Below, one piece after another: positions 1 through 64,000 of a stretch of DNA of 64,000 bases. Origin of the DNA: an uncultured bacterium (GTDB lineage Bacteria > Patescibacteriota > Minisyncoccia > UBA6257 > 2-01-FULL-56-20); assembly GCA_963844965.1 (NCBI GenBank), contig CAWJQC010000004.1:64001-128000 (forward strand), in the 5' to 3' direction. The notes under the pieces are model-generated. The model was not told the DNA's origin. It saw only the letters and a list, made by a program, of their open reading frames with translations, and made no database searches. A program made the position numbers and the translations under genes. Within the stretch, counting starts at the first letter, position 1. Each line of letters opens with the position of its first letter.

Positions 1-1172
1 ATATTCAGGACCTGGACGCCGGTAAAGCGCTGGATGACGAGCGGCAAAACCGCGATCAAACCCAGAAACGCTGCGCCGAAAAACGTGATGCGGTTAACGA
101 TACCGGAAAAGAATTGGGTGGTCGCCTCGCCGGGCCGGATACCCGGAACGAATCCGCCACCCTTCTGGAGATTTTTGGCGACCTCTTCCGGATTGAACGT
201 AATGGCGGTGTAGAAATATGTGAAAATGAAAACCAGGGCGAAGTAGAAAATTCCGTAAAAAATCTGATTGTTCAAAAACGCCGTCACGAAGCCGTTTATT
301 TTAAGCGCGAGACTCGGAGAAAAAATGGTCGCGGCCTGAGCGATGAACTGCGGGAACAGAAGGACCGAGATCGCGAATATCAAGGGAATCATTCCGGCCT
401 GGTTCACCTTGAGCGGTAGATAGCTTTGCGCGCCGCCATACATTTTCATGCCGCGAACCCGCCGCGCGTAGGCGACGGGAATTTTCCGTTCTCCCTCGTT
501 CAGATAAACCACGCCGGCGATAAGCAAGACGGCCACTACAACGAAACCGATATACGTCGGCAAAAGCGCCGGCTGATACGAAAGAAGCGCGAGTCCGAAA
601 GACGAAGGCAGACGGCTCACGATACCCGCTAAAATTATGAGCGATATGCCGTTCCCCACCTTCTCTTCGCTTATAAGTTCTCCGAGCCACAAGGCGAGCA
701 TGGAACCCGTAACGATTACCACGACGTTCCTTATCATACTGAAAGGATCCGGCCTGTCTATGACGTTCTGGGATATGAGGAGCGTCAAAAATCCGTAAGC
801 CGAAACGACGGCCAGCGGCACGGTTATGAAACGCGAGTAGCGGTTGAACTTCGCCTGGCCGCGGGCTCCTTCCTCGTAATACATCTGCTTAAACTTCGGG
901 AAAATAATCGTGAGAAGCTGCATGATGATCGTAGCCGTGATATATGGTCCAACGCCAAGCATGACAACGGACATGTTCACAAGTCCGCCGCCCGAGAAGA
1001 AATTCAAAAATCCTAAGAGCTGATTGGAGTTGAAATAATTCTGAAGTCTAAGCGCGTCCACCCCCGGAATAGGTATCGCGGCCAGGAGCCGGTAAGCGAT
1101 CAAAAACAGTGCGACCTTCAAAATTTTGTTGCGAAGGTCCTTGATTTTAAAAATTTGGAGGAATCTGTTCAT
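1..1172 (-). CDS. secY: Preprotein translocase SecY (5' portion; gene continues past the window start)
   Basis: Minus-strand translation from the ATG (rc of CAT 1170-1172) reads MNRFLQIFKIKDLRNKILKVALFLIAYRLLAAIPIPGVD...GPYITATIIMQLLT...: the typical SecY N-terminus and TM helices. It runs off the window edge, so it is absent from the ORF track. It sits downstream of rplO as in the canonical spc operon. Confidence 0.85.
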   Translation of the reverse strand, partial: MNRFLQIFKIKDLRNKILKVALFLIAYRLLAAIPIPGVDALRLQNYFNSNQLLGFLNFFSGGGLVNMSVVMLGVGPYITATIIMQLLTIIFPKFKQMYYEEGARGQAKFNRYSRFITVPLAVVSAYGFLTLLISQNVIDRPDPFSMIRNVVVIVTGSMLALWLGELISEEKVGNGISLIILAGIVSRLPSSFGLALLSYQPALLPTYIGFVVVAVLLIAGVVYLNEGERKIPVAYARRVRGMKMYGGAQSYLPLKVNQAGMIPLIFAISVLLFPQFIAQAATIFSPSLALKINGFVTAFLNNQIFYGIFYFALVFIFTYFYTAITFNPEEVAKNLQKGGGFVPGIRPGEATTQFFSGIVNRITFFGAAFLGLIAVLPLVIQRFTGVQVLN

Positions 1173-1264
1173 CTCAATAGTAAACCGCAGAATGCGACGT
1201 ATTTAATGGTTGCTTGATCGCGGTTGTGTCAAATCCGATCATTTTACATGTCGCGTTGTCCATT

Positions 1265-1705
1265 CTACTTTATTGTGCCGCCGGCTTTTTCAATCTTCTC
1301 CTTGGCGCTTTTTGATACCCCGATGCCTTCCACCGCAACCGGCACGGTAATTTCCCCGTCACCTAAGATTTTAACATCTCCCGGGTAATTCGCCTTCAAA
1401 AGTCCGCTTTGCGCCAAAAAATCCTTGTCCAGCAAAATTTGCTTCCCGCCGCTTCCGGCGACCTTCAGAACAAGCGACAAATCGTCAAGATTGAATATCG
1501 TAGGCTTGGAACTCTTCGGTTTGTTCCTAAAACCCCGGCGTTTGGGAATGCGCAAAATCAAGTCGCGCTCCGCTGGGCGAATCCTGTGGCCAGCCCTGGA
1601 TTTTTGACCCTTCTGTCCGCGTCCGGAAGTCGTGCCGCGCTTGCCGCCGCGGCCAATGCGCTGCGCCTTCTTGTGGCTTTTAACTTGTAGTTGATGCAGT
1701 TGCAT
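1265..1705 (-). CDS. rplO: 50S ribosomal protein L15
   Basis: 146 aa, Gly/Arg/Lys-rich N-terminus (GRGGKRGTTSGRGQKGQKSRAG), L15 family; position directly after rpsE. Confidence 0.85.
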   Translation of the reverse strand: MQLHQLQVKSHKKAQRIGRGGKRGTTSGRGQKGQKSRAGHRIRPAERDLILRIPKRRGFRNKPKSSKPTIFNLDDLSLVLKVAGSGGKQILLDKDFLAQSGLLKANYPGDVKILGDGEITVPVAVEGIGVSKSAKEKIEKAGGTIK

Positions 1706-2170
1706 TTAGGCTTTAAGTTTCTTCAACGCTTCTATGGTCGCCAGGGCATTAGTCAGTTTATTTGGCGTTCTGCCGAGACATTTTGCCGTCGCGTCCTTTA
1801 CGCCGGCCAAAGACAGCACAAATCTTACCGCCCCGCCCGCCCTAAGACCGTGCCCGGCCACGGCCGGTTTGAGCAATACCTCAGCCGCGCTGAACTTCGC
1901 CGTTACTTCGTGGGCTATCGTGCGGCCGTCCTTCAGATTCACTTTCAAAATATTTTTCTTCGCCGCCGACTTTGATTTGGCGATTGCCTGCTGGACATCC
2001 GCGCCCTTGGCAACCCCTATCCCGACTCTGCCCTTCTCGTCACCAATGACCAAAGTCGCCCGGAAACGGAATCTTTTGCCTCCGGCGACAACGCGCGTCA
2101 CGCGGCGAAGGTCCAGAACCTTCTCCTTGAATTCCTCCCTTTTTGCGATTGTTTCTCTACGCTTGAACAT
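1706..2170 (-). CDS. rpsE: 30S ribosomal protein S5
   Basis: 154 aa; S5 motifs VTRVVAGGKRFRFRATLVIGDEKGRVGIGVAKG. It is followed directly by rplO with no rpmD (L30) between them. Confidence 0.9.
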   Translation of the reverse strand: MFKRRETIAKREEFKEKVLDLRRVTRVVAGGKRFRFRATLVIGDEKGRVGIGVAKGADVQQAIAKSKSAAKKNILKVNLKDGRTIAHEVTAKFSAAEVLLKPAVAGHGLRAGGAVRFVLSLAGVKDATAKCLGRTPNKLTNALATIEALKKLKA

Positions 2171-2315
2171 GTTGGCGTTAAATTTCTAATATCTAATTTC
2201 TAATTTCTAAACAATATTTGAAATTCCAATGACAAAAACTTAAAATGGTCTGTTTTCAATTTGGGACTTAGAAATTGGGGTTTGTTTAGGATTTAGAAAT
2301 TAGGAATTAGGGCTT

Positions 2316-2678
2316 TTATATCCTAAGTCCGCCCTTTCTGGCTCCTTCGGCCAGCGCTTTGACGCGACCATGGTACTTATACGCGCGGCGGTCCAACACC
2401 GCCTCCTTGACGCCCAACTCCACCGCTCTTTTCGCGATGAGTTCGCCGACCATCAGAGCTTCTTCGCTTTTGGATTTCTTCGCAGCCTTAATTTCGCGCG
2501 ACGACGCCTGGGCAAGAGTGTGCGATTTGCCATCATCGATCAGCTGAGCGTAAATGGAACGACTGCTCCGCGAAACCGCAAGACGCGGCTTCGTGGCCGT
2601 GCCAAAAATCCTGGCTCTGTTACGCGCCGTCCGCCGCACCCTTTTTTCGTTTAACAGTTTTTTCGGATTCATATCCAA
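2316..2678 (-). CDS. rplR: 50S ribosomal protein L18
   Basis: 120 aa; [29 protein letters not shown], typical L18. Confidence 0.9.
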
Positions 2679-2682
2679 AGCA

Positions 2683-3246
2683 TTATGCCGGGGCCGTTGT
2701 CGCCGCTCCGGCTTTTTTGCCGACTTTTCGCTTTATTACCTCGCCGCGATAGTGTATCCCCTTTCCCTTATATGGTTCGGGCTTCTTCAGCGCCCTGATA
2801 TTCGCGGCCACCTTGCCGACCAGATCTTTATCAATGCCGGAAATCTTTATCGCGTTCTTCTCTACCACTACGGCAATGCCTTCCGGAATTTTCAGGCGAA
2901 CCGGTTGCGCGTACCCCAAGAAAAGAACAAGCTCGTTCTTTTCGGTTTGAGCGCGATAGCCAACGCCCTCAATTTCCAGATTCTTCTCAAAGCCATTTGT
3001 GACTCCCTCAACGGAATTTTTAACCAGAGACCAAGCCGTGCCAGCAAGCGCCCGAGCGCGTCCCTCGTTGTCAGTTCCTTCGATCCGGATATCCTCACCC
3101 TCTACCTTAACACGAATTCCCGGATTGACGGCAATCTTTATTTCCCCGCGAGGTCCCTTAAAGATCAAAAAGGAACCCTCGTTTTTCACGGTAACGCCCG
3201 GCGGTAATTTGACTGGTTTTTTGATTAAACGGCTCATTGATAACAA
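2683..3246 (-). CDS. rplF: 50S ribosomal protein L6
   Basis: 187 aa; two-domain L6 pattern ([12 protein letters not shown] ... [14 protein letters not shown]). Confidence 0.9.
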
Positions 3247-3344
3247 ATGGAAAATGTAAATATCAAAATGTAAAATGACAACCCAAAATGCAAAAATTTT
3301 TAATTCTGAATTGTAATTTTGATTTTTGCATTTTAAATTTTACG

Positions 3345-3725
3345 TTACCATATTTGAAATAAATATTCCCCGCCGACTTTGTTTTTCCTGGCGGTTTTGT
3401 TACTCATTATGCCTTTAGGCGTGGAAATAATACCGACGCCGTAGCCGTGTTTTACCGGCTTCAGGCTTCTGTAATCCGCATAGATGCGCCGGCTCGGCTT
3501 GCTTAATATTTTGAAATCGTTTATGGCCGGTTTTTTACCGCCACCGGCAAGTTTAATTTCTATCGCGCCGCGCACACCGGCACTTTTCTTTTCAACGGCT
3601 TTCACGTAGCCCTCTTCGGCCAAAACTTTGGCGACGGCAAAATCAAACTTTGAGAGGGGGGTGGTGATTTTTTCTTTCCCCGAACGCTCGGCGTTTTTTA
3701 TTTTTACCAGCAGATCGTAGTACAT
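3345..3725 (-). CDS. rpsH: 30S ribosomal protein S8 (start trimmed to the internal Met MYYDLLVKIKNAERSGKEK)
   Basis: ORF track 3345..3851 overreaches into rpsZ. S8 consensus begins at MYYD.. (CAT at 3723-3725). The C-terminus GYGVGIISTPKGIMSNKTARKNKVGGEYLFQIW is S8-like. Confidence 0.85.
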   Translation of the reverse strand: MYYDLLVKIKNAERSGKEKITTPLSKFDFAVAKVLAEEGYVKAVEKKSAGVRGAIEIKLAGGGKKPAINDFKILSKPSRRIYADYRSLKPVKHGYGVGIISTPKGIMSNKTARKNKVGGEYLFQIW

Positions 3726-3733
3726 AAATTTTA

Positions 3734-3919
3734 TTACCAAGACGCCTTTTTGACCCCGGGTATTTCCTGCTGCGTTGCCATTTCCCTGAAGCAAATCCTG
3801 CAAAGATTGAATTTCCTTATGTAGCCGCGTTTTCTGCCGCAACGAAAACACCGCCGCACAATTCGCGTGGAATATTTTGGCGTTTTTTTGCTTCTTGCGA
3901 TGACAGATTCTTTGGCCAT
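3734..3919 (-). CDS. rpsZ: 30S ribosomal protein S14 type Z (zinc-binding)
   Basis: 61 aa; [20 protein letters not shown] Cys4 motif, canonical S14-Z. Confidence 0.9.
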
Positions 3920-4000
3920 GATTATAAATAAATTTTCAATTTTTAATTTTCAATTTTAAAATGTTTGGAAATTGTAAAATTGAGAATTATAAAATTGTTT

Positions 4001-4519
4001 TCATTTCTTCTTTAGCGGCAATCCTAACTCCCTAAATTTCTCTATCGCCCATTGCCGATCTTTCTTGCGCGGAACGATGCTCACTCCCAACGAAAAAGAG
4101 AGTGGCGATTCTTCCGGCTTCACTTCAGGAAAAACAAATTGTTCTTTAAAGCCGACGTTCAGAACGCCTCCGCGATCAACCGCGCCAAGATCTACCCCCC
4201 TGAAATCTCGGACCCTTGGCCATACTATCTTAACCAAGCGCTCAAAAAAATCAACCATTTTTCCGCGCCTTAATGTAGCTTTCAAGCCGACGATCTGGCC
4301 TTCGCGCACCTTGAAGCCGGATATCGATTTTTTGGCGCGCCTTACCTGAGGCTTCTGGCCCGCAATGAGCGCGATGTCGCGCGATACCTGCGGCAGCCCC
4401 CTTTCCTCAAAGTTGGGGTTTTGAGCTGCGCGACCCACGCCGGCGTCAATGACGATCTTCTCTAAAAACTGTGTTACACGCCGACTGTTCTCGGATTGTT
4501 TTGGCTGTTCGTATTTCAT
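4001..4519 (-). CDS. rplE: 50S ribosomal protein L5 (start at MKYEQPKQSE)
   Basis: L5 motifs KIVIDAGVGRA ... VGFKEQFVFPE. The ORF-track upstream extension overlaps rplX and is unlikely to be real. Confidence 0.85.
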   Translation of the reverse strand: MKYEQPKQSENSRRVTQFLEKIVIDAGVGRAAQNPNFEERGLPQVSRDIALIAGQKPQVRRAKKSISGFKVREGQIVGLKATLRRGKMVDFFERLVKIVWPRVRDFRGVDLGAVDRGGVLNVGFKEQFVFPEVKPEESPLSFSLGVSIVPRKKDRQWAIEKFRELGLPLKKK

Positions 4520-4520
4520 T

Positions 4521-4826
4521 TTATGTTGTGGCATTACATTTCTTGCAATATCGGACTTTTCGCCCAGATTCAAAACGGTAACCAACGCGCGTCGCTTTCT
4601 TGCAACCTGAACATACCAGCATCACCTTGGATGCCGGCATCGGACGCGGAACCATGACCGTTTCGCCTTTCTGCCCCTGTCTCTTCGGACGCACGCGCTT
4701 CTTATAGAGATTTAGTCCTTCAACGGTAGCGCGTCCATCGTCTGGAAAAACATTCAAAACGGTGCCGCTTTTGCCGCGATCTTTGCCGGATAATATTTTA
4801 ACTTGGTCGCCTTTCTTTATGTGCAT
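4521..4826 (-). CDS. rplX: 50S ribosomal protein L24 (with Cys4 motif)
   Basis: 101 aa; KOW-type N-terminus GDQVKILSGKDRGKSGTV; C-terminus VCSGCKK...RYCKKC. Confidence 0.85.
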   Translation of the reverse strand: MHIKKGDQVKILSGKDRGKSGTVLNVFPDDGRATVEGLNLYKKRVRPKRQGQKGETVMVPRPMPASKVMLVCSGCKKATRVGYRFESGRKVRYCKKCNATT

Positions 4827-4837
4827 GATTGAAGTTC

Positions 4838-5207
4838 TTATACAATTTCTTCGGCCATCGTCATTAATTTTTCAAAACCTTTTTCCTTGAGCTCGCGCGG
4901 TAAAGGACCGAAGATCCTGGTCGCTATCGGTTCCTTCTTGGCGTCAATCAGCACAACCGCGTTCTCGTCAAAACGCACGTAAGAACCATCCAAACGCCTT
5001 ATGGGACTCTTTCGTGCGCACGATGAGCACCCGGACGATGTCCTTTTTCTTCACGGTTTTTCTGGGCTCGGCGACCTGAACGGAGGTCACGATAACGTCA
5101 CCCACACCTCCATATCTCCTGCGCGTTGCTCCCAAAATTCTAAAGCAACGGACGATTTTCGCGCCGGAATTATCAGCAACCTTTAAAATACTCCTTTCTT
5201 GTATCAT
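4838..5207 (-). CDS. rplN: 50S ribosomal protein L14, interrupted by a 1-nt frameshift near 5010-5012
   Basis: N-terminus [28 protein letters not shown] is in the ORF-track frame. The C-terminus [56 protein letters not shown] lies in another frame ending at TAA (4838-4840). The junction is at an A3/T3 run. Confidence 0.8.
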
Positions 5208-5276
5208 TGCTTTGTAAAATGTTTACTGCGACATGTGAAATGTTTTATTTATATGATCTTTCCATGTCGCTTGTCG

Positions 5277-5537
5277 CTATTCTACTTTTGCCACGATTCT
5301 CCATCTTTTCTCTTTTGATGTCGGCCTTGTTTCCTCTATGACAACCTTATCGCCAACGCGATATTCGTTTTTCTCGTCATGCACTTTAAACCGCGCGGTG
5401 ACCCTATAGTACTTTTGGTACTTGGGATGCTTTTTAAACCTTTCTATTTCAATTACCCTCGTCTTCTGCATCTTGTCGCTTACCACCACGCCCTCAAGCT
5501 TCCTATGATTTAATTTTGCGTTGGATTTTTCCGCCAT
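5277..5537 (-). CDS. rpsQ: 30S ribosomal protein S17
   Basis: 86 aa; GVVVSDKMQKTRVIEIERFKKHPKYQKY, S17. Confidence 0.9.
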   Translation of the reverse strand: MAEKSNAKLNHRKLEGVVVSDKMQKTRVIEIERFKKHPKYQKYYRVTARFKVHDEKNEYRVGDKVVIEETRPTSKEKRWRIVAKVE

Positions 5538-5542
5538 GATAA

Positions 5543-5752
5543 TTATTTGTTGCCGTTATTTTCGGCCTCGCGCATGAAGGTAAGCACCCTCGCGATATCT
5601 CTGCGCAGTTTTCTTAATTCTTCCACGTTCTTGACCTTGCCGGCTGCCAAATCAAACTTCAAAACTCTTAGGCGCTCTCTCCACTCCTTGAGGAGTTTCG
5701 CAAGTTCCGGCATCGGCTTGGTTTTTAATTCTTGGATCTCTTTACGTTTCAT
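5543..5752 (-). CDS. rpmC: 50S ribosomal protein L29
   Basis: 69 aa helical; ELKTKPMPELAKLLKEWRERLRVLKF pattern of L29. Confidence 0.85.
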   Translation of the reverse strand: MKRKEIQELKTKPMPELAKLLKEWRERLRVLKFDLAAGKVKNVEELRKLRRDIARVLTFMREAENNGNK

Positions 5753-5756
5753 ATCG

Positions 5757-6168
5757 TTATTTACTAATGACCTTGCTTTTGAACGGCAGTTTATATCCGG
5801 CGAGGCGCAGGGCTTCCTTTGCCATATCCCCGTCCACGCCGTCTATTTCAAATATAACCCGACCGGGCTTCACGGGGAATACGTAGTGGTCAACGCTTCC
5901 TTTCCCGCCGCCCATGGTGGTTTCCGGCGGCCGCATGGTGACCGGCTTATCCGGGAAAACGCGTATCCAGAGCCGGCCGCTGCGCTTCAAGTGATTCGTA
6001 ATGGTTTTCCTCGCAGCTTCAATCTGCTTGGAATTCAACCACGACGGCTCAAGCGCCTTCAGACCGTACTCGCCGTAATTCAACCCCAAACCGCGCGTTT
6101 CCACCGGCGCGCTTGCGCGACCTGCCCTTTTGCCACTTCCTATGTTTTACTTTTTTGGGAATCAACAT
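5757..6168 (-). CDS. rplP: 50S ribosomal protein L16, interrupted by a frameshift near 6100-6125
   Basis: The canonical N-terminus [22 protein letters not shown] is encoded from ATG (rc of 6166-6168) in a different frame from the ORF-track body (V)[18 protein letters not shown]...[22 protein letters not shown]. Confidence 0.8.
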
Positions 6169-6253
6169 GGTTTTATAAATTCGAAACTTAAAAATCAAAA
6201 GGCAAAAGTGGGATTAAAAAGTTTTAAATTTTGACCTTTGATTTTGTTATTTG

Positions 6254-6937
6254 CTACTTTTTGTTTTCTGTTTTGTCTTTTTGGAATATCTCTCCTTTAT
6301 ATATCCAAACCTTGACTCCCACCGTTCCATACGTGGTGTAGGCGACGGCGTGGCCGTAATCTATATTGGCGCGGAGGGTGTGGAGCGGCAAAGAACCGCC
6401 CTGCGCCGCAAGCCACTCGCGCCTCGCAATCTCGTTGCCGTCAAGCCGGCCGGAAAGAAGCACTTTTGCGCCTTTCACTTCCTTGTTTTGTTTGACGCCT
6501 TCAAGATATTTTTTCATCGTCCTGCGGTAAGGCATGCGTTTTTCCAGATCCCAGGCGATCTGCTGCGCAACGTATTGTGCAGAAATTTCGGACCTTTTCA
6601 GTTCCTCAACGTTCACACTCAAGTTCCCGGTCAATTTCTTGACTCCCTTGAGCTTCCTTACTGCCGCCTCAATCGCCTTGTTCAGTTCTTCTATGCCTTT
6701 GCCGCCCCTGCCGATTATGAAACCCGGCCTTGCGGCTTTTATCCAAATCTTGATATTTCCGCCGGTGCGTTCTATCTCCACGGCAGCGATGCCCGCCTGC
6801 CCGATTTTATCCGTAATCACCCTTCTAACTGCTTCATCCTCTTCCAGAAATTTTGCGTAATTCTTGGAAAACCAGCGCACTGGCCAATTCTTGGTAACAC
6901 CAAGCCGATATGATAACGGATTTATTTTTTGTCCCAT
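6254..6937 (-). CDS. rpsC: 30S ribosomal protein S3
   Basis: 227 aa; MGQKINPLSYRLGVTKNW... KH domain GIAAVEIERTGG, S3. Confidence 0.9.
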   Translation of the reverse strand: MGQKINPLSYRLGVTKNWPVRWFSKNYAKFLEEDEAVRRVITDKIGQAGIAAVEIERTGGNIKIWIKAARPGFIIGRGGKGIEELNKAIEAAVRKLKGVKKLTGNLSVNVEELKRSEISAQYVAQQIAWDLEKRMPYRRTMKKYLEGVKQNKEVKGAKVLLSGRLDGNEIARREWLAAQGGSLPLHTLRANIDYGHAVAYTTYGTVGVKVWIYKGEIFQKDKTENKK

Positions 6938-6945
6938 GATTTTAT

Positions 6946-7461
6946 TTATTTGGCGAATCCAGCCTTTCTGCTGAAAATTCTCCTGAAGAAACCGGGTCTT
7001 TTCTTCGGCTCGGCGACTTCTTTTTTGGCCTTTTCAACTCTTTTCTTTTTCGCCGGTTTTTCCTCTCCCGGCGGCAACTTAACTTTTTTAGGAACAACTA
7101 TCTTGAACCGCGGCGAAGCCAGATCCGGTTTCTCCGCTAAAATCATAGTAACGTGGCTCATTTTTCTCTGTATCGGCGTGGCTGTGCCGCGCGCGCGGGG
7201 CAGATATCTTTTGAGCATGGGGCCCTGGTCAACGCGCACACTCTCAACGAGAAATCTTTCTTCGGCTAAGCGCTTATTGTTCTTGATATCGGCGACGGCG
7301 GAACGCAAAAGCTTCAAAAGCGGTACGGCGGCTCGGCGCCTTATGGACATAAGCTGCGCTTCCGCTTCGTGGATAGGCAGTCCTTTAAGCAGATCGGCAA
7401 TGGCGCGCACCTTGCGCGGAGTCATTCTAAGATAATTCAGTTTTACTGTTTGCTTATTCAT
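6946..7461 (-). CDS. rplV: 50S ribosomal protein L22 with Lys-rich C-terminal extension
   Basis: L22 core (RMTPRKVRAIADLLKG...RARGTATPIQRKMSHVTMIL) plus a ~50-aa KKVKLPPGEEKPAKKKRVEKAKK tail. Confidence 0.85.
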   Translation of the reverse strand: MNKQTVKLNYLRMTPRKVRAIADLLKGLPIHEAEAQLMSIRRRAAVPLLKLLRSAVADIKNNKRLAEERFLVESVRVDQGPMLKRYLPRARGTATPIQRKMSHVTMILAEKPDLASPRFKIVVPKKVKLPPGEEKPAKKKRVEKAKKEVAEPKKRPGFFRRIFSRKAGFAK

Positions 7462-7473
7462 GCGTAATTTTTA

Positions 7474-7806
7474 TTATTTCTTGACCTCCTTTGCCGGCGC
7501 GGCAGCCGGTGCTCCAGCGACAGCGGCGCTCGCCTCCAACTCACGCTGCATCTTGCCGCCGTGCCGCGTGAACTTCCTCGTCGGCGCGAATTCTCCCAAG
7601 CGATGGCCGACCATTTCTTCGCTCACTTTAACCTCAATGAAGATCTTGCCGTTGTGAACGCCGAAAGTGAATCCCACCATTTCCGGTGAAATCTCCGAAG
7701 CCCGCGACCATGTCTTAACAACCACCTTGTCGTCGGGCCTGAGTTTGGAAACCTTCTTAAGAAGTTTCGGGTCAACATAAGGACCTTTCTTTAGCGAGCG
7801 GCTCAT
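7474..7806 (-). CDS. rpsS: 30S ribosomal protein S19 with Ala-rich C-terminal tail
   Basis: [19 protein letters not shown]...[19 protein letters not shown]19. Confidence 0.9.
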
Positions 7807-7882
7807 AATGATAAATTTTCAATTTCCAATTTTCCAATTTCCAAACGTTTGGAAATTCTGAACTTGGAATTATTTTCTCCGT

Positions 7883-8695
7883 TTAATTATAAGTTTTGCT
7901 CGACCATTTTTTCTTATTGCGGGTCTTGTGCCCGCCGGTAACCTTACCCCACAACGTTTTTGGTTTTCTCGTGCCGCGCGGCTGTCTGCCCTCGCCGCCG
8001 CCGTAGGGATGATCAACCGGATTCATGGCTGTGCCGCGGACGGTCGGCCTCACGCCAAGCCAGCGCGAGCGGCCGGCTTTTCCTATTGTAACCAAATTAT
8101 GCTCGGGATTGGAAAGTTGTCCGATGGAAGCGAAGGAGTTCCAGGAAACCCTTCGTATCTCGCCGGAGGACAACTTCAGGTCCGTATAGCCATCGGCGTT
8201 CGCGAGGACCTCCACGTAAGAACCGGCGGAACGGGCCAGCTTCCCGCCCACGCCCGGCTTCAATTCTATATTATGTACTTGGTAGCCAACTGGAATATTC
8301 TTCAATCTTAACCTATTTCCGATTTTAAGAGGCGCGGTATCGGACGTCACGATGGTATCCCCGACCGCGAGCCCCTGAGCCGCGAGAACGTAGCGGCGCT
8401 CGCCATTGGCGTATAAAACCCTGGCGATGAATGTGGTTCTGTAAGGATCATATTCCAAAGTTTCAACCTTGGCCGGCATATCCGGGAATTCGCTCTGCAC
8501 GAAATCTACCATCCTGTACAGCTTTTTGTGACCGCCGCCCTGATGGCGCACCGTGATTCTTCCCTGCGAGTTCCTGCCCGCGTGGTCCTGAAGGCGCCTA
8601 AGCAGCGGCTTATACGGTTCTGTTTTTGTAAGCGCACCATAATCGGGTACCGTCATCTGCCTGCGTCCCGGAGTTGTTGGCTTGTAAGCTTTCAT
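7883..8695 (-). CDS. rplB: 50S ribosomal protein L2
   Basis: 270 aa; GRNSQGRITVRHQGGGHKKLYR ... MNPVDHPYGGGEGR, unmistakable L2. Confidence 0.95.
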   Translation of the reverse strand: MKAYKPTTPGRRQMTVPDYGALTKTEPYKPLLRRLQDHAGRNSQGRITVRHQGGGHKKLYRMVDFVQSEFPDMPAKVETLEYDPYRTTFIARVLYANGERRYVLAAQGLAVGDTIVTSDTAPLKIGNRLRLKNIPVGYQVHNIELKPGVGGKLARSAGSYVEVLANADGYTDLKLSSGEIRRVSWNSFASIGQLSNPEHNLVTIGKAGRSRWLGVRPTVRGTAMNPVDHPYGGGEGRQPRGTRKPKTLWGKVTGGHKTRNKKKWSSKTYN

Positions 8696-8702
8696 CGGAA
8701 AA

Positions 8703-8978
8703 TTATTGTATGTCTATTTTTTGTCCGGCCTTAAGCGTCACAATCGCTTTTTTGTATCCAGATTGTTTGCCGCGCAGGGCGCCGACGCGCTTATGCTTGG
8801 CCGGGCGATTGACGATATTGACTGCGACCGCATCGGCTTTGTAAATTTCTTTCACCGCTTTTTTGATCTCCGGCTTGGTGGCGTCATTCCTCACGAGAAA
8901 AACGTATTTGCCGAACTTGGACAAGTCGGTCGCTCTCTCTGTCACCCACGGTTTTTTTATCAAAAATACGCTGCTCAT
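8703..8978 (-). CDS. rplW: 50S ribosomal protein L23
   Basis: 91 aa; position between rplD and rplB; KYVFLVRNDATKPEIKKAVKEIY. Confidence 0.85.
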   Translation of the reverse strand: MSSVFLIKKPWVTERATDLSKFGKYVFLVRNDATKPEIKKAVKEIYKADAVAVNIVNRPAKHKRVGALRGKQSGYKKAIVTLKAGQKIDIQ

Positions 8979-9619
8979 GATTTGTAACGTTTACCCATAA
9001 TTTCAACGGCTTTTCTGTCCATGAAAATATTCTTATAGTTCAAAATGTCGTAGAGATTCAGCGACTCCGGAGGAACAGTTTTTGTCTTGACCAAATTCCG
9101 CGAGGCGCGCGCCAAATTTTTGTTTTCTTTGTTCGCGACAAGAAGTAGATCAAATTTTTTATCCTTCTTTTTCAAGTTCAAAACCGGCGCGAGCGCCGCG
9201 GCAAGAACCTTGGTTTTCGGCCGCTCCACGTTCAAATCTTCAAAAATCCTCACGTCATTGTCTTTGAGTTTGCGCGAGAGCGCGCTCACGAGAGCCAGAC
9301 GCTTCATTTTCTTGTTTATCTTCTGCGAATAATCGCGCAACTTGGAAGGTCCGTGCGCCTTGCCGCCGCCAACCCACAACGGCGAGCGGATAGAGCCATG
9401 CCTCGCGCGCCCCGTTCCCTTCTGCCGCCACGGCTTTCTGCCGCCGCCTCGGACTTCGGCGCGGGTCTTTGCGTGCGCCCACGGGCGTCTGGCGTTCGCA
9501 AGCTGGGCAACCAAAACCTGTTGCACAAGCTCCGGATTCCACTTCACGCCAAAAATCTTGTCGGGTAGTTCAATCTCGCCGACCACCTCGTTTTTTAAAT
9601 TATAAACCGCGGCTTTCAT
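8975..9619 (-). CDS. rplD: 50S ribosomal protein L4
   Basis: 214 aa; RRPWAHAKTRAEVRGGGRKPWRQKGTGRARHGSIRSPLWVGGG, L4. Confidence 0.9.
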   Translation of the reverse strand: MKAAVYNLKNEVVGEIELPDKIFGVKWNPELVQQVLVAQLANARRPWAHAKTRAEVRGGGRKPWRQKGTGRARHGSIRSPLWVGGGKAHGPSKLRDYSQKINKKMKRLALVSALSRKLKDNDVRIFEDLNVERPKTKVLAAALAPVLNLKKKDKKFDLLLVANKENKNLARASRNLVKTKTVPPESLNLYDILNYKNIFMDRKAVEIMGKRYKS

Positions 9620-9620
9620 T

Positions 9621-10172
9621 CTATTTTCTATTTTCTATTTTCTGTACTTCCAAAATCCCTCCCCTCGCTCCGGGAACCGCTCCCTTTATAAAAAGCAATC
9701 CGTTCTCTTTATCAACGCCGGCGACCTTCAAATTTTTTACCGTCACGCGCTCGTCGCCCATGTGGCCGGCCATGCGGTGGCCCGGCGTAACCCGCTGGGG
9801 CGCGGTGCTGCCGATGGAACCGCCGGCGCGGAAACGGTTTTTCTGTCCGTGTGTTTTCGGTCCGCCGGCGAAACCATGGCGCTTGACGACACCAGCAAAG
9901 CCACGTCCCTTCATCGTGCCCGACACGCGCACCACATCACCTTCCTTGAAAGCATCAACCTCTATTGCGTCACCAACTTTAAATTTCTCGCTTTCGGTTC
10001 TGAATTCCCGCTTTTGCTTTCCGAGAGCGAGCTGAACGGCTTCATATCCGTCCCGTTCGTTAGTGCGAACAAAAGTTACCTTATTCGGCTGCGCGCGAAG
10101 CACCGTCACGGGCACGACGGTTTTGTCCTTCCAAATCTGGGTCATCTTCAATTTTTTCGCCAGGATAAACAT
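9621..10172 (-). CDS. rplC: 50S ribosomal protein L3
   Basis: 183 aa; GTMKGRGFAGVVKRHGFAGGPKTHGQKNRFRAGGSIG, L3. Confidence 0.9.
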   Translation of the reverse strand: MFILAKKLKMTQIWKDKTVVPVTVLRAQPNKVTFVRTNERDGYEAVQLALGKQKREFRTESEKFKVGDAIEVDAFKEGDVVRVSGTMKGRGFAGVVKRHGFAGGPKTHGQKNRFRAGGSIGSTAPQRVTPGHRMAGHMGDERVTVKNLKVAGVDKENGLLFIKGAVPGARGGILEVQKIENRK

Positions 10173-10407
10173 AACTTAATAAAAATCCGCCCAAGCACAC
10201 CCGGGCGGTCCGGCTGTCCTTGTGAAAACGTTCTTAATTATTGTCCAGAACGTCCATTAAAGAGACAAGCTAATACTACGCCGGAATGCCTGGAACGTCA
10301 ATAGCACCCCCTCCACAAGCAAAATCGGCCTGATTTTGCCGCCTTGCCTTCTAAAATGTCGGTAAAATAAAAAGCCGGGCCGTTAGAACTTCAGCCCGGC
10401 AACTTGC

Positions 10408-11511
10408 TCACCGAAGAATGAAACGTCCCGGTTTGCTTGAGTAATCAGAGAAGAAATTCGCATACGGGAAACGCAGAACACCATAGCCGTGCGTCACGCT
10501 TTTTGAGACGAACGCGGGCCTTTCTCGTTTCCATCGCTCATACTCTTCTTCCTTGAACAGCACGACGCGTAGCGGATTGCGCGATTCATCAATAACGGCA
10601 GGAAGAGCAAACTCCCAAAACGCCATGTCGTCCTGTTCGTCGCGCGTGAAGAGCGAACGAACGTCGGCGATATCGCCTTCGGCCCAGAACGCGAATCCGC
10701 CGCAGGAAGTCAAATATATTCTCTCCAACTCTTTCGGCCGAATACCCTCCAACTTCAACAAATCAAATCTGTTACAAACAGCCAAAGGCTTTAACCGAGA
10801 ATAGTAAAAAAGTTGTCGCGCTTCCTTTCTTACACATTTGGCAAATATGTCCTCGATGTAGGCGGCGAGGAACGGGAGCTCGTGACTAATGTCGGCATCA
10901 AAACAGTTGACCGAATGTTCAACCGGCAGGGCGTATTTCCAAATGCTCGGAATCGTTTCTTGGAGAATGGCAAGTGTGTCCGGCACCGACCCGCCGATAG
11001 TACTGAGAGAATTGAGGCCGGGAACCGTTTCGCCGTGTATGAAGTGCCGGTGGCAAACCGACACATACCGGAGATATATACCCATGCCGTCGCTGTGCAT
11101 GAATTCCAGAAGACGCAGGGTTTTTTCCGGCGCGAACATAACGAGCACGCATTTCTTCGTTTTCTCAATCGGCACCGTTTCGCCGGGCAGTACGTGCCCT
11201 TTATCCCCGAGCGCGCGGAGAAGTTCTTCGGCGGCTTCATCGCAACCGTCACGCCGGAGCTGGGCATAAAAATCGGCGAGAACGCGCGCATCGCTGAAAA
11301 GTCCGTTAAGTTCGTTCAAAAACGCGGTTGGGGTGTCGGCTTTATCGGCGATATTTGCCAACGTTTCCGTCATAAATCCGAGTTTGCCGCGCCTTCGCCC
11401 AAACACTTTATGGCCGGCGAGTTTCTGAAATAACCGGTCAAATTGCTGTCCACGAAGAACCGTCTTTCCTTCAGGCACCTGTTTCATGGGAACCTCCTTG
11501 TTCCGAAACAC
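10408..11511 (-). CDS. Hypothetical protein (367 aa), no recognisable family
   Basis: Long ORF with many overlapping spurious ORFs on both strands. It sits inside the ribosomal superoperon between rplC and rpsJ. Confidence 0.5.
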   Translation of the reverse strand: MFRNKEVPMKQVPEGKTVLRGQQFDRLFQKLAGHKVFGRRRGKLGFMTETLANIADKADTPTAFLNELNGLFSDARVLADFYAQLRRDGCDEAAEELLRALGDKGHVLPGETVPIEKTKKCVLVMFAPEKTLRLLEFMHSDGMGIYLRYVSVCHRHFIHGETVPGLNSLSTIGGSVPDTLAILQETIPSIWKYALPVEHSVNCFDADISHELPFLAAYIEDIFAKCVRKEARQLFYYSRLKPLAVCNRFDLLKLEGIRPKELERIYLTSCGGFAFWAEGDIADVRSLFTRDEQDDMAFWEFALPAVIDESRNPLRVVLFKEEEYERWKRERPAFVSKSVTHGYGVLRFPYANFFSDYSSKPGRFILR

Positions 11512-11690
11512 ATCTGAAGCAACACTTCCTGGGAAATGCCTATTCGTCTGCCTTTCAGCAGACCGTCTCCTGGGAAACGTGGATTAGCGCATTTTCAAAG
11601 AACATGCACCGAACAAATCATAAGCAATGCGGACTTCTAAGTCAAGCGCATCGTAGATGCGGCCGACACCGAAAATCTTCCGTTCCCAAT

Positions 11691-12608
11691 TTACTGTGCC
11701 ACCATAAGCGTCCTCCTTATTGAGTCAAACTGATTAAGCAATGCCGTGCGGTCAAATTCATGGACAACGCCAGGCGGATAGTTATAAATATCCGTGGAGT
11801 GTATGAGATAGCGCACCGCGAGGCAGGGATTTGTGCCGGGAACGGCCCAGACTTGTTCTTCGTAAAAATTGCCCGCCGCCCCTTCGGTCGTCGTAGCAAC
11901 GGAATACTCCGCGCCGCCGTCGGTCACATTCTCTGCGACCAGATTTTGCCGGTCAAGAAAAGGAAGCGCGCTGCAATCCTTTATGTTCGGAGTTTCTTCA
12001 ACCGACACGCCCGTGTCGTAGTGTGAAAGATTGGTACCGGTCGCCATCGCGGCGGGAATAACAAATTTGACGCCGCTGATATCCTTGCCCGGGCCGAGTT
12101 CCTGATACTTATACGAAGCGTCAACGGAGTAGCCCACGGGATAACGTATGGAAAAACCCGCCGTTCCGCTTGCGTAAGTTTGCGGCAAACCGCCCGAGTC
12201 TGGCGCAAGCACAATACAGCCAACGTAATTTTTCTCTTCGTTATTCTCAAAAACGAGCGCGCCGTTGCCCTTGCCCCAGAAAACGAACGACTCGTCACTG
12301 TTGGCGTAACGTATTCCGTCCGCCGATATTGTTTGCGGCAAAGTGAATCTGCGCCCGTCGCTTAAAACCAAGGCAACGCTCCCACCGGGAACCGGCGGCT
12401 CGCCGGGCTTTACGGGCGGCGGAGTTCCCTTGTAAAAACTTGCGTCAATCGTCTTTCCGCCATTGCACAGATAGGTAACTTCATTGATAGGCGCGGGCGC
12501 CGCGGACTTTTCCGGCGCGCCGCGGCGGGCGTACCAAAACCACACGCCAAAAAACACCAAGATGACCGCGAGCACCGCAAACAATATTTTAATATTCCTA
12601 AATTCCAT
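11691..12608 (-). CDS. Membrane-anchored secreted protein with MliC-like (lysozyme-inhibitor-type) domain
   Basis: Likely start MEFRNIKILFAVLAVILVFFGVWFW (signal anchor). Segment YLCNGGKTIDASFYKG...VALVLSDGRRFTLPQTISADGIRYANSDESFVFWGKGNGALV resembles MliC/DUF306 beta-barrel domains. Confidence 0.45.
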   Translation of the reverse strand: MEFRNIKILFAVLAVILVFFGVWFWYARRGAPEKSAAPAPINEVTYLCNGGKTIDASFYKGTPPPVKPGEPPVPGGSVALVLSDGRRFTLPQTISADGIRYANSDESFVFWGKGNGALVFENNEEKNYVGCIVLAPDSGGLPQTYASGTAGFSIRYPVGYSVDASYKYQELGPGKDISGVKFVIPAAMATGTNLSHYDTGVSVEETPNIKDCSALPFLDRQNLVAENVTDGGAEYSVATTTEGAAGNFYEEQVWAVPGTNPCLAVRYLIHSTDIYNYPPGVVHEFDRTALLNQFDSIRRTLMVAQ

Positions 12609-12706
12609 GATTTTAGTTTTTAGAAACGCCCGATCCGATAAGCACAGGTGGCACTCTGTGGAGATAGCGAGAGGCACCAGTTGCAACTTCGCCAAACCAA
12701 CCGCCG

Positions 12707-13018
12707 TCAGCTGTAAGCCAAAATGATAAACACAATCGCGACGATTACGACGAGGAACGTAATGGTTGCCGCAACAAGATTTATCGCTTCCCTTTTTTTG
12801 CCGTTAAAGTACCAAAGAATCGGCCGGCCGAAGATAACAATGCCCATTACAGCCGCGGAAATCACAAAAACAAGAAGAAACGCCGAGACGACCAGCACCC
12901 CGCCCCCGGGACCGAAAACGTGGTTCGCGTTTGAAATCAAAAGAGCGACGAGCCCCACGTAGGCCGCGGCGGCAAGCGCGTTAAGCAAGCCGTAGCCGAT
13001 TATTCGTTTTGTTTTCAT
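12707..13018 (-). CDS. Small integral membrane protein (3 TM), function unknown
   Basis: 103 aa, highly hydrophobic. Confidence 0.5.
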   Translation of the reverse strand: MKTKRIIGYGLLNALAAAAYVGLVALLISNANHVFGPGGGVLVVSAFLLVFVISAAVMGIVIFGRPILWYFNGKKREAINLVAATITFLVVIVAIVFIILAYS

Positions 13019-13030
13019 TGTATAGAAATA

Positions 13031-14422
13031 TTACTGCTGGCATGCCTGGCCCGTCAGCCACGGTCCACTCGTGGCGTTGGGATCGTATGGCACGAGCGGC
13101 ACTACGCACGACCAGGAAAGGCCAGTGGATTTGAGCACGATTTTGCTATCGCTTCGGTCCGTTATTACGCTACGCAGTCCGATGGTAATTGTCGGGTCAA
13201 CGCCGGAAATGCCCATGCGGTGCACCCCCAATATTTCAATCGGGAGCATTCTCTGGGTGGTTGGTCCTAATGGGAAGGAAAACGGAACGTTAATGTTCTC
13301 TCCGCTGTGCGTGAAGGGAATAGATGGGTCAGCCGCCAGATTTTCCAGGTGATAATCGGTTGACGGATCATCAGCTACGCGCAAAACCAGCGGCGAATCG
13401 GCGACATTCAAAGCCGTGTAAGAAATATCAACGTTTAGTCCGGTAATCGTAATCTGGTTGGAATCTATATTGTTGAAAACAAGACCACCATTGTCCGTAC
13501 TTTCCTGAAGCACGGTGCTCATGGCCGACGGCGAAGTGACGATCAGTTGGCCGGGGTCGGTCGTAAAGGAAAAATTTTTGGACTGAACCCGCTGGTCGTT
13601 TCCGGAAGTCTGAGCCAAACCGATGGCACAAGCGTATGAAGTTCTCACATCGAACATCGGATTTTGGTCGGTATCGTCGGAAGACGGGATATTCGGCGGC
13701 GGATTGCAGGAGAACGAAACGAAAAAACGCGGCACCGAACCGCTGCCGCCGATGGAAGTTTCGTCCAAACCCCATATTACACTGCTTTTTGTGCCTGCGA
13801 ACGTGGTAAATTTTGCTTCGTATGGGCCGTCAAACCGTTCGTTCAAAGAAAGCGTGGTGGCGTCCAAAAACGTCCGCGCCGTAATTACCGCCGGGACGGA
13901 AGCGGCGGCTGTTGTCGGGGTCGTAGCGGATTTTGCCTGCGCTCCGGCCTTTTTACTTGTAGTTTTCCCACCGGACTGGGTGGTCGCGGCGGCCGTCGTG
14001 GCGGTCGTTGTGGAAAACGGCACATCCACGCTTGGCAATAGTCCCGCCACAATCTCCGTCTGTGCATCCAAACTCGCGACGCTTGAGGTGGCAACGCTTG
14101 AAGTAGCCGTGGAAGTTGAGAACGCAATAACACTTTGCATCATGGCAATCTCTTTCGGGACGCCTACTGCCATGCCCAGGCGTGCCTGCATGCCCATAAC
14201 TTCAATCGTCTGTTTATAGGAAACAATTTCCGTCAAAGTTTTCGCCGCGAAAACTCCTCCGAAGAGGATTGCCGCGAGCCCGACAAGAAAAGGAACTCTC
14301 GTGCTGAACAACTTCAAGATTTTTCCGGAGATATTTCCGCCGCCCAAAAAAATGGCCTTGAAGCCGCCGGGTCTGGCGGGCTTTTCACGGCGCACAATAT
14401 CTTGTACGCGCCTGTTATTCAT
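13031..14422 (-). CDS. Membrane-anchored extracellular protein with Ser/Thr-rich linker
   Basis: 463 aa; N-terminal TM (VPFLVGLAAILFGGVFAA), long low-complexity T/S/A linker, then a C-terminal globular domain. Confidence 0.5.
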   Translation of the reverse strand: MNNRRVQDIVRREKPARPGGFKAIFLGGGNISGKILKLFSTRVPFLVGLAAILFGGVFAAKTLTEIVSYKQTIEVMGMQARLGMAVGVPKEIAMMQSVIAFSTSTATSSVATSSVASLDAQTEIVAGLLPSVDVPFSTTTATTAAATTQSGGKTTSKKAGAQAKSATTPTTAAASVPAVITARTFLDATTLSLNERFDGPYEAKFTTFAGTKSSVIWGLDETSIGGSGSVPRFFVSFSCNPPPNIPSSDDTDQNPMFDVRTSYACAIGLAQTSGNDQRVQSKNFSFTTDPGQLIVTSPSAMSTVLQESTDNGGLVFNNIDSNQITITGLNVDISYTALNVADSPLVLRVADDPSTDYHLENLAADPSIPFTHSGENINVPFSFPLGPTTQRMLPIEILGVHRMGISGVDPTITIGLRSVITDRSDSKIVLKSTGLSWSCVVPLVPYDPNATSGPWLTGQACQQ

Positions 14423-14649
14423 TTGACGTATTGTTATATATTACCTCAGGACGCGTGGGGATTCAAACGTAGGCAAAATCGCAGTTTTGTTGCGGCAGGG
14501 CAAATCACCCGGAGCGCTGAAGGATTAAAAAACAAAGCCGCAACCACGACTGTTCACTTTTTATGAACAATCATTTTATCGCTTGTTAAAAATTGAAACT
14601 GCCGACCGTGGATACAAAAATCTTTCAAAAGCCCGAAAAGAAAACACCC

Positions 14650-14700
14650 CGAAAACGAATTGGCTTTCGGGGCGACTTGTTAGAAAAAAACAGGAGTCAG
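14650..14700 (-). terminator. Rho-independent terminator (CCCCGAAA...TTTCGGGG followed by a T-rich run on the minus strand)
   Basis: Perfect 8-bp stem plus T-tract immediately downstream of the minus-strand ORF ending at 14718. Confidence 0.5.
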
Positions 14701-14717
14701 GATTCTATTCTCTGGTT

Positions 14718-15162
14718 TCAATTGAGGCCCGTTGCGGCAAGAAGTGTGCGGCGAATCACCGAATCGTGTCCCATCTCATTGTATGTGGCCGCCTCTATAC
14801 GCCTCTCCAAAACAGCAGGAAGCCCAAGTATTTCTTTCTTGACCTCCCGTTCGGCAGAGCTCGCCACACCTTCCGTAATCATCGCGTATACCGCAGTCAA
14901 CGGATAGTAGTCATTTTCCGCGGTGATGATGACACCGAGCGGCGTCAGCTTCCATCGGTGGGGTCTTTGCGCAGATACTCAAGAATACGCTGTAGTCGTA
15001 GATATCGCGCCCCAACAGTGCGCCGAAGAACAGCAACAAAACACCCTGAATTCCTACGACCACGTGATGACCTTGTATTTGATCTTTTGAAAAAAGAGCG
15101 AAAGCGGTGCATATTCCACCAAACACCAGCAGCACGACAAGCGATGGCTTAGCGCCCTTCAT
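14718..15162 (-). CDS. Hypothetical membrane protein, probably frameshifted (two ORF-track pieces 14911..15162 and 14718..14900)
   Basis: Two adjacent same-strand ORFs: a TM-rich N-terminal piece and a soluble C-terminal piece. Merging them is speculative. Confidence 0.25.
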
Positions 15163-15434
15163 ATACCCCCCCTTCCTCTTTTTTATCTTTGGCCTATCCA
15201 GCTGGCCTCAACCTAACACAGCGAAAGTTATTAGTCAAATGCGGCGGCTTTTTATAACTTGCGCGCTGATCACGGCAAAAATCTGCCGCCGGCCGGGAAT
15301 GCGGGGGTTTAAACGAGGTCCAGCTGGTCCTCGGCCACAGGGTTTTAGAAAACCAATTCAAAACTGCCCTTTCCTGCGCTTCGCCGAAGGCTTCGGCAAG
15401 GCGAGCGGGCGGTGGTGAAAAAAATTACCTAGTT

Positions 15435-15782
15435 CTATTTGCCGTCGGCGCTGCTGGCCGGAAACTCGGAAGACGCGTCTCCGTCGTTCATCCATTGCCA
15501 AATTTCGGCTCGGCGCTTTTCGGCGCCGGGAAACACGTCATCGGGTATGGCAATACGCCGCAATTCTTCTTCGGTCAAGCTGCTGAGGTTAACCGACGAG
15601 GGGTCTTTGCCTAAAAGAGATTTGAGCGTTTTAAGGCTCGCTTTTATCCGTTTCGGGGCGAGAGCGTCCTTATTCCACAACTCTGAATCTTTTCTAATTG
15701 CGTCCAAATTTTCGTGCGCCAGGGCGATCCTGTCGTTCCTGGAGAGTTCGTTCCCGCCAATCTTATCTGCAGGTTCTGGCAT
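15435..15782 (-). CDS. Hypothetical protein (115 aa)
   Basis: ORF only. Confidence 0.4.
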   Translation of the reverse strand: MPEPADKIGGNELSRNDRIALAHENLDAIRKDSELWNKDALAPKRIKASLKTLKSLLGKDPSSVNLSSLTEEELRRIAIPDDVFPGAEKRRAEIWQWMNDGDASSEFPASSADGK

Positions 15783-15896
15783 AAATTTATATTACAACAA
15801 TTTAATTTCTAAGTCCAAGCCCTGAATTAACAGAGAAATTCAAAACCGCCTTTTCGGGCGGCTTTGTTTCTGCGTAATTCCGCGTAGTTCCGCGCT

Positions 15897-16226
15897 TAGA
15901 CCATTTTGATTTCCACATCTACGCCAGCCGGTAAATTCAGATTGCTCAGCGATTCCACGATTTTCTGACTGGGATTCAGTATTTCCACGAGGCGCTTGTG
16001 GACGCGGAGCTCAAACTGCTCGCGCGAGTCCTTGTGGACGAATGTTGAACGATTTACGGTGTAGCGCTTAATCTCGGTCGGCAGCGGAATCGGCCCTACG
16101 ATGCGCGCGTCCTGCCTCTCGGCGGCTTCAATAATTTGCCGCGCCGAATTATCAATCAGCTTGTGATCTGTATGACTTGATTCTCAGCCTGATTTTTTGC
16201 GGAAGGTCCGCTACTTTTTTGGCCAT
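15897..16226 (-). CDS. rpsJ: 30S ribosomal protein S10, interrupted by a 1-nt frameshift near 16165-16172
   Basis: Not in the ORF track. Minus-strand reading gives [19 protein letters not shown], then a frame change, then [90 protein letters not shown]. Textbook S10. Confidence 0.85.
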
Positions 16227-16537
16227 TATTTTTTCCTATTGAGGGAATTCATCCGGATGTTCGTCCTCGTATTTTTCAAGAAGTCCGTTGTACAGATTTA
16301 TATCCCTTTCGAGTTTGGAGCAGGATTCAAGCTCCCAGTGCCCGATATCCCCTTGACGGGACGCCGCTGGCTCGCCACTTCCGCAAATTGGCTCTCTAAT
16401 CGCTTAACCAGGGCTTTCAGTTTTTCGTAGTCCTCGTGATTTTGAGGCGGATTTTTCAACCAGCTCCTGTTGTCAAAGTTAGTTTCTTTTTCCTCACCAA
16501 GCTAATTTTGGATTCACTGCGATTTTTTTCACCCATA

Positions 16538-17740
16538 TTATTTCAGTATCTTAGTCACCGCTCCTGCGCCGACCGTCTTGCCGCCTTCGCGGATGGCAAA
16601 ACGCTGTTTTTCTTCAAGCGCGACCGGGAAATGAGTTTCACGGTGAGTTTAACGGTGTCGCCCGGCATGACCATTTCCATGCCTGCCGGCAAGGGTCACT
16701 TCGCCCGTAACATCGGTCGTCCTGATATAGAACTGCGGCTTGTAGCCGTTGAAGAACGGCGAGTGGCGGCCGCCTTCCTCTTTTGAAAGCACGTAAACCT
16801 CGCGCTCGAATTCCGTGTGCGGCGTGACGCTGCCCGGCTTCGCGACAACCTGCCCGCGCTCCACGTCTTCTTTCTTCAGGCCGCGGAGCAGAACGCCGAC
16901 GTTGTCGCCCGCCATGCCTTCGTCCAAGAGTCTTATTGAACATTTCAATGCCCGTGACGACGGTCTTCTGCCGTCGGCCTGCAGGCCGACGATCTCCACT
17001 TCTTCGTTCACTTTCACCTTGCCGCGCTCCACGCGGCCGGTCACGACCGTGCCGCGTCCTTCAATCGAGAAGATGTCTTCGATCGGCATAAGGAACGGCT
17101 TGTCGAAGTCGCGGACCGGATCGGGAATGAATGTCATCCACCGCTTTGATAAGGTCCAAGATCGGTTTCGCGTCCGGGTCGTCGGCGATTTCGCGGCCAA
17201 CGCTTTCAAAGCCGAACCGCGGATGATCGGAGTCGTGTCGCCCGGGAATTCGTATTTCTTCAAAAGCTCGCGGACTTCGGACTCAACGAGATCAATGAGT
17301 TCCGGATCGTCCACCTGATCGCACTTATTAAGAAACACGACGATGGTCGGCACGCCGACCTGGCGGGCAAGCAAAATGTGCTCGCGCGTCTGCGGCATCG
17401 GGCCGTCGGTCGCGGCGACGACCAAAATCGCGCCGTCCATCTGCGCGGCGCCCGTGATCATGTTCTTGATATAGTCGGCGTGTCCCGGCGCGTCAATGTG
17501 CGCGTAGTGGCGCTTCTCGGATTCGTACTCCGAATGGTGCAGGGCGATCGTGATGCCGCGCGCCTTTTCCTCCGGAGCGTTGTCAATTTGGTCCACTCTC
17601 TCTTCTTTCTTCGTCAGACCCTTCAAATGCAAAACGTGCATAATCGCGGCGGTCAGGGTCGTCTTGCCGTGGTCAACGTGGCCGATCGTGCCGATGTTCA
17701 TGTGCGGCTTGGCCCGGTAGAATTTTTCTTTTTCAGCCAT
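16538..17740 (-). CDS. tuf: Elongation factor Tu, carrying about four single-base frameshifts
   Basis: N-terminus [26 protein letters not shown] all intact. The stretch [23 protein letters not shown] reads in another frame as [23 protein letters not shown]. The C-terminus ...[23 protein letters not shown] / [29 protein letters not shown] is recovered in alternate frames. Confidence 0.85.
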
Positions 17741-18049
17741 GGTTTTATTATTTTATTTTTATTTATTTTTTTAGTGAGAACCTGGCCTGATGGATATCGC
17801 GTATGAAAAGCCCCAAACCAATCGACCGGGGCCGCGAACACATCATCGGACCTTATAATGCTAGATTATATACCATTCCCCCAACTGCTGTCAATTGCCA
17901 TTGTGGAATGATTGTGGACGGCGAAAGGGGGCAGGATTTGGACAAATCATAGATAGATAGCATGAATTAATTTATTACTTATTAACGGATTAACGAATTG
18001 CGAATTGAATCCGATGCGTTAATACGTTAATTCGTTAATTTTAATAGAA

Positions 18050-18095
18050 TAAAAAACCCGCCGACGCTTACACCTAACGCGCGGCGGGCTCGTTC
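18050..18095 (-). terminator. Rho-independent terminator downstream of the 18101..18904 gene
   Basis: Minus-strand CCCGCCGCGCG-loop-CGGCGGG followed by TTTTTT. Confidence 0.6.
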
Positions 18096-18100
18096 AAGAC

Positions 18101-18904
18101 TCATTTCCCTAGAGCGGAAAACGCCTCGTTGCCGGGATACTTTCTATGAAGGTAATCGTGGATATTAGCTTTGTCATCTGCGGTATATTGGCAGGCGTTT
18201 TTCTTGTCCGTGATTATCTTCAAAATCACGAACCAAACGTCGTCGGCGTACATACCGCCGTCCAGAGCCACCGATTCGAATATTAATTCCCGGCCGCGAT
18301 AGTCGTTGTTCGGAATGCCGAACAGTGTTGTCACCACGGGATGCGACGACGCCCTATAGTTCGTAAGGCCGAGAAGGAATTTCGCGCCACGGTACTTTGA
18401 GGCGGAAGCGACGGCAACGGCGGACTGCAAGGTGTTTTTTGCCGCCCACCACGAGCCGCAGCCATACAACAGAACTGCCTTGGTATATAGAAGATTCGCC
18501 TCTACATACTGATAAAAATCAATCTGCTTGCCGTTTCCTATTTTCTTATCAGCCTTGTTGATGCCCACATCAAGCAGCTTGAAAAAATCCGCGCGCGGGC
18601 CGTCCTCCAATTTAGGCGCGTCCTTTTTTTGTTCGTGCCGAAGCCGGAAAAGCCAGCTCAAAGATAGCCGCAGTTCACCGACGGGATCGTCCGGCTCCAT
18701 TTCCGCGTATTTTCTGAACTTGGCGTCGGCGCAGTTATAATCGCTGTTGTAAAAACAATTCAGGCCCGCCTCAAGCACAGCACGGCTCTCGGGCCTCATC
18801 TCACGGTCCGAGATAGAATCCGCAGAAAAAACCGGGGCAGCCGAACCCGAGAAGAGACACACCGACATAAAAAAGATGAGCATCCTCGTTCTCTTCGCGC
18901 CCAT
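18101..18904 (-). CDS. Secreted hypothetical protein (signal peptide MLIFFMSVCLFSGSAAPVFSA)
   Basis: 267 aa ORF with a Sec-type signal. Confidence 0.5.
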   Translation of the reverse strand: MGAKRTRMLIFFMSVCLFSGSAAPVFSADSISDREMRPESRAVLEAGLNCFYNSDYNCADAKFRKYAEMEPDDPVGELRLSLSWLFRLRHEQKKDAPKLEDGPRADFFKLLDVGINKADKKIGNGKQIDFYQYVEANLLYTKAVLLYGCGSWWAAKNTLQSAVAVASASKYRGAKFLLGLTNYRASSHPVVTTLFGIPNNDYRGRELIFESVALDGGMYADDVWFVILKIITDKKNACQYTADDKANIHDYLHRKYPGNEAFSALGK

Positions 18905-19044
18905 TTTTCTCCTTTCAACGGCAAAATTTCAACGCAAGCCCATCAGCTACGAAGCATTATACGGAAATACTTCATAAAAGTCAAACAAATTGCCAAATTG
19001 CCCCGAGGGCGCAAGAGAACGCGACCAGGATCTCCGGCAAAAAA

Positions 19045-21149
19045 TTACCGTTTTTTGCCTTCGATAATCAACTGCGCAATGTTCTGCGGCACTGGCTCAT
19101 AATGGTCAAATTCCATCGTGAACGCTCCCCTGCCTTGCGTCATGGAACGCAACTCGGTCGCGTAGCCGAACATTTCCGCGAGCGGAACTTTGGCGTCAAT
19201 CACTTTCACGTTGGGCCGGTCGGAAATTTCCTCAATCCTGCCGCGCTTGGAGTTCAAGTTGCCGCTCACCTCGCCCAAAAATTCTATCGGGATGATAACC
19301 TGAAGCTTCATTATCGGCTCCAATATGACCGGCTTCGCGCGCTTCGCCGCTTCCTGCAGGGCGATGGAGCCAGCAATTTTGAAAGCCGCCTCCGACGAGT
19401 CAACTTCATGGAAAGAGCCGTCATAGAGCGAAACTTCAAGGTCGGTCATCGGGTAGTGGGCAACGACCCCCTTACTCAATGCTTCCACCACACCTTTTTC
19501 CACCGCCGGGATGAATTCGTTCGGAATGATCCCTCCCTGATATCGTCTATGAAAACAAATCCCTTGCCGCGCTCCAAGGACTTCACGCGCAGCCAGACAT
19601 GTCCGTATTGTCCGCGGCCGCCGGATTGCCTGATATATTTGCCTTCCGCCTCCGCTTCGCCCATAATCGTTTCTTTATAGGCAACCTGCGGCCGCCCCAC
19701 CGAACCCTCAACACCGAACTCCCGCTTCATCCTGTCAACAATAATTTCCAGGTGCAACTCGCCCATGCCAGAAATAATCGTCTCGCCAGTTTCCAGGTCG
19801 CCCGCCACGCGGAAAGTCGGGTCTTCTTCCGCCAAGCGGTGCAGGGCAATGCTCATTTTTTCCTGGTCGGCTTTCGTCTTCGGCTCAATGCGAATGCCGA
19901 TCACCGGCTCGGGGAATATGATCTTCTCAAGCACTATCGGCGCGTCGGGACTGCAAAGCGTGTCGCCGGTCGTCGTATTCTTCAAACCGACGATCGCCGC
20001 GATATCTCCGGCATGCACTTCCTCCATTTCTTCGCGGTGGTTGGCGTGCATCCGCACCACGCGGCCGACACGTTCCTGCTGGTCCTTCTTGGAATTCAAA
20101 ACGTACGTGCCGCGCTTCAAAACGCCGGAATAATTCCGGAAATAGGTTAAAGTGCCGACGTACGGGTCTGTCGCAACCTTGAAAGCCAGCGCCGAGAACG
20201 GCTCTTCGTCCTTGGGGTGCCGCACGATATCGGCGCCGCTCTTCGGGTCAATGCCCTTAACCGGAGGAAGGTCCGTCGGCGCGGGCAAATATTCCACAAC
20301 CGAGTCAAGCATAAATTGCACGCCTTTGTTTTTCAGGGCCGAACCGCAAAGCACCGGCACAATTTTGTTGGCAATAACGGCTTTGCGCAAAACGCGGCGC
20401 AAATCTTCAATGTCAAGCTCAGTACCATCCAAATACTTGGTCATCAAGGCATCGTCATTGTCCACAATGCGTTCCACAAGTTCATGCCGCGCCTTCTTCA
20501 CGTGCACTTTCATATTTTCCGGCATCGGAATTTCTGTAATCTTTTCGCCATGTTCACCCTCCGAGCCGTACGCCTTTTCGGTTAAGAGGTCTATCATTCC
20601 CACGAATTCACCCTCAAGGCCGATGTTCAACTGCAAAGGCAGTGCGTTCGGCGTGAGCCGTTCTTTGATTGACTGCAAACTTTTTTCAAAGCTCGCACCC
20701 AAGCGGTCAAGTTTGTTAATAAAGCAAATCCGCGGCACGTGGTACTCATCGGCATAGCGCCAGTTCGTTTCCGACTGCGGCTCAACACCTGCGACGCCAT
20801 CAAAGACGACAACCGCGCCGTCCAAAACGCGGAGCGAACGCTTCACCTCCACCGTAAAGTCAATGTGCCCCGGCGTGTCAATCAAATTTATCATATGCTC
20901 AAATTTTTTGTCGCCCTTGCGGTAAGTCGGAATCCAGAACGCCGTCGTTGCGGCGGAAGTAATCGTAATTCCCCTCTCACGTTCCTGCTCCATCCAATCC
21001 ATCACCGTGTCGCCCGTGTGCACCTCGCCGATTTTGTGACTGACGCCCGTATAAAAAAGCACCCGTTCGCTCACGGTGGTTTTGCCGGCATCTATATGGG
21101 CGATGATGCCGATGTTACGGACCTTCTCGACAGGATACATTCTAGGCAT
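19045..21149 (-). CDS. fusA: Elongation factor G, split by a 1-nt deletion in a G-run near 19531-19540
   Basis: ORF-track pieces 19476..21149 (AHIDAGKTT...[10 protein letters not shown]) and 19045..19503 ([18 protein letters not shown]...) are contiguous EF-G. The correct join is ...[20 protein letters not shown]... Confidence 0.9.
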
Positions 21150-21303
21150 TGAATTTGAATAAACTTATTTTAATTCTCGCGCATATTGATGCGGGAAAGG
21201 GGTCGGGAAAACGGGAGTTTTCCCGTATAGGAAAAAGGCCGGAGGCCGAGTTAAAAACCGAGAGGTTTTTAAGGAGCGGGTTGCTGTATAGCGACTCGCG
21301 ACC

Positions 21304-21363
21304 GTCTATATGCGCGATTATTCCTATATTTCTTACTTTTTCTACTGGATATTGTCGCGGCAT
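21304..21363 (-). pseudogene. Displaced duplicate of the fusA 5' end (codons 1-20, [20 protein letters not shown]), codon-divergent from the functional copy
   Basis: ORF 21142..21363 begins with a 20-aa peptide identical (1 substitution) to the fusA N-terminus but with different synonymous codons. It then reads through a 150-bp hairpin-containing insert. Confidence 0.6.
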
Positions 21364-21371
21364 AAAATAAA

Positions 21372-21758
21372 TTATTTATCTTCTTCAACTTCCGGCAAAC
21401 CTGTTCCGCCTCTCACCCCTTGGCCGCCGCTCTCCACGTAAGACATGGTGACATCGAATGCGTTCCGGAGATAAGGAATTTTGGCGGGACTGCTGTTGCC
21501 TTCCTCTATCTCCGACCAGCTAATTTTGCCTTTTTCCAAAAGAGCGCTCAGAACTTCTATTTTTGATTTGGTGCCGAAATCCAAAACCGTTTCCGGTGGT
21601 GCATAAGCGATGTTTTTACCCTGCCGAAGCGCTTCCAATTCGTGGCGTTTCGCTCGTTCCTTATATTCTTCCAATTTTAATCGCAATTGCTTTACGCGCC
21701 GTCCGTCAGTAGGCAAAACTATCTCTAAACCACTTTTTTCGGCTTCCGGACCTTTCAT
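21372..21758 (-). CDS. Hypothetical protein (128 aa) between rpsG and fusA
   Basis: ORF only; charged and helical. Confidence 0.4.
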   Translation of the reverse strand: MKGPEAEKSGLEIVLPTDGRRVKQLRLKLEEYKERAKRHELEALRQGKNIAYAPPETVLDFGTKSKIEVLSALLEKGKISWSEIEEGNSSPAKIPYLRNAFDVTMSYVESGGQGVRGGTGLPEVEEDK

Positions 21759-21886
21759 CGTGGCAAATAATTACCGGGCGAAGTGCGCGAATGCCCTGTT
21801 CGCTTCCGCCCCCGCACCAAAGCTACGCTTGGTACGGGACTCCGCCTCTTCTAAATATCTTAAATTAAGGTGGCTACGCATTCTGT

Positions 21887-22354
21887 TTATCTGGCAAAGT
21901 GTGCAAAGGCACGATTAGCCTCAGCCATCCGGTGCATATCTAACTTCTTTTTGATTGCCGCGCCTTCATTCTTGGAAGCGGCAATGATTTCTTCCGCCAA
22001 TTTGTCGGCCATGGGCTTGCCTTTGCGGCTGCGCGCAGTGCCGATTATCCAGCGGATTGCCAAAATAAACCTGCGTTCGGGGCGCACTTCAATCGGCACT
22101 TGATAGTTCGCGCCGCCGACCCGCCGCGATTTCACCTCCAATAAAGGCGAGGCGTTTTCAACGGCTTTCTCAAAAACCTTCAGGGAATCTTCTTTCGTGA
22201 TTTCTTTCACTTTATCAAACGCGTCATAGACAATTTTTTCGGCAATTGATTTCTTGCCGTCGCGCATCACGTAATTAATAAAACGCTCCACGTCTATGCG
22301 CTCATGCTTTATGTCCGGCTTGTGATATTTTTTGTAAACTCGTTTTTTGCGCAT
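21887..22354 (-). CDS. rpsG: 30S ribosomal protein S7
   Basis: 155 aa; [22 protein letters not shown] ... [18 protein letters not shown]7. Confidence 0.9.
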
Positions 22355-22437
22355 TGTTACATATGGTTGTCATTCCGAGCTTTGCGAGGAATCTCATGAG
22401 ATCCTTCACTTCGCTCAGGATGATGCTCTGCGGAGCG

Positions 22438-22848
22438 TCATTTCGGCCGCTTTACACCGTATTTACTGCGCTGCTGTTTCCTGTTATCCACTCCGGTCGT
22501 GTCCAAAATTCCGCGGATAACGTGGTAGCGCACGCCCGGCAAGTCCTTCACGCGGCCGCCGCGCACGAGAACGATGGAGTGCTCCTGCAGGGTGTGGCCT
22601 TCGCCGGGAATATAAGCCGTGATTTCCATGCCGTTCGTGAGACGGACGCGCGCGACTTTGCGCAGAGCCGAGTTCGGTTTCTTCGGCGTTGTCGTGAAAA
22701 CCTTGAGGCAAACGCCGCGCTTGAACGGTGAGCCGGAATCCACCGGCCGATTCTTCAGCGTGTTGAAATAATAAGACAGCGCCGGCGCCTTGGTCTTTGC
22801 TTTAAGCGGCTTCCTTCCTTTTTTAATTAGTTGACGGATTGTCGGCAT
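22438..22848 (-). CDS. rpsL: 30S ribosomal protein S12
   Basis: [12 protein letters not shown]...[31 protein letters not shown]12. Confidence 0.95.
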
Positions 22849-23018
22849 CCTTAGATAATCTCCAATTTACAATACCCAATTTCCAACTAAATTTCCAGAT
22901 TAACAAAATTAGCAGCCAGCCACAGCCGCTACATTAGGAAAGTGTACAGTAAACGGCGGCCAGTGTCAAACCCACCACGCTTACCCACCGCGCCTAAGAG
23001 AGATAAAAAAAAGCCGCT

Positions 23019-23729
23019 TCAAAATCCGAAAGACTGCCCCGTGATGAGCGTGAAAAGAAACTGAATGATGGGCGCTATGAGCTGAAATCCGAAGAATACG
23101 AAAATGAGAACGAGAATCATGCCGTAGCGCTCCAGGAAATATGCCGCGCGGTAGCTCGCTTCGGTTTTCGGCAAAACGGCGAATAAAACCTTGGAGCCGT
23201 CAAGCGGCGGAATGGGAACAAGGTTGAATACGGCGAGCAGAATGTTAATAAGAGTTATCACAAAAAAAGCATATAAAATCATAGCAACTGGCGAAGTTAG
23301 TAAAGTTAAAACTAGGTCCGTTCTGCCAGAAAGCACGGCTATAGCCATATTATTTCGCAACATTTCGGATACTGGCAAAAACCGACTAGCAATTCCAAAA
23401 AAAATTGCTATTAACAAGTTTGAAGCTGGCCCAGCAACGGCGATTTTTCCAGCTCCAGAAAGAGGATCGCGCAGATTATTCGGGTTGTATGGCACGGGCT
23501 TCGCCCAACCGAAGACCATGCTGCCTCCGGTCAAAAAATAAAGAGAAACCGGCAGCAGAAACGAGCCGAAGAAATCCAGATGTTTTATGGGATTCAAAGT
23601 CAGCCGCCCGGCGAGCCGCGCCGTGGGGTCGCCCAAGTGCTCGGCGACGACGCCGTGCGAAACCTCGTGGATTACGGCGGACATTATGAGTATCGCGAGC
23701 CAAAATAAAAAAGCGATTGTGGATGTCAT
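23019..23729 (-). CDS. Site-2 protease family (peptidase M50) membrane metalloprotease
   Basis: HEVSHG zinc motif in a TM helix, a further hydrophobic core, LDGSKV motif. Start trimmed to MTSTIAFLFWLAIL. Confidence 0.7.
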   Translation of the reverse strand: MTSTIAFLFWLAILIMSAVIHEVSHGVVAEHLGDPTARLAGRLTLNPIKHLDFFGSFLLPVSLYFLTGGSMVFGWAKPVPYNPNNLRDPLSGAGKIAVAGPASNLLIAIFFGIASRFLPVSEMLRNNMAIAVLSGRTDLVLTLLTSPVAMILYAFFVITLINILLAVFNLVPIPPLDGSKVLFAVLPKTEASYRAAYFLERYGMILVLIFVFFGFQLIAPIIQFLFTLITGQSFGF

Positions 23730-23829
23730 ATCAACAATAATATCCGAAAACCGCGGTCTTTGCCAATTAAGAAAAAACAAATTAAAATGAGCATGTCGCC
23801 CTCGTGGTGAAACTTGCCCTCCCACCTTT

Positions 23830-23902
23830 GTCCCTGTAGCTCAACGGATAGAGCGTGTGGCTTCGAACCACAAGGTTGCAGGTTCAAATCCTGCCAGGGA
23901 CG
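23830..23902 (+). tRNA. tRNA-Arg (anticodon TCG)
   Basis: Hand-folded cloverleaf: acceptor GTCCCTG/CAGGGAC, D-arm GCTC-AACGGATA-GAGC, anticodon arm TGTGG-CTTCGAA-CCACA, T-arm GCAGG-TTCAAAT-CCTGC, discriminator G, no encoded CCA. It is flanked by the inverted repeat CCCACCTTTG / CAAAGGTGGG. Confidence 0.85.
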
Positions 23903-23924
23903 CAAAGGTGGGAGGGTGAAGATA

Positions 23925-23990
23925 TCATATGTGGCTTCGAACCACAGGTTCCAGGTTCGAGTCCTGGCGAGGGCACACACAACATTTCGT
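23925..23990 (+). other. Partial tRNA-Arg(TCG)-like fragment (anticodon arm plus T-arm, no 5' acceptor or D-arm)
   Basis: GTGGC-TTCGAAC-CACAG plus CCAGG-TTCGAGT-CCTGG plus CGAGGGCAC, with no complementary 5' acceptor strand upstream. Confidence 0.5.
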
Positions 23991-24072
23991 ATCGCGGCAT
24001 CGTGGGGGCCGACGCTCTAGCGCGACCCCGAGAGGCCTACCGATACGGAATATCGTCCTCCTTATTTCTCTA

Positions 24073-24324
24073 TTAAGAGCCGGCAAAAATACTTTTGATA
24101 AGGCTTGTAATGCCGCCTGCTATCAGCACGATCACAAAACCGACTGCCGCATACGTAAGGGTCTTCTTCCCTTTCGAAAATTTTTCAGGATCGCCAGCCG
24201 CCGTCATCATTTGAAACCCGCCGACAAGCACCATTATACTTGTGAGCGGCGCTGCAATATCGTAAAAAAGAAATCCCGCCACACTATTCGCGACGGACAC
24301 CAAGCTGCCCCCCCATTCGTACAA
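24073..24324 (-). CDS. Small two-TM membrane protein, TrbC/VirB2 pilin-like (tentative)
   Basis: 83 aa with two hydrophobic helices and a short charged loop; next to the serine recombinase. Confidence 0.3.
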   Translation of the reverse strand: MYEWGGSLVSVANSVAGFLFYDIAAPLTSIMVLVGGFQMMTAAGDPEKFSKGKKTLTYAAVGFVIVLIAGGITSLIKSIFAGS

Positions 24325-24491
24325 TTTGGATCGAACGGATTAAAAAGTTGGTTGGGAGGGCACGCGGCAAAAGCTAACTTCGCGACGGTTAAGGCGCTGA
24401 CTGTTATTAAAATCTTTGTTGTGCGGCGGATAATATGCATATGGATTATTATAGCATACGAGATAGCGTGGCAGAAGCCCATTTTGTTTAG

Positions 24492-25886
24492 CTATTTCTG
24501 CAAGCTCAGAATTTTATTCCTGAACGTCAACTTACTCTTGAAGCAAGATAGCAATTCGCGTTTCTCGACCGTGCTGCCCTTTTTGAGAAGATATTTTGCG
24601 TACGTTTTAAGGTCAATTTCTTTAGTGGCCGCTTTCGATCCTTCTCCCAAGACATCGTTCGCGAATTTGCGATATCGTTCCATCTCGTCTTCGAATTTCT
24701 TCTGCATCCCAATCTCACTGATATCCATCTCGTCAATGATAGCGAGAAGTTGAGCGATCAATTCCTCTTCGCGAATGTATCCGCACTTGCAATCCTTATC
24801 TTTCGAGCGTGAGCATCCATAGTACACGTACCGCGCCGTCGTTCCATCCTTGTGCGCCTTATATTTCTCGCACGCACTGATGCCCGATCCGCATAGGCCG
24901 CACGAGATCAGTTTCGTAAACGAAAATTCCTTTATCTCCGACCTGATGACAAAATCTCGGTGCAGCTGCTCCTGTACTTTATCGAACAGCTCCCGCGAAA
25001 TGATTGCTTCGTGCTTGCCGCTGTACCAGTTACCGCTCTTCAGTGGATACTCAAAGATGCCGCAGTAAAATGGATTTTTGAGGATGATATAAATATTGGA
25101 TAACGAAAGCACTTTCCCATTCTTTGTTCTGAATTTGATTTCCGACTTCAGCCAATGATAAAGCTTCCGGCCCGACCATTGTTCGTCGGCGACTTTCTGG
25201 AGCATTTGCTTGATGACGGGCGCTCGCAGGGGATCAATGATAACTTCACAAGGACGGTCGGTGCTCTTCTCGTTAAGATACCCTGTCGGTGCGATAGACG
25301 GACGCAAACCTTGTTCGCACCGCATCCGTAATCCGCGCTTCACGTTTTCCGATTTGTTATCATTCTCAAGTTTCGCTTGGCTGCACAAAATCATCAACAT
25401 GAATTTCTCGCTCGGCGAGTTCGTGAATTTCTGGCTGAAGGTTCTGATCTCGATAAGTAATTTTTGATCCATCAAGTCCACCAAGCCGCCAAGGTCGCCC
25501 GCGTTGCGGCTCAAGCGATCCGGCGCCCATGTAAGGATACCGTTGAATTCGCCGGAACGAATATCAATAAGCAACTCGTTAAAAATTTTTCGCTGGCCGA
25601 CAGCTTTTGCGGAATGGCTTTCCTTTCTAACTTCGGCGATCTCAAGGTTATCGCGCTCGGCGATTTTCAGCATCTCCTTTATCTGACTATCAATGGAAAG
25701 CACTTGCTGTTCCTCGCTCTCCGTACTTTTCCTCGCATAGAGGCAGTATTTTATTTTTATCGCTTCGGCCTTTGTCGCAGAAACGCCCGACTGATCCCAG
25801 CCCTTTGGTATATTTGTTATTTTCTCCATACCTAAGGGATGCCGCAACGGCGGAAGGAGTCCAGAGCATCCTTGTCGGTAACTCAA
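24492..25886 (-). mobile_element. Large serine recombinase (resolvase catalytic domain, recombinase domain, zinc ribbon)
   Basis: YCLYARKSTESEEQQVLSIDSQ catalytic-Ser motif, large-recombinase middle domain, C-terminal Cys cluster CGLCGSG...YGCSRSKDKDCKCGY. About 590 bp from tRNA-Arg. Confidence 0.8.
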
Positions 25887-26951
25887 AACTCGATATCAGG
25901 CGACGAAGGGGCAAAGAAGGCAAGCAGAGTGATTTCCCCAGCCACCCTCTTTAAGACCATTTATAAACGAGCTATAATAATTCTAATGTTCAGTACCAAT
26001 GCGCGACGGGTAATGTGTGTCGTTGCAGGTTTGATTTTGACTTCGCTCGCTTGGATCGGATGCGCGAATTATTTCAACTGGTACGCCGACACAATCGGTC
26101 CCGTGGCCTGGTTTGGCACCCTGTTCCTATTTGCCGCAGCAGGAGTCGGCGCCGGTCTGCTCTTCGAAAAATCGACCAGGGCTCATTATCAGTCTGCAAT
26201 GACGGCAAATCCCCAACTTAAGGAACGAATGGAAACTACTCTCGGAAGGCGCCTCAAGTTTGGCTACGTGCTTGCCGGGCTTTATGTCGCCTATAGGCTT
26301 TTCGGATATTATCTGTTTTTTGTTCTCGGCTTCTCTTTATCTCCAGCGGCCCATCTTCAACTGATTCTTTCGGCGGTCGTTGAGGCGGTTGTCGCCTTAG
26401 TGTGTTTGTTGCTTTATTGGGAGCGCGGAGAAGATGCCAGTACGGCGAATATAAAAAAGCATTTGCTTGTCTATGTTATTTTCTTCTTCGTTCTCGCAGT
26501 GGTTGACGGTGTCGCACTGCTTGTCTTGAAGCCCGCTTCGGCGGTAGTTCAAACACCCGCAACTCTCGAATCCGCGCTCGAAGCATTTTCCGCCGAGGAA
26601 TTTTCCGGGGCAGCAGCAAAAGGGGCGCAAGCGCTACAAGTAAAAGATATGGTCGGGATAGCTTCGGCGCTCCAGAAGATCAATGCTCATTTTAACCAAT
26701 CATTAACCAGCGCGGATCTTTATGACATGCGGTACACCATTAATTGGGGCTTGAATGAAGCAATTGCATATTACCAATTCGAGGCCGACGATCAATCCAT
26801 TTACGCTCTTCAGCTTACCGAAAATCTTGCGACCAGCAATATTGCCGAGAGTTATTATTCGTTTCCGGCAGGTAGCACCTCCGCTCTAACCGGACAGAGG
26901 TATCTCTTCGTGGCAAACGGATTCAAACGCGGCCGAAACTTTGTTCCTTGA
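25839..26951 (+). CDS. Polytopic membrane protein, hypothetical (likely true start near 25989 MFSTNARRV...)
   Basis: Multiple TM helices; it may continue by frameshift into 27131..27526. Confidence 0.4.
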   Translation: MPQRRKESRASLSVTQNSISGDEGAKKASRVISPATLFKTIYKRAIIILMFSTNARRVMCVVAGLILTSLAWIGCANYFNWYADTIGPVAWFGTLFLFAAAGVGAGLLFEKSTRAHYQSAMTANPQLKERMETTLGRRLKFGYVLAGLYVAYRLFGYYLFFVLGFSLSPAAHLQLILSAVVEAVVALVCLLLYWERGEDASTANIKKHLLVYVIFFFVLAVVDGVALLVLKPASAVVQTPATLESALEAFSAEEFSGAAAKGAQALQVKDMVGIASALQKINAHFNQSLTSADLYDMRYTINWGLNEAIAYYQFEADDQSIYALQLTENLATSNIAESYYSFPAGSTSALTGQRYLFVANGFKRGRNFVP

Positions 26952-27130
26952 TACTGCAGGTGCTTATCTCAACCTACCTATGCAATCTCCGATTATGAAC
27001 GAAGACCTTTATTATCCTTTAACGGCATCTGCTCCTTCGTGGACAGTGTCCGTCCTCTTTACGAGCACTACGGAGGAGGGACAACAGCAAGTTCACGCTC
27101 TATAATACCTTTGACGCGAATACCGAGCGG

Positions 27131-27526
27131 GTGACGACGAGTACTTACGTTCCCTCCGGAAACTATTTGCCCTTGTCACCACAATCGCCATCCGTGTCGA
27201 TGAACGTTGCTCCGCCTCCCTCAAATTCCTCCCTGAAAATAATTTCTCCTGCCAACGGACAGAAATTGAAGCAGGGGTCAACATACACGATTAGCTGGCA
27301 GTCGTCTGGTGATTTCAATTTTGTCGTCGGGAATATCGTCGCTCCCGTTCCGGGCGAAGGGGGTGTAGGAATATTCCAAGCCCCCGCGACTTCAAGCCGC
27401 TATAGCTGGACCGTGCCGACCGGCTTCCCACCTGGGATGTATAAACTGGGGCTTGCGGGCAGCGATCAAGATTTTGTGAATCATAATTTTGCCTCGTCCA
27501 GTGTTTCAATCTACATCATTCCGTAG
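27131..27526 (+). CDS. Hypothetical extracellular beta-rich domain protein (possibly the C-terminal part of the preceding gene)
   Basis: 131 aa, Ig-like-looking composition (ISPANGQKLKQGSTYTISWQSSGDFNFVV). Confidence 0.3.
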   Translation: MTTSTYVPSGNYLPLSPQSPSVSMNVAPPPSNSSLKIISPANGQKLKQGSTYTISWQSSGDFNFVVGNIVAPVPGEGGVGIFQAPATSSRYSWTVPTGFPPGMYKLGLAGSDQDFVNHNFASSSVSIYIIP

Positions 27527-27599
27527 TAAAACTTATTTAAGATGAGACGCGGCCTTGGGACACCCTTTTAGTGCCTCATTTGTCTCATTTGCATAAAAA

Positions 27600-28140
27600 A
27601 GCCTTATTTTATGGGCATCGATTTTTCGGAATGAGACACTGCTTTGTATAAATCGGACACGTCCAGAATGGCATTTCTGTGTCCGATTTGTCCGATTTGC
27701 CTCCAAAATGTTACACACCACAAAGTGCAAAAGTTGTGTAACATTTGTAACATTTTGAGGAAAAGCGGGGGGTTGGAACATGGGAATGGGACACGAAAAA
27801 TCGACCTCTTGTGTCCCATTTGTTCCATTTTGTAGAAATGAGCCCTGCTGCGTTACGTTTGCCGCGTTACATTCCGAACGCTCAGAAATCTTTGATTTAT
27901 CTACCTAACAGGACAGCTCCCCAAAAAAGTGCCGCCCTCTCAACTTTTCACATCGCGTTACATTTGTTACATGTTACATTTGATCCCTCCGAAAACCGCG
28001 ACCGTGAGCCTTCCAAGGGAAATTTGGGGTCGTCCTCAAAAACCCTTATACTGATTGCACAGGGAAAGTCCGCATCCGCGAGGGGGCACAACAAAACTAT
28101 ATCTTTTTAGTTACCGCACGGTTGTCGTCGAGACGCGTGA
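27600..28140. repeat. AT-rich non-coding region with iteron-like direct repeats (GT[A/T]ACATTTG) and hairpins
   Basis: Motifs tgtaacatttgtaacatttt, gtgtccgatttgtccgatttg, gtcccatttgttccattttg, cgttacatttgttacatgttacatttg; palindrome TGTTACACACC...GTTGTGTAACA. Confidence 0.5.
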
Positions 28141-28141
28141 A

Positions 28142-28178
28142 AAACAAAAAAGGAGCTTGCAGAGCTCCTCTATCTAAC
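28142..28178 (-). terminator. Rho-independent terminator (GGAGCTCTGCAAGCTCC plus T-run on the minus strand)
   Basis: Perfect hairpin followed by TTTTTTGTTTTT just downstream of the gene ending at 28189. Confidence 0.6.
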
Positions 28179-28188
28179 TCAACCTAAC

Positions 28189-28908
28189 TCAACGGGATGC
28201 GGCGGAAACATGGGACAGCACGTCCGCAATGGCGTTCACGAGAACTCTTAATCCGTCTCTCCGGTAGAAAATTTCCTCACCGTCTGCCGGTCCGAAGCGA
28301 TCAATGTGGCGGTGAGATTTTTTCCTTATGAAACGACTGTTCGAAAGAGCGTGTAAGTTTACCCTTATGTTCTCAATCATTTTCTCGTGATAAGGGTTCT
28401 CCCTGCCATGCCATTGCTCACAAAGGGCAATCTCGCCTTCGGCGGTCGTAAAAAACAACGACCGAAGGAAGTAATTAAAGTGACGCTCAACGGCAGTCTC
28501 AACCAATCTTTGCAACTCCGGCCCGCTTTTCGCGCTTCCCAAGACCGGTATCGCCGAGATATCGTTACCATACTTCTTTTTGGCCAAGTGGTCCCAGGCA
28601 TAACCAAGAGCGATGAGCCAACGTTTGCCGTGGACGGTGGCAAGGAACACGTCGCCGTACTTCATATATAACCTTTCCGAATTATTGCCGTTGACGGCAT
28701 GGTCGTCAACGATCGCGTAGACAGATGACGGAATGGGCAACTCGATTTTCCTACGGGGACGCAATCTATAATCATCCCAAAGTCCGTGAAATACCCCGTA
28801 GGTAAGTTCCTCAGGCGTAATCAACCGCCTGAACGGATGGACAATAGAACGAAGAGCACCGTGCTTTCCTTCCAGCACTTCCTTCAGGCGTTTTCTAAAA
28901 ATTTTCAT
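28189..28908 (-). CDS. Hypothetical protein (start trimmed to MKIFRKRLKE)
   Basis: ORF 28189..29013 with many antisense ORFs; no recognisable motif. Confidence 0.4.
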   Translation of the reverse strand: MKIFRKRLKEVLEGKHGALRSIVHPFRRLITPEELTYGVFHGLWDDYRLRPRRKIELPIPSSVYAIVDDHAVNGNNSERLYMKYGDVFLATVHGKRWLIALGYAWDHLAKKKYGNDISAIPVLGSAKSGPELQRLVETAVERHFNYFLRSLFFTTAEGEIALCEQWHGRENPYHEKMIENIRVNLHALSNSRFIRKKSHRHIDRFGPADGEEIFYRRDGLRVLVNAIADVLSHVSAASR

Positions 28909-29236
28909 CCGACCCCCAATCAAAAGATTTTCACTCAAACAACTGCAAGCAGTATAACGAAATTTTTTGAATTTGGCAAATTTGATATTTTTCGCCGCAG
29001 AAGCCAACGCCACTTCTCGGCCATAAAAATATCCGCAAACGGCAACCGTTTGCGGATTTCAACTTATCGCGACGCACTCTCAACGCACCTCACGCACAAA
29101 ACACGCACCTGCCGCCAAGGAATCTCGCCCTCAGCGGCGAGAAGAAAATCTCCGGCCAATATAAAGCCCATGGATTCAAGAATTCGCGCGCGGCATTTGC
29201 AACAATTCACTTTCACGCCGACCTTCCTTAGAATTT

Positions 29237-30256
29237 TCAATCGCGCCTCTTCAAAACAGGCGGCTGCTCCTCGCCCTTATTACCTTTATTCTCGCCGCCC
29301 TGCTGTGTCTGGTCGGTCGGCTCGCGCTTCTTAAGCGTCGGCTTTCCTTCGGTTACTTTCCTTCTGCTCGTCACAATTTGCAGCCGATCTTTCACGTCAT
29401 CAAACTCGGATGTAGACACGAGATACTGGTCCTTTTTCGGAAGAATTTCCTTAATCTCCTTCTCTATTTTTATAATCCTGTCACCAGTTGGCGGATGGTC
29501 GGCAAAAACGTTTGGCACGCTTCCGGGTATTCGCCTTTCTTCTTCAATAACCTTGGAAAACATACCTACGTAGGACTCCGGGTCGTAGCCCGCCTTATAC
29601 ATGTACTGCAATCCCAGATAGTCCGCCTCGGCCTCGTCGTTGCGGCTGAATTTTAAAAACGCAATAGGTATGCCAAAGTTCATGGCCTCCATAGTCGCAA
29701 TGTAAACAGGATAAGACATGGGTACGAAGATAAGAGGAATTGTGGCGTATTGGAGGAGCGTGGCTTTTGTCATCTGCGACGCCCAATGCCGGCACGCAAC
29801 GTGCGCAATCTCGTGCGCCATCACTCCGGCAACCTGACTTTCTCCATCGGCAACAAGAAGCAGGCCAGAATTAATATACAAGAACCCGCCAGGGAGAGCG
29901 AAGGCGTTGATTCCGGGCGCATCTATAACTTTCACCGTAAGAGGAACTTTCAGGTCCGAATTCCGCGCAATGTTCTGAGCGACGCGGTTGACATACTCGC
30001 CCACCACAGGGTCGGTCAAAAGTTTCGCCGATTTCTCAACTTCGGTGGAGTATTGTTTCCCGATGGCAATCTCTTTTTCAATGGAAATTATTGACTTGTG
30101 CGCGACCTTGCGGTTGCCGATTTCTTCGGGGTTGTCTTTGCTCTTCTGTCCGTCCGCCGAAGCGCCATAAGCCCTGGGAGGGCACGCCATAATGGCCAAA
30201 AGGATAGCAAGAATAATTACAAGAATCAGGTATCGTTTCTTGACCGTACCGCTCAT
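29237..30256 (-). CDS. Secreted peptidase M48 family (Zn metalloprotease, BepA/YfgC-like)
   Basis: Signal peptide; MAHEIAHVACRH HExxH motif; EAEADYLGLQYM downstream glutamate motif. Confidence 0.7.
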   Translation of the reverse strand: MSGTVKKRYLILVIILAILLAIMACPPRAYGASADGQKSKDNPEEIGNRKVAHKSIISIEKEIAIGKQYSTEVEKSAKLLTDPVVGEYVNRVAQNIARNSDLKVPLTVKVIDAPGINAFALPGGFLYINSGLLLVADGESQVAGVMAHEIAHVACRHWASQMTKATLLQYATIPLIFVPMSYPVYIATMEAMNFGIPIAFLKFSRNDEAEADYLGLQYMYKAGYDPESYVGMFSKVIEEERRIPGSVPNVFADHPPTGDRIIKIEKEIKEILPKKDQYLVSTSEFDDVKDRLQIVTSRRKVTEGKPTLKKREPTDQTQQGGENKGNKGEEQPPVLKRRD

Positions 30257-30488
30257 AAGCCACCTCCTTTTCCAGATTCAACCAACTGCTTCCACTCTAC
30301 CAAAAAGCGGGAAAAAATCCAGAACCTGTCCAAGTCGTTGCGGAAAGACGTTTTTGGATATAAAATAATAAAACCGGCCGCGAAGCCCGACATAATCAGC
30401 GCCATTCGGCTTAATAAAAATCCGCCCATAGCTCCCACCTTCGCCGAGGCTTCGGCGGGCAAGCAACTGGCCCCGCACCAAAATTTAT

Positions 30489-30561
30489 CCGCGCGTAGCT
30501 CAACTGGCAGAGCAGCTCCCTCTTAAGGAGACGGTTGCAGGTTCGACTCCTGCCGCGCGGA
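30489..30561 (+). tRNA. tRNA-Lys (anticodon CTT)
   Basis: Acceptor CCGCGCG/CGCGCGG, D-arm GCTC-AACTGGC-AGAGC, anticodon loop CTCTTAA (stem with one G.A mismatch), T-arm GCAGG-TTCGACT-CCTGC, discriminator A. Confidence 0.75.
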
Positions 30562-31231
30562 CTGGAAAAATTAAGGATAAATTTGGTGCGGGTTAGACGC
30601 CGCAGCTCTCCTCTTACAACCGCGTAGCGAGGCGAGGATAAAAATCGCCAATTTTTATTTTCGCCGAGCGAGCGGGTGGCGAAACAGGTTTTCGCAGGAA
30701 AAGGTTCCAGGTTCAAGTCCCTGCTTGCCAGCAGGCAGGCAGGTGGGCGGACACAGAATCGAGGATCTCCGGCAGCTCACCTCTTTTTTATTGACAACAC
30801 ACACGTTATTTTTTAATCTAAACAGTAGCGTCTGTTAAAAATTAAAAATCGGGAGCGGCAATGTATAGTCTGTTTGGAAGATTCGAGCGGATAGGCGAAG
30901 CGAAATATTCCGCCGAGGAAATCTGTCTTTTCCGGTTAATCGACCTTCTATTACATCGCGGATGGAGATTCCTGGGATGCCTGTGGAACGGCAAAAAATA
31001 TAAGATAAAAATAAAAAATCTCCGCACCGGCAAAAAACGCTCTTTCAAATCAGGACGCCCATATTGGCTCTCAAGCGATGCCGACGGAAATTTATTCTAA
31101 CCCCACCGAATGAACAGGTGGGTTTTTGTTTTGGGGTAAATTTGGTATAATATGTGCGCGATGTGCTTGGCTCATATTGGGAAAACGTGGCGCCGGACAC
31201 CGAACAAATTCCGTTCTATGTATAAATCATT

Positions 31232-33913
31232 ATGAGTGGGATAAAAATAAATCTTTCTCTCAGCGAAATCCCAGGCATCGGCCCGCGTTTTCTGGAACGG
31301 CTGGGAAAACTCGGCATAAAAACCGTCCGTGATCTCATTTATCATTTTCCGGCCCGCTACGAGGATTTCTCCCAGATATACAAAATTTCCGACGTTGAGC
31401 CGGGGGAACAGGTAACAATACGTGGCGTTGTTGAAGACACCAAACTGCGGCGGACTTGGAGAAAACACATGACAATCGCCGAAGCCCTGATCCGCGACGA
31501 TTCCGGAACGATACGCGCCATCTGGTTCAACCAACCATATGTTTTGAACACTCTGCGGGTCGGGCGCACGGCGAATTTCGCAGGCAAAATATCCATATCG
31601 GACGAGGACGAAATTTATTTGAGCCACCCGGCTTATGAAATCGTCGGCAGTCGGGAGTCGGGAACGGAGAAGCAAGAAACAAAACATACAGCGCGGCTCG
31701 TCCCCATTTATCCCGAAACGCGCGGCCTCACATCCAAGGGGTTGAGATATCTGATCCAGCCAATTCTGAAAAACAGCGAACAGCTGGAGGAATGGCTGCC
31801 GCCGGAAGTTCTGCGCGAAAATAATTTTCCCGAAATAAACCTTGCGCTCAGATCCATACACTTCCCCGAAAAAACCGAGGATGCTCTTGTCGCGAAAAAA
31901 CGCTTCACTTTTGAAAACCTGTTCCTGCTGCAACTCGCCAATCTTGAACAAAAATTGAAACTCGCGCGCGAAAAAGCGCCAGTGATCAAAACCGACATAG
32001 AACACCTGAAAAAAATGATCTCGGAACTGCCATACGAACTCACGTTTTCGCAAAAGAAATCATTGTGGGAAATCATCCAGGACCTCGCCAAAAAACAGCC
32101 GATGAACCGCCTGCTCCAGGGCGACGTGGGCTCCGGCAAGACGGTTGTCGCGGCGCTCGCCGCGGTAATTACCGCGGAAAACGGGCTGCAGACCGCGTTT
32201 ATGGCGCCAACCGAGGTTCTCGCGAGACAGCATTTTGAAACATTGAAAAAATTATTCGCCGGAATTCCCTCGATCCATCAACCCGTAGTTGGGCTTCTCA
32301 CGTCAAGCGAAGCAAAAATCCTCTACGCGACAGACCTTGAATCAAAAATCAAAAAACCGGAGTTGCAGGAAAAAATAAAAAACGGCGAGGTAAAAATAGC
32401 CATCGGCACGCACGCTTTGATACAAAAAGACGTGGCGTTCGGCAATCTTGCCTTTATCATCATTGACGAACAGCATAGATTCGGCGTCTCACAACGAGCT
32501 GCGCTCGTTCGCGGACAGACGCAGAATGATAATACGCGGACAGACGCTGAACAACTACTATACGAAAAAACGACGTTTGAGATAAGAAAAAGTCTGTTTG
32601 AGGTGAGAAAACAACTGGGCCTTGGTCATAAAGAAGTGGTGTATCAGAAAGCATTGGAGGAGGAGTTCAAGAAATCCGGTGTAATATTTGAGAAAGAAAA
32701 GAAAATTCCTGTCGTTTATAACAAGAAAAAGATTGGCGTTTATCAACCGGATTTTGTCATAGATAATGAAGTAATTTTGGAACTTAAGGCTCTTCCCTTT
32801 ATCGGCGGCATCGAAAAAAAACAGCTGTGGAATTATTTGAGGGGTTCGGATTACAAACTCGCGCTTATGGCAAACTTTGGACCGGAAAGATTATCCATAG
32901 AGCGGGTAGTATACGATATTGCGCGGAGTCGGCGGCTGTCAGCGTCCGGTCAGCAACTGTCCGCGCCTATCCCCCACCTCCTCTCAATGTCCGCCACGCC
33001 AATCCCACGCACGCTCATGCTCACCGTCTTCGGCGATTTGGATATATCGCTCATCACCGAACTTCCCGCCGGCAGAAAAAATATCGTAACAAAAATAATC
33101 CCCCCACGGGGCAGGAGCGAAGCCTATGAATTCATCCGCGGCGAAGTGAGGGCCAGCCGGCAGGTTTTTGTCATCTGCCCCCGCATTGACAAACCGCAGA
33201 CAGGCGCAGACCACACGCAGACAAACGCAGACAAGACACAGACAGACGCAGACAATTTTCAGCGGCTGTCTGCGTCAAGTCAGCGACTGTCCGCGTTAAG
33301 TCCACGTAAGTCCGCGTTAGTGTGGGAAGTAAGATCCGTGAAAGAAGAATTTGAAAAATTATCCAAGAAAATTTTTCCGGATTTGCGCGTCGCCATGCTC
33401 CACGGCCAGCTCAAGCCAAAAGAAAAAGCGGGTATCATGAAGGACTTCCGCAACTACAAAATAGATATTCTCGTTTCAACTTCCGTCGTGGAAGTTGGCG
33501 TGGACGTGCCGAACGCAACAATAATGATGATTGAAGGCGCCGATCGCTTCGGGCTGGCTCAGATCTACCAATTCCGCGGACGCGTGGGGCGCGGCGAACA
33601 CCAATCCTATTGCTTCCTGTTCACGGATTCGTCCGCCAAAACTACGCGCGAGCGGCTGCAGGCCGTCCTTGAAGCCAAGAACGGCTTTGAGCTCGCCGAG
33701 AAGGACCTGAAGATCCGCGGTCCCGGCGAATTCCTCGGCACGGCGCAGACCGGCTTTCCCGACACGGCGATGAGCGGCCTCATGAACCCGGAGCTCGTGA
33801 AAGCAAGCCGCGAAGCGGCGGCAAAAATCGTCCAAAAAGATCCGCTTTTCAAAAATTATCCGCTCCTGAAAACCAAATTAAACGAGTTCCGGAAGGAAAT
33901 CCACTTGGAGTAG
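31232..33913 (+). CDS. recG: ATP-dependent DNA helicase RecG carrying an inserted GxxExxY/PD-(D/E)XK nuclease-like domain (about 32500-32990) and a second short repeat-encoded insert (33180-33310)
   Basis: Wedge/OB N-terminus; helicase motifs GDVGSGKT, DEQHRFG, QxxGRxGR (YQFRGRVGRGEHQSY). Internal segment GHKEVVYQKALEEEF...YQPDFVIDNEVILELKA matches GxxExxY plus D-x(n)-ExK. Confidence 0.85.
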   Translation: MSGIKINLSLSEIPGIGPRFLERLGKLGIKTVRDLIYHFPARYEDFSQIYKISDVEPGEQVTIRGVVEDTKLRRTWRKHMTIAEALIRDDSGTIRAIWFNQPYVLNTLRVGRTANFAGKISISDEDEIYLSHPAYEIVGSRESGTEKQETKHTARLVPIYPETRGLTSKGLRYLIQPILKNSEQLEEWLPPEVLRENNFPEINLALRSIHFPEKTEDALVAKKRFTFENLFLLQLANLEQKLKLAREKAPVIKTDIEHLKKMISELPYELTFSQKKSLWEIIQDLAKKQPMNRLLQGDVGSGKTVVAALAAVITAENGLQTAFMAPTEVLARQHFETLKKLFAGIPSIHQPVVGLLTSSEAKILYATDLESKIKKPELQEKIKNGEVKIAIGTHALIQKDVAFGNLAFIIIDEQHRFGVSQRAALVRGQTQNDNTRTDAEQLLYEKTTFEIRKSLFEVRKQLGLGHKEVVYQKALEEEFKKSGVIFEKEKKIPVVYNKKKIGVYQPDFVIDNEVILELKALPFIGGIEKKQLWNYLRGSDYKLALMANFGPERLSIERVVYDIARSRRLSASGQQLSAPIPHLLSMSATPIPRTLMLTVFGDLDISLITELPAGRKNIVTKIIPPRGRSEAYEFIRGEVRASRQVFVICPRIDKPQTGADHTQTNADKTQTDADNFQRLSASSQRLSALSPRKSALVWEVRSVKEEFEKLSKKIFPDLRVAMLHGQLKPKEKAGIMKDFRNYKIDILVSTSVVEVGVDVPNATIMMIEGADRFGLAQIYQFRGRVGRGEHQSYCFLFTDSSAKTTRERLQAVLEAKNGFELAEKDLKIRGPGEFLGTAQTGFPDTAMSGLMNPELVKASREAAAKIVQKDPLFKNYPLLKTKLNEFRKEIHLE

Positions 33914-34179
33914 TGCCTTCGGTAAAAATGCTTTTCGGTAAAACTCGTTTTCAAACGACCGTCCGCTCATTCCGACAATCAATAGGCGGTAGCAGTGCCG
34001 CAAACGCCGTTCAGATAATTTTGAAGCGTTGCTTCCCAAGCATAATCGTTGCCAGCGGCGCAGAAGTGGGACAAGTGGCTCCACTTGTTACCTATTTCAC
34101 ATAAGCCTGCGTTTCCTTCCGATGCTCTGCCGGATTCTTTTGATCGGCTCTCGCTATTTTCGTGGAACTTGTTATGTCA

Positions 34180-36625
34180 CTACTGCTCCATATGACCGAC
34201 AAGGGTGCATGTATAAAAGTTACCAGTGCATTGGGATGAATTAGTAACATCCCAACAAGTTGAATAAGTCTCCAGCGCGCCACTACAAGGAGTGGTATTA
34301 GCGCATGAACTGTTGTAGTAACGAATATAAGTCATATACTGCGGGCAGAAGTAAATCGGCGTCCCGCCTGTAACTTTAAGAGTGCCGGGAATGATGACGT
34401 TGCCGTTTGCTAGAACCTGTATAGCTGCTCCGGTTGTAGTAGCTGTACCAGTATTCGGCATACTGCCGCCAATACCGACGTTGCCGGCATAGTTGATGAC
34501 TAATTTATTTGATTCTGCCGCACTAGGATAATTTCCCACCATAAGCATGGCGCCCTGATTAACATCGCCCACATCGAGCAGCACCGCATCCGCATTGGTC
34601 GTAGCCGCGGTGCCGTAGAACGTGCCGGTATTGGTATCCCTGTTCTGCTCGAACTGGGTGCCGTAATCACCGGTGTTATACAAGAACGAATAGGTGGGAT
34701 TACTAAAATCGCTGTACATCTCAAGGCCGGGGCCGGTACCGGCAGTATTTGAATATGCATAAAATTGATAGTTGGCGGGCGCCGCCGCTCCCACCCCGAT
34801 TCCGGAGGTGAATAAACCTCCTCCAGTTACCGTCAGTTTCTGGGTCGGCGCCGTATTCCCGATGCCGACGTTGCCGGAGGAATTCCAAATACCGGTGCCA
34901 GGCATCGTAACGTTGCCAGTAAAGGTCGGGCTCGCTAAAAGCGCCGCTCCGGTAACCTGCGCTACCCCGTAGTCACCAGATGCCGCCACCACGGCTCCGG
35001 TTCCGCCAAATACCGAGGTGACGCCGCCGCTCGGCCAAGCCGTGATGCAATTCGCCCCGGAGATGCAATATTGAGTGGCGTTTGCGGTAACCGTTGACGT
35101 ACAGAGCGTACCCTCCGCCTGAGTTTGTGAAATACCCACCGTAGCCGCCGGAGTTGGTGGCTAATCCATAAACTCCTACGCCGTTACCTGCCGCTGACTG
35201 TCCGGCAACCCCTACCCAGTAAGAAGCGCCGACCTGTCCGCCGAGAATCCCATTCGTTGTGGCGTTGCTATTATTTCCCGTTACCGAGCCGACCCATGAT
35301 GAATTGACGGCGCTCGTGAAACTGCCTACGCCAGCAACAACCAACGGATATGCCGGCGTCGTCGTCCCGATGCCGACGTTGCCGTTCGTGATGGAGAAAT
35401 ATGGACCACCCCCCATCCCAGTGCCAAGCGCCAAATTGAGGCCATAAGATTGTGACGTCAAATCAGCGTATGTAAATGCTCCGTTGCTGGTGGTGAACTT
35501 TATCCAATCTACGTTTGACCCGTTTGTATTGTCTAGCCGTAAGGTAGACGTACTTCCACTCTGAATATCAAGTTTTGCGACCGGCGCCGTGTTCCCGATG
35601 CCGACGTTGCCGTTGTTATTTATAAACAAGGCGGGTGACGCGCCGGATGAGTCAGAACCCTGAGTCAAAAAGGCCATTGGAGAACCGTTACTGCCGATCC
35701 GGGCCCAGTTCGCAACTGCTGCCGGTCCAAGCTGTAGCAAGGCATCGGTACCGTTAGATGTCAAGTCAAACTTGGCGAATTTTGACCCGTTCACGACATG
35801 CAACGTCGTTGCCGGCGACGCCGTCCCGATGCCGACGTTGCCGCCATATGCAAGCGTCATTATTTGGGAGTACCAACTGCTGGGGTTCTGATACCCAATC
35901 GTCAAGACCGAATTATCTGACGCTGGTGCAAAAACATACCCATTATTACTGCCAGCCATATCGCGGAGCTTGAAGGCTCCAAAGACATCAAGTGTATTTT
36001 GTGGTGACGGCGTCCCGATGCCGACCGAGCCCGAGAAATACCCGCCGCCGTAGACGGAGAGGGCCTGCGGCAAGTTGCTGGCGGAGGATGTGGTAACGCC
36101 CAGAGCGGAAGAAACAAACACACTGTGGGGGAACCCGTAGGGAACGCCGGAATCGGCCTCTAGAGAATTGAACACCGCGGGCGTGACATAGCCGGCGTTG
36201 ACGGTCCCGTTAAAATTGCCGTGGATCGTGCCGTTCACGTCAAGCTGGTAGCCAGGCGACGCCGTCCCGATGCCGACAGAACCGTCATTGCGCACGACAA
36301 GTATGGGCGACGAATTCGGATAAAGGATCTTCAATGTGTAATTCGCGGCATCAGCGGACGAAGAAGCAACGATGAGGAGTTTGGTTTCCGGCAGAGGCGT
36401 GGGCGTACCAACGCCCAGATTCCCAGCCGCATTAGTGCTTACCGCTCCCGAACCGAAACCGGGGGTGGGAGGAGGAGAGGCAAACGCGTAGTAGGTAGTA
36501 GGTAGTAGGTAGTAGGTAGTAGCGAGAATGACGAAAAACAAAACGTGCGGCGCAAAACTCGGACGCACACCGTAAAACTTGCGGCGGAGCTTTTGCTGTT
36601 TTTGGAACAAATCTGCGTCCATCAT
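34180..36625 (-). CDS. Giant Sec-secreted fibre-like surface protein 1 (about 815 aa; frameshift near 35100-35160 joins ORF-track pieces 34973..36625 and 34180..35139)
   Basis: Signal peptide MMDADLFQKQQKLRRKFYG...VLFFVILATTYYLLPTTYYAFA; dozens of GNVGIGT(A/T)xP repeats; Cys-rich C-terminal domain; N-terminus and a ~150-aa internal block identical to the 40555..43680 paralog. Confidence 0.7.
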
Positions 36626-36859
36626 AATAATTTACTACCTACTACCTACTACCTACCGCTTTTAATTGTTTCGGGGCGACAATCTCATAGCTTTATTATA
36701 TAAGAACAGGGAAAGATATGTAGAAAGGGGTGTGCATAGGCGCGAAAACTGCCCGAGCGGCGGCCGCAAATTTCCCGGCCATCCGGGATATAAAAAAGGC
36801 TCTCGCGAGGAATTGCGAATTGCGAATCCTCACGAGAGCCAAACATACCGGAGGGGAAT

Positions 36860-37567
36860 CTAGTGGCCGACGATGGGTGGAAGACCGGCCTGGTAGCGGC
36901 GGTAATTCCCCATGTACCGGTCCGCCACCTGAATATTCCGCACGCCGTACCAAACGTGAACCGTGCTAAGGTAACCGGCAAAGCCGATGCTTGCGAGACG
37001 CTCGGCCCTCACCATTCTCCTGCCCCACTTATGTCCCCCCCATTTATGCTCTGTCCAGCGAGGGATAGCCGAAGAAAAGTAGGAAAAAACGACATCGAAC
37101 GCCGAGGCGCTCCCTAACACCCCAGCAATATTGCGATTGCCAAATTGGGTATATAGGGAGTCCGTCTCACGGGGGCCCTGCTGGCTAGCATAACGCAAAC
37201 CGTTGCTAGCGACGTACTCTGGAATAAAGGGTGGCGTAGAGAGGGAACGGAACGTGGTTATGTTGTCAAACGCAAATGGCCCGCGCTCAACACCCCACAT
37301 CCAAGCCTGTGTCCTCTCAAGCTTGCTCTGGTCCCGGTTTAACTTGCCGCCAGGCCAAGCCATAACCCTAAACACCTTATCAAAGGTTGATGGCTCAACC
37401 GGTGCCGCCGAACGCAAGGGCGAGATAGCGGGTGCGAGTGCCGGTGCAGACGCGGCGGATGCCGCCACGGGCGTTGACGCTAAGGGCAGTTCGGTAAGAC
37501 CGTCTGCCGGAAACGCGCGAACCGAAATGATTGTCAAGATTGTCAACAAAAGCACCAGTCGCTTCAT
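36860..37567 (-). CDS. Secreted hypothetical protein (start at MKRLVLLLTILTIISVRAFPA)
   Basis: Signal peptide plus Ala/Pro-rich linker; the ORF-track upstream extension overlaps a palindrome. Confidence 0.45.
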   Translation of the reverse strand: MKRLVLLLTILTIISVRAFPADGLTELPLASTPVAASAASAPALAPAISPLRSAAPVEPSTFDKVFRVMAWPGGKLNRDQSKLERTQAWMWGVERGPFAFDNITTFRSLSTPPFIPEYVASNGLRYASQQGPRETDSLYTQFGNRNIAGVLGSASAFDVVFSYFSSAIPRWTEHKWGGHKWGRRMVRAERLASIGFAGYLSTVHVWYGVRNIQVADRYMGNYRRYQAGLPPIVGH

Positions 37568-38045
37568 AACGACCTCCTCAAAAAGATTTAATTTAATTGC
37601 GCAAAGCAATTTGGCTACTCCCAAGAATAACCAAATCGCTTTGCGCAAGCAATATATTCATTTTTCAAGATACTTGCCTATCTATGCTAATTATAGCACA
37701 AATAAACAACCTGTCAACCCCCACCTTTTTCCGAAAAGGTGGGGGTCAAGTGGCCGCGGCGGCTGACCCGCTGAAGCGACGATACCCTACAACTCATAAA
37801 TCTCATCTCGCTTGCCTATTTTGAGTATATAAATTGCGCCATTTCTAACGTCAAATACCAACCTATAATCGCCCACGCGAAATCTGAACTCCCCGCCGCG
37901 GTTGTCAGCCAAACGCTTGGCAAACCTCAACGGATTATCCTCTGACGCATAAATGCGCATCTTCTTTGCTTTGCGATGCGCACTTGAACTTCTCTCGGCA
38001 GGGATTCCAACTGCTTAGCCGCCCGCTTGGCATAGAAAATCTTCG

Positions 38046-38222
38046 TTACAATCCCAACTTCTTAAACAGCTTATCCTGCGATATAGTTTTTTTTGCCTTG
38101 ATTTCTTTTCTCGCTTCGCGGACATCCAAAATATGCGCGAGGTAGCCAAGCAGGGCGCCGAAGCGAGCATCCGTTTTCCTCAAACGCTCGTATTCTTGTT
38201 TTGGTATAGTAACCGTGGTCAT
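38046..38222 (-). CDS. Antitoxin-like small protein (58 aa, MTTVTIPKQEYERLRKTDARFGALLGYLAHILDVREARKEIKAKK...), copy 1; its partner toxin is decayed
   Basis: Identical to the antitoxin at 40066..40242. The downstream RelE-like ORF in this copy has lost its ATG (CGT) and carries a 5-nt insertion. Confidence 0.5.
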   Translation of the reverse strand: MTTVTIPKQEYERLRKTDARFGALLGYLAHILDVREARKEIKAKKTISQDKLFKKLGL

Positions 38223-38345
38223 ATAAGTGCATTATAGTAAACCGGCGGCGGATATCAACCCCCACACCAAACGAGGACTTTCCGGGTCCCGCGCCGAAGG
38301 CGCATGTCCTCGTTAGGATTCTCGATAGGAATTGCCGGTGCGACA

Positions 38346-38564
38346 TTACAACAGAGAAACAAACTGCTCCGGTGCAAGTTCGGCATCACGTAGTATTTTG
38401 CGAAGCAGAGAAACATCCACTGCCTTATAGTTCGGCACCGTTACGGATTTCTTGCCGGGACAGGACAAACGAATATGGCTGCCGCGCTGGCGAACTTCGC
38501 GATAACCGAACTTTGCCAAAGCAGAAATAATCTTGCGGCCGGAGATAACAGGCAGTTTAGACAT
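38346..38564 (-). CDS. hicA: HicA-family toxin (mRNA interferase)
   Basis: 72 aa; REVRQRGSHIRLSCPGKKSVTVPNY, the HicA GSH motif. Confidence 0.65.
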   Translation of the reverse strand: MSKLPVISGRKIISALAKFGYREVRQRGSHIRLSCPGKKSVTVPNYKAVDVSLLRKILRDAELAPEQFVSLL

Positions 38565-38570
38565 GACGAG

Positions 38571-38840
38571 CTATACGGCAATTGTATGTAAGCTGATTTC
38601 CTGCGGCTTGTAATCCTGCAAAATTTGCCTGGACTGCTTTTCTTCCAAAATAAGCATTATAACCTCTCGGATATTGCGGAGCGCCTCGTCAATCGTCTTG
38701 CCCTGCGCATAACATCCTTCAAAAACAGGGCATTCAACAACATAAAACCCGCTCTCTCCTTTTTCGGCGAGGAGCGGCAATTGCCGGCCGCGGCCTATAA
38801 ATTTTGCTCTTGTTCTTGCCATAGTGAAATAATACCACAA
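38571..38840 (-). CDS. hicB: HicB-family antitoxin (UPF0150)
   Basis: GFYVVECPVFEGCYAQGKTIDEALRNIREVIMLILEE, HicB N-terminal RNase-H-like fold signature. Confidence 0.6.
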   Translation of the reverse strand: MWYYFTMARTRAKFIGRGRQLPLLAEKGESGFYVVECPVFEGCYAQGKTIDEALRNIREVIMLILEEKQSRQILQDYKPQEISLHTIAV

Positions 38841-39101
38841 CCCTTTAGGCGGTCAAGTGAAATTGGTAGCCAAAATCGCCCTGCCACACTAAAACCCCTT
38901 TAAATTCTTCCAGCAAGCAAACTGCCCGCGCTTTTCCGCGCGGGCTTTTTTTAAATCCCCGCTGAATACCCAGCCGAGACGTGGCGGAGACGAAACAGTG
39001 AGATATCTTTCTTTCCTCGCTTCGCAAGAAATCTTGCCGTTCCTCCGCGAGCCAATATCTACGGCCCCCGGCTGGAGGGATGAAATGAAATGGACGCTCA
39101 A

Positions 39102-39296
39102 CTATTTCTGTTTAATCTCTCTAATACCGAGGTCCCGGCAGATTTTCTTTGCCAAAAATTCATTGATTTCGCTATGGCGGGGCACCGTAGACGAACGTCT
39201 GACTTTGGGGTTAAAAAAGACGCTGTGCTTGGCGCCTTCCCGAACAAAAACACACCCCTCATGCTCAATGTGGCAAATTAAAACAACTCGCTTCAT
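39102..39296 (-). CDS. HicA-like toxin, second copy (divergent)
   Basis: 64 aa; ...STVPRHSEINEFLAKKICRDLGI resembles the HicA C-terminus; paired with the upstream HicB-like gene. Confidence 0.45.
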   Translation of the reverse strand: MKRVVLICHIEHEGCVFVREGAKHSVFFNPKVRRSSTVPRHSEINEFLAKKICRDLGIREIKQK

Positions 39297-39299
39297 TCA

Positions 39300-39545
39300 T
39301 CAAACTGTAAGCAGCTGCCGCGTCAACTTCTGTTTGCCGGCCTCGGCATCAGCCAGCGCCCGGTTGGTTTCCAAAATTAGCCGAAGCGCTTCTTTAAGAT
39401 TTTCTTTTACTTCCTTCACGCTTTTCCCTTGAGTATTTACCCCGGGCACTTCCTCTATCCAGCCGACATACCATTTACCGCTTTTTTTAAACACGGCTGT
39501 AAATTTGTATTTCATGACTGCCATACATTTAAGATAATCCCAAAG
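39300..39545 (-). CDS. HicB-like antitoxin, second copy (start MAVMKYKFTAVFKKSGKWYVGWIEEVPGVNTQGKSVKEVKENLKEALRLILE)
   Basis: UPF0150/HicB signature; trimmed from ORF 39300..39626. Confidence 0.55.
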   Translation of the reverse strand, partial: LWDYLKCMAVMKYKFTAVFKKSGKWYVGWIEEVPGVNTQGKSVKEVKENLKEALRLILETNRALADAEAGKQKLTRQLLTV

Positions 39546-39811
39546 CATGTAGCTGTCAACTCCTCTCAACTCCCGAGAAAACCCAGATGGCGAGCTTCTC
39601 CCTGCCTCGATAGGGTAGAAAAACAACTCAAACAGCCCAACGAAATTCGTTGGGCTGGATTTTTTTAACCAATGGCGTCACCCGCCGTTGAATTCCTTAA
39701 TATCTTTTGGCGAACACCGTTTAAACTACCTGTCAACCCCCACCTTTTTTCCGAAAAGGCGGGGGTCAAGCGGCCGCGGCGGCTGACCCGCTGAGCTGAA
39801 GCGACGATACC

Positions 39812-40066
39812 CTACAACTCATAAATCTCATCTCGCTTGCCTATTTTGAGTATATAAATTGCGCCATTTCTAACGTCAAATACCAACCTATAATCGCCCA
39901 CGCGAAATCTGAACTCCCCGCCGCGGTTATCAGCCAAACGCTTGGCAAACCTCAACGGATTATCCTCTGACGCATAAAAGCGCATCTTCTTCGCGATGCG
40001 CATTTGAACTTCTCTCGGCAGGGATTCCAACCGCTTAGCCGCCCGCTTGGCATAGAAAATCTTCAT
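39812..40066 (-). CDS. RelE/ParE-family toxin
   Basis: 84 aa; FYAKRAAKRLESLPREVQMRIAKKM...EFRFRVGDYRLVFDVRNGAIYILKIGKRDEIY, typical RelE/ParE. Confidence 0.7.
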   Translation of the reverse strand: MKIFYAKRAAKRLESLPREVQMRIAKKMRFYASEDNPLRFAKRLADNRGGEFRFRVGDYRLVFDVRNGAIYILKIGKRDEIYEL

Positions 40067-40242
40067 TACAATCCCAACTTCTTAAACAGCTTATCCTGCG
40101 ATATAGTTTTTTTTGCCTTGATTTCTTTTCTCGCTTCGCGGACATCCAAAATATGCGCGAGGTAGCCAAGCAGGGCGCCGAAGCGAGCATCCGTTTTCCT
40201 CAAACGCTCGTATTCTTGTTTTGGTATAGTAACCGTGGTCAT
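40066..40242 (-). CDS. Antitoxin partner of the RelE/ParE toxin (58 aa; stop overlaps the toxin ATG as TAATG)
   Basis: Not in the ORF track (under 60 aa). MTTVTIPKQEYERLRKTDARF...; translationally coupled to the toxin. Confidence 0.55.
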   Translation of the reverse strand: MTTVTIPKQEYERLRKTDARFGALLGYLAHILDVREARKEIKAKKTISQDKLFKKLGL

Positions 40243-40554
40243 ATTAAGTGCATTATAGCAAACCGGCGGCGGATGTCAACCCCCACACCAAACGAGGACG
40301 CGCGCCTTCGGCGCAGGACCCGGAAAGTCCTCGTTTGGTGTGGGGGTAAATTATGCCGAAAAAGCCGGAAGGAAAGATGCGATCTATGTTTCTCCCGCAA
40401 GAATACCCCCGCCGCAGGCGGGGGATGAATTGCGGTTCGAGAAACATAAACCCCGCCGATGGCGGGGTGAACTACCACCTAACATGCTGCATGTGCTAAG
40501 TATTTCGTGCGCAGCACGGCAGTTGAGATACCACCGCTGTGAGGCGGTGGTAGT

Positions 40555-43500
40555 TCATTTCAGAAGAGCGTCAACTTTTTCTTGGAGCGCGGCGTTCTGC
40601 GCCTGAAGAGCGCTGATCTCTTGTTGCTGCTCCTTGATGGATTCTATCATCGGCGCGATAAGCCCAGTATAATCCAGACCAAGGGTTCCGCTCGCGTCAG
40701 TTTCCACCAACTGCGGGAAAACCGTCTGTACATTCTGCGCGGTTAAACCGAGCTGCTCTCCACTGCCCATCAGTTTTGTATCTTTCCATTCAAAGGAAAC
40801 CGGCGTCAGTAACTCAAGCTCCGCAAGCGAACCCGACAGTGGAACTATATTCTTCTTCAAACGCTCGTCGGAGCTATTTATCCACTGCCCAGCATTGTTT
40901 GTATACTCGCCGTGGGCTCCCTGAAAGTCATACGTACTGCCGGAACCATAGACGCCGATTGCAGCAGTTGAAAACACCCCATACCCTGCGGGATTACCGA
41001 AGTATCCAGCGGAACCGTTCGCGCCCGCGGTATCCGAATATCCTTCCACCCCAACCCCAGTACCAGCGTTGTAGCCATAGACGGCGGGAAGACCATTACC
41101 AGTACCGTAGCCATAGACCCCATACCCAGTCGCACCAGCAGTGCCATAGACACCATACATAGAGCCGGTGCCATAAATCCCTGCCCCAGCTTGCCCGGCG
41201 CCACCGACGCTTAATGTTGACGCCGGTGCCGTCGTCCCGATGCCGACGTTGCCGTTCGTGATGGAGAAATATGGACCACCCCCCATCCCAGTGCCAAGCG
41301 CCAAATTGAGGCCATAAGATTGTGACGTCAAATCAGCGTATGTAAATGCTCCGTTGCTGGTGGTGAACTTTATCCAATCTACGTTTGACCCGTTTGTTTT
41401 GTCTAGCCGTAAGGTAGACGTACTTCCACTCTGAATATCAAGTTTTGCGACCGGCGCCGTGTTCCCGATGCCGACGTTGCCGTTCGTGATGGAGAAATAT
41501 GGACCACCCCCCATCCCAGTGCCAAGCGCCAAATTGAGGCCATAAGATTGTGACGTCAAATCAGCGTATGTAAATGCTCCGTTGCTGGTGGTGAACTTTA
41601 TCCAATCTACGTTTGACCCGTTTGTATTGTCTAGCCGTAAGGTAGACGTACTTCCACTCTGAATATCAAGTTTTGCGACCGGCGCCGTGTTCCCGATGCC
41701 GACGTTGCCGTTGTTATTTATAAACAAGGCGGGTGACGCGCCGGATGAGTCAGAACCCTGAGTCAAAAAGGCCATTGGAGAACCGTTACTGCCGATCCGG
41801 GCCCAGTTCGCAACTGCTGCCGGTCCAAGCTGTAGCAAGGCATCGGTACCGTTAGATGTCAAGTCAAACTTGGCGAATTTTGACCCGTTCACGACATGCA
41901 ACGTCGTTGCCGGCGACGCCGTCCCGATGCCGACGTTGCCGGAACCTAAAATTGTCACGAGATCCGTTTTCGAAGAAGCGCCCGTTTTTTCACTAAACTG
42001 GAAAGCGGTGGTGGGATTGTTATAAACATTATAAAAATCAACTTCTGCATTTCCTCCCGTATAATTCCAACCGACGGCCAGACCACCAAGGCCATCACTC
42101 ACCGGTAAAGATTGCGTGTTATATGAAGTTTTCAGGAACCCACCCTCAACATCGAGCTTGTAACCTGGTGCCGCCGTCCCGATGCCGACCGAGCCCGTGA
42201 AATATCCGCCGCCGTAGACGGAAAGCGCCTGCGGACCTACGGCACTGCCCGAAGTGGCAACCGCCAACGAAGAGGAAACGACGACGCTGGCCGGGAAAAG
42301 ATAATTGCCCGTGCTGACAACGTTTGAACCGAAATACCCGGCCGCCACGTTGCTGGCGTTCACGGTGCCACCCGAAGAAGCGCAGTCGGAACCGGTGCCA
42401 GAAACAACGCCCGCAGCGCTTACGTGCAAACACTGGATAGAACCGCTGATTCCAGAAACAGTAAGGGTGTTGGCACTTGCGCCACTGCTGAAAGTTTGAA
42501 GCGCGGTCCAGGTGTTCGCATGTCCAAGATTCAATGCGGCGGACACGGCGCCCGCGGTTGGAGATATCGTTAGAGTTCCGACGCCGCTGTCGCTGACCGA
42601 GGTTACGCTGCCGCCTGCCGCAGACCAAGAAAGCGTGCCAGCGCCGTTGTTCGTGAGCACAGTACTTGCACCGCCTTGCGCGGCCGGCCAGGAATAAGTG
42701 ATACTGTTGATTTTCGCGATGTTGCCGTTATTGTCAACCTGGAATTGACTGCTCGCGCCGACGCTAAAAAGCGACGCTGGCCCCGTCGTCCCGATGCCGA
42801 CGTTGCCGCCCGCAGTTATCCTCATTCTCTCAGCAGCTCCAGCTGAAGTGTCAACCCTAAATATAAGACCATTCGTCGCAGCGCTCGCCTTGACATCTAT
42901 AAACCCTCCCCCAGAAGAATCACTACTGAAAAGTCTCATGCCGTTAACACCGACGCTCGTATCACCTCCAAAGAATAGGTTGCCGTTGACGTTGCCTGCT
43001 GCCATAGGCAAAAGCATATTTGACGTAAGCTGAAGCTGTTGAGTTGGGTTCGCCGTCCCGATGCCGACGTTGCCGCTGAAATACCCGCCGCCGTAGACGG
43101 AGAGGGCCTGCGGCAGATTGCTCGCGGTTGTCGTTGTGATTCCAAGACCGGAAGTGATAAACACGCTGTGGGGAAACCCGTAGGGAACGCCGGAATCGAG
43201 TTGGAGAGAGTTAAACACCCCGGGCGAGATGTTGCCGGCGCTTACGAGACCGCTCACGCTGCCATAAATGGACATGCCGCTGGCGAGATTCACACTGCCG
43301 GCATTAGTAAGATTTGAAGTGCCGATACCGACGGTGCCATCGTTGCGCACGACGAGAAGCGGAACAGCAGAGCCGGGCTGGACAACCTGCAGAGCGAAAT
43401 TTGAGCTGTCGGTTGACGAAGCCACAATCAGAAGCCTCACGTTGGCGGAGGGTGTTGACGTTCCAATGCCCAGATTGCCCGCGGCGTTAACGCTTATCGC

Positions 43501-43680
43501 TCCCGAACCGTAACCGGGAGTGGGAGGAGGAGAAGCAAACGCATAGTAGGTAGTAGGTAGTAGGTAGTAGGTAGTAGCGAGAATGACGAAAAACAAAACG
43601 CGCGGCGCAAAACTCGGACACGCACCGTAAAACTTGCGGCGGAGCTTTTGCTGTTTTTGGAACAAACCTGCGTCCATCAT
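40555..43680 (-). CDS. Giant Sec-secreted fibre-like surface protein 2 (1041 aa) with peptidase-S74-type C-terminal intramolecular chaperone domain
   Basis: Same signal peptide as protein 1; GNVGIGT repeats; in-frame tandem 237-bp (79-aa) duplication at about 41237-41710; C-terminus NSSDERLKKNIVPLSG...GLDYTGLIAPMIESIKEQQQEISALQAQNAALQEKV, the S74 autoproteolysis motif SDxRLK plus a coiled coil. Confidence 0.75.
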   Translation of the reverse strand: MMDAGLFQKQQKLRRKFYGACPSFAPRVLFFVILATTYYLLPTTYYAFASPPPTPGYGSGAISVNAAGNLGIGTSTPSANVRLLIVASSTDSSNFALQVVQPGSAVPLLVVRNDGTVGIGTSNLTNAGSVNLASGMSIYGSVSGLVSAGNISPGVFNSLQLDSGVPYGFPHSVFITSGLGITTTTASNLPQALSVYGGGYFSGNVGIGTANPTQQLQLTSNMLLPMAAGNVNGNLFFGGDTSVGVNGMRLFSSDSSGGGFIDVKASAATNGLIFRVDTSAGAAERMRITAGGNVGIGTTGPASLFSVGASSQFQVDNNGNIAKINSITYSWPAAQGGASTVLTNNGAGTLSWSAAGGSVTSVSDSGVGTLTISPTAGAVSAALNLGHANTWTALQTFSSGASANTLTVSGISGSIQCLHVSAAGVVSGTGSDCASSGGTVNASNVAAGYFGSNVVSTGNYLFPASVVVSSSLAVATSGSAVGPQALSVYGGGYFTGSVGIGTAAPGYKLDVEGGFLKTSYNTQSLPVSDGLGGLAVGWNYTGGNAEVDFYNVYNNPTTAFQFSEKTGASSKTDLVTILGSGNVGIGTASPATTLHVVNGSKFAKFDLTSNGTDALLQLGPAAVANWARIGSNGSPMAFLTQGSDSSGASPALFINNNGNVGIGNTAPVAKLDIQSGSTSTLRLDNTNGSNVDWIKFTTSNGAFTYADLTSQSYGLNLALGTGMGGGPYFSITNGNVGIGNTAPVAKLDIQSGSTSTLRLDKTNGSNVDWIKFTTSNGAFTYADLTSQSYGLNLALGTGMGGGPYFSITNGNVGIGTTAPASTLSVGGAGQAGAGIYGTGSMYGVYGTAGATGYGVYGYGTGNGLPAVYGYNAGTGVGVEGYSDTAGANGSAGYFGNPAGYGVFSTAAIGVYGSGSTYDFQGAHGEYTNNAGQWINSSDERLKKNIVPLSGSLAELELLTPVSFEWKDTKLMGSGEQLGLTAQNVQTVFPQLVETDASGTLGLDYTGLIAPMIESIKEQQQEISALQAQNAALQEKVDALLK

Positions 43681-43735
43681 AATAATTTACTATCTACTAC
43701 TTACTACCTACCACCTACTACCTACTACCTACTAC

Positions 43736-44200
43736 TTACTGCTTCGCAGGCGGTCCCTGGATGGTGCCGCTTGCCACTTGCGAAGGAAGCTGCTGCGAAG
43801 GAAGTTGCTGTCCCGATGACTGAAGCGAAGAAGGGTTGGCGAATGCCTGCACAAGCTGACTGTCGTTGCGCAGGCTCGTCCAGAAAATCACCTGCTTGGC
43901 GTTCAAATGGACCTCGTCAACCGGGCCCCAGAAAGCGTTCTTGAGGGCGGAGAGTCCGAGCTGTGCCTGATTCTGCTGATTGACGCTCCTCTGCAGGAAC
44001 CAGACGTTTGTCAGACGCAGGGACGGGAACCAGCTCAGTTTGCCGAAATAGATATCACCGGTCGTAAGATAGACCGCCGAATACTCGGAAGGGCCAGCCG
44101 GATTTTTGGGAGACATGAGTTTCAAGCCGAGCCACAGGCCGAAAATCAGGACGACGAGCACAATGAGAACCAGGACAGCGATTAATTTTTTGGGCAACAT
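43736..44200 (-). CDS. Membrane-anchored hypothetical protein with Gln-rich C-terminus
   Basis: N-terminal TM LIAVLVLIVLVVLIFGLWLGL; SSGQQLPSQQLPSQ tail. Confidence 0.45.
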   Translation of the reverse strand: MLPKKLIAVLVLIVLVVLIFGLWLGLKLMSPKNPAGPSEYSAVYLTTGDIYFGKLSWFPSLRLTNVWFLQRSVNQQNQAQLGLSALKNAFWGPVDEVHLNAKQVIFWTSLRNDSQLVQAFANPSSLQSSGQQLPSQQLPSQVASGTIQGPPAKQ

Positions 44201-44319
44201 GAACTATGATACTAATATACAAATTGTACTAATGATACGAATGAATACAAATTCGTATCATTTGTATCATTAGCATGATTAGTATATTGGTATCGCAATT
44301 ACTTGTGTTTACGACTTTT

Positions 44320-44853
44320 TTATTGTTTTGGGGCGACAACGAGGTAACCGATGGGACCTTTTTCCGGACCGCCGCAGGAAGCGCAGTAAAAGGTAAACTT
44401 GCCTTCAAGATAGGCCTGGAACTGGAACGTTTTGCTTGTCCCCTTTGGGGCAGAGAGATTCAGACCGTAATCGGGCTGGGTAAGGTCATAATTTCCGTCA
44501 ACCGCGTTCACGGTCAGGTTTATGACATCAAACTTGCGGACGATGATGGTGTCCGGTGTAAAGGCGTTGGCTTCAATCTTTATGGAAAAGTCGCGGTTGC
44601 TCGCGCTTGAGACCTGGCTCGCGGGGCTCACGGTCTGCGGAATGGCAACACCCTGCGGGACATTCTGGGAGTTCTGGTTGGGCACGACGATGTTCTGAGG
44701 CGCCACTTCGCGGGTCGCGGTAGCGTTGGGCTTGGCGTTGCCGCCGGCCTGAATGGCCGAGGTTCCGGGCTGGCGTTCTACGAGAAGGAAGATGCCCACA
44801 AAGACCACGACCACGACAACCGCCACAATGGCAATTATTTTGTTTTTGCTCAT
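44320..44853 (-). CDS. Membrane-anchored cupredoxin-like domain protein (start MSKNKIIAIVAVVVVVV)
   Basis: TM anchor, Pro/Gln-rich linker, C-terminal ~90-aa beta domain (FTPDTIIVRKFDVINLTVNAVDG...KFTFYCASCGG) that reads as cupredoxin-like; tentative. Confidence 0.35.
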   Translation of the reverse strand: MSKNKIIAIVAVVVVVVFVGIFLLVERQPGTSAIQAGGNAKPNATATREVAPQNIVVPNQNSQNVPQGVAIPQTVSPASQVSSASNRDFSIKIEANAFTPDTIIVRKFDVINLTVNAVDGNYDLTQPDYGLNLSAPKGTSKTFQFQAYLEGKFTFYCASCGGPEKGPIGYLVVAPKQ

Positions 44854-44933
44854 AGCTTTATTATATAAGAACAGGGAAAGACATGTAAAAGGGGGGTGTG
44901 CATAAGTGCGGAAACCGCGGCGGGGGCTACTGC

Positions 44934-45797
44934 TTAGGTACAAGAAACGCTTGAAGTCGCAATCATGCCGCTGCCCGTAATATAAAGCCGATAGCAGGAA
45001 GCACCATTCTTCAGGATTATGCCGGACGCGCTATTGCTTATATATATATCTCCCCCGGCGACCTGAAGCGCCTGCGTCGGCTGCGAACCCATGTTCACGC
45101 CGGCGTAGCCGGTAAAATAAACATTATTTGAGCCGGGTAAGCCGAAATTGAGCACGCCGTTGACGTTACTCCAGTATTGCGTGGCAGTTCCAAGCGGCAG
45201 GCCGGTGGTTGACGATGGAAACACACCGGTATCAAAAGTCGCCGCATTCACGCGCGCAATCGCCGTCTGCAGTGCCTCCGAAAATTGCTGTGTCGCGTTC
45301 TGCGTATTGTTGGCCACAACGAATGAAACGCTCACGGAGTCGTGCCCCGGCGCGTTGGAACGCTTTATAAAAGTGAGGGAAGTAACGTTCACCCTCGGAG
45401 TTGTAAGCGGCTGCGGCGTGCCGGTAGCGGTCTGTTGCAAATATACCGTGCCAGGCGTACCGGAAGACAGATAAATGTAGGTCGGGTCCAACGAACTGGC
45501 TGCCATCCGCAACTTTAGGGTGCTCGTAGCGATATCCTGGTTTAACTCAACAAGACTTGAGCGTTCTATGTAATATTGGATCTGCTGCAACAGGAACTGG
45601 CTTTCTTGGTTCACCTCGGCGGCAGCCGACTGGCGGGATTGGATACGTATGACGGCGACCATCATCGTTATAAACGCAACCATGACTATTGCGAAGATCG
45701 CCGAAAAAGCAAGAAGTTCAATGATGGTGAAACCCTTCTTTGAACGGTAGGTGTAGTAAGTGGTAGGTGGTAAGTGGTAGGTGGTAAATTTCTTCAT
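44934..45797 (-). CDS. Type IV pilin-like / pseudopilin protein with extended heptamer-encoded leader
   Basis: KKGFTIIELLAFSAIFAIVMVAF is the class III signal (G-F-T-x-x-E) plus hydrophobic helix. It is preceded by TTYHLPPTTYYTYRS encoded by a (GGTAGTA)-type heptamer tract. Confidence 0.7.
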   Translation of the reverse strand: MKKFTTYHLPPTTYYTYRSKKGFTIIELLAFSAIFAIVMVAFITMMVAVIRIQSRQSAAAEVNQESQFLLQQIQYYIERSSLVELNQDIATSTLKLRMAASSLDPTYIYLSSGTPGTVYLQQTATGTPQPLTTPRVNVTSLTFIKRSNAPGHDSVSVSFVVANNTQNATQQFSEALQTAIARVNAATFDTGVFPSSTTGLPLGTATQYWSNVNGVLNFGLPGSNNVYFTGYAGVNMGSQPTQALQVAGGDIYISNSASGIILKNGASCYRLYITGSGMIATSSVSCT

Positions 45798-45806
45798 ATT
45801 AACTAA

Positions 45807-46187
45807 TTATAACACTTGGGCGCCTAATGCGCTTATTGCCTTATTTATCATCCACATGATTTCATCTAAATCTTCGGCCAATTTCCTGTATGTTTCGGGG
45901 TTCAAATATTTTAATTCATAGACAATCTCTAACTGAGTTTCCAGCTCTGCGCCGGAACTATATGCGTTTCTCAAAAATTGTAATTTTTCTTTTTTGGAAC
46001 TTCTCCGAAAACCCTCGGCAATATTAGACGGCATAGAAATCGCCGCTCGCCGCATTTGACTTGTTAGACCATATAGTTCCGACGGTGGAAATTTTTCGGT
46101 AACTCCGTATATCAGAACCGCATACGATTTTGTGCGTTTCCAAATGTTCAAATCTCTGTAAGATTTAATGGCTGAATTTTCCGCCAT
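45807..46187 (-). CDS. Four-helix-bundle protein (TIGR02436-like)
   Basis: 126 aa; ...YGLTSQMRRAAISMPSNIAEGFRRSSKKEKLQFLRNAYSSGAELETQLEI..., characteristic of that family. Confidence 0.6.
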   Translation of the reverse strand: MAENSAIKSYRDLNIWKRTKSYAVLIYGVTEKFPPSELYGLTSQMRRAAISMPSNIAEGFRRSSKKEKLQFLRNAYSSGAELETQLEIVYELKYLNPETYRKLAEDLDEIMWMINKAISALGAQVL

Positions 46188-46331
46188 GTCTAAATTCTAC
46201 TATATCATACTACCTACCACCTACTACATACTACTTACCGTGTCCGACCACCTCTCGCGTTTTCGGCGTTACCCAAAAGCGTCGCTCGCCTACGCTCGCT
46301 CCCTCACAACCTCTCGGTTTTGAGTAATTTC

Positions 46332-48005
46332 CTACACGGGAAAACTCCCGTTTTCCCGACCCCTTTCCCTGATTTTGGGCGTCACCCAAAATCCCAACCG
46401 CCATTTCCCTCCCAACATCAATCTGGTCTGCGCTTCAAGACCTGGCAACGCGCCAAAGATTATGAGCGTCAGCGGTATAAAAATCCACTGAAGAAAATAA
46501 ATGAGGTAGTGCCGCGCGCGGAACCAGCGCGGGCGCGGAGGCAAGAGCAGAATACCTAAAATCGCCGAACTTGCGATGCCTATCATGGAAAGCGAGACGA
46601 TGAAACGCGCGACTTGCGGCAGACTGTAAGAAAGGAGCGTGTAGTTGAAACGCCTGCCGCCGATGAACACCGGCAGCCACCCCAACGCGAAGATCATGAG
46701 GGAATTCGTCGCCCAAGAATGGAAACCTTCAAGGATATTGAAGGACCAATACCATTTTTTTCTTTTCGGAATTTCCGGGTCGCGCCGGAAGCCGTCCAGA
46801 AGATACGGAATATTTTCCGCGCCCCATCCCCAGCGCCGCTGTTGCCTGTAGATATTTTTCATCGTGGCCCAGAAAGTCGGCGCCGCGGGCGCGTCCATGG
46901 AAACCGGGTAAAGAAGGGGCTCAACGCGAAAATCGCCGTGATAGTGGAGATAGCACTGCCAAAAAATCCTTGAGTCCTCGGAGACAACGTCCTTATGCCA
47001 AAAACCGACGTCAATCAGCGTTTTCAGGGGAATTGACTGCGAAGAAAAAGAGGTCAGACGTTCCGGGCGCGACTGCTGCATCATCTGCCAGAAGGTTGAC
47101 GAAAAAGAAACGACGCGCGCCAAAGCCGGCGTCTCGTAAACGTTGTTCATGAAAAGCGGCACCGGCTGGTAAATCGCACGCTCGCGATCCTCCGAAGACA
47201 AAAAAACGTAGGCAAGCCGCCCGAAATATTCCGGGAAAACCTGCGTGTCAATGTCAAAAACCGACACTAAGATATTTTCATATCTTAACGCGGACTTACG
47301 CGGACTTAACGCGGAACTACGCGGAAAAACTTCTGCATTAGTCTGCACTTGCCCGCCTAAATTTCCTTCGGAAACTTTGGCGGGTAAATCTGCGTTAGTC
47401 TGCGCATTGACCAATGGGTCAATTATTAATTCTTTGGCGTGTGCCGCCGCCCACGCCTCATTGGAACCTTTGCCGGGAATTTCACCGGCTAAATTCCGCG
47501 GATGGACAGTGACAAGAAACCTGAAAAATTTATCGGCGAATTCTTTTTTTATTTTTTCGGCGACCGCTCTGGCGTCTTCCCCACCCGCTTCCTCCGTCGC
47601 CAGCACGACCAAAAGCTTATCCAGCGGATAATTCACGCGAACCAAGCTCTCAAAACTTCCGCGAACCACTTCATAGGGCTCTTTGTACATCGGAAGAATA
47701 ATAAGGTGATACACTTCCGACCATGACAATGACTTATGACGATGACCGCTCAAATTATTGTTATCGTTATTGTCATTTGTCATAGTCCGCAATTTTTCCA
47801 GCCAATCCACTCTCAGGTTTTTCCTCATCGCCGAAAAAGTTGAGCGCAAGTGCAGAGAGAGATAAATCGTTTTCAGGAGCCAGTAGATGTCAAAGAGTAT
47901 GATAAAAACCGCGACGGCGGCGGGCAGCTTCCACGACAGAAAGACCATCAAAAATAAAGTGAGCCAGGCAAGACCTCCGGGAAGAATTTCAAAAAAACGG
48001 TGCAT
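46332..48005 (-). CDS. Membrane glycosyltransferase family 2 (processive-type, QxxRW motif) with an in-frame repeat-element insert at about 47270-47420
   Basis: N-terminal TMs; LVVLATEEAGGED, FDIDTQ (DxD-like), QQRRWGWG, C-terminal TMs. The insert encodes QTNADLPAKVSEGNLGGQVQTNAEVFPRSSALSPRKSAL. Confidence 0.65.
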   Translation of the reverse strand: MHRFFEILPGGLAWLTLFLMVFLSWKLPAAVAVFIILFDIYWLLKTIYLSLHLRSTFSAMRKNLRVDWLEKLRTMTNDNNDNNNLSGHRHKSLSWSEVYHLIILPMYKEPYEVVRGSFESLVRVNYPLDKLLVVLATEEAGGEDARAVAEKIKKEFADKFFRFLVTVHPRNLAGEIPGKGSNEAWAAAHAKELIIDPLVNAQTNADLPAKVSEGNLGGQVQTNAEVFPRSSALSPRKSALRYENILVSVFDIDTQVFPEYFGRLAYVFLSSEDRERAIYQPVPLFMNNVYETPALARVVSFSSTFWQMMQQSRPERLTSFSSQSIPLKTLIDVGFWHKDVVSEDSRIFWQCYLHYHGDFRVEPLLYPVSMDAPAAPTFWATMKNIYRQQRRWGWGAENIPYLLDGFRRDPEIPKRKKWYWSFNILEGFHSWATNSLMIFALGWLPVFIGGRRFNYTLLSYSLPQVARFIVSLSMIGIASSAILGILLLPPRPRWFRARHYLIYFLQWIFIPLTLIIFGALPGLEAQTRLMLGGKWRLGFWVTPKIRERGRENGSFPV

Positions 48006-48101
48006 GCAAAAGTCAATTAAAAAAATTTTAGTGTTACCTATCTATTATACACCTGCAACCGCTTTTGACTTTTAGGGTTTAGTTTTTTATCTTACTTATA
48101 A

Positions 48102-48176
48102 GGCCCTGTCGTCTAGTCTGGCCTAGGACACAGGCTTTTCAAGCCTGGTACACGGGTTCGAATCCCGTCGGGGCTG
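48102..48176 (+). tRNA. tRNA-Glu (anticodon TTC)
   Basis: Near-collinear with E. coli tRNA-Glu: TCGTCTAG-TCTGGCCTAGGAC D-arm, CAGGC-TTTTCAA-GCCTG anticodon arm, ACGGG-TTCGAAT-CCCGT T-arm. The acceptor has two G.U pairs (a possible indel). Confidence 0.75.
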
Positions 48177-48265
48177 CCGTGAAATAAAAACTCCGGGCGT
48201 TGTAGCGCGCCGCGGAGTTTCGGTTCCGCCCGAAAATCGGCCCGGCTCTGCCGTGATGCATGAGA

Positions 48266-48712
48266 TCAATTGACTCTGTCTTTATGTCCTTCTCGCTGTA
48301 GTTCCCCATACGACAGTTCTCCCTCGCCCTCAAAGTCCGGTGACGCTTCGCAACCCGCGCGCGAATAGGCCTCGTAAGCCATCACAAGCTGGCGCGCCCG
48401 CAAAAATACATCCCACAATCTCGCGCCGCTTACTGCACGCGCCTCAATAATCCCCCTCAAAACATTGTTCTGACAATCTTCGGGTAGTCGCCTGAATGCC
48501 AAACATAGGTCTCTCATCTCATCCAGCGTCACGATAAGTTCGGCACCGCAGAATTGACGTACGCTCTCCGTGTAAACATTCATGGTTGCCAGACTGACGA
48601 GGTATTCGCTTTCCACCTCGCGCTCTTGTCTGCGTCGGCGTCTTTGCCGCCGCAAGAATCTTTTCCAATCGCCATGACGGTTTTCAACCGCCACCTTATC
48701 TTCTTTTCTCAT
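48266..48712 (-). CDS. Hypothetical protein (148 aa), Arg-rich N-terminus
   Basis: ORF only. Confidence 0.35.
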   Translation of the reverse strand: MRKEDKVAVENRHGDWKRFLRRQRRRRRQEREVESEYLVSLATMNVYTESVRQFCGAELIVTLDEMRDLCLAFRRLPEDCQNNVLRGIIEARAVSGARLWDVFLRARQLVMAYEAYSRAGCEASPDFEGEGELSYGELQREGHKDRVN

Positions 48713-48862
48713 CCTTCACCAACCCGTTCCTTGACAAAAATTTCTATTAGAATCATATAACACAACATTGCCTCCCACAACCGGAGGCAACGGCTCCATA
48801 AACTACGAGGTGAGACAAGAATAAAAAATCCCGCTTGCCAATCAGGCAACGGGATGAACAAC

Positions 48863-50158
48863 TCAGGCAGGCCGGATCAACACCCGCGCGTAATTTTTCG
48901 TGAAATATTTGTTGGCAACATCGCGCAATCTTTTCAATTTCAGACCTTTCATGCGCTTCTCAAAGTCGTGCAACCGCACAAGCTCTTCGTCGCCGTTCGA
49001 GGCGGCCATAACAATCGTATCGGCCAGACAATCGGGCAATCTGTGGAACATTTCATAGTACTCATCGAGCATTCTTTCCCTTGTGTCCGCAAATTGTCGT
49101 TCGTCCACCAGATCCGTTTTCAGTTTCCCAATCTCTTCAAGTGTGGCCCTTTCACCGTACGCAGCGAAGTCGCTACTTGCCGTGGCAAAACCCACGTAAA
49201 TCATGCCGTTAACAAAAGTCCGCGGTGTCTCAACGGAAACCCTGTACACGCCGCCATTGAAGTCGGTATTCTCATTCCGTAGGCGGCGATAGAGCCGCCG
49301 CTCTAGAATCCTTGCCAATACGTCAATCGTTTCAGCATCCGGACTAAGATAGGACTCCGTCGGAAAACCAATGCCGCAATAAAACAACTTGATGTCCCGG
49401 ACGATCTCCAGCGGCCTTATTTCATTGAGAACCGGCAAGTCGTCTAAATGGTCATAGTCCAGCTCGGGCGGTTCCGTGGCGCAATTCCAATCGCCGAAAT
49501 ATCTCTCGGCAATTTCCTTAACTCCCTGAAATGGCGGGCCGAGAATAATCAGAAACACGTTCTTCGGCACATAGTACCGATTCACGAATTTTCTCATAGC
49601 GTACGGAGTAATCTTGCGCAGAAGTTCCGGCTCGCAATCAATGCGGTAGCGGACAGGATTCTTCTCGTACATAAGCGCGTATACGGAATCTCGGAGAAGT
49701 TCTTTCATATCTTCAACGCCATACTCAAGATATTCCTTATACGCCGCCGCCATTTCAGACAGAGAAATCTTTCCCTGGTCAATAAGGCGATGGTCCTGAT
49801 GGACAAAGCTCGTCAGAATATCAAAAACTTCTTTCATGTATCTTTCCCGCCGGATGCTCGCGTGTCCGTAAAATGTGCACGTTCTCGTGGTGAATATGTT
49901 CCAGTCGCCGCTGTAATCGCCCAGATATCTCCAAAACTTGGACTCAACATCGTCGGCGCTATATTTGCGCGACTTGGTACAAATGACGTGTTCGGTGAAA
50001 TGCGCCATGCCGCCGTTCATGTGTATCGCTCCAACCTTCACGCCGACCCCGGAAAGCCAGGTCGTATGGGACGAATCATACTGCCCATAATAACGCATCC
50101 CGTTGCCGAGGACGTCGGTCTTGACCTTCAGTGATTCTCTCATCGGCGATTTCTCCAT
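48863..50158 (-). CDS. Peptidase M16 (insulinase/pitrilysin) family protein
   Basis: Inverted zinc motif HFTEH (HxxEH) near the N-terminus; length and composition fit M16. Confidence 0.6.
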   Translation of the reverse strand: MEKSPMRESLKVKTDVLGNGMRYYGQYDSSHTTWLSGVGVKVGAIHMNGGMAHFTEHVICTKSRKYSADDVESKFWRYLGDYSGDWNIFTTRTCTFYGHASIRRERYMKEVFDILTSFVHQDHRLIDQGKISLSEMAAAYKEYLEYGVEDMKELLRDSVYALMYEKNPVRYRIDCEPELLRKITPYAMRKFVNRYYVPKNVFLIILGPPFQGVKEIAERYFGDWNCATEPPELDYDHLDDLPVLNEIRPLEIVRDIKLFYCGIGFPTESYLSPDAETIDVLARILERRLYRRLRNENTDFNGGVYRVSVETPRTFVNGMIYVGFATASSDFAAYGERATLEEIGKLKTDLVDERQFADTRERMLDEYYEMFHRLPDCLADTIVMAASNGDEELVRLHDFEKRMKGLKLKRLRDVANKYFTKNYARVLIRPA

Positions 50159-50278
50159 CGTGATGTAAAAAACTAAAAGTATCCTAAGTCAAATATGTAA
50201 AAAGTCAAATAATTCGGCGGGGATATTTCTCGCGATTTTTTCAGAACAAAACGGAGCGGCCAAGCCGCTCCGACACAC

Positions 50279-51970
50279 CTAATTTCCCGCCTTTTCTCGC
50301 AACGCAAGTTCTTTCTTCATCAAGCTGACTGGAATTGAGCCGAAGGAAAGGATCAGATCGTGGAACTCTTTAAGAGTCATGCCCTTCGCCAGACATTCCT
50401 CGCGCCATTTCAGTATCTCGCGCCTGCCCAGGAGATAACACATCGGATAGCCGGGTATCTCAGTATACATGCAAATTTCCCGCTTGGCGCGTTGCGGACT
50501 CCAACCAAGTTCGTCTATATAAATCTTCTGAGCTTCCTCGGGACTAATCTTCTTTGTGTGCAAACCGATGTCTATAATTACCCGGTATGACCTCCAGAGC
50601 TGGTCAACAAGATTCTGCATCTTAAGATACGGGTCGGTTATCAAGCCGACTTCTTCGGCGAGCTGTTCCACGTAAAACCCCCACCCCTCAATAAAGATGG
50701 TGAACGCGTTCAGCCGGCGTACGATACTCGGGTGTTTATGTGCAAGTGTCATCTGCAAATGGTGACCAGGATACGTTTCGTGGCAAGCGACCGGCACTAG
50801 TCCGAAGTGATCCTTGTATTGTTCCTGCTTCCGACGTTCGTCCGAATATCTGTCACCGGCAGGGTCCGAAACAAGGAAAAACGCCCATTTTTCTCTCTCA
50901 AAAGGTCCGCAAGGCCAATAGGCAGCTGTCGGTATAAGCGTCCGCCAAAAGCACGGGGTTGGCACAACGTCAACGCCTTCTTCTATCTTCGGCACCACCG
51001 AACCACGGTTGAAAAATCTTTCAACCTGAGCCGCGGCTTCCTTGTACAGTCGCATAAGATTTGACTCGTCAAAGCCGTGCGATTCAATCCGCCGCAGATA
51101 CAGTTCTCGCCATGTCTTGGATGGATCTATGCTCTTCGCAAGCTCTCCCAGTTTCGCCTTAGTTTCTCCAACGGCCTGCCAAGCAATTTCTTCAAGCTCC
51201 TCAAGGGAATACGGCAGGAAATGCCATTCGCGGACGATCTCCTGAAGCACTTCCCTGCCGGCGGCAAAATCTCCATTGGCGAGCGGTTTTATTTTGGCGA
51301 GCCACACTTCGTACACGTCAAGCGCGCGGCGCGCCTTCCGAATCGCTTCCCTGAAACAGTTACGCAGCCTCGGATAAAGAGCCGAAAATTTTCCCTCAAA
51401 CTCGTCAAAGAAACGCCGCGCGTTCTGAACTTCGTCTTCGGCCATTTCAACCCAAATGAGCGGCGGGTTAGCGATGGTCCGGCGGGCGCTTCGCAACACG
51501 GCGGGGATATGTCTCACGCGCCAGAGTATGCACCGCGCAACCAATTTTTGCGTACGGCGGGTCATAGTCACGAGCGGCACGTAGGTTGCGAAAACTGACC
51601 ACTCCAGGGGTATCACTGGATCCTTATCGTGAAACTTCTTGTCAACCAGCCAGCGATACAAGTTCAAGCAATGTTTCTGTTCCGCGACGGCAATTTCATA
51701 ATCCACCGTGCCCGTCGGAGAGAAAGCGGCCGGGGGAAGATATTCCCCAACAAGCTCCAAAAACCTGAGGCGGGCTTTATATGCCTTTAACCAAAACTTG
51801 TTTGACCCAACGGATTGTTGGGAGAGCATGTGGTCGTAATCGTGTATGCCGTAGCACGTTGCCAATTCGGGCTCCAGCGGCAGATCATGTAAAAACCAGG
51901 AATAATAGTGCCGATAAAATTCATCCTCAAACCGAGACGCCGACTCCGGAATTCTGACCATCCACTTCAT
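50279..51970 (-). CDS. DUF885-type putative metallopeptidase
   Basis: 563 aa; CHETYPGHHLQ motif (HExxPGHH), as in DUF885 family proteins. Confidence 0.5.
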   Translation of the reverse strand: MKWMVRIPESASRFEDEFYRHYYSWFLHDLPLEPELATCYGIHDYDHMLSQQSVGSNKFWLKAYKARLRFLELVGEYLPPAAFSPTGTVDYEIAVAEQKHCLNLYRWLVDKKFHDKDPVIPLEWSVFATYVPLVTMTRRTQKLVARCILWRVRHIPAVLRSARRTIANPPLIWVEMAEDEVQNARRFFDEFEGKFSALYPRLRNCFREAIRKARRALDVYEVWLAKIKPLANGDFAAGREVLQEIVREWHFLPYSLEELEEIAWQAVGETKAKLGELAKSIDPSKTWRELYLRRIESHGFDESNLMRLYKEAAAQVERFFNRGSVVPKIEEGVDVVPTPCFWRTLIPTAAYWPCGPFEREKWAFFLVSDPAGDRYSDERRKQEQYKDHFGLVPVACHETYPGHHLQMTLAHKHPSIVRRLNAFTIFIEGWGFYVEQLAEEVGLITDPYLKMQNLVDQLWRSYRVIIDIGLHTKKISPEEAQKIYIDELGWSPQRAKREICMYTEIPGYPMCYLLGRREILKWREECLAKGMTLKEFHDLILSFGSIPVSLMKKELALREKAGN

Positions 51971-52317
51971 CTGTTCTCGCCTCCTCTTTTCAAATAACCA
52001 CTGGATTAGAGTTTACACAAAAAAGAGAATTTGGCAATAGAAAAGGATTTTAGAAGATTCCGCAAAAATGAGCCGCCCATCAGCGGCGATTTACAACCGC
52101 GTCGTATTTTCCTATCATAAGCACCATGATTATCCTGGGAATTGAAACGAGCTGCGAGGGCTACGATTTTCCTTTTCGAGGGACGGCTCGCTTCGCTCCA
52201 GCGGCGAAGCGGCGCTGTATCTCAATGCAGCGGTCGCCTTCGGCGAACCAAGCCCGCCGCATTTCCGATAACCCCTCAAAAAAGAAAATCTCCGCTTAAG
52301 AAAAATTAACTAATTCA

Positions 52318-53361
52318 ATGAAGATATTAGCTATAGAAACCAGCTGTGATGAAACCGGGCTTGCCATTGTTGAGGCAAGCGGTGGTTTGCGCTCACCGCG
52401 GTTCAAGGTTTTGAAAAACCTGGTTGCTTCGCAAATCAAAATCCATCGTCCTTTTGGCGGCGTCGTTCCCAATCTCGCCAAGCGAGAACATCTGAAAAAT
52501 CTGCCGATCCTTTACAAGAAAATTGAAAATTCTAAGTTGAAAATTGAAAATTGTGACCTGGTCGTGGTAACTGTCGGTCCCGGACTGGAACCAGCCCTTT
52601 GGACCGGGATAGAATTTGCGAAAAACTTACCTGCCACCTGCCACCCACCACCCACCAAACTTGTCGGCACCAGTCACTTGGAGGGACATCTCTACAGTTT
52701 TTTGCTGCCCACGAAATCCACGAGCGGCTACGCTTCGGCACTCCTGCCGAAAGCCGTTTTTCCAGCTATAGCACTCATCGTCTCGGGCGGACACACTATA
52801 CTCTTATACATGGAATCGTTCTCCAAGTGGAAGCGGCTCGGCGAAACGCGCGATGACGCCGCGGGCGAGGCGTTTGACAAGGTCGCGCGCCTTCTTGAGC
52901 TTCCTTACCCCGGCGGGCCGGAGATAGAAAAGCTCGCAGCGAGAGGAAATCCATTCGCCATCACGTTCCCGCGCCCGATGCTTGACCAGAAAAATTACGA
53001 CTTCAGTTTCTCGGGGCTCAAAACTTCCGTCCTATACTACCTGAGAGACAATCCTCGCGCGAACAAAGCCGACGTTGCCGCGGGATTTGAGCAGGCGGTC
53101 GTTGATGTTCTCGTCGCGAAAGCCAAACGTGCCGCGCAGGAATACGGCGCCGAATCCATACTCCTCTCCGGCGGCGTCGCAGCGAACAAGCACTTGCGCA
53201 GGGCGCTCGCGCGCGCGGCTGAACTCATCGGCGCCAATTTCTTCGTTCCCGATTTCAAATACAACGCGGACAACGCCGTGATGATTGCGGCCGCCGGATA
53301 TATGGCGTATTTACGTAAGAAAAAATATAAACTTGAAGCACGGGGAAATTTAGAGATATAA
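52318..53361 (+). CDS. tsaD: tRNA N6-adenosine threonylcarbamoyltransferase TsaD (Kae1/Gcp family) with a short repeat-encoded insert
   Basis: MKILAIETSCDETGLAIVE... HLEGHLYS ... VSGGHTIL ... GGVAANKHLR. Insert LPATCHPPPT is encoded by ACCTGCC/ACCCACC heptamer-like repeats at 52621-52650. Confidence 0.8.
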   Translation: MKILAIETSCDETGLAIVEASGGLRSPRFKVLKNLVASQIKIHRPFGGVVPNLAKREHLKNLPILYKKIENSKLKIENCDLVVVTVGPGLEPALWTGIEFAKNLPATCHPPPTKLVGTSHLEGHLYSFLLPTKSTSGYASALLPKAVFPAIALIVSGGHTILLYMESFSKWKRLGETRDDAAGEAFDKVARLLELPYPGGPEIEKLAARGNPFAITFPRPMLDQKNYDFSFSGLKTSVLYYLRDNPRANKADVAAGFEQAVVDVLVAKAKRAAQEYGAESILLSGGVAANKHLRRALARAAELIGANFFVPDFKYNADNAVMIAAAGYMAYLRKKKYKLEARGNLEI

Positions 53362-53375
53362 ATAAAGAACCCAAA

Positions 53376-53648
53376 TTAATGGGTTCGGTTTTGCGTAGCT
53401 CCAAGCTTCAAAAGATAGGTGTCCTGCATTGAAGGATAGAACTTGCAACGTTCACAGTAAGAACTGAATCCCGCTGGGCGGACCACAACTTGGAGTGGTT
53501 CATCGCATTCCGCGCAATACAATATCGATTCCACGTTCGTTATGTTGCTTCTTTTACACTCTGGGCAGTATATTCCTCTGCCATTTGTCATCTGTAAAAG
53601 TTGGCAGCATTTAGCGCAGTACAACATGTACAACCGTCCTTTGGTCAC
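53376..53648 (-). CDS. Cys-rich zinc-ribbon small protein
   Basis: 90 aa with CAKCC, CPEC, CAEC, CERC pairs. Confidence 0.4.
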   Translation of the reverse strand: MTKGRLYMLYCAKCCQLLQMTNGRGIYCPECKRSNITNVESILYCAECDEPLQVVVRPAGFSSYCERCKFYPSMQDTYLLKLGATQNRTH

Positions 53649-53755
53649 ATAAACCAGGATCCATGTTCCCCCCCTCCTAAAAAACTGATTTGATTGTATG
53701 AAAAGAACTTAATTTAGTCAAACAATAGCTGGAGGCGCAAGGAGTATCTAAGAAT

Positions 53756-54220
53756 TTAAATAAAAAAACAATTGGGTTGGAGCGCGCGCTCCAACCCATT
53801 AGAAATAACCACGACAATGTCGGGATGCAAACTTTCACGGTCCGCTCCCTTGAAAAAGCCGCCGTTGATGAGCACGTATCGGAAAATATCGCCGTCGTTT
53901 GGGTCGCAAAATGTGGCTACGTGCTCTTCTTCCCCGGTCCAACCGACGGCAAACGTCTTGCCGTCGCGCACAAGGTTTGTTTGTATTCCTAAACTGCAAA
54001 CAAACCTGCCGCTCTTCGGGTTCCAACGGAAAGAACCGAAGTGCCAATTACCGTCGTTCACGTTCTCCCACTCGCTAGAATTCACTTCGGCAAGCACCAT
54101 GCCGCCCCTCATCAACCTTAACGTGACCGGCGTCCTAACAATATTGAAAAACCAATCATTGATCTTCCGATAAAGCTTCCTCAGCATAAACATAAGCTCC
54201 TCCCAAATCATACTTAACAA
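53756..54220 (-). CDS. Hypothetical protein (154 aa)
   Basis: ORF only. Confidence 0.35.
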   Translation of the reverse strand: MLSMIWEELMFMLRKLYRKINDWFFNIVRTPVTLRLMRGGMVLAEVNSSEWENVNDGNWHFGSFRWNPKSGRFVCSLGIQTNLVRDGKTFAVGWTGEEEHVATFCDPNDGDIFRYVLINGGFFKGADRESLHPDIVVVISNGLERALQPNCFFI

Positions 54221-54306
54221 ATAAAAACTAACTAAATCTTACTCGGCCGGGATATTGATGTCAAGTTTTTGTGGAAAAAATTCGGAAAATGGCATAGAAT
54301 AACTTC

Positions 54307-57104
54307 ATGCCCGAAGAATTTCCTACGCGCTACGACATAAAGGAAGTTGAAACGAAAATCTACGACCTATGGGAAAAGTCTGGGTTTTTCAATCCCGATG
54401 TTTGCGTTGAAAAAGGCGCGACGAAACCGGACGCCGAACCTTTTTCCATCGTCCTGCCGCCGCCGAACGTAACCGGCACCTTGCACATCGGCCACGCCTT
54501 TGAGGACGCGATCCAAGACACCGTTGTCCGCTACGAGCGCATGCGCGGCAAGCGGACGCTCTGGGTTCCCGGGACCGACCACGCCGCCATCGCCACGCAG
54601 GCGAAAGTGGAGGAACTTCTGCGCAAGGAAGGGAAAACGAAATACGACCTCGGCCGGGAGGAATTCCTGCGGCGCGTGAACGAGTTCGCCAAAAATTCTC
54701 ATGACATCATAATCCGCCAGATAAAACGGCTCGGCGCTTCGCTTGATTGGGGCCGCGAGGCATATACGCTTGATGAAAAACGAAATCTCGCCGTCCGCAC
54801 CGCCTTTAAAAAAATGTACGACCTCGGCCTCATTTACCGCGGCGATCGTATCGTGAACTGGGACCCGAAGCTACAGACCACCGTCTCCGACGACGAGGTG
54901 GAATGGATAGACGAAACGACGCCTTTCTACTATCTGAAATATGGGCCGTTCGTCATCGGCACGGCAAGACCGGAAACGAAGTTTGGCGACAAATACGTCG
55001 TCATGCATCCGGACGACGAACGCTATAAAAAATATAAACACGGCGAAAAGATAGAACTTGAATGGATAAACGGGTCGGTCACGGCAACAATTATCAAGGA
55101 TAAGGTCATTGACGTGAATTTCGGCACGGGCGTGATGACAATCACACCATGGCACGACATGACGGACTTTGACATCGCGGAAAGGCATCGCCTGGATAGG
55201 GAGCAGATAATCGACCTGCGCGGCAAACTGCTGCCCATCGCCGGCGAATTCGCCGGAACGCCTATCGCCAAGGCCCGGCCGCTCATTATTGAAAAACTAA
55301 GAACAAAGGGTCTCGTGGAAAAGATTGACGAACATTACGCCCATCGCGTCGCCACGAACAGCCGCGGCGGCGGCCTCATCGAACCGCAGATCCTCAAACA
55401 ATGGTTCGTCAAGGTAAACTCCAAGTTCCAAATCCCAATTTCCAACCTAAAAGGGATAAAAAGCGGCCAAGAGGTGACGCTCAAGGAACTTATGAAAAAA
55501 GTCGTGGAGTCGGGGCAAATAAAAATCATACCCGGACAGTTTGAAAAAATTTACTATCATTGGATAGACAACCTGCGCGACTGGTGCATCTCGCGCCAGC
55601 TTTGGTTCGGGCACAGAATTCCGGTGTGGTATTGCCTCGCCTGCGGCGAGCCGCAAGTTGAACCGAAAATAAAATCGCGATGGTTCCTGGTGCGGCACGG
55701 AGAAACAGACTGGATCAAAGAGGGGCGGCACATGGGACATAAAGAGGTTCCCATGAATGAAACCGGCAAGCAGCAAGCGATGGTAGCCGGCGAACGGCTC
55801 GCAAACGAAAAAATTGATCTGATAATTTCTTCCACCACCATGCGCTGCAAAGAAACCGCCGAAATTATCGCGAAAAAACTGGGTGTCAAAATTATTTTTG
55901 ACGAACGTCTGCGCGAGCGCGGCAGTGGCGAATGGGAAGGACTGCTGCATGCGGAAATCAGGGAAAAATACAAACCTCTGGAGCAAAAATATGGACCGAG
56001 GAGTGGAACAAGCGCGCGCGCTATGAATTCAAACCGCCGGGAGGAGAAAATTGGCTGGAACTTGAAAAGCGCGTAATTCAATCGTTCAAAGAGCACAAAC
56101 TTCGATACGCCGACAAAAATATCGCGATTGTCACCCACGCCGGTCCGATCAGGATCCTGGAAAAAAATCTTAAAAACAAATCATTTGAAGAAGTGGTGGG
56201 ATTAATACCCGAGAATGCCGAGATTGCTAAGCTTTCAATCGCAACTGCTTCCTGTAAAAAATGTGGCAGTGATACTTACGAGCAGGATCCCGATACTCTG
56301 GATACCTGGTTCTCCTCCGCTATGTGGACGTTCTCAACTCTCGGCTGGCCTGAAAAAACCTCCGACCTCAGAACCTACCATCCAACCTCTTTGATGGCGC
56401 CGGGGTATGAAATCCTTTTCTTCTGGGTGGCGCGGATGATACTCATGAGCGGCTGTCTTTTGGGAGAAATCCCCTTCCGCACGGTTTATCTCCACGGCAT
56501 TGTGCGCGACAAGCAGGGCAAGAAATTCAGCAAATCCAGCGGTCACGCGCTTGACCCCCTGGAACTAGCCGACAAATACGGAGCGGACGCCCTGCGCATG
56601 GCTTTAATTGCCGGAGCGGCGCCGGGAAACGACGTGCAATTTGACGAGAATAGGGTCAAGGGCTACAGGAATTTTTCAACCAAGATATGGAACGTAGCGC
56701 GGTTTGTTTTACTAAACAAACCGCCGCAGACAGACGCTGACAAGACGCGGACAGCCGCGGACATTGCTGGCCGACCAGAGATAAAGGAGTTTGAGGCAAT
56801 TAAATCGGAAATAACGAAACATCTTGATGAATACGAACTGCATCTCGCAAGCGAAAAGATTTACCACTACTTCTGGCACACTTTCGCCGACAAAATAATT
56901 GAACAGGAAAAAGCCAACCTGCGGACAGCCGCCGACAAGACGCAGACAGACGCAGACATTGCGAGACGGGCAGAATCCTATGCCCTACTGGGATACATTC
57001 TCGTCGGTTCGCTTAAACTACTCCACCCTTTCATGCCGTTCGTAACAGAAGAGATTTATCAAAAATTTGAACTAAATAAGCTTCTCTTGACCGAAAAATG
57101 GTAA
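54307..57104 (+). CDS. valS: Valyl-tRNA synthetase with an inserted histidine-phosphatase (PGAM-like) domain; 1-nt deletion in an A6 run near 55987-55993 splits it into two ORF-track pieces
   Basis: PPPNVTGTLHIGHA (HIGH), GKKFSKSSGH (KMSKS), VLDTWFSS. Between WYCLACGE and CKKCGSD lies a ~190-aa block: FLVRHGETDW...SSTTMRCKETA...GSGEWEG...AIVTHAGPIRIL, the RHG histidine-phosphatase signature. Frame repair CAAAAATATGG to CAAAAAATATGG restores ...KPLEQKIWTEEW... Confidence 0.85.
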
Positions 57105-57167
57105 ACGTTGACAAATTATGAATAGTGTGCTAGCATTGCATTAGCTTGCCACAAGGAGGGCTTTGCA

Positions 57168-57509
57168 ATGCAAATCTGGAAATGGAACAAAGAAGGGACG
57201 GGGTTGGTGAAATCGCGGTTCATGGCTTTCCCGCCGAGGAGAACTACTCTTCAAGAATTACTTCTCGGTCACCTCAAGAAAAATGATGGCAGGGGACAAT
57301 ATTGGATTGTATTCACAGAAAAAGAGGAGGGTGCAATCCGCAAGATGATATCTCCGTTTTTCCCCAAAACAATCCCGACCAGCGAAATACTTAACGCGCT
57401 TCTGTCTCCCGTGAGGAAAATATGGGCTGGCCCGCTTACCGCAACATATATTACCAAGAGTGGTATATTGGACGGCACACCTACTTTCCTAGCGATCATG
57501 ATTGACTAG
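57168..57509 (+). CDS. Hypothetical protein (113 aa)
   Basis: ORF only. Confidence 0.35.
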   Translation: MQIWKWNKEGTGLVKSRFMAFPPRRTTLQELLLGHLKKNDGRGQYWIVFTEKEEGAIRKMISPFFPKTIPTSEILNALLSPVRKIWAGPLTATYITKSGILDGTPTFLAIMID

Positions 57510-57619
57510 CACATCATGCATTCTGCTGTGTAATACACAGACGGCACAGGGCCCGAGCGCGTTCTCACTCTTGGGCCCTTTTACTTTAAAAATCTTCCAA
57601 TTATATATAAAATGATTAT

Positions 57620-58297
57620 GTGAGTATTCTGACACTCATCCTCGCTCTTCTTCCCGGCTTCGCCTGGCTTCTTTTTTATCTGGAAGAAGACCTTCATCCG
57701 GAGCCGAAGCGGCTCATCGCCTACACATTTGTGATAGGAATGGCCTCGGCTTTTTTCGCGCTCGCCATAGAAATATTTTTCAAGTCTATTTTCAATAACG
57801 CGGGCGTCGCGGAACTTTCCCTGCTCCCGCTGCTCGTCTTCGCCTTTGTGGAAGAGATCATCAAATTCGGGGCAGCTTACCTGGCCGTTCACAAAAATCC
57901 TGCTTTTGACGAACCGGTGGACGCCATGATCTACTGCGTGGTCGCGGCCCTTGGATTCGCCACCGTGGAAAACATCGGTGCCTTGACCGGCGGTTATTCA
58001 GCGCAAACGGCGCTTTTAAGCCAGGTCTTCGCCGCGACCTCAACCCGATTCGTAGGCGCCACGCTTCTACATTCTCTCGCCTCGGCACTGGTCGGCTATT
58101 ATTGGGCGGTCGGCATCAGGGATATGCGGGTCAAAAAATATGTTCTATGGGGATTGCTCATCGCCACCGTCTTGCACGCCATTTTCAACTATCTTATAAT
58201 TATCTATGGAAACGTGGCCTACGTAGCTGTGTTTCTTTTAGTAATAGGTTTCTTTGTTCTCAGCGATTTTGAGAAATTAAAAAGAAGGTCGATATAA
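57620..58297 (+). CDS. PrsW-family intramembrane metalloprotease
   Basis: Conserved EExxK (VEEIIKFG), FATVEN and HAIFN motifs in TM helices. Confidence 0.65.
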   Translation: MSILTLILALLPGFAWLLFYLEEDLHPEPKRLIAYTFVIGMASAFFALAIEIFFKSIFNNAGVAELSLLPLLVFAFVEEIIKFGAAYLAVHKNPAFDEPVDAMIYCVVAALGFATVENIGALTGGYSAQTALLSQVFAATSTRFVGATLLHSLASALVGYYWAVGIRDMRVKKYVLWGLLIATVLHAIFNYLIIIYGNVAYVAVFLLVIGFFVLSDFEKLKRRSI

Positions 58298-58398
58298 TAA
58301 AAAATTAAAAATTTAAAAATCAAAAATAAAAATGACTGAGTTCGCGAAGCGAACATCTGCATTTTACATTTTGATGTTTACATTTTAAATTTCCTATC

Positions 58399-58884
58399 AT
58401 GGACGACGAAAAGTTTTTTGAAGAATTAGCCAGCGGAAAATCCGCGGCCGACGAAGAATACAAGGTTGAACTCGCAAAGGCCGAATCCGTTCCCGCAAAA
58501 AAAATGCAAAAAGAACTAAAAGAGTCAAAGAACGAGGTGCCGGACAGCGAATCCGAGGGACAGCTCACAATTGACGTCTATCAAACACCGTCGGACATAG
58601 TGGTGGAGTCGGCGATAGCCGGAGTCAATCCCGACGACATAGACATAGACGTAACCAACGATTCCATCACCATAAAGGGCTCGCGTCATAGGGATAAAGA
58701 AGTTAAGGATGAAGATTATTTCTACCAAGAATGTTACTGGGGAAGATTTTCCCGCTCTGTGATACTGCCACAGGAGGTTGACCCTGAAAGCGCGGACGTA
58801 AAATTCAAAAACGGGATTCTCACGGTGCGCCTGCCGAAGCTGATCAAACAGAAATCCAAGAAACTAAAGGTCAAGGTGGAATAG
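58399..58884 (+). CDS. Small heat-shock protein (Hsp20/alpha-crystallin family)
   Basis: alpha-crystallin domain: LTIDVYQTPSDIVVESAIAGVNPDDIDIDVTNDSITIKGSR...GILTVRLPK. Confidence 0.75.
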   Translation: MDDEKFFEELASGKSAADEEYKVELAKAESVPAKKMQKELKESKNEVPDSESEGQLTIDVYQTPSDIVVESAIAGVNPDDIDIDVTNDSITIKGSRHRDKEVKDEDYFYQECYWGRFSRSVILPQEVDPESADVKFKNGILTVRLPKLIKQKSKKLKVKVE

Positions 58885-58980
58885 GAACGGCCGCCGGGTA
58901 TTGCAAATTTCGGCGAACGATGCTAATATACGCGTTGTTAGCGGGAGTTTAATGTTACCTGCCGGCAGGCAGATTCACAA

Positions 58981-59178
58981 ATGTTTCCCATGAGACAATG
59001 CTCCATTTGCGGCAAGGGTTCGCAAATCGGAGGAAAAAGGATCCTTCTCCGCGGACACTACAATCCGACCAACAAATCCAGAAAATATCCCAATCTTCAG
59101 TGGGCGCGTGTTGAGGGCGTCCGGAAACTTATCTGCACGAATTGCCTGAAGACATTGCATAAAAATATCTCAAAATAA
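58981..59178 (+). CDS. rpmB: 50S ribosomal protein L28
   Basis: 65 aa; CSICGKGSQIGGKRILLRGHYNPTNKSRKYPNLQWARV...CTNCLK, L28 Zn-ribbon form. Confidence 0.8.
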   Translation: MFPMRQCSICGKGSQIGGKRILLRGHYNPTNKSRKYPNLQWARVEGVRKLICTNCLKTLHKNISK

Positions 59179-60014
59179 TGGCCTACCGCCCAGAACTTGT
59201 AAAATTGGTTTCGGAACGGGAAACCGAGGAGAAAGTGAAAAAACTCAGAAAGTTCATAGAAAACGCCGCAGCCGCGGATCGAAAAGAGGGTGTCCCAGTC
59301 GACACGGAGGGGCGGGTTGACATGCGGGCATTTCGCGGCCTGTATGCCGACGTTGAAAAAGACCGGGCAAACGTGCAAATGTGGTTTAAAGAAGAATTCT
59401 CCAAGAAACAGCCCGGTCAATCAGAAGGCCAATTTACGCGCGACGGAGAAAAATTGGAGCTGCTTATCCACGCCATTCTGTATAAAAATCTCCGCTCGGA
59501 ATACATCGTCGCGCGTTCAGCGCTTTTTGACGATATACATGGGGGTATAGATAACGGTCTTTTTGATAAAGAAACCGGCAGTCCGATTTGCGTGTTTGAC
59601 GATGTTGGCGATACTAACGATGAAAGATACAGGGACAAACAAAGTGGCGTTAAGAAACTCAACCTTGAAAAAGGGGGTGCCGACCTGAAATATGGGCTGA
59701 GGATGGAGAACGTGGGTGGTAAGAAAAAAATCGTGCCAAGCGCCGTTAGCAATATTCCTATTTTCTACATTGCCCTCCCCAAGGTTATGATCGATAGGGG
59801 CTTGAAGGAATTTGCTCCGTCACCAACAGAACAATCGGAATTTGAGAAAAAATTATTTGAATATATCTTGAAAGCTATGATGATTCAAATCAAAGATCTT
59901 GAAGTGTATATGCACAGCGGACGTCTCAATCAAAATCTGAGCGACAGGATCGCCGCCTTCAAAAAGACAATCATATCTCTCCAGGCCGCGAAAAGTTATC
60001 AGGCCGCGGCATAA
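59178..60014 (+). CDS. Hypothetical protein (278 aa)
   Basis: ORF only; start overlaps the rpmB stop. Confidence 0.4.
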   Translation: MAYRPELVKLVSERETEEKVKKLRKFIENAAAADRKEGVPVDTEGRVDMRAFRGLYADVEKDRANVQMWFKEEFSKKQPGQSEGQFTRDGEKLELLIHAILYKNLRSEYIVARSALFDDIHGGIDNGLFDKETGSPICVFDDVGDTNDERYRDKQSGVKKLNLEKGGADLKYGLRMENVGGKKKIVPSAVSNIPIFYIALPKVMIDRGLKEFAPSPTEQSEFEKKLFEYILKAMMIQIKDLEVYMHSGRLNQNLSDRIAAFKKTIISLQAAKSYQAAA

Positions 60015-60085
60015 CGGCGGTCAAAAACGGAGTATCGTATAATGGTAGTGCCTGCCGGCAGGCAGGCACATGCATGGCCCAGCAC

Positions 60086-60154
60086 TAAAATTTTCGGGCT
60101 GTAGTATAGCGGCAGTACGCACCCTTGGGGTGGGTGTAGACCGGGTTCGACTCC
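60086..60154 (+). tRNA. tRNA-Pro (anticodon GGG)
   Basis: Acceptor GGGCTGT/GCAGCCC, anticodon arm CACCC-TTGGGGT-GGGTG, T-arm CCGGG-TTCGACT-CCCGG (one nucleotide short, possibly an indel), discriminator G. Its last two nucleotides overlap the start of a 159-bp inverted repeat. Confidence 0.7.
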
Positions 60155-60311
60155 CGGCAGCCCGACATAACGGAACTTGCATCAACTTTTTCAAAATCAA
60201 CGCGCTCGCTTCGCTCGCTGTCTTTATGCACGAGGGGCAAATGGAGAAGCAAATCCGTAACTACTTTCCATTCGTCTTTCCAATCCCAAAAAATTTCCCT
60301 GTCCCGCAGGC

Positions 60312-61686
60312 GGCGGTTCGTTCCGATTTTCCCCGCAAAGGATTTTATGGCGTCGAATTCTTCGGACGAAGCCAGTTTTGCCGCGTGAAACGCGGATATA
60401 ATCCATTCCCGCAATGGTTCGATCCAATAGTTTCCCCTCCGCCCGCAATCATCATTCTGCTTGGACAAGGAAACTTTAGTTTTGATAAGCTCGTCCTTTT
60501 TGGCAAGATAGATTTCTTTTTCAATTGAGCCGTCCAAAAAGGCGTTCACGAGCTTGTCTAATTTCTGCTCGGTTTCCTTGAGTTGGGTTTCGAGATTGCG
60601 GGCGGAATTCTCCGAAGATTGGATGCCTTCTTTTTCCCACGCTTCCACTTGAACCAGCATTTTCTCTTTCCAATCTTCGGGGATGGCGACCTCCGAGATT
60701 TTCTCTTTGAGCTGTTGCACGAGTAAATCTTCGCGCAGATAGCTTTGTGAACACGGGCCAAGCCGTTTCGTACAGCGATAATACTTGTAGAGGCCGCCGT
60801 TCCCTTTCGCGTATTGGGCGGTGATGGCCGCGCCGCACTCGCCGCAGGTGAGCAATCCGGTGAACGGGAAATAATGACGCTTCTTGGAGTGGCGCGGCTT
60901 GGCTTTGTTCCTCAAAACCTCCTGCACTTTCTTGAAGGTCGCCTCGGGAACTATCGGCAGGAAATTGCCGACATAGCTCTCGCCGTTGTGTTTTATCACT
61001 CCGAGATAGGCGGAGTTCGTGAGCATCCGTTGGAGCGTGGCCTTCGGCATGGGATTTCCCGTACCGCTCACGATGCCGAAAAACTGGAAGCGGGCGGCGA
61101 GCGTCTTTAGGGTGTGCCTCCCTTCGGCGTATTCCTCAAAAACTTTTCTGATGATTCTCGCCCGCACGGGGTCGGGTTCGATGTTCCGCGTCTTGGGATT
61201 GTTGAGGTAACCGAAGGGGGCTTTGGTCGGCCACTCGCCGCGCCGCAATTTCTGCCGGATGCCGCGCTTCACGTTCTCGGAAAGGTTATCGCTGTAATAC
61301 TTGGACTGGCCGAAGGCGACCTGCAACATGAAAAGTCCCTGCGGGGTCGGCTCAAACCAGAACGTCGGGAACTTCAGCGAGGCAATCTTCTGGGTATCGA
61401 TGAGGTAGATGATTTGGCCGCCGTCTATGGAGTTGCGAGCCAATCGGTCGGGATGCCACGCCAATATGCCGACGGGTTCTTTGCTCTCGTGAATTTTCTT
61501 GATAAGGTCGCCGAACACTTCCCTGCCCGGACTTTTCGCGCTCTTGCTCTCGATGAAGGTCTCGATAATCTTTATATGTTCCCGTTTAGCGAACTCGGCA
61601 AGCTCCGCGAGTTGGGCTTCAATGCTCATCACCTGCCGTTCCTCGTCCTCGGTGGACTTGCGGGCATAGAGGAAATATGGGGTCAT
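60312..61686 (-). CDS. Large serine recombinase (body; the C-terminus continues into the left IR, and the annotated tail beyond 60153 is read-through antisense to tRNA-Pro)
   Basis: YARKSTEDEERQVMSIEAQ catalytic motif, recombinase domain, zinc ribbon CGECGAAITAQY...YYRCTKR, coiled-coil C-terminus. Confidence 0.8.
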
Positions 61687-61759
61687 ATCAATATTATAGC
61701 GTCATCACGCCATATAGCGCAATAGTGCCCTGCCTGATACGATATTCATAAGAATACTC

Positions 61760-61963
61760 ATGGATATAGCGGCTAAATTCGGACAGAAGATAAAGAGGTT
61801 GCGATTGAGCGGAAAGATGTCTCAAGGTGGCCTCGCCAAGAAGCTCGGCGTTGGTGCTTCCTATGTCAGCAAGATAGAGCGTGGCATACAAAACGTATCT
61901 CTTAAGGGCGTGGAGAAATTAGCCGATGCGTTGGGCGTACCACCCGACCGCCTCTTGAAATAA
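61760..61963 (+). CDS. XRE-family helix-turn-helix transcriptional regulator
   Basis: 67 aa; IKRLRLSGKMSQGGLAKKLGVGASYVSKIERGIQNVSLKGVEKLADALGV, a classic HTH_3 domain. Confidence 0.7.
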   Translation: MDIAAKFGQKIKRLRLSGKMSQGGLAKKLGVGASYVSKIERGIQNVSLKGVEKLADALGVPPDRLLK

Positions 61964-62719
61964 CTGGCCTCGTCCGAAAGTTTCGGATAGATAAAATCCG
62001 CAAGGGAAAAATCGGGACAAAGATTCTTTCTTGTCGCAATTCACTTGCGACGAACCGCCGCCTGCGGGACAGGGAAATTTTTTGGGATTGGAAAGACGAA
62101 TGGAAAGTAGTTACGGATTTGCTTCTCCATTTGCCCCTCGTGCATAAAGACAGCGAGCGAAGCGAGCGCGTTGATTTTGAAAAAGTTGATGCAAGTTCCG
62201 TTATGTCGCAGTTGCTGAACGCTGTACGAACCTATTTTATCGAAAATCCGAGGGATTAGCCACCGGATTTACCCCTTCATTCACCCCTTCATTCGGGTAT
62301 GCTCGGAATGAAGGGGTAGCAAGTCCTGATTGCCCTGAAAACGCTGGGCTTTTTGACTCTCGCCGGACAAAACCAGAAGTCCTACTTCACTCCGGTTTGC
62401 CTAGTCAATCACCCCGTCAATCACGATTGACTACCCTGACGGCCATTCCGCCCTTACGAGACCTCGCTTTTCTCAAAAATCCTGACCCCCGACAATACCC
62501 CTAAACGGGTCTGTGCTCAGCCCCTCAGCCGCTCACTGTTGTTCGGGCTTCGGGGCTTCGCGTATGGCGCGCCCAAATTCCTCCCCCAACCCCTCCTTTG
62601 GGGCGCGCCGAGGGCGGTTGCGGCAACCCTTGGAACAGGGTATGGTTGAGATATCCACGCATAGGCGATGAAGCTCGCCGCAACCGCCCTTAGGGGCTGA
62701 TAGCTTCTATCTCAAAAAG

Positions 62720-62923
62720 ATGGAAGTTTTTTATTTATTGCTCATCATAGGATTAATCTTCGGCTCGCTCGGTGCGCTCATGGCCTACCTCATCACCTAC
62801 AAGGAATGGATGCATCATTACACATCGCCGAAGATTCCCCGACGTATAGCTCTTGAGACGGCGGTGTTCACACTCGTCTTTTTCATTGTGGTCGCCATGC
62901 TCGTCGGGGCATTCGTCAAATAG
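62720..62923 (+). CDS. Small two-TM membrane protein
   Basis: 67 aa, hydrophobic. Confidence 0.35.
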   Translation: MEVFYLLLIIGLIFGSLGALMAYLITYKEWMHHYTSPKIPRRIALETAVFTLVFFIVVAMLVGAFVK

Positions 62924-62959
62924 CGGTTTCTTGCCTCCAGCCCCCCGATACGCTACGAC

Positions 62960-63919
62960 TTACAATATCGCGTTGAATAGATAGCCCGTAAAGACAATCC
63001 CTAACGCTACGATGCCAGCGAAAATGAGTATGAGTTTCGGCTTCATCACCTTTTTCAAAATCATGAACTCCGGCAGGGATAGCGCGGTAACGGACATCAT
63101 AAAAGCAAGTGTGGTGCCCATCGCCACGCCTTTTTCGGTTAATGCGCTCACGAGCGGAATAACGCCTGCGGCGTTGGAATAAAGCGGAATACCGATAAGG
63201 ACGGCGAGCGGCACGGCATACCACGTTCCGCCTCCTGCGTAGCGGGCGATGAGTGAGGCGGGGACGTATCCGTGAATCCACGCACCCACGCCGATGCCGA
63301 CAACGACGTACAACCAGACCCTTTTCAAAATATTCAGAACGTAATCCTTGGCGTAGACGACCCGCTCCTTCCTCGTCATGTGGGGCGAATCAAAGTTCCC
63401 ATTCGCGGCATTTTGATAGATAAACGGCTCGACCAGATTCTCCATTTTCATTTTGCCAATGATTGCTCCCGAAAGCATGGCGATGACAAGACCGCTCGTT
63501 ATATAGATTGCCGCTATCTTCCAACCGAAAAGACCAAGGAGCATCACGAGCGCAACCTCGTTAATCATCGGCGAGGCGACGAGGAAAGAGAAAGTTGTTC
63601 CTAAGGGCACGCCCGCCTGCACGAATCCCAAAAACAACGGGATGGCCGAGCAGGAGCAGAACGGCGTGACGATGCCGAGGAGCGAAGCAAGCACGTTTCC
63701 GACGTACTGTTTTTTATGCGCCAAGACCGCACGCACTTTCTCCGGCGGCAAATAGGAACGGACGATGGACACGGCGAAGATGATGACCGCAAGGAGTAGA
63801 AATATCTTCGTCGTATCAAGGATAAAGAAATCTACCGCGCTTCCAAGGAGTGTGTTCGGCGCGATGCGGAACAGGCCATAAGTCATCCAGTCGGCCAATA
63901 ACTGGAGGGGGTAAAACAT
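62960..63919 (-). CDS. Predicted permease (DUF318/ArsP-like family, CSCS motif)
   Basis: 319 aa, about 8 TM; TPFCSCSAIP motif typical of the UPF0718/ArsP permease family. Confidence 0.55.
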   Translation of the reverse strand: MFYPLQLLADWMTYGLFRIAPNTLLGSAVDFFILDTTKIFLLLAVIIFAVSIVRSYLPPEKVRAVLAHKKQYVGNVLASLLGIVTPFCSCSAIPLFLGFVQAGVPLGTTFSFLVASPMINEVALVMLLGLFGWKIAAIYITSGLVIAMLSGAIIGKMKMENLVEPFIYQNAANGNFDSPHMTRKERVVYAKDYVLNILKRVWLYVVVGIGVGAWIHGYVPASLIARYAGGGTWYAVPLAVLIGIPLYSNAAGVIPLVSALTEKGVAMGTTLAFMMSVTALSLPEFMILKKVMKPKLILIFAGIVALGIVFTGYLFNAIL

Positions 63920-64000
63920 CGTTATTTTATATTTTGGGAGATTATCTGCCTTATCTTGTCTTTGTCGGGAACCGACCCGACCAATACCGCCTTGCCATCC

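Follow-up and report, generated by a model that had tools for sequence, protein, structure and literature searches.

The valS locus and its interrupted reading frame

The window, by which we mean the whole 64-kb stretch of DNA that was analysed, carries on its forward strand a gene for valine-tRNA ligase (ValRS) that encloses a phosphatase domain and that, as assembled, is divided between two open reading frames (ORFs). The features on which the argument depends are these, with residue numbers referring to the frame-repaired protein:

54307..57104, + strand: valS, for valine-tRNA ligase enclosing a phosphatase domain; two ORFs as assembled, a single one of 932 aa once one base is added
55627..55647, + strand: CP3 zinc knuckle, first half, WYCLACG (Cys443 and Cys446; Cys443-Cys446 codons at nt 55633-55644), aligning with Cys417/Cys420 (WYCEDC) of Thermus thermophilus
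55684..56243, + strand: His_Phos_1 domain, aa 460-646 (Pfam PF00300, PDB sequence matches, AF2, Foldseek)
55693-55698, + strand: catalytic R463/H464 (RHGET), invariant in the family
55714-55716, + strand: I470 in place of the family Asn (family alignment)
55843-55845, + strand: catalytic R513 (MRCKETA), invariant in the family
55915-55917, + strand: catalytic E537 (RERGSGEWEG), invariant in the family
55985..55989, + strand: A5 run in GAGCAAAAATATGG, the likeliest site of a 1-nt deletion by three-frame translations; homology limits the shift to ~55968-56037
56136-56138, + strand: catalytic H611 (THAG), invariant in the family
56253..56264, + strand: CP3 zinc knuckle, second half, CKKC (CKKCG; Cys650 and Cys653), aligning with Cys438/Cys441 of T. 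thermophilus

The first ORF (54307-56076, 589 aa) meets a stop inside the phosphatase domain, and the second (55932-57104, 390 aa), in another frame, supplies what remains of the domain together with the C-terminal half of ValRS. The addition of one base, most simply by extending the A5 run at 55985-55989 to A6, gives a single 932-aa ORF reading ...EKYKPLEQKIWTEEWNKRARYEFKPPGGENW..., which aligns unbroken across the junction with the sequence of the PhoE structure; only with that added base is ValRS encoded by one continuous ORF. The repaired protein scores above the curated cut-offs of both NCBIfam equivalogs for valS (NF004349, 844 bits against 704; TIGR00422, 793.9 bits against 612.1) and matches T. 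thermophilus ValRS (1GAX) with an E-value of 2.9e-165, while Pfam finds tRNA-synt_1 (3e-125) and Anticodon_1 (6.5e-20) on both sides of His_Phos_1. Its class I signatures are in place (HIGH at aa 60-63, KFSKS at aa 740-744), with H60, G62, H63, K740, S742 and K743 invariant across the insert-bearing ValRS family (n = 62), and the anticodon-binding domain is likewise present. Judged from its sequence, the predicted product has the make-up of an ordinary class Ia ValRS, its CP1 editing region and anticodon-binding domain included.

The original prediction placed the phosphatase in frame with ValRS, and this does not hold for the gene as assembled, which a 1-nt deletion near the A5 run splits into ORFs of 589 and 390 aa, with GEWEG upstream of the shift and THAGPIR downstream. 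The break is most likely a single-nucleotide deletion error of a low-accuracy assembly. We read it as an artefact because EF-Tu and EF-G in the same window are also broken (by two indels 75 nt apart and by one indel, respectively), because the relatives are uninterrupted, and because there is no downstream decay; 390 codons stay open past the break, with every ValRS motif intact. The phosphatase domain is present in 67 of the 120 best ValRS matches, and the window copy is the sole interrupted one among them, the remaining 66 being continuous proteins of 850-1084 aa. A frameshift or stop within the fusion had been named beforehand as grounds for giving it up; the frameshift is there, but it is judged an assembly artefact and the fusion stands at the level of the family. 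Since indels are frequent in this assembly, its split genes should not be taken as biology.

Were the frameshift real in this lineage, the insert would be decaying within a two-piece, reassembling (split) ValRS, or valS would be a pseudogene. The break is indeed present in the deposited sequence (the exact 589-aa product of the first ORF is on deposit in NCBI/ENA), the window copy has odd substitutions (N470I, G612A) and, where the frame breaks, a loop of 8 additional residues, and P0121, its nearest relative by ValRS core (87%), has a different domain at the site. We regard a real frameshift as very unlikely, given that EF-Tu and EF-G are broken as well and these genes cannot all be pseudogenes, that 390 stop-free codons with intact ValRS motifs follow, and that a split at this point would cut the phosphatase fold in two. 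Programmed -1 ribosomal frameshifting or transcriptional slippage at the A run, setting the ratio of truncated to full-length ValRS, is extremely unlikely and was rejected: although a -1 shift at CAA AAA T would allow tRNA-Lys to re-pair in the -1 frame, the site does not conform to the X XXY YYZ pattern of canonical heptamers, a run of five A's is too short to slip efficiently, all 66 relatives are read through without any such shift, and tuf and fusA are broken in a similar way where the sequence is not slippery.

A recurrent, genuine split of valS inside the insert was also considered, prompted by many fragment matches of 380-520 aa that start within the domain, and was rejected. The first homologue search apparently returned only matches up to ~1.75 times the query length and so selected fragments; two of these were checked, one of them lying at a contig end and the other in an error-ridden assembly. 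In keeping with an artefact, one relative on a contig named in long-read style has its valS broken into three and its tgt into two.

A histidine phosphatase within the CP3 zinc knuckle

In alignment with the T. thermophilus ValRS structure 1GAX, where the knuckle comes immediately ahead of the Rossmann fold's second half, the insert falls exactly between Cys417/Cys420 and Cys438/Cys441. The claim that a histidine phosphatase lies inside the ValRS zinc knuckle is thus borne out at family level, and the coordinates first given for it (55655-56245) agree with an insert spanning ~55645-56252. About 203 residues separate the two Cys pairs, and directly after the second pair the ValRS catalytic domain picks up again at EQDPDTLDTWFSS. 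The 10-15 residues originally quoted as the normal spacing were roughly right; there are 17 in T. thermophilus, and in plain CPR ValRS the distance from HRIPVW to DxxDTWFSS is 21-46 residues. The tether of the insert is within ~10 residues of the DWxISRQxWxG linker, and in yeast IleRS a linker of this type (CP2-CP3) lines the pocket for the tRNA CCA end (PMC7955072). A zinc motif is found in CP3 of T. thermophilus IleRS as well, and the topology of CP3 differs among species (PMC7191050).

The insert itself is recognised without difficulty as a histidine phosphatase. In the frame-repaired protein PF00300 scores 159.6 bits (E 1e-47; gathering threshold 21.7) over profile positions 2-182 of 194, and the RHGET, RC/KET, GEWEG and THAGPIR hallmarks listed in the original prediction were all located between the Cys pairs, in two frames as assembled. 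The catalytic core of histidine phosphatase branch 1 is complete (R463, H464, R513, E537 and H611) and aligned with the PhoE motifs. Sequence matches in the PDB have E-values from 1e-22 to 5e-15, led by PhoE (1EBB/1H2E, 1e-22) and PspA (4IJ5, 2e-20). An AF2 model of the insert alone is confident (pLDDT 94.4, pTM 0.91), as is that of the full-length protein (pLDDT 89.6, pTM 0.86), with confidence falling to 61-75 at aa 551-575, around the frame break; the best Foldseek matches of the insert model are PspA (4IJ5), GpgP (4QIH/6S2Q) and PhoE (1H2E/1EBB), with TM-scores of 0.76-0.85.

Two near-invariant positions are altered in the window copy, the phosphate-pocket Asn six residues past the nucleophile His (N470I; Asn in 98% of the family) and the Gly after the second His (G612A; Gly in 94%), both of which are conserved family-wide. 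The predicted phosphatase activity of this copy may therefore be lowered, unless these substitutions are assembly errors as well. The insert family is acidic (median pI 6.1, net charge -5), which makes it unlike an RNA-binding module.

The phosphatase insert reaches no NCBIfam equivalog cut-off. Its best-scoring named family is the alpha-ribazole phosphatase CobC (TIGR03162; 140.6 bits for the excised insert and 136.0 for the whole protein, cut-off 162.9). The scores for cofactor-dependent phosphoglycerate mutase (dPGM; TIGR01258, 54.8 against 81.7; NF010713, 56.9 against 305; NF038349, 75.6 against 225) and for the phosphoserine phosphatase PspA (NF045917, 98.2 against 350 bits) fall below threshold too, the latter despite the top rank of PspA 4IJ5 among the structural matches; SixA matches weakly. 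Membership of dPGM, CobC or PspA was accordingly rejected, and the label 'PGAM-like' describes the fold only. By appearance the insert looks like an ordinary phosphomonoesterase of the PhoE/PspA/CobC type. An intein or mobile insertion was likewise discarded: Hint/splicing and homing endonuclease domains were not found, His_Phos_1 is the only Pfam domain in the insert, and the inserts form one clade with ValRS. A second phosphatase gene was not found within the 64-kb window.

Distribution of the insert and other occupants of the site

Insert-bearing ValRS occur in Kaiser-, Colwell-, Lipton- and Moraniibacteria and in Paceibacterota. Across 62 sequences with an overall mean column identity of 49%, the residues C443, C446, R463, H464, G465, R513, E537, E581, R589, H611, C650 and C653 are invariant, so that the catalytic set and all four knuckle cysteines are fixed together. 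On this sequence evidence we consider the ValRS with a nested phosphatase to be a conserved Patescibacteria/CPR family. Public records name its members only as 'class I tRNA ligase family protein', and a search of the full-text literature found no paper that describes a histidine-phosphatase or PGAM domain in ValRS or IleRS, nor any on aminoacyl-tRNA synthetase domain insertions in CPR.

In a rough tree the ValRS inserts form one clade. The original prediction had asked whether free-standing homologues exist, and close relatives of the phosphatase domain do occur as stand-alone proteins; four of them (P0258, P0242, P0257 and P0243) retain both Cys pairs and are nested within the ValRS-insert clade, and the two whose gene neighbourhoods were checked (P0258 and P0242) lie in unrelated surroundings.

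The knuckle accommodates other cargo. In the closest ValRS relatives, of the P0121 type, the site holds a different domain of ~150 aa that is unrelated to the phosphatase, and in P0169 both domains share the same knuckle; for these reasons the CP3 knuckle is, as far as alignments can tell, a permissive insertion site. The P0121-type domain gave no significant match in Pfam or in a PDB-sequence profile search, and by eye looked like a small beta-barrel of PUA/ASCH-like kind. RecG in the window has a PDDEXK_3 nuclease insertion, and this, together with the other domain at the knuckle of the closest ValRS relatives, upholds the earlier impression that insertion domains here are diverse.

Conversely, His_Phos_1 has been captured separately elsewhere: at a second ValRS site (site B, P0029), in a knuckle-less ValRS lineage (P0009/P0246), where as many as four copies follow one another in tandem, and in IleRS, where the copies come in tandem pairs (P0245, P0249, which is MBT4020988.1 from Candidatus Peribacteria, P0256 and P0260). 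Several separate captures fit poorly with a fusion that is purely passive and gives the domain no more than a scaffold, and hint at functional coupling.

Possible functions and comparison with known systems

In accounting for this protein we start from what the analysis demonstrates, namely that the phosphatase is nested, that many Patescibacteria keep this arrangement in intact ORFs, that the catalytic set and the four cysteines are invariant, and that the fold is confidently predicted as PhoE/PspA-like. Our preferred explanation, held with moderate confidence, is a bifunctional ValRS in which the insert would be an autonomous small-metabolite phosphomonoesterase and the synthetase its scaffold, the frame break being an assembly error. 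The CP3 zinc knuckle, which is peripheral, would have opened to accommodate a complete histidine-phosphatase domain. With the four cysteines still clamped around its base, the inserted domain would have its N- and C-termini side by side and stand out from the synthetase as a bead on a loop. ValRS would charge tRNA-Val as usual, the insert would act through the usual phospho-histidine intermediate (H464) on a small phosphorylated metabolite, and the synthetase would be a mere scaffold and expression vehicle for the phosphatase in a reduced genome. The stand-alone relatives that bear the Cys pairs and the acidity of the insert family are consistent with such autonomy; the repeated capture by class Ia synthetases and an anchor near the CCA-pocket linker sit less easily with a role for ValRS as scaffold only. 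The N470I and G612A substitutions of the window copy also weigh against the explanation, since they may lower its activity. The suggestion, made with the original prediction, of editing or proofreading of a phosphorylated substrate or of moonlighting regulation drew no support from any computed evidence, the domain looking like an ordinary phosphomonoesterase.

The principal competing idea is that the phosphatase is coupled to tRNA, stripping a blocking phosphate or pyrophosphate from the 3'-CCA of tRNA-Val (or removing some other tRNA phospho-lesion) from tRNA already docked on the synthetase; repair and charging would then take place on one enzyme. We think this unlikely: we know of no histidine phosphatase with tRNA ends as its substrate, the domains of the insert family are acidic, free-standing derivatives occur away from any synthetase, and the nearest structures are metabolite phosphatases. 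What speaks for it is that ValRS and IleRS have taken up His_Phos_1 repeatedly and in independent events, in ValRS at two sites, and also as tandem arrays, that the fusion has a precedent in the RNase H/acid phosphatase NF005567, and that the insert is anchored at the DTWFSS helix and at the CP2-CP3 linker, which in IleRS lines the CCA pocket (PMC7955072). Suitable lesions also exist, toxSAS toxins being known to place on tRNA CCA ends phosphoryl groups that block aminoacylation and can be tRNA-specific (PMC11559606; bioRxiv 10.1101/2021.04.30.441581). In its most specific form, the proposal would make the insert a built-in 3'-end-healing module of ValRS and IleRS, one that would rid the CCA of tRNA-Val or tRNA-Ile of phosphate or pyrophosphate (left, for instance, by a toxSAS-like toxin) and pass the end to the aminoacylation site. 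This version is suggested by the repeated independent captures by both synthetases, at two ValRS sites and in arrays of up to four, and is in our estimation distinctly unlikely, although if true it would be a new activity both for the histidine-phosphatase superfamily and for aminoacyl-tRNA synthetases.

Improbable, too, is a protein phosphatase in the style of SixA, PGAM5 or Sts-1 that lifts an inhibitory phosphorylation from the synthetase or a translation factor, such as one imposed by a HipA- or Doc-type kinase toxin. The superfamily does include these protein phosphatases, SixA is among the weak NCBIfam matches, kinase toxins that target aminoacyl-tRNA synthetases exist (HipA acts on GltX), and repeated capture by synthetases would be in keeping with such a role. 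The reading is nonetheless entirely inferential; the best sequence and fold matches are to metabolite phosphatases and not to SixA or PGAM5, and no kinase lies beside valS in the window or in the relatives examined.

Aminoacyl-tRNA synthetases are among the most conserved enzymes, and in bacteria extra catalytic domains are rare in them and mostly linked to editing. Here a complete phosphatase, apparently active as predicted from sequence, sits within the catalytic domain of an essential synthetase across many lineages of Patescibacteria, and the idea recurs in IleRS. If the phosphatase is coupled to tRNA or aminoacylation, it would add a previously unknown layer of quality control in translation, or of defence, in organisms of minimal genome; if it is uncoupled, it would offer a clean example from nature of a domain nested at the CP3 knuckle, and synthetase engineering could exploit that knuckle as a permissive site.

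The structural features of this protein have counterparts in other systems, each of which it resembles in part. With T. thermophilus ValRS (1GAX/1IVS) it shares the enzyme core and the Cys4 knuckle (Cys417/420/438/441), but where the Thermus enzyme has 17 residues between the Cys pairs the CPR protein has a whole enzyme domain, and it ends at the equivalent of Thermus residue 705, without the C-terminal coiled-coil region of that 862-aa enzyme. With PhoE (1EBB/1H2E), PspA (4IJ5) and GpgP (4QIH) the insert shares its fold (TM 0.76-0.85) and catalytic residues at 25-29% identity; those dPGM-like phosphatases of branch 1 are free-standing, dimeric enzymes with known metabolite substrates, whereas the CPR domain lies inside a synthetase, with a zinc knuckle as its clamp. 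The RNase H/acid phosphatase NF005567 (Rv2228c/RnhC type), the second-best NCBIfam match to the insert at 109.6 bits and far under its cut-off of 326, likewise joins a CobC-like histidine phosphatase to a nucleic-acid enzyme, in a fusion for which we know of no established reason; there, however, the domains are joined end-to-end and the partner enzyme is another, while in ValRS the phosphatase is nested.

Among synthetases, the IleRS with an N-acetyltransferase domain (NF040702, ileS_w_GNAT) is also a class Ia enzyme with an extra catalytic domain, and is curated as a distinct type, but its cargo (GNAT) and its synthetase differ, and the NCBIfam match reflects the shared synthetase core only. 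A further parallel is offered by the CPR IleRS-type tandem proteins. These too have a phosphatase of this kind inside a class Ia synthetase, and in some of them it sits at the same point of the tRNA-synt_1 profile (~260-288 of 414). They differ in the synthetase concerned (with a DUF5915 C-terminus), in carrying two tandem copies against the one in the window ValRS, and in a phosphatase lineage that falls outside the ValRS-insert clade; in some, moreover, the domains precede the anticodon-binding domain.

The valS gene and its reading frame

Two overlapping ORFs are parts of a single valyl-tRNA synthetase (ValRS) gene, valS (54307-57104, +):

54307-56076, + strand: valS ORF1, 589 aa, N-terminal piece of ValRS
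55932-57104, + strand: valS ORF2, 390 aa, in a different frame and overlapping ORF1, remaining piece of ValRS

Three-frame translation of 55561-56340 gives ...WYCLACGEPQVEPKIKSRWFLVRHGETD...RERGSGEWEGLLHAEIREKYKPLEQ in the ORF1 frame, followed by nonsense and a stop, and ...WTEEWNKRARYEFKPPGGENWLELEKRV...IAIVTHAGPIRILEKN...ASCKKCGSDTYEQDPDTLDTWFSS... in the frame offset by +2. The original prediction placed a histidine-phosphatase domain in frame between the two Cys pairs of the ValRS zinc knuckle; its motifs and coordinates are correct, but it overlooked that the frame is broken inside the insert. One missing base explains the change: extending A5 to A6 at 55985-55989 restores a single 932-aa ORF (the numbering used here), homology bounding the break only to ~55968-56037. 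The repaired protein aligns with PhoE uninterrupted over the junction, and past the break 390 codons stay open with all conserved ValRS residues retained.

The frameshift is probably not real. At least four indels fall within ~6 kb of essential translation genes (valS, EF-G and EF-Tu counted):

19045-21149, - strand: EF-G (fusA), split into ORFs 19476-21149 (557 aa) and 19045-19503 (152 aa)
16430-17740, - strand: EF-Tu (tuf), frame lost near ACCCTTGCCGGC and regained ~75 nt on at ATTTCCCGGTCG

The fusA break is a 1-nt deletion near GATATCAGGGAGGGATC (~19535), a non-slippery site within domain IV, and divides Pfam EFG_IV between the ORFs (positions 1-56 and 66-121). Since tuf loses and regains its frame, it must carry two compensating indels, one in a C run; the called ORF stops after only 48 of the 106 positions of domain 3. 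Phosphatase-bearing proteins make up 67 of the best 120 ValRS homologues, and the only interrupted copy among them is P0127, the window's own ORF1 product (NCBI/ENA, 216-kb contig). With the other 66 uninterrupted, we judge the break a probable assembly artefact that leaves the fusion standing; a programmed frameshift, a pseudogene or a split enzyme each come out as far less probable. Fragmentary homologues from a first search, considered as natural splits, trace back to that search itself and to other assemblies of poor quality.

Architecture and conservation of the nested enzyme

The repaired protein matches tRNA-synt_1 (3e-125), His_Phos_1 (PF00300; aa 460-646, 159.6 bits, E 1e-47) and Anticodon_1 in Pfam, and passes the curated score thresholds for valS equivalogs. 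Its alignment with Thermus thermophilus ValRS (1GAX, E 2.9e-165) is interrupted precisely between WYCEDC (Cys417/Cys420) and SCEACG (Cys438/Cys441), which places the insert within the Cys4 knuckle, as predicted. It ends at the position matching T. thermophilus residue 705, as do other CPR ValRS of 710-750 aa, and so is without the C-terminal coiled-coil region (PF10458), whereas some Moraniibacteria ValRS (~1060-1080 aa) retain it.

AlphaFold2 modelled the full-length enzyme with pLDDT 89.6 and pTM 0.86, the sole weak part of the insert being aa 551-575, at the repaired junction; the excised insert reached pLDDT 94.4. Its top structural matches (TM 0.76-0.85) are the small-molecule phosphatases PspA (4IJ5), GpgP (4QIH/6S2Q) and PhoE (1H2E/1EBB), and the nearest structures by sequence are PhoE (1e-22) and PspA (2e-20). 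In NCBIfam the insert falls below the cut-off of every named family, CobC being closest and the dPGM models all far short, so that 'PGAM-like', the term originally applied, holds as a label for the fold and not for the function.

Uninterrupted ValRS of the same architecture (850-1084 aa) are spread over many lineages of Patescibacteria (Kaiser-, Colwell-, Lipton- and Moraniibacteria, Paceibacterota and Minisyncoccia), at 53-65% identity to the window's protein. In a 62-sequence alignment with a mean column identity of just 49%, Cys443, Cys446, Arg463, His464, Gly465, Arg513, Glu537, Glu581, Arg589, His611, Cys650 and Cys653 are invariant, a pattern that selection for zinc binding and phosphatase catalysis together would produce. 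At position 470, in the phosphate pocket, the window's copy carries Ile in place of the Asn found in 98% of the family, and at position 612 Ala in place of the Gly found in 94%; it also has ~8 additional residues at the repaired junction and the most basic pI of the insert family (8.5). The closest insert elsewhere shares just 53% identity with its own, against 74-87% for the ValRS core and its relatives. Given the assembly quality, we do not take these oddities as decay.

Insertion sites, related phosphatases and other features

Site A, the CP3 zinc knuckle, is labile in content. It spans 21-46 residues in plain CPR ValRS and ~210 in the phosphatase family, while in P0121, whose ValRS core is the closest to that of the window's protein (87% identity over 684 core columns), and in two further homologues (P0134, P0138) it holds a 150-aa domain (110-150 aa across the relatives) that is unrelated to the phosphatase and has no match in Pfam or PDB sequences. 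The homologue P0169 carries this domain in tandem with the phosphatase. At site B, after TLGWP, P0029 has a His_Phos_1 domain and P0172 a domain possibly related to that of P0121.

A rough neighbour-joining tree built from 232 His_Phos domains places every one of the 64 site-A ValRS inserts in a single 75-tip clade, which also takes in further ValRS and four short proteins with both Cys pairs:

Loci L081 (574-1218) and L082 (5001-5669): free-standing phosphatases, 214-222 aa, YYCMGCG ... CKTCGGDLYE, inside the ValRS-insert clade

Two of the four (P0258, P0242) were checked and lie in unrelated gene neighbourhoods, so that truly free-standing homologues, asked about in the original prediction, do exist; they resemble nested modules that have escaped their host protein. 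In P0029, and in the knuckle-less P0009/P0246 lineage with its up to four tandem His_Phos_1 copies (four in P0246), the phosphatases have their closest kin outside the site-A clade. Also outside it are the two tandem His_Phos_1 domains of IleRS-type class Ia synthetases with a DUF5915 C-terminus (P0245, P0249, P0256, P0260 and P0272, with P0246 listed alongside), one tandem-domain protein coming from Candidatus Peribacteria. Class Ia synthetases have thus taken up this type of phosphatase on at least three or four occasions.

Other features of the window are as follows:

31232-33913, + strand: RecG helicase, 893 aa, with PDDEXK_3 (PD-(D/E)XK nuclease, aa 447-558) between the DEAD and Helicase_C lobes
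57620-58297, + strand: PrsW-family membrane protease (Pfam match), downstream of valS
58399-58884, + strand: probable small heat-shock protein of the HSP20 type, assigned solely from position and sequence resemblance, after the PrsW gene
60085-61686, - strand: large serine recombinase, flanked by inverted repeats of 159 nt that match perfectly (60163-60321 and 62050-62208)
60095-60166, + strand: tRNA-Pro, overlapped by the 3' end of the recombinase gene
24492-25886, - strand: second large serine recombinase, adjoining tRNA-Arg (23830-23903)
40555-43680, - strand: 1041-aa protein, sole Pfam match a C-terminal Peptidase_S74 (endosialidase chaperone), as in phage tail fibres/spikes

The RecG nuclease is the other insertion originally named. 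The order valS, PrsW, HSP20 recurs in the relatives' loci L085 and L086, the latter with an extra gene between valS and PrsW. The region 60085-62208 could represent an element that inverts or integrates, or else an error of assembly, and the Peptidase_S74 protein may be prophage or surface-fibre material.

Possible roles of the insert

The protein is an ordinary ValRS holding a nested, conserved and structurally complete phosphatase with its catalytic set intact. We consider the chances about even that the insert would act as an autonomous phosphomonoesterase on a small metabolite, with ValRS as its scaffold, because the structures nearest to it belong to metabolite phosphatases, its domain family is acidic (median pI 6.1), free-standing derivatives exist and site A admits unrelated domains. 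The main rival is a role directed at tRNA, for example freeing the CCA end of a 3'-phosphate or pyrophosphate that blocks it. In its favour, ValRS and IleRS captured such domains repeatedly and independently, and the insert is tethered at the DTWFSS helix and at the DWxISRQxWxG linker, a segment that in yeast IleRS lines the CCA pocket (PMC7955072); moreover, toxins that pyrophosphorylate CCA ends in a tRNA-specific manner exist (PMC11559606; bioRxiv 10.1101/2021.04.30.441581). We nevertheless regard such a role as rather unlikely. Action as a protein phosphatase is possible but unlikely, and the editing of a phosphorylated substrate, as originally suggested, found no support.

A full-text literature search found no publication on the nested architecture, which is present in public databases under generic names only. 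Its significance rests on conservation and repeated independent origin, and is lessened in so far as the window's frame break is an artefact. Synthetases with an added catalytic domain are already known; what is new is the addition of one by nesting in CP3.

What the first reader, a model, noticed from the sequence alone, without database searches (positions are those of the whole stretch)
60086..62260. 2.06-kb element with perfect 159-bp inverted repeats, a serine recombinase and an HTH, inserted exactly at the tRNA-Pro 3' end
60153-60311 and the reverse complement of 62050-62208 are 100% identical. The left repeat begins at the last two nucleotides of tRNA-Pro(GGG). The recombinase gene (N-terminus at 61686) reads into the left repeat, so the repeat encodes its last ~53 residues. 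Beyond the repeat its frame runs antisense through the tRNA (tail GCRESNPVYTHPKGAYCRYTTARKF). The right repeat is followed by a short alternative tail (QLLNAVRTYFIENPRD*). Perfect long inverted repeats plus a serine recombinase suggest either an IS/transposon that uses a large serine recombinase with unusually long TIRs, or an invertible segment whose flipping swaps the recombinase C-terminal tail and its relationship to the tRNA.
Basis: seen in the sequence. Interest (0 to 1): 0.75.

Follow-up and report, generated by a model that had tools for sequence, protein, structure and literature searches.

The report
tRNA-integrating recombinase element with inverted spare attP
The perfect 159-bp inverted repeat is real: it is one arm of a second, inverted copy of the attachment site of a small mobile element that a large serine recombinase has inserted at the 3' end of tRNA-Pro, an arrangement shared by relatives in many bacterial phyla and not found described in the papers searched.

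Summary
The 533-aa gene is a large serine recombinase (LSR). It reads through the left arm and then antisense through tRNA-Pro.

This is not an IS with terminal repeats and not an assembly artefact. About 60 of 81 related loci examined, from many phyla, carry a near-perfect inverted repeat. One arm is the recombinase 3' end; the other lies upstream of the gene. At least 53 of the 80 genome-database loci read into a tRNA.

The left junction is a P-core-B' site (integrated junction). The right arm plus its tail is a complete, inverted attP (P-core-P'). [quoted passage not shown] One element occurs at 100% nucleotide identity with its recombinase module in both orientations. Arms are 99.9% identical within elements but 60-67% between them, so they keep recombining.

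What flips the module, and why the spare attP exists, remain inferred. The swapped tail is predicted disordered. Verdict: new variant of a known kind.

The parts
60095..60166 (+). tRNA-Pro(GGG). Its 3' end is the attB-derived B' half-site. The T-arm GTTCG at 60145-60149 (CGAAC on the minus strand) lies 13 nt from the junction.
   Evidence: ARAGORN; Rfam RF00005 60095-60165 at 56.7 bits; motif offset.
60163..60166 (.). Junction core (CGAC / GTCG), shared by the tRNA 3' end and both repeat arms. It is the likely site of strand exchange, covering acceptor-stem positions 71-72 and the discriminator base.
   Evidence: The identity between the arms ends here. In 15 relatives a 3-9 bp core is shared by all three sites.
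60085..61686 (-). Large serine recombinase gene, 533 aa. Residues 1-455 are unique, 456-508 are encoded by the left arm, and 509-533 are antisense to the tRNA.
   Evidence: Pfam Resolvase, Recombinase and Zn_ribbon_recom; homologues at 60-84% identity; AF2 model structured to about residue 482 and disordered for 484-533.
60163..60321 (-). Left repeat arm (Pa): the P arm attached to the recombinase gene. Together with the tRNA it forms the P-core-B' integrated junction.
   Evidence: The same arrangement is seen in about 60 of 81 related loci examined.
61687..61759 (.). Divergent intergenic region between the recombinase gene and the HTH gene; presumed promoters.
   Evidence: ORF map. The sigma-70 consensus scan found none, so this is inferred only.
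61760..61963 (+). XRE-family HTH gene, 67 aa, lying inside the repeat-bounded module here.
   Evidence: Pfam HTH_3, E = 4e-16. In 11 loci a homologue lies divergent, 420-655 bp upstream of the recombinase gene and therefore beyond the spare attP.
61969..62049 (+). Decayed continuation of the duplicated recombinase 3' fragment, corresponding to residues 429-455.
   Evidence: tblastn of residues 429-508 to 61969-62208 at 71%; repeat pair I2, 38 nt at 76%.
62050..62208 (+). Right repeat arm (Pb): a truncated copy of the recombinase 3' end and the P arm of the spare, inverted attP.
   Evidence: It is colinear with the recombinase 3' end of L001.
62209..62259 (+). P' half-site, which also encodes the alternative tail QLLNAVRTYFIENPRD and its stop. 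CGAAC at 62227-62231 lies 18 nt from the core.
   Evidence: offsets of 18 versus 13 nt in 33 of 34 loci. The Arg codon CGA is fixed here but makes up only 15.6% of Arg codons elsewhere in these genes.
62269..62319 (+). Stable hairpin just after the alternative stop codon.
   Evidence: Fold energy -25.4 kcal/mol, z = -3.6.
62260..62608 (+). Rest of the P' arm: non-coding element DNA. It includes a block at 62510-62608 that is 95-97% identical among elements otherwise 77-83% alike.
   Evidence: blastn against L001 and L096.

Best explanation
The region is the recombinase end of a small integrative element. The element was inserted at the 3' end of tRNA-Pro by its own large serine recombinase.

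The element's attP lies inside the 3' end of the recombinase gene. After integration the gene is therefore fused to the antisense strand of the tRNA, giving the left junction P-core-B'.

The element also carries a second, complete attP in inverted orientation. It consists of a truncated copy of the recombinase 3' end (Pb), the core, and P' with the native tail, a hairpin and about 350 bp of non-coding DNA. The 159-bp inverted repeat is simply the P arm present in both sites.

In relatives the P' arm is likewise repeated, inverted, at a third site (B-core-P'). That site closes a 1-5 kb cargo of defence genes. Excision would give a circle with two inverted attP sites separating a recombinase module from a cargo module.

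The recombinase module exists in both orientations in nature. The two arms are kept identical by ongoing recombination. Flipping happens either by host homologous recombination across the arms or because the free element can integrate through either attP. It re-attaches the gene to its native tail and terminator, or to the tRNA.

Shown: the anatomy, its presence across the family, the attP/attB half-site logic, both orientations, and concerted evolution of the arms. Inferred: the free two-attP circle, the flipping mechanism, any regulatory role, and the existence of a third site for this window's element, which would lie beyond base 64000.
For: 1. The protein has LSR domains. Its closest solved relatives are SPbeta SprA and A118 integrase.

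2. Homologue C-termini split after a conserved W-S (M-S here) into a QLLNxxRTYFE-type tail or antisense translations of various tRNAs. At least 53 of 80 genome loci have a tRNA on the opposite strand at the gene's 3' end: Pro 22, Gln 9, Ser 4, Ala 4, Met 3 and others.

3. About 60 of 81 loci have an inverted repeat of 75-193 bp between the gene's 3' end and a site upstream of the gene. These include assemblies whose contig names suggest long reads (L016, L044, L045, L053).

4. YGAAC lies at offset 13 in the tRNA side and CGAAC at offset 18 in P' in 33 of 34 loci. This matches the 5-bp shift of the DBD2 motif between attB and attP half-sites stated in PMC11722253.

5. Three sites sharing a 3-9 bp core (TGGCTG or TGGTCG, the reverse complement of the tRNA ...CCA end) occur in 15 of 16 loci that have two repeat pairs. 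Cargo is restriction-modification or helicase/nuclease genes.

6. L093 (tRNA-fused) and L085 (native tail) match at 100.000% over 3442 bp of cargo plus P' in inverted orientation, and over 1731 bp of recombinase module in direct orientation. Six protein pairs have zero mismatches in the body yet different tails. L050 is flipped, and its arms share only a 44-nt exact run, so the orientation cannot be an assembly ambiguity.

7. Arms are 99.9% identical within elements but 60-67% between elements.

8. Window 62050-62419 is colinear with the recombinase 3' end plus downstream DNA of L001, and 62510-62588 with a further block of it. L095 shows chromosomal genes followed by a core and then a P' related to the window's.
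Against: No reads are available, so the orientation in this window's population and any heterogeneity are untested. With a 159-bp repeat, a short-read assembler could in principle have chosen the wrong orientation.

The third site of this window's element is not within the window. The source contig could not be retrieved.

Canonical LSRs do not recombine attP with attP or attP with attR (PMC11722253). Recombinase-driven in-place inversion is therefore not expected, and the flipping mechanism is inferred.

Only 1 of 80 genome loci is in the flipped state. Flipping is thus rare, counter-selected, or leads to loss of the element.

Contigs with P' on both sides of the module (L089-L091) could reflect a free form. 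They could equally reflect a population integrated in many hosts.
Confidence: 0.78

Rival explanations
1. A dedicated, recombinase-driven invertible switch (phase variation). On this reading the recombinase itself inverts 60322-62049 between the two cores. This toggles its own C-terminus and direction of transcription, or the expression of neighbouring genes, and the unit no longer moves.
For: Both orientations exist. The arms are kept identical. The recombinase lies inside the invertible segment, as hin does in Salmonella (own knowledge).
Against: The two sites are of different types, P-core-B' and P-core-P', and LSRs are not known to pair such sites. Identical recombinases are fused to different tRNAs from different hosts. 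Typical three-site integrated structures with cargo show that the family is mobile. Serine recombinases exchange strands at a 2-bp crossover and cannot homogenise 159 bp, so host recombination is needed anyway. The swapped tail is disordered.
Confidence: 0.12
2. An insertion sequence or transposon of 2.05 kb with 159-bp terminal inverted repeats, mobilised by a serine recombinase.
For: Perfect inverted repeats flank a recombinase gene. Many 1.9-2.1 kb contigs in metagenomes carry just this unit.
Against: There is no second copy in the window. There is no target-site duplication: the flanks are GGCAGCC and CAGTTGC. DNA beyond the right arm is conserved element sequence. Insertion is always at a tRNA 3' end with attP/attB-type half-sites. 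The short contigs are what assemblers produce when a repeat is longer than k.
Confidence: 0.03
3. Assembly artefact: a collapsed or chimeric join of an integrated copy and a free copy of the element.
For: The repeat is longer than usual k-mers. Orientation across such repeats can be mis-resolved, and L087 shows a 1419-bp symmetric contig of that kind.
Against: The right arm is preceded by unique, decayed recombinase-like sequence rather than by the recombinase body. The same architecture recurs in about 60 independent assemblies, including ones whose contig names suggest long reads (L016, L044, L045, L053), and in loci whose arms have diverged.
Confidence: 0.03

Closest known systems
Large serine integrases of phages and integrative elements (A118/LI, SPbeta SprA, Bxb1, phiC31)
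   Same: It shares the catalytic, recombinase and zinc-ribbon/coiled-coil domains. It uses short att sites with a small core, and the outer DNA motif lies 5 bp closer to the centre in the B-type half-site than in the P-type half-site.
   Different: Sequence similarity is distant (best PDB E = 8e-10). The attP lies inside the enzyme's own coding 3' end. The target is the acceptor/T-arm end of tRNA genes. A second complete attP sits in inverted orientation. No recombination directionality factor is evident. The family is almost absent from viral contigs.
Dehalococcoides ssrA genomic islands with the serine integrase DsiB (PMC3146451)
   Same: A roughly 540-aa serine integrase gene always overlaps the att site at its 3' end. 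It reads antisense into a tRNA-like gene end, with the stop codon outside the island. The authors already suggested the gene may be complete only on the circular form.
   Different: Those islands target tmRNA, use direct repeats only, and carry a second small serine recombinase, DsiA. That paper does not contain the word 'inverted'. Homology to the present family was not tested here.
Hin/Gin/Cin-type invertible segments
   Same: A serine recombinase is associated with a segment flanked by inverted sites. hin lies inside its segment, and flipping changes what is expressed (own knowledge).
   Different: Those are small invertases with 26-bp sites and a Fis-dependent enhancer (own knowledge). Here the enzyme is an LSR, the two sites are of unequal types, and the unit belongs to a mobile element.
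Yeast 2-micron plasmid (FLP/FRT within 599-bp inverted repeats)
   Same: The inferred free form is a circle in which two long inverted repeats, each holding a recombination site, separate two unique regions, one of which encodes the recombinase. Both isomers exist (own knowledge for the 2-micron plasmid; for this element).
   Different: FLP is a tyrosine recombinase on a eukaryotic replicating plasmid, where inversion serves copy-number amplification. No replication genes were seen in the cargos examined here.
Integration-dependent gene truncation in temperate mycobacteriophages (attP inside the repressor gene; own knowledge, not checked here)
   Same: An attP inside a coding 3' end means that integration changes the C-terminus of the product.
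   Different: Those phages use tyrosine integrases and the affected gene is the repressor. No inverted spare site restores the alternative end.

Membership tests
Large serine recombinase / serine integrase | N-terminal resolvase catalytic domain with a nucleophilic serine in a Y-x-R-x-S-T context | tested here: met
   PF00239 over residues 5-152, E = 7.6e-21. Residues Y7-A-R9-K-S11-T are nearly invariant in 58 homologues.
Large serine recombinase / serine integrase | Recombinase domain plus a zinc ribbon domain carrying an inserted coiled coil | tested here: met
   PF07508 and PF13408. C281, C284 and C305 are invariant. AF2 predicts long helices at 337-384 and 390-416.
Large serine recombinase / serine integrase | attP-type and attB-type half-sites that differ by a shift of about 5 bp in the outer recognition motif | tested here: met
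   CGAAC lies at offset 18 in P' and offset 13 in the tRNA side in 33 of 34 loci, including the window. The rule is stated in PMC11722253.
Large serine recombinase / serine integrase | Catalyses attP x attB integration, with excision requiring a directionality factor | not testable with these tools
Integrated three-site structures with a shared core are consistent with attP x attB integration. No directionality-factor candidate was identified.
Integrative genomic island at a tRNA gene | Insertion at the tRNA 3' end with the tRNA kept intact, and a short repeat of the core at the far end of the island | tested here: inconclusive
   The tRNA is intact and the junction lies at its 3' end in the window. 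The far junction is seen in 15 relatives and in L095. For this window it would lie beyond base 64000.
Small serine DNA invertase switch (Hin/Gin/Cin) | Enzyme of about 190 aa with a C-terminal HTH, two equivalent 26-bp sites, and an enhancer | tested here: not met
   The enzyme is a 533-aa LSR, and the two sites are of unequal types, P-core-B' and P-core-P'.
IS / transposon with terminal inverted repeats | Repeats mark the ends of the mobile unit; target-site duplication; copies at varied sites | tested here: not met
   Element homology continues 400 bp beyond the right arm. There is no duplication of the flanks. The window holds a single copy. The family is consistently at tRNA ends.

The most novel reading that the evidence does not exclude
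The inverted spare attP may be a built-in switch that replaces a recombination directionality factor. Integration through the attP inside the gene would leave the recombinase fused to the tRNA, without its native 3' end and terminator (the locked state seen in nearly all genomes). Flipping of the module across the 159-bp arms would then rebuild the native gene next to an intact attP and re-arm the element for excision and transfer. If so, this would be a DNA-inversion-controlled mobility cycle in a promiscuous family that recognises the conserved tRNA T-arm and moves defence genes between phyla.
Probability: 0.2. Interest if true: 0.85.

Novelty: new variant of a known kind. Interest (0 to 1): 0.68.

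Why it matters
Serine integrases are prized genome-engineering tools, and their natural biology is known mainly from phages.

This appears to be a very large family. More than 7,800 database proteins scored E <= 1e-10, and 544 stretches in species-representative genomes encode a relative. Members occur in Patescibacteria, Omnitrophota, Saccharibacteria, Bacteroidota, Planctomycetota and others. The family has three notable features:
- It targets the conserved T-arm/acceptor end of tRNA genes.
- It places attP inside the enzyme's own gene.
- It keeps a second, inverted attP whose arms evolve in concert.

Identical recombinases fused to different hosts' tRNAs point to very recent transfer between hosts. 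The cargos seen were restriction-modification and helicase/nuclease genes.

The architecture raises a testable question: how does a minimal element with no evident directionality factor control integration versus excision? It also explains a practical nuisance. These loci break short-read assemblies; about a third of the genome contigs end within 500 bp of the recombinase start.

Tried and rejected
1. Retrieving the source contig beyond base 64000, to look for the third site, failed. Neither the recombinase nor the ArsP permease is in the contig index.

2. Six full-text literature searches found no description of an inverted second attP or of this family. The nearest precedent is DsiB (PMC3146451). 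This is absence of evidence within one library only.

3. I first read the conserved QLLNxxRTYFE tail as a functional peptide and then rejected that. Its 'RT' is the CGAAC DNA motif. The rare Arg codon CGA is fixed there in 33 of 34 loci against 15.6% usage elsewhere. The tail is also predicted to be disordered.

4. I considered two kinds of contig as proof of both states or of a free circle, and set both aside. These were L087 (a 1419-bp symmetric contig) and L089-L091 (P' on both sides of the module). A repeat longer than k, or a population integrated in many hosts, would give the same contigs.

5. Rfam and folding of the conserved 62510-62608 block gave nothing convincing.

6. A 20-nt match of the arm to 63044-63063 lies inside the ArsP coding sequence and was judged coincidental.

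7. Phage and viral collections gave only one 42-nt hit and three weak loci. A prophage reading was dropped.

8. The sigma-70 promoter scan found no sites in 59900-62800.
Full report
**1. The observation**

The window holds a perfect 159-nt inverted repeat with arms at 60163-60321 and 62050-62208. No other copy occurs in the 64 kb.

tRNA-Pro(GGG) is 60095-60166 by ARAGORN and 60095-60165 by Rfam. The arm therefore starts within the last 3-4 nt of the tRNA.

ORF 60085..61686 on the minus strand (533 aa) matches Resolvase, Recombinase and Zn_ribbon_recom. It is a large serine recombinase (LSR). Residues 456-508 are encoded by the left arm, and residues 509-533 are the antisense of the tRNA. The right arm continues in frame into QLLNAVRTYFIENPRD and a stop.

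A 67-aa XRE-type HTH gene (61760..61963, plus strand) lies between the recombinase start and the right arm. Inward of the right arm there is a decayed continuation of the same duplication. tblastn aligns recombinase residues 429-508 to 61969-62208 at 71% identity, and repeat pair I2 covers part of it.

**2. The family**

The protein search returned 7,875 proteins at E <= 1e-10. The best 120 are 60-84% identical to the window protein, and many sit on contigs of only 2-4 kb.

Their C-termini fall into two classes after a conserved W-S (M-S in the window). One class ends in a tail like QLLNxxRTYFE. The other consists of antisense translations of tRNA genes. The Trp codon TGG is the reverse complement of CCA.

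I fetched 80 loci from species-representative genomes of many phyla: Patescibacteria, Saccharibacteria, Omnitrophota, Bacteroidota, Planctomycetia, Nitrospirota and Gammaproteobacteria bins.
- At least 53 have a tRNA on the opposite strand at the gene's 3' end. Pro accounts for 22, Gln 9, Ser 4, Ala 4, Met 3, with others rarer.
- About 60 of the 81 loci screened (these 80 plus L001) have a repeat of 75-193 bp, mostly 97-100% identical. It joins the gene's 3' end to a site 100-600 bp upstream of the gene.
- These include assemblies whose contig names suggest long reads (L016, L044, L045, L053). That reading of the names is my inference.

The inverted repeat is therefore a family trait, not an artefact of this assembly.

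**3. What the two sites are**

I took the outer end of the repeat as the boundary. On the tRNA side, YGAAC (the T-arm) lies at offset 13. On the other copy, CGAAC lies at offset 18. This holds in 33 of 34 loci, the window included.

PMC11722253 states that the DBD2 motifs of serine integrases lie 5 bp closer to the centre in attB than in attP. On that rule:
- The tRNA side is a B-type half-site.
- The tail side is a P-type half-site (P').
- The repeat arm is the other P-type arm. It carries a conserved AAAATTCG-like block at about -26 to -18.

The left junction in the window is thus P-core-B', an integrated junction. The right site is a complete attP (P-core-P') in inverted orientation.

The 'RT' of the conserved tail is this CGAAC motif. 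The Arg codon CGA is fixed there, yet it makes up only 15.6% of Arg codons in the gene bodies. The tail's conservation is therefore largely a DNA-level constraint.

**4. The whole element in relatives**

Seventeen loci have a second repeat pair that abuts the spare attP and encloses 1-5 kb. L016 reads as follows:
- B-core-P' at about position 166.
- 5.3 kb of cargo: a DNA methyltransferase, a nuclease-like protein, an ATPase and an HTH.
- The inverted attP at 5613-5878.
- The recombinase gene.
- P-core-B' in tRNA-Gln.

In 15 of the 16 such loci examined, the three sites share a 3-9 bp core such as TGGCTG or TGGTCG. That is the reverse complement of the tRNA's ...CCA end. The flank of the far site is unrelated to the P arm. 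Recombination of the two outer sites would restore tRNA-CCA plus the flank and release a circle with two inverted attP sites. This step is inferred.

Other cargos seen were a type III-like methyltransferase with a helicase and a UvrD-like helicase with a nuclease.

For the window's own sub-lineage:
- 62050-62419 and 62512-62588 are colinear with the recombinase 3' end and downstream DNA of L001, which is 84% identical in protein.
- L095/L096 show ordinary chromosomal genes followed by ...AAGTTGTCG|CAGTTAATG... and a P' related to the window's. That is a B-core-P' site.

The window's P' arm runs to about 62608. A third site, if present, lies beyond base 64000, and I could not fetch that sequence.

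**5. Both orientations exist**

L093 (fused to tRNA-Pro) and L085 (native tail) come from different metagenomes. They are 100.000% identical over 3442 bp of cargo plus P' in inverted orientation. They are also 100.000% identical over 1731 bp of recombinase module in direct orientation. The module is therefore flipped relative to the cargo.

Six protein pairs have no mismatches in the roughly 480-aa body but different tails. One recombinase is joined to two different tRNA sequences as well as to the native tail.

A repeat longer than k can be mis-resolved by short-read assemblers, so I looked for loci with diverged arms. L050 has tRNA-Pro followed by the truncated arm, with the recombinase reading away from the tRNA into a native-type tail. 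Its arms share at most a 44-nt exact run. L082 (native tail) and L083 (tRNA tail) are similar cases.

In genome bins the tRNA-fused state predominates: at least 53 loci against 1.

**6. The arms recombine**

Within an element the two arms are 99.9% identical on average (minimum 97.8%). The same arm compared between elements is only 60-67% identical. This is concerted evolution.

The inner boundary of the arms falls at the codons for T-N-R-R-L (CGAACCGCCG...) in the three lineages inspected by eye: the window, L016 and L089. Arm length groups at 92-93 or 135-162 bp.

Serine recombinases exchange strands at a 2-bp crossover and cannot homogenise 90-160 bp (established mechanism). Host homologous recombination or gene conversion between the arms is therefore implied. 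Crossovers of that kind invert the module. Integration of the free form through either attP would give the same two states.

Canonical LSRs do not recombine attP with attP. SPbeta integrase synapses two attP sites unproductively. I therefore rate recombinase-driven in-place inversion as the less likely route.

**7. Consequence for the protein**

An AF2 model built from 58 homologues is confident up to about residue 482. This includes a beta-hairpin (455-469) and a helix (471-482), both encoded by the arm. Residues 484-533 have pLDDT of 30-40.

The swap therefore changes only a disordered extension. What does change on flipping is the stop codon, the strong hairpin after it (z = -3.6), the direction of transcription relative to the tRNA and cargo, and whether the gene abuts an intact attP.

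The strong excess of the tRNA-fused state is compatible with that state being the stable one. This is speculation.

**8. Comparison and novelty**

The enzyme is a member of the LSR family, and all testable features are met. The closest precedent for an att site inside the integrase 3' end with antisense read-through is DsiB of the Dehalococcoides ssrA islands (PMC3146451). That paper reports direct repeats only.

Recombinase-inside-invertible-segment recalls Hin, and the inferred two-repeat circle recalls the yeast 2-micron plasmid. Both are functional analogies only.

I found no paper describing the inverted spare attP or this family in six searches. The family is nearly absent from viral contigs and from the phage collection. 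I class it as a new variant of a known kind.

**9. Limits**

There is no read-level evidence for this window. The third site is unseen here. The free form, the flipping mechanism and the function are inferred.

Noticed in passing
window 62655-62716 (+), with ORF 62720-62923: A fluoride riboswitch (RF01734, 47.8 bits against a gathering score of 34) lies just beyond the element's P' arm. It sits directly upstream of a 67-aa membrane-protein ORF. An ArsP-type permease lies on the opposite strand at 62960-63919. Whether these genes are cargo or chromosome is unknown.
   Followed up: partly
window 24492-25886 (-), tRNA-Arg 23830-23903, 23947-23976, 30703-30732: A second large serine recombinase (464 aa, 36% identical over residues 4-337) lies about 590 bp from tRNA-Arg(TCG). 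T-arm/acceptor-like fragments follow tRNA-Arg at 23947-23976 and tRNA-Lys at 30703-30732. This may be another tRNA-associated island. No inverted repeat like the one studied was found there.
   Followed up: partly
window 62510-62608: The inner end of the P' arm is 95-97% identical to L001 and L096, whereas the rest of those elements is 77-83% alike. There is no Rfam hit, and the fold z-scores are only -1.0 and -1.9. Its function is unknown.
   Followed up: partly
arm inner boundaries: window 60321 and 62050; L016 and L089: In these three lineages, inspected by eye, the homogenised arms begin exactly at CGAACC within the invariant G-T-N codons. This is the same hexamer as the half-site motif. 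It could be an accessory binding site or a coincidence of coding.
   Followed up: no
protein P0231 (member of the P0032 cluster): This protein has a hybrid tail, WSQLLNE|NPVNMLPKHAYYRYTTAR. It looks like a join between P' and the tRNA at their shared GAAC, rather than at the normal core.
   Followed up: no
L076 about 840-1128, 2785-3073 and 4518-4664: Here the far site keeps the P arm as well, with an 18-nt shared 'core'. That makes three attP-like copies rather than B-core-P'.
   Followed up: no
L044 and L045 (one Bacteroidales contig of 6.2 Mb): Two related elements occur in one genome, at tRNA-Pro(GGG) and tRNA-Pro(TGG). Each has 148-bp perfect arms.
   Followed up: no
L002-L081 contig ends: About a third of the genome contigs end within 500 bp upstream of the recombinase start, that is, in or next to the spare attP. 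These elements systematically break short-read assemblies.
   Followed up: partly
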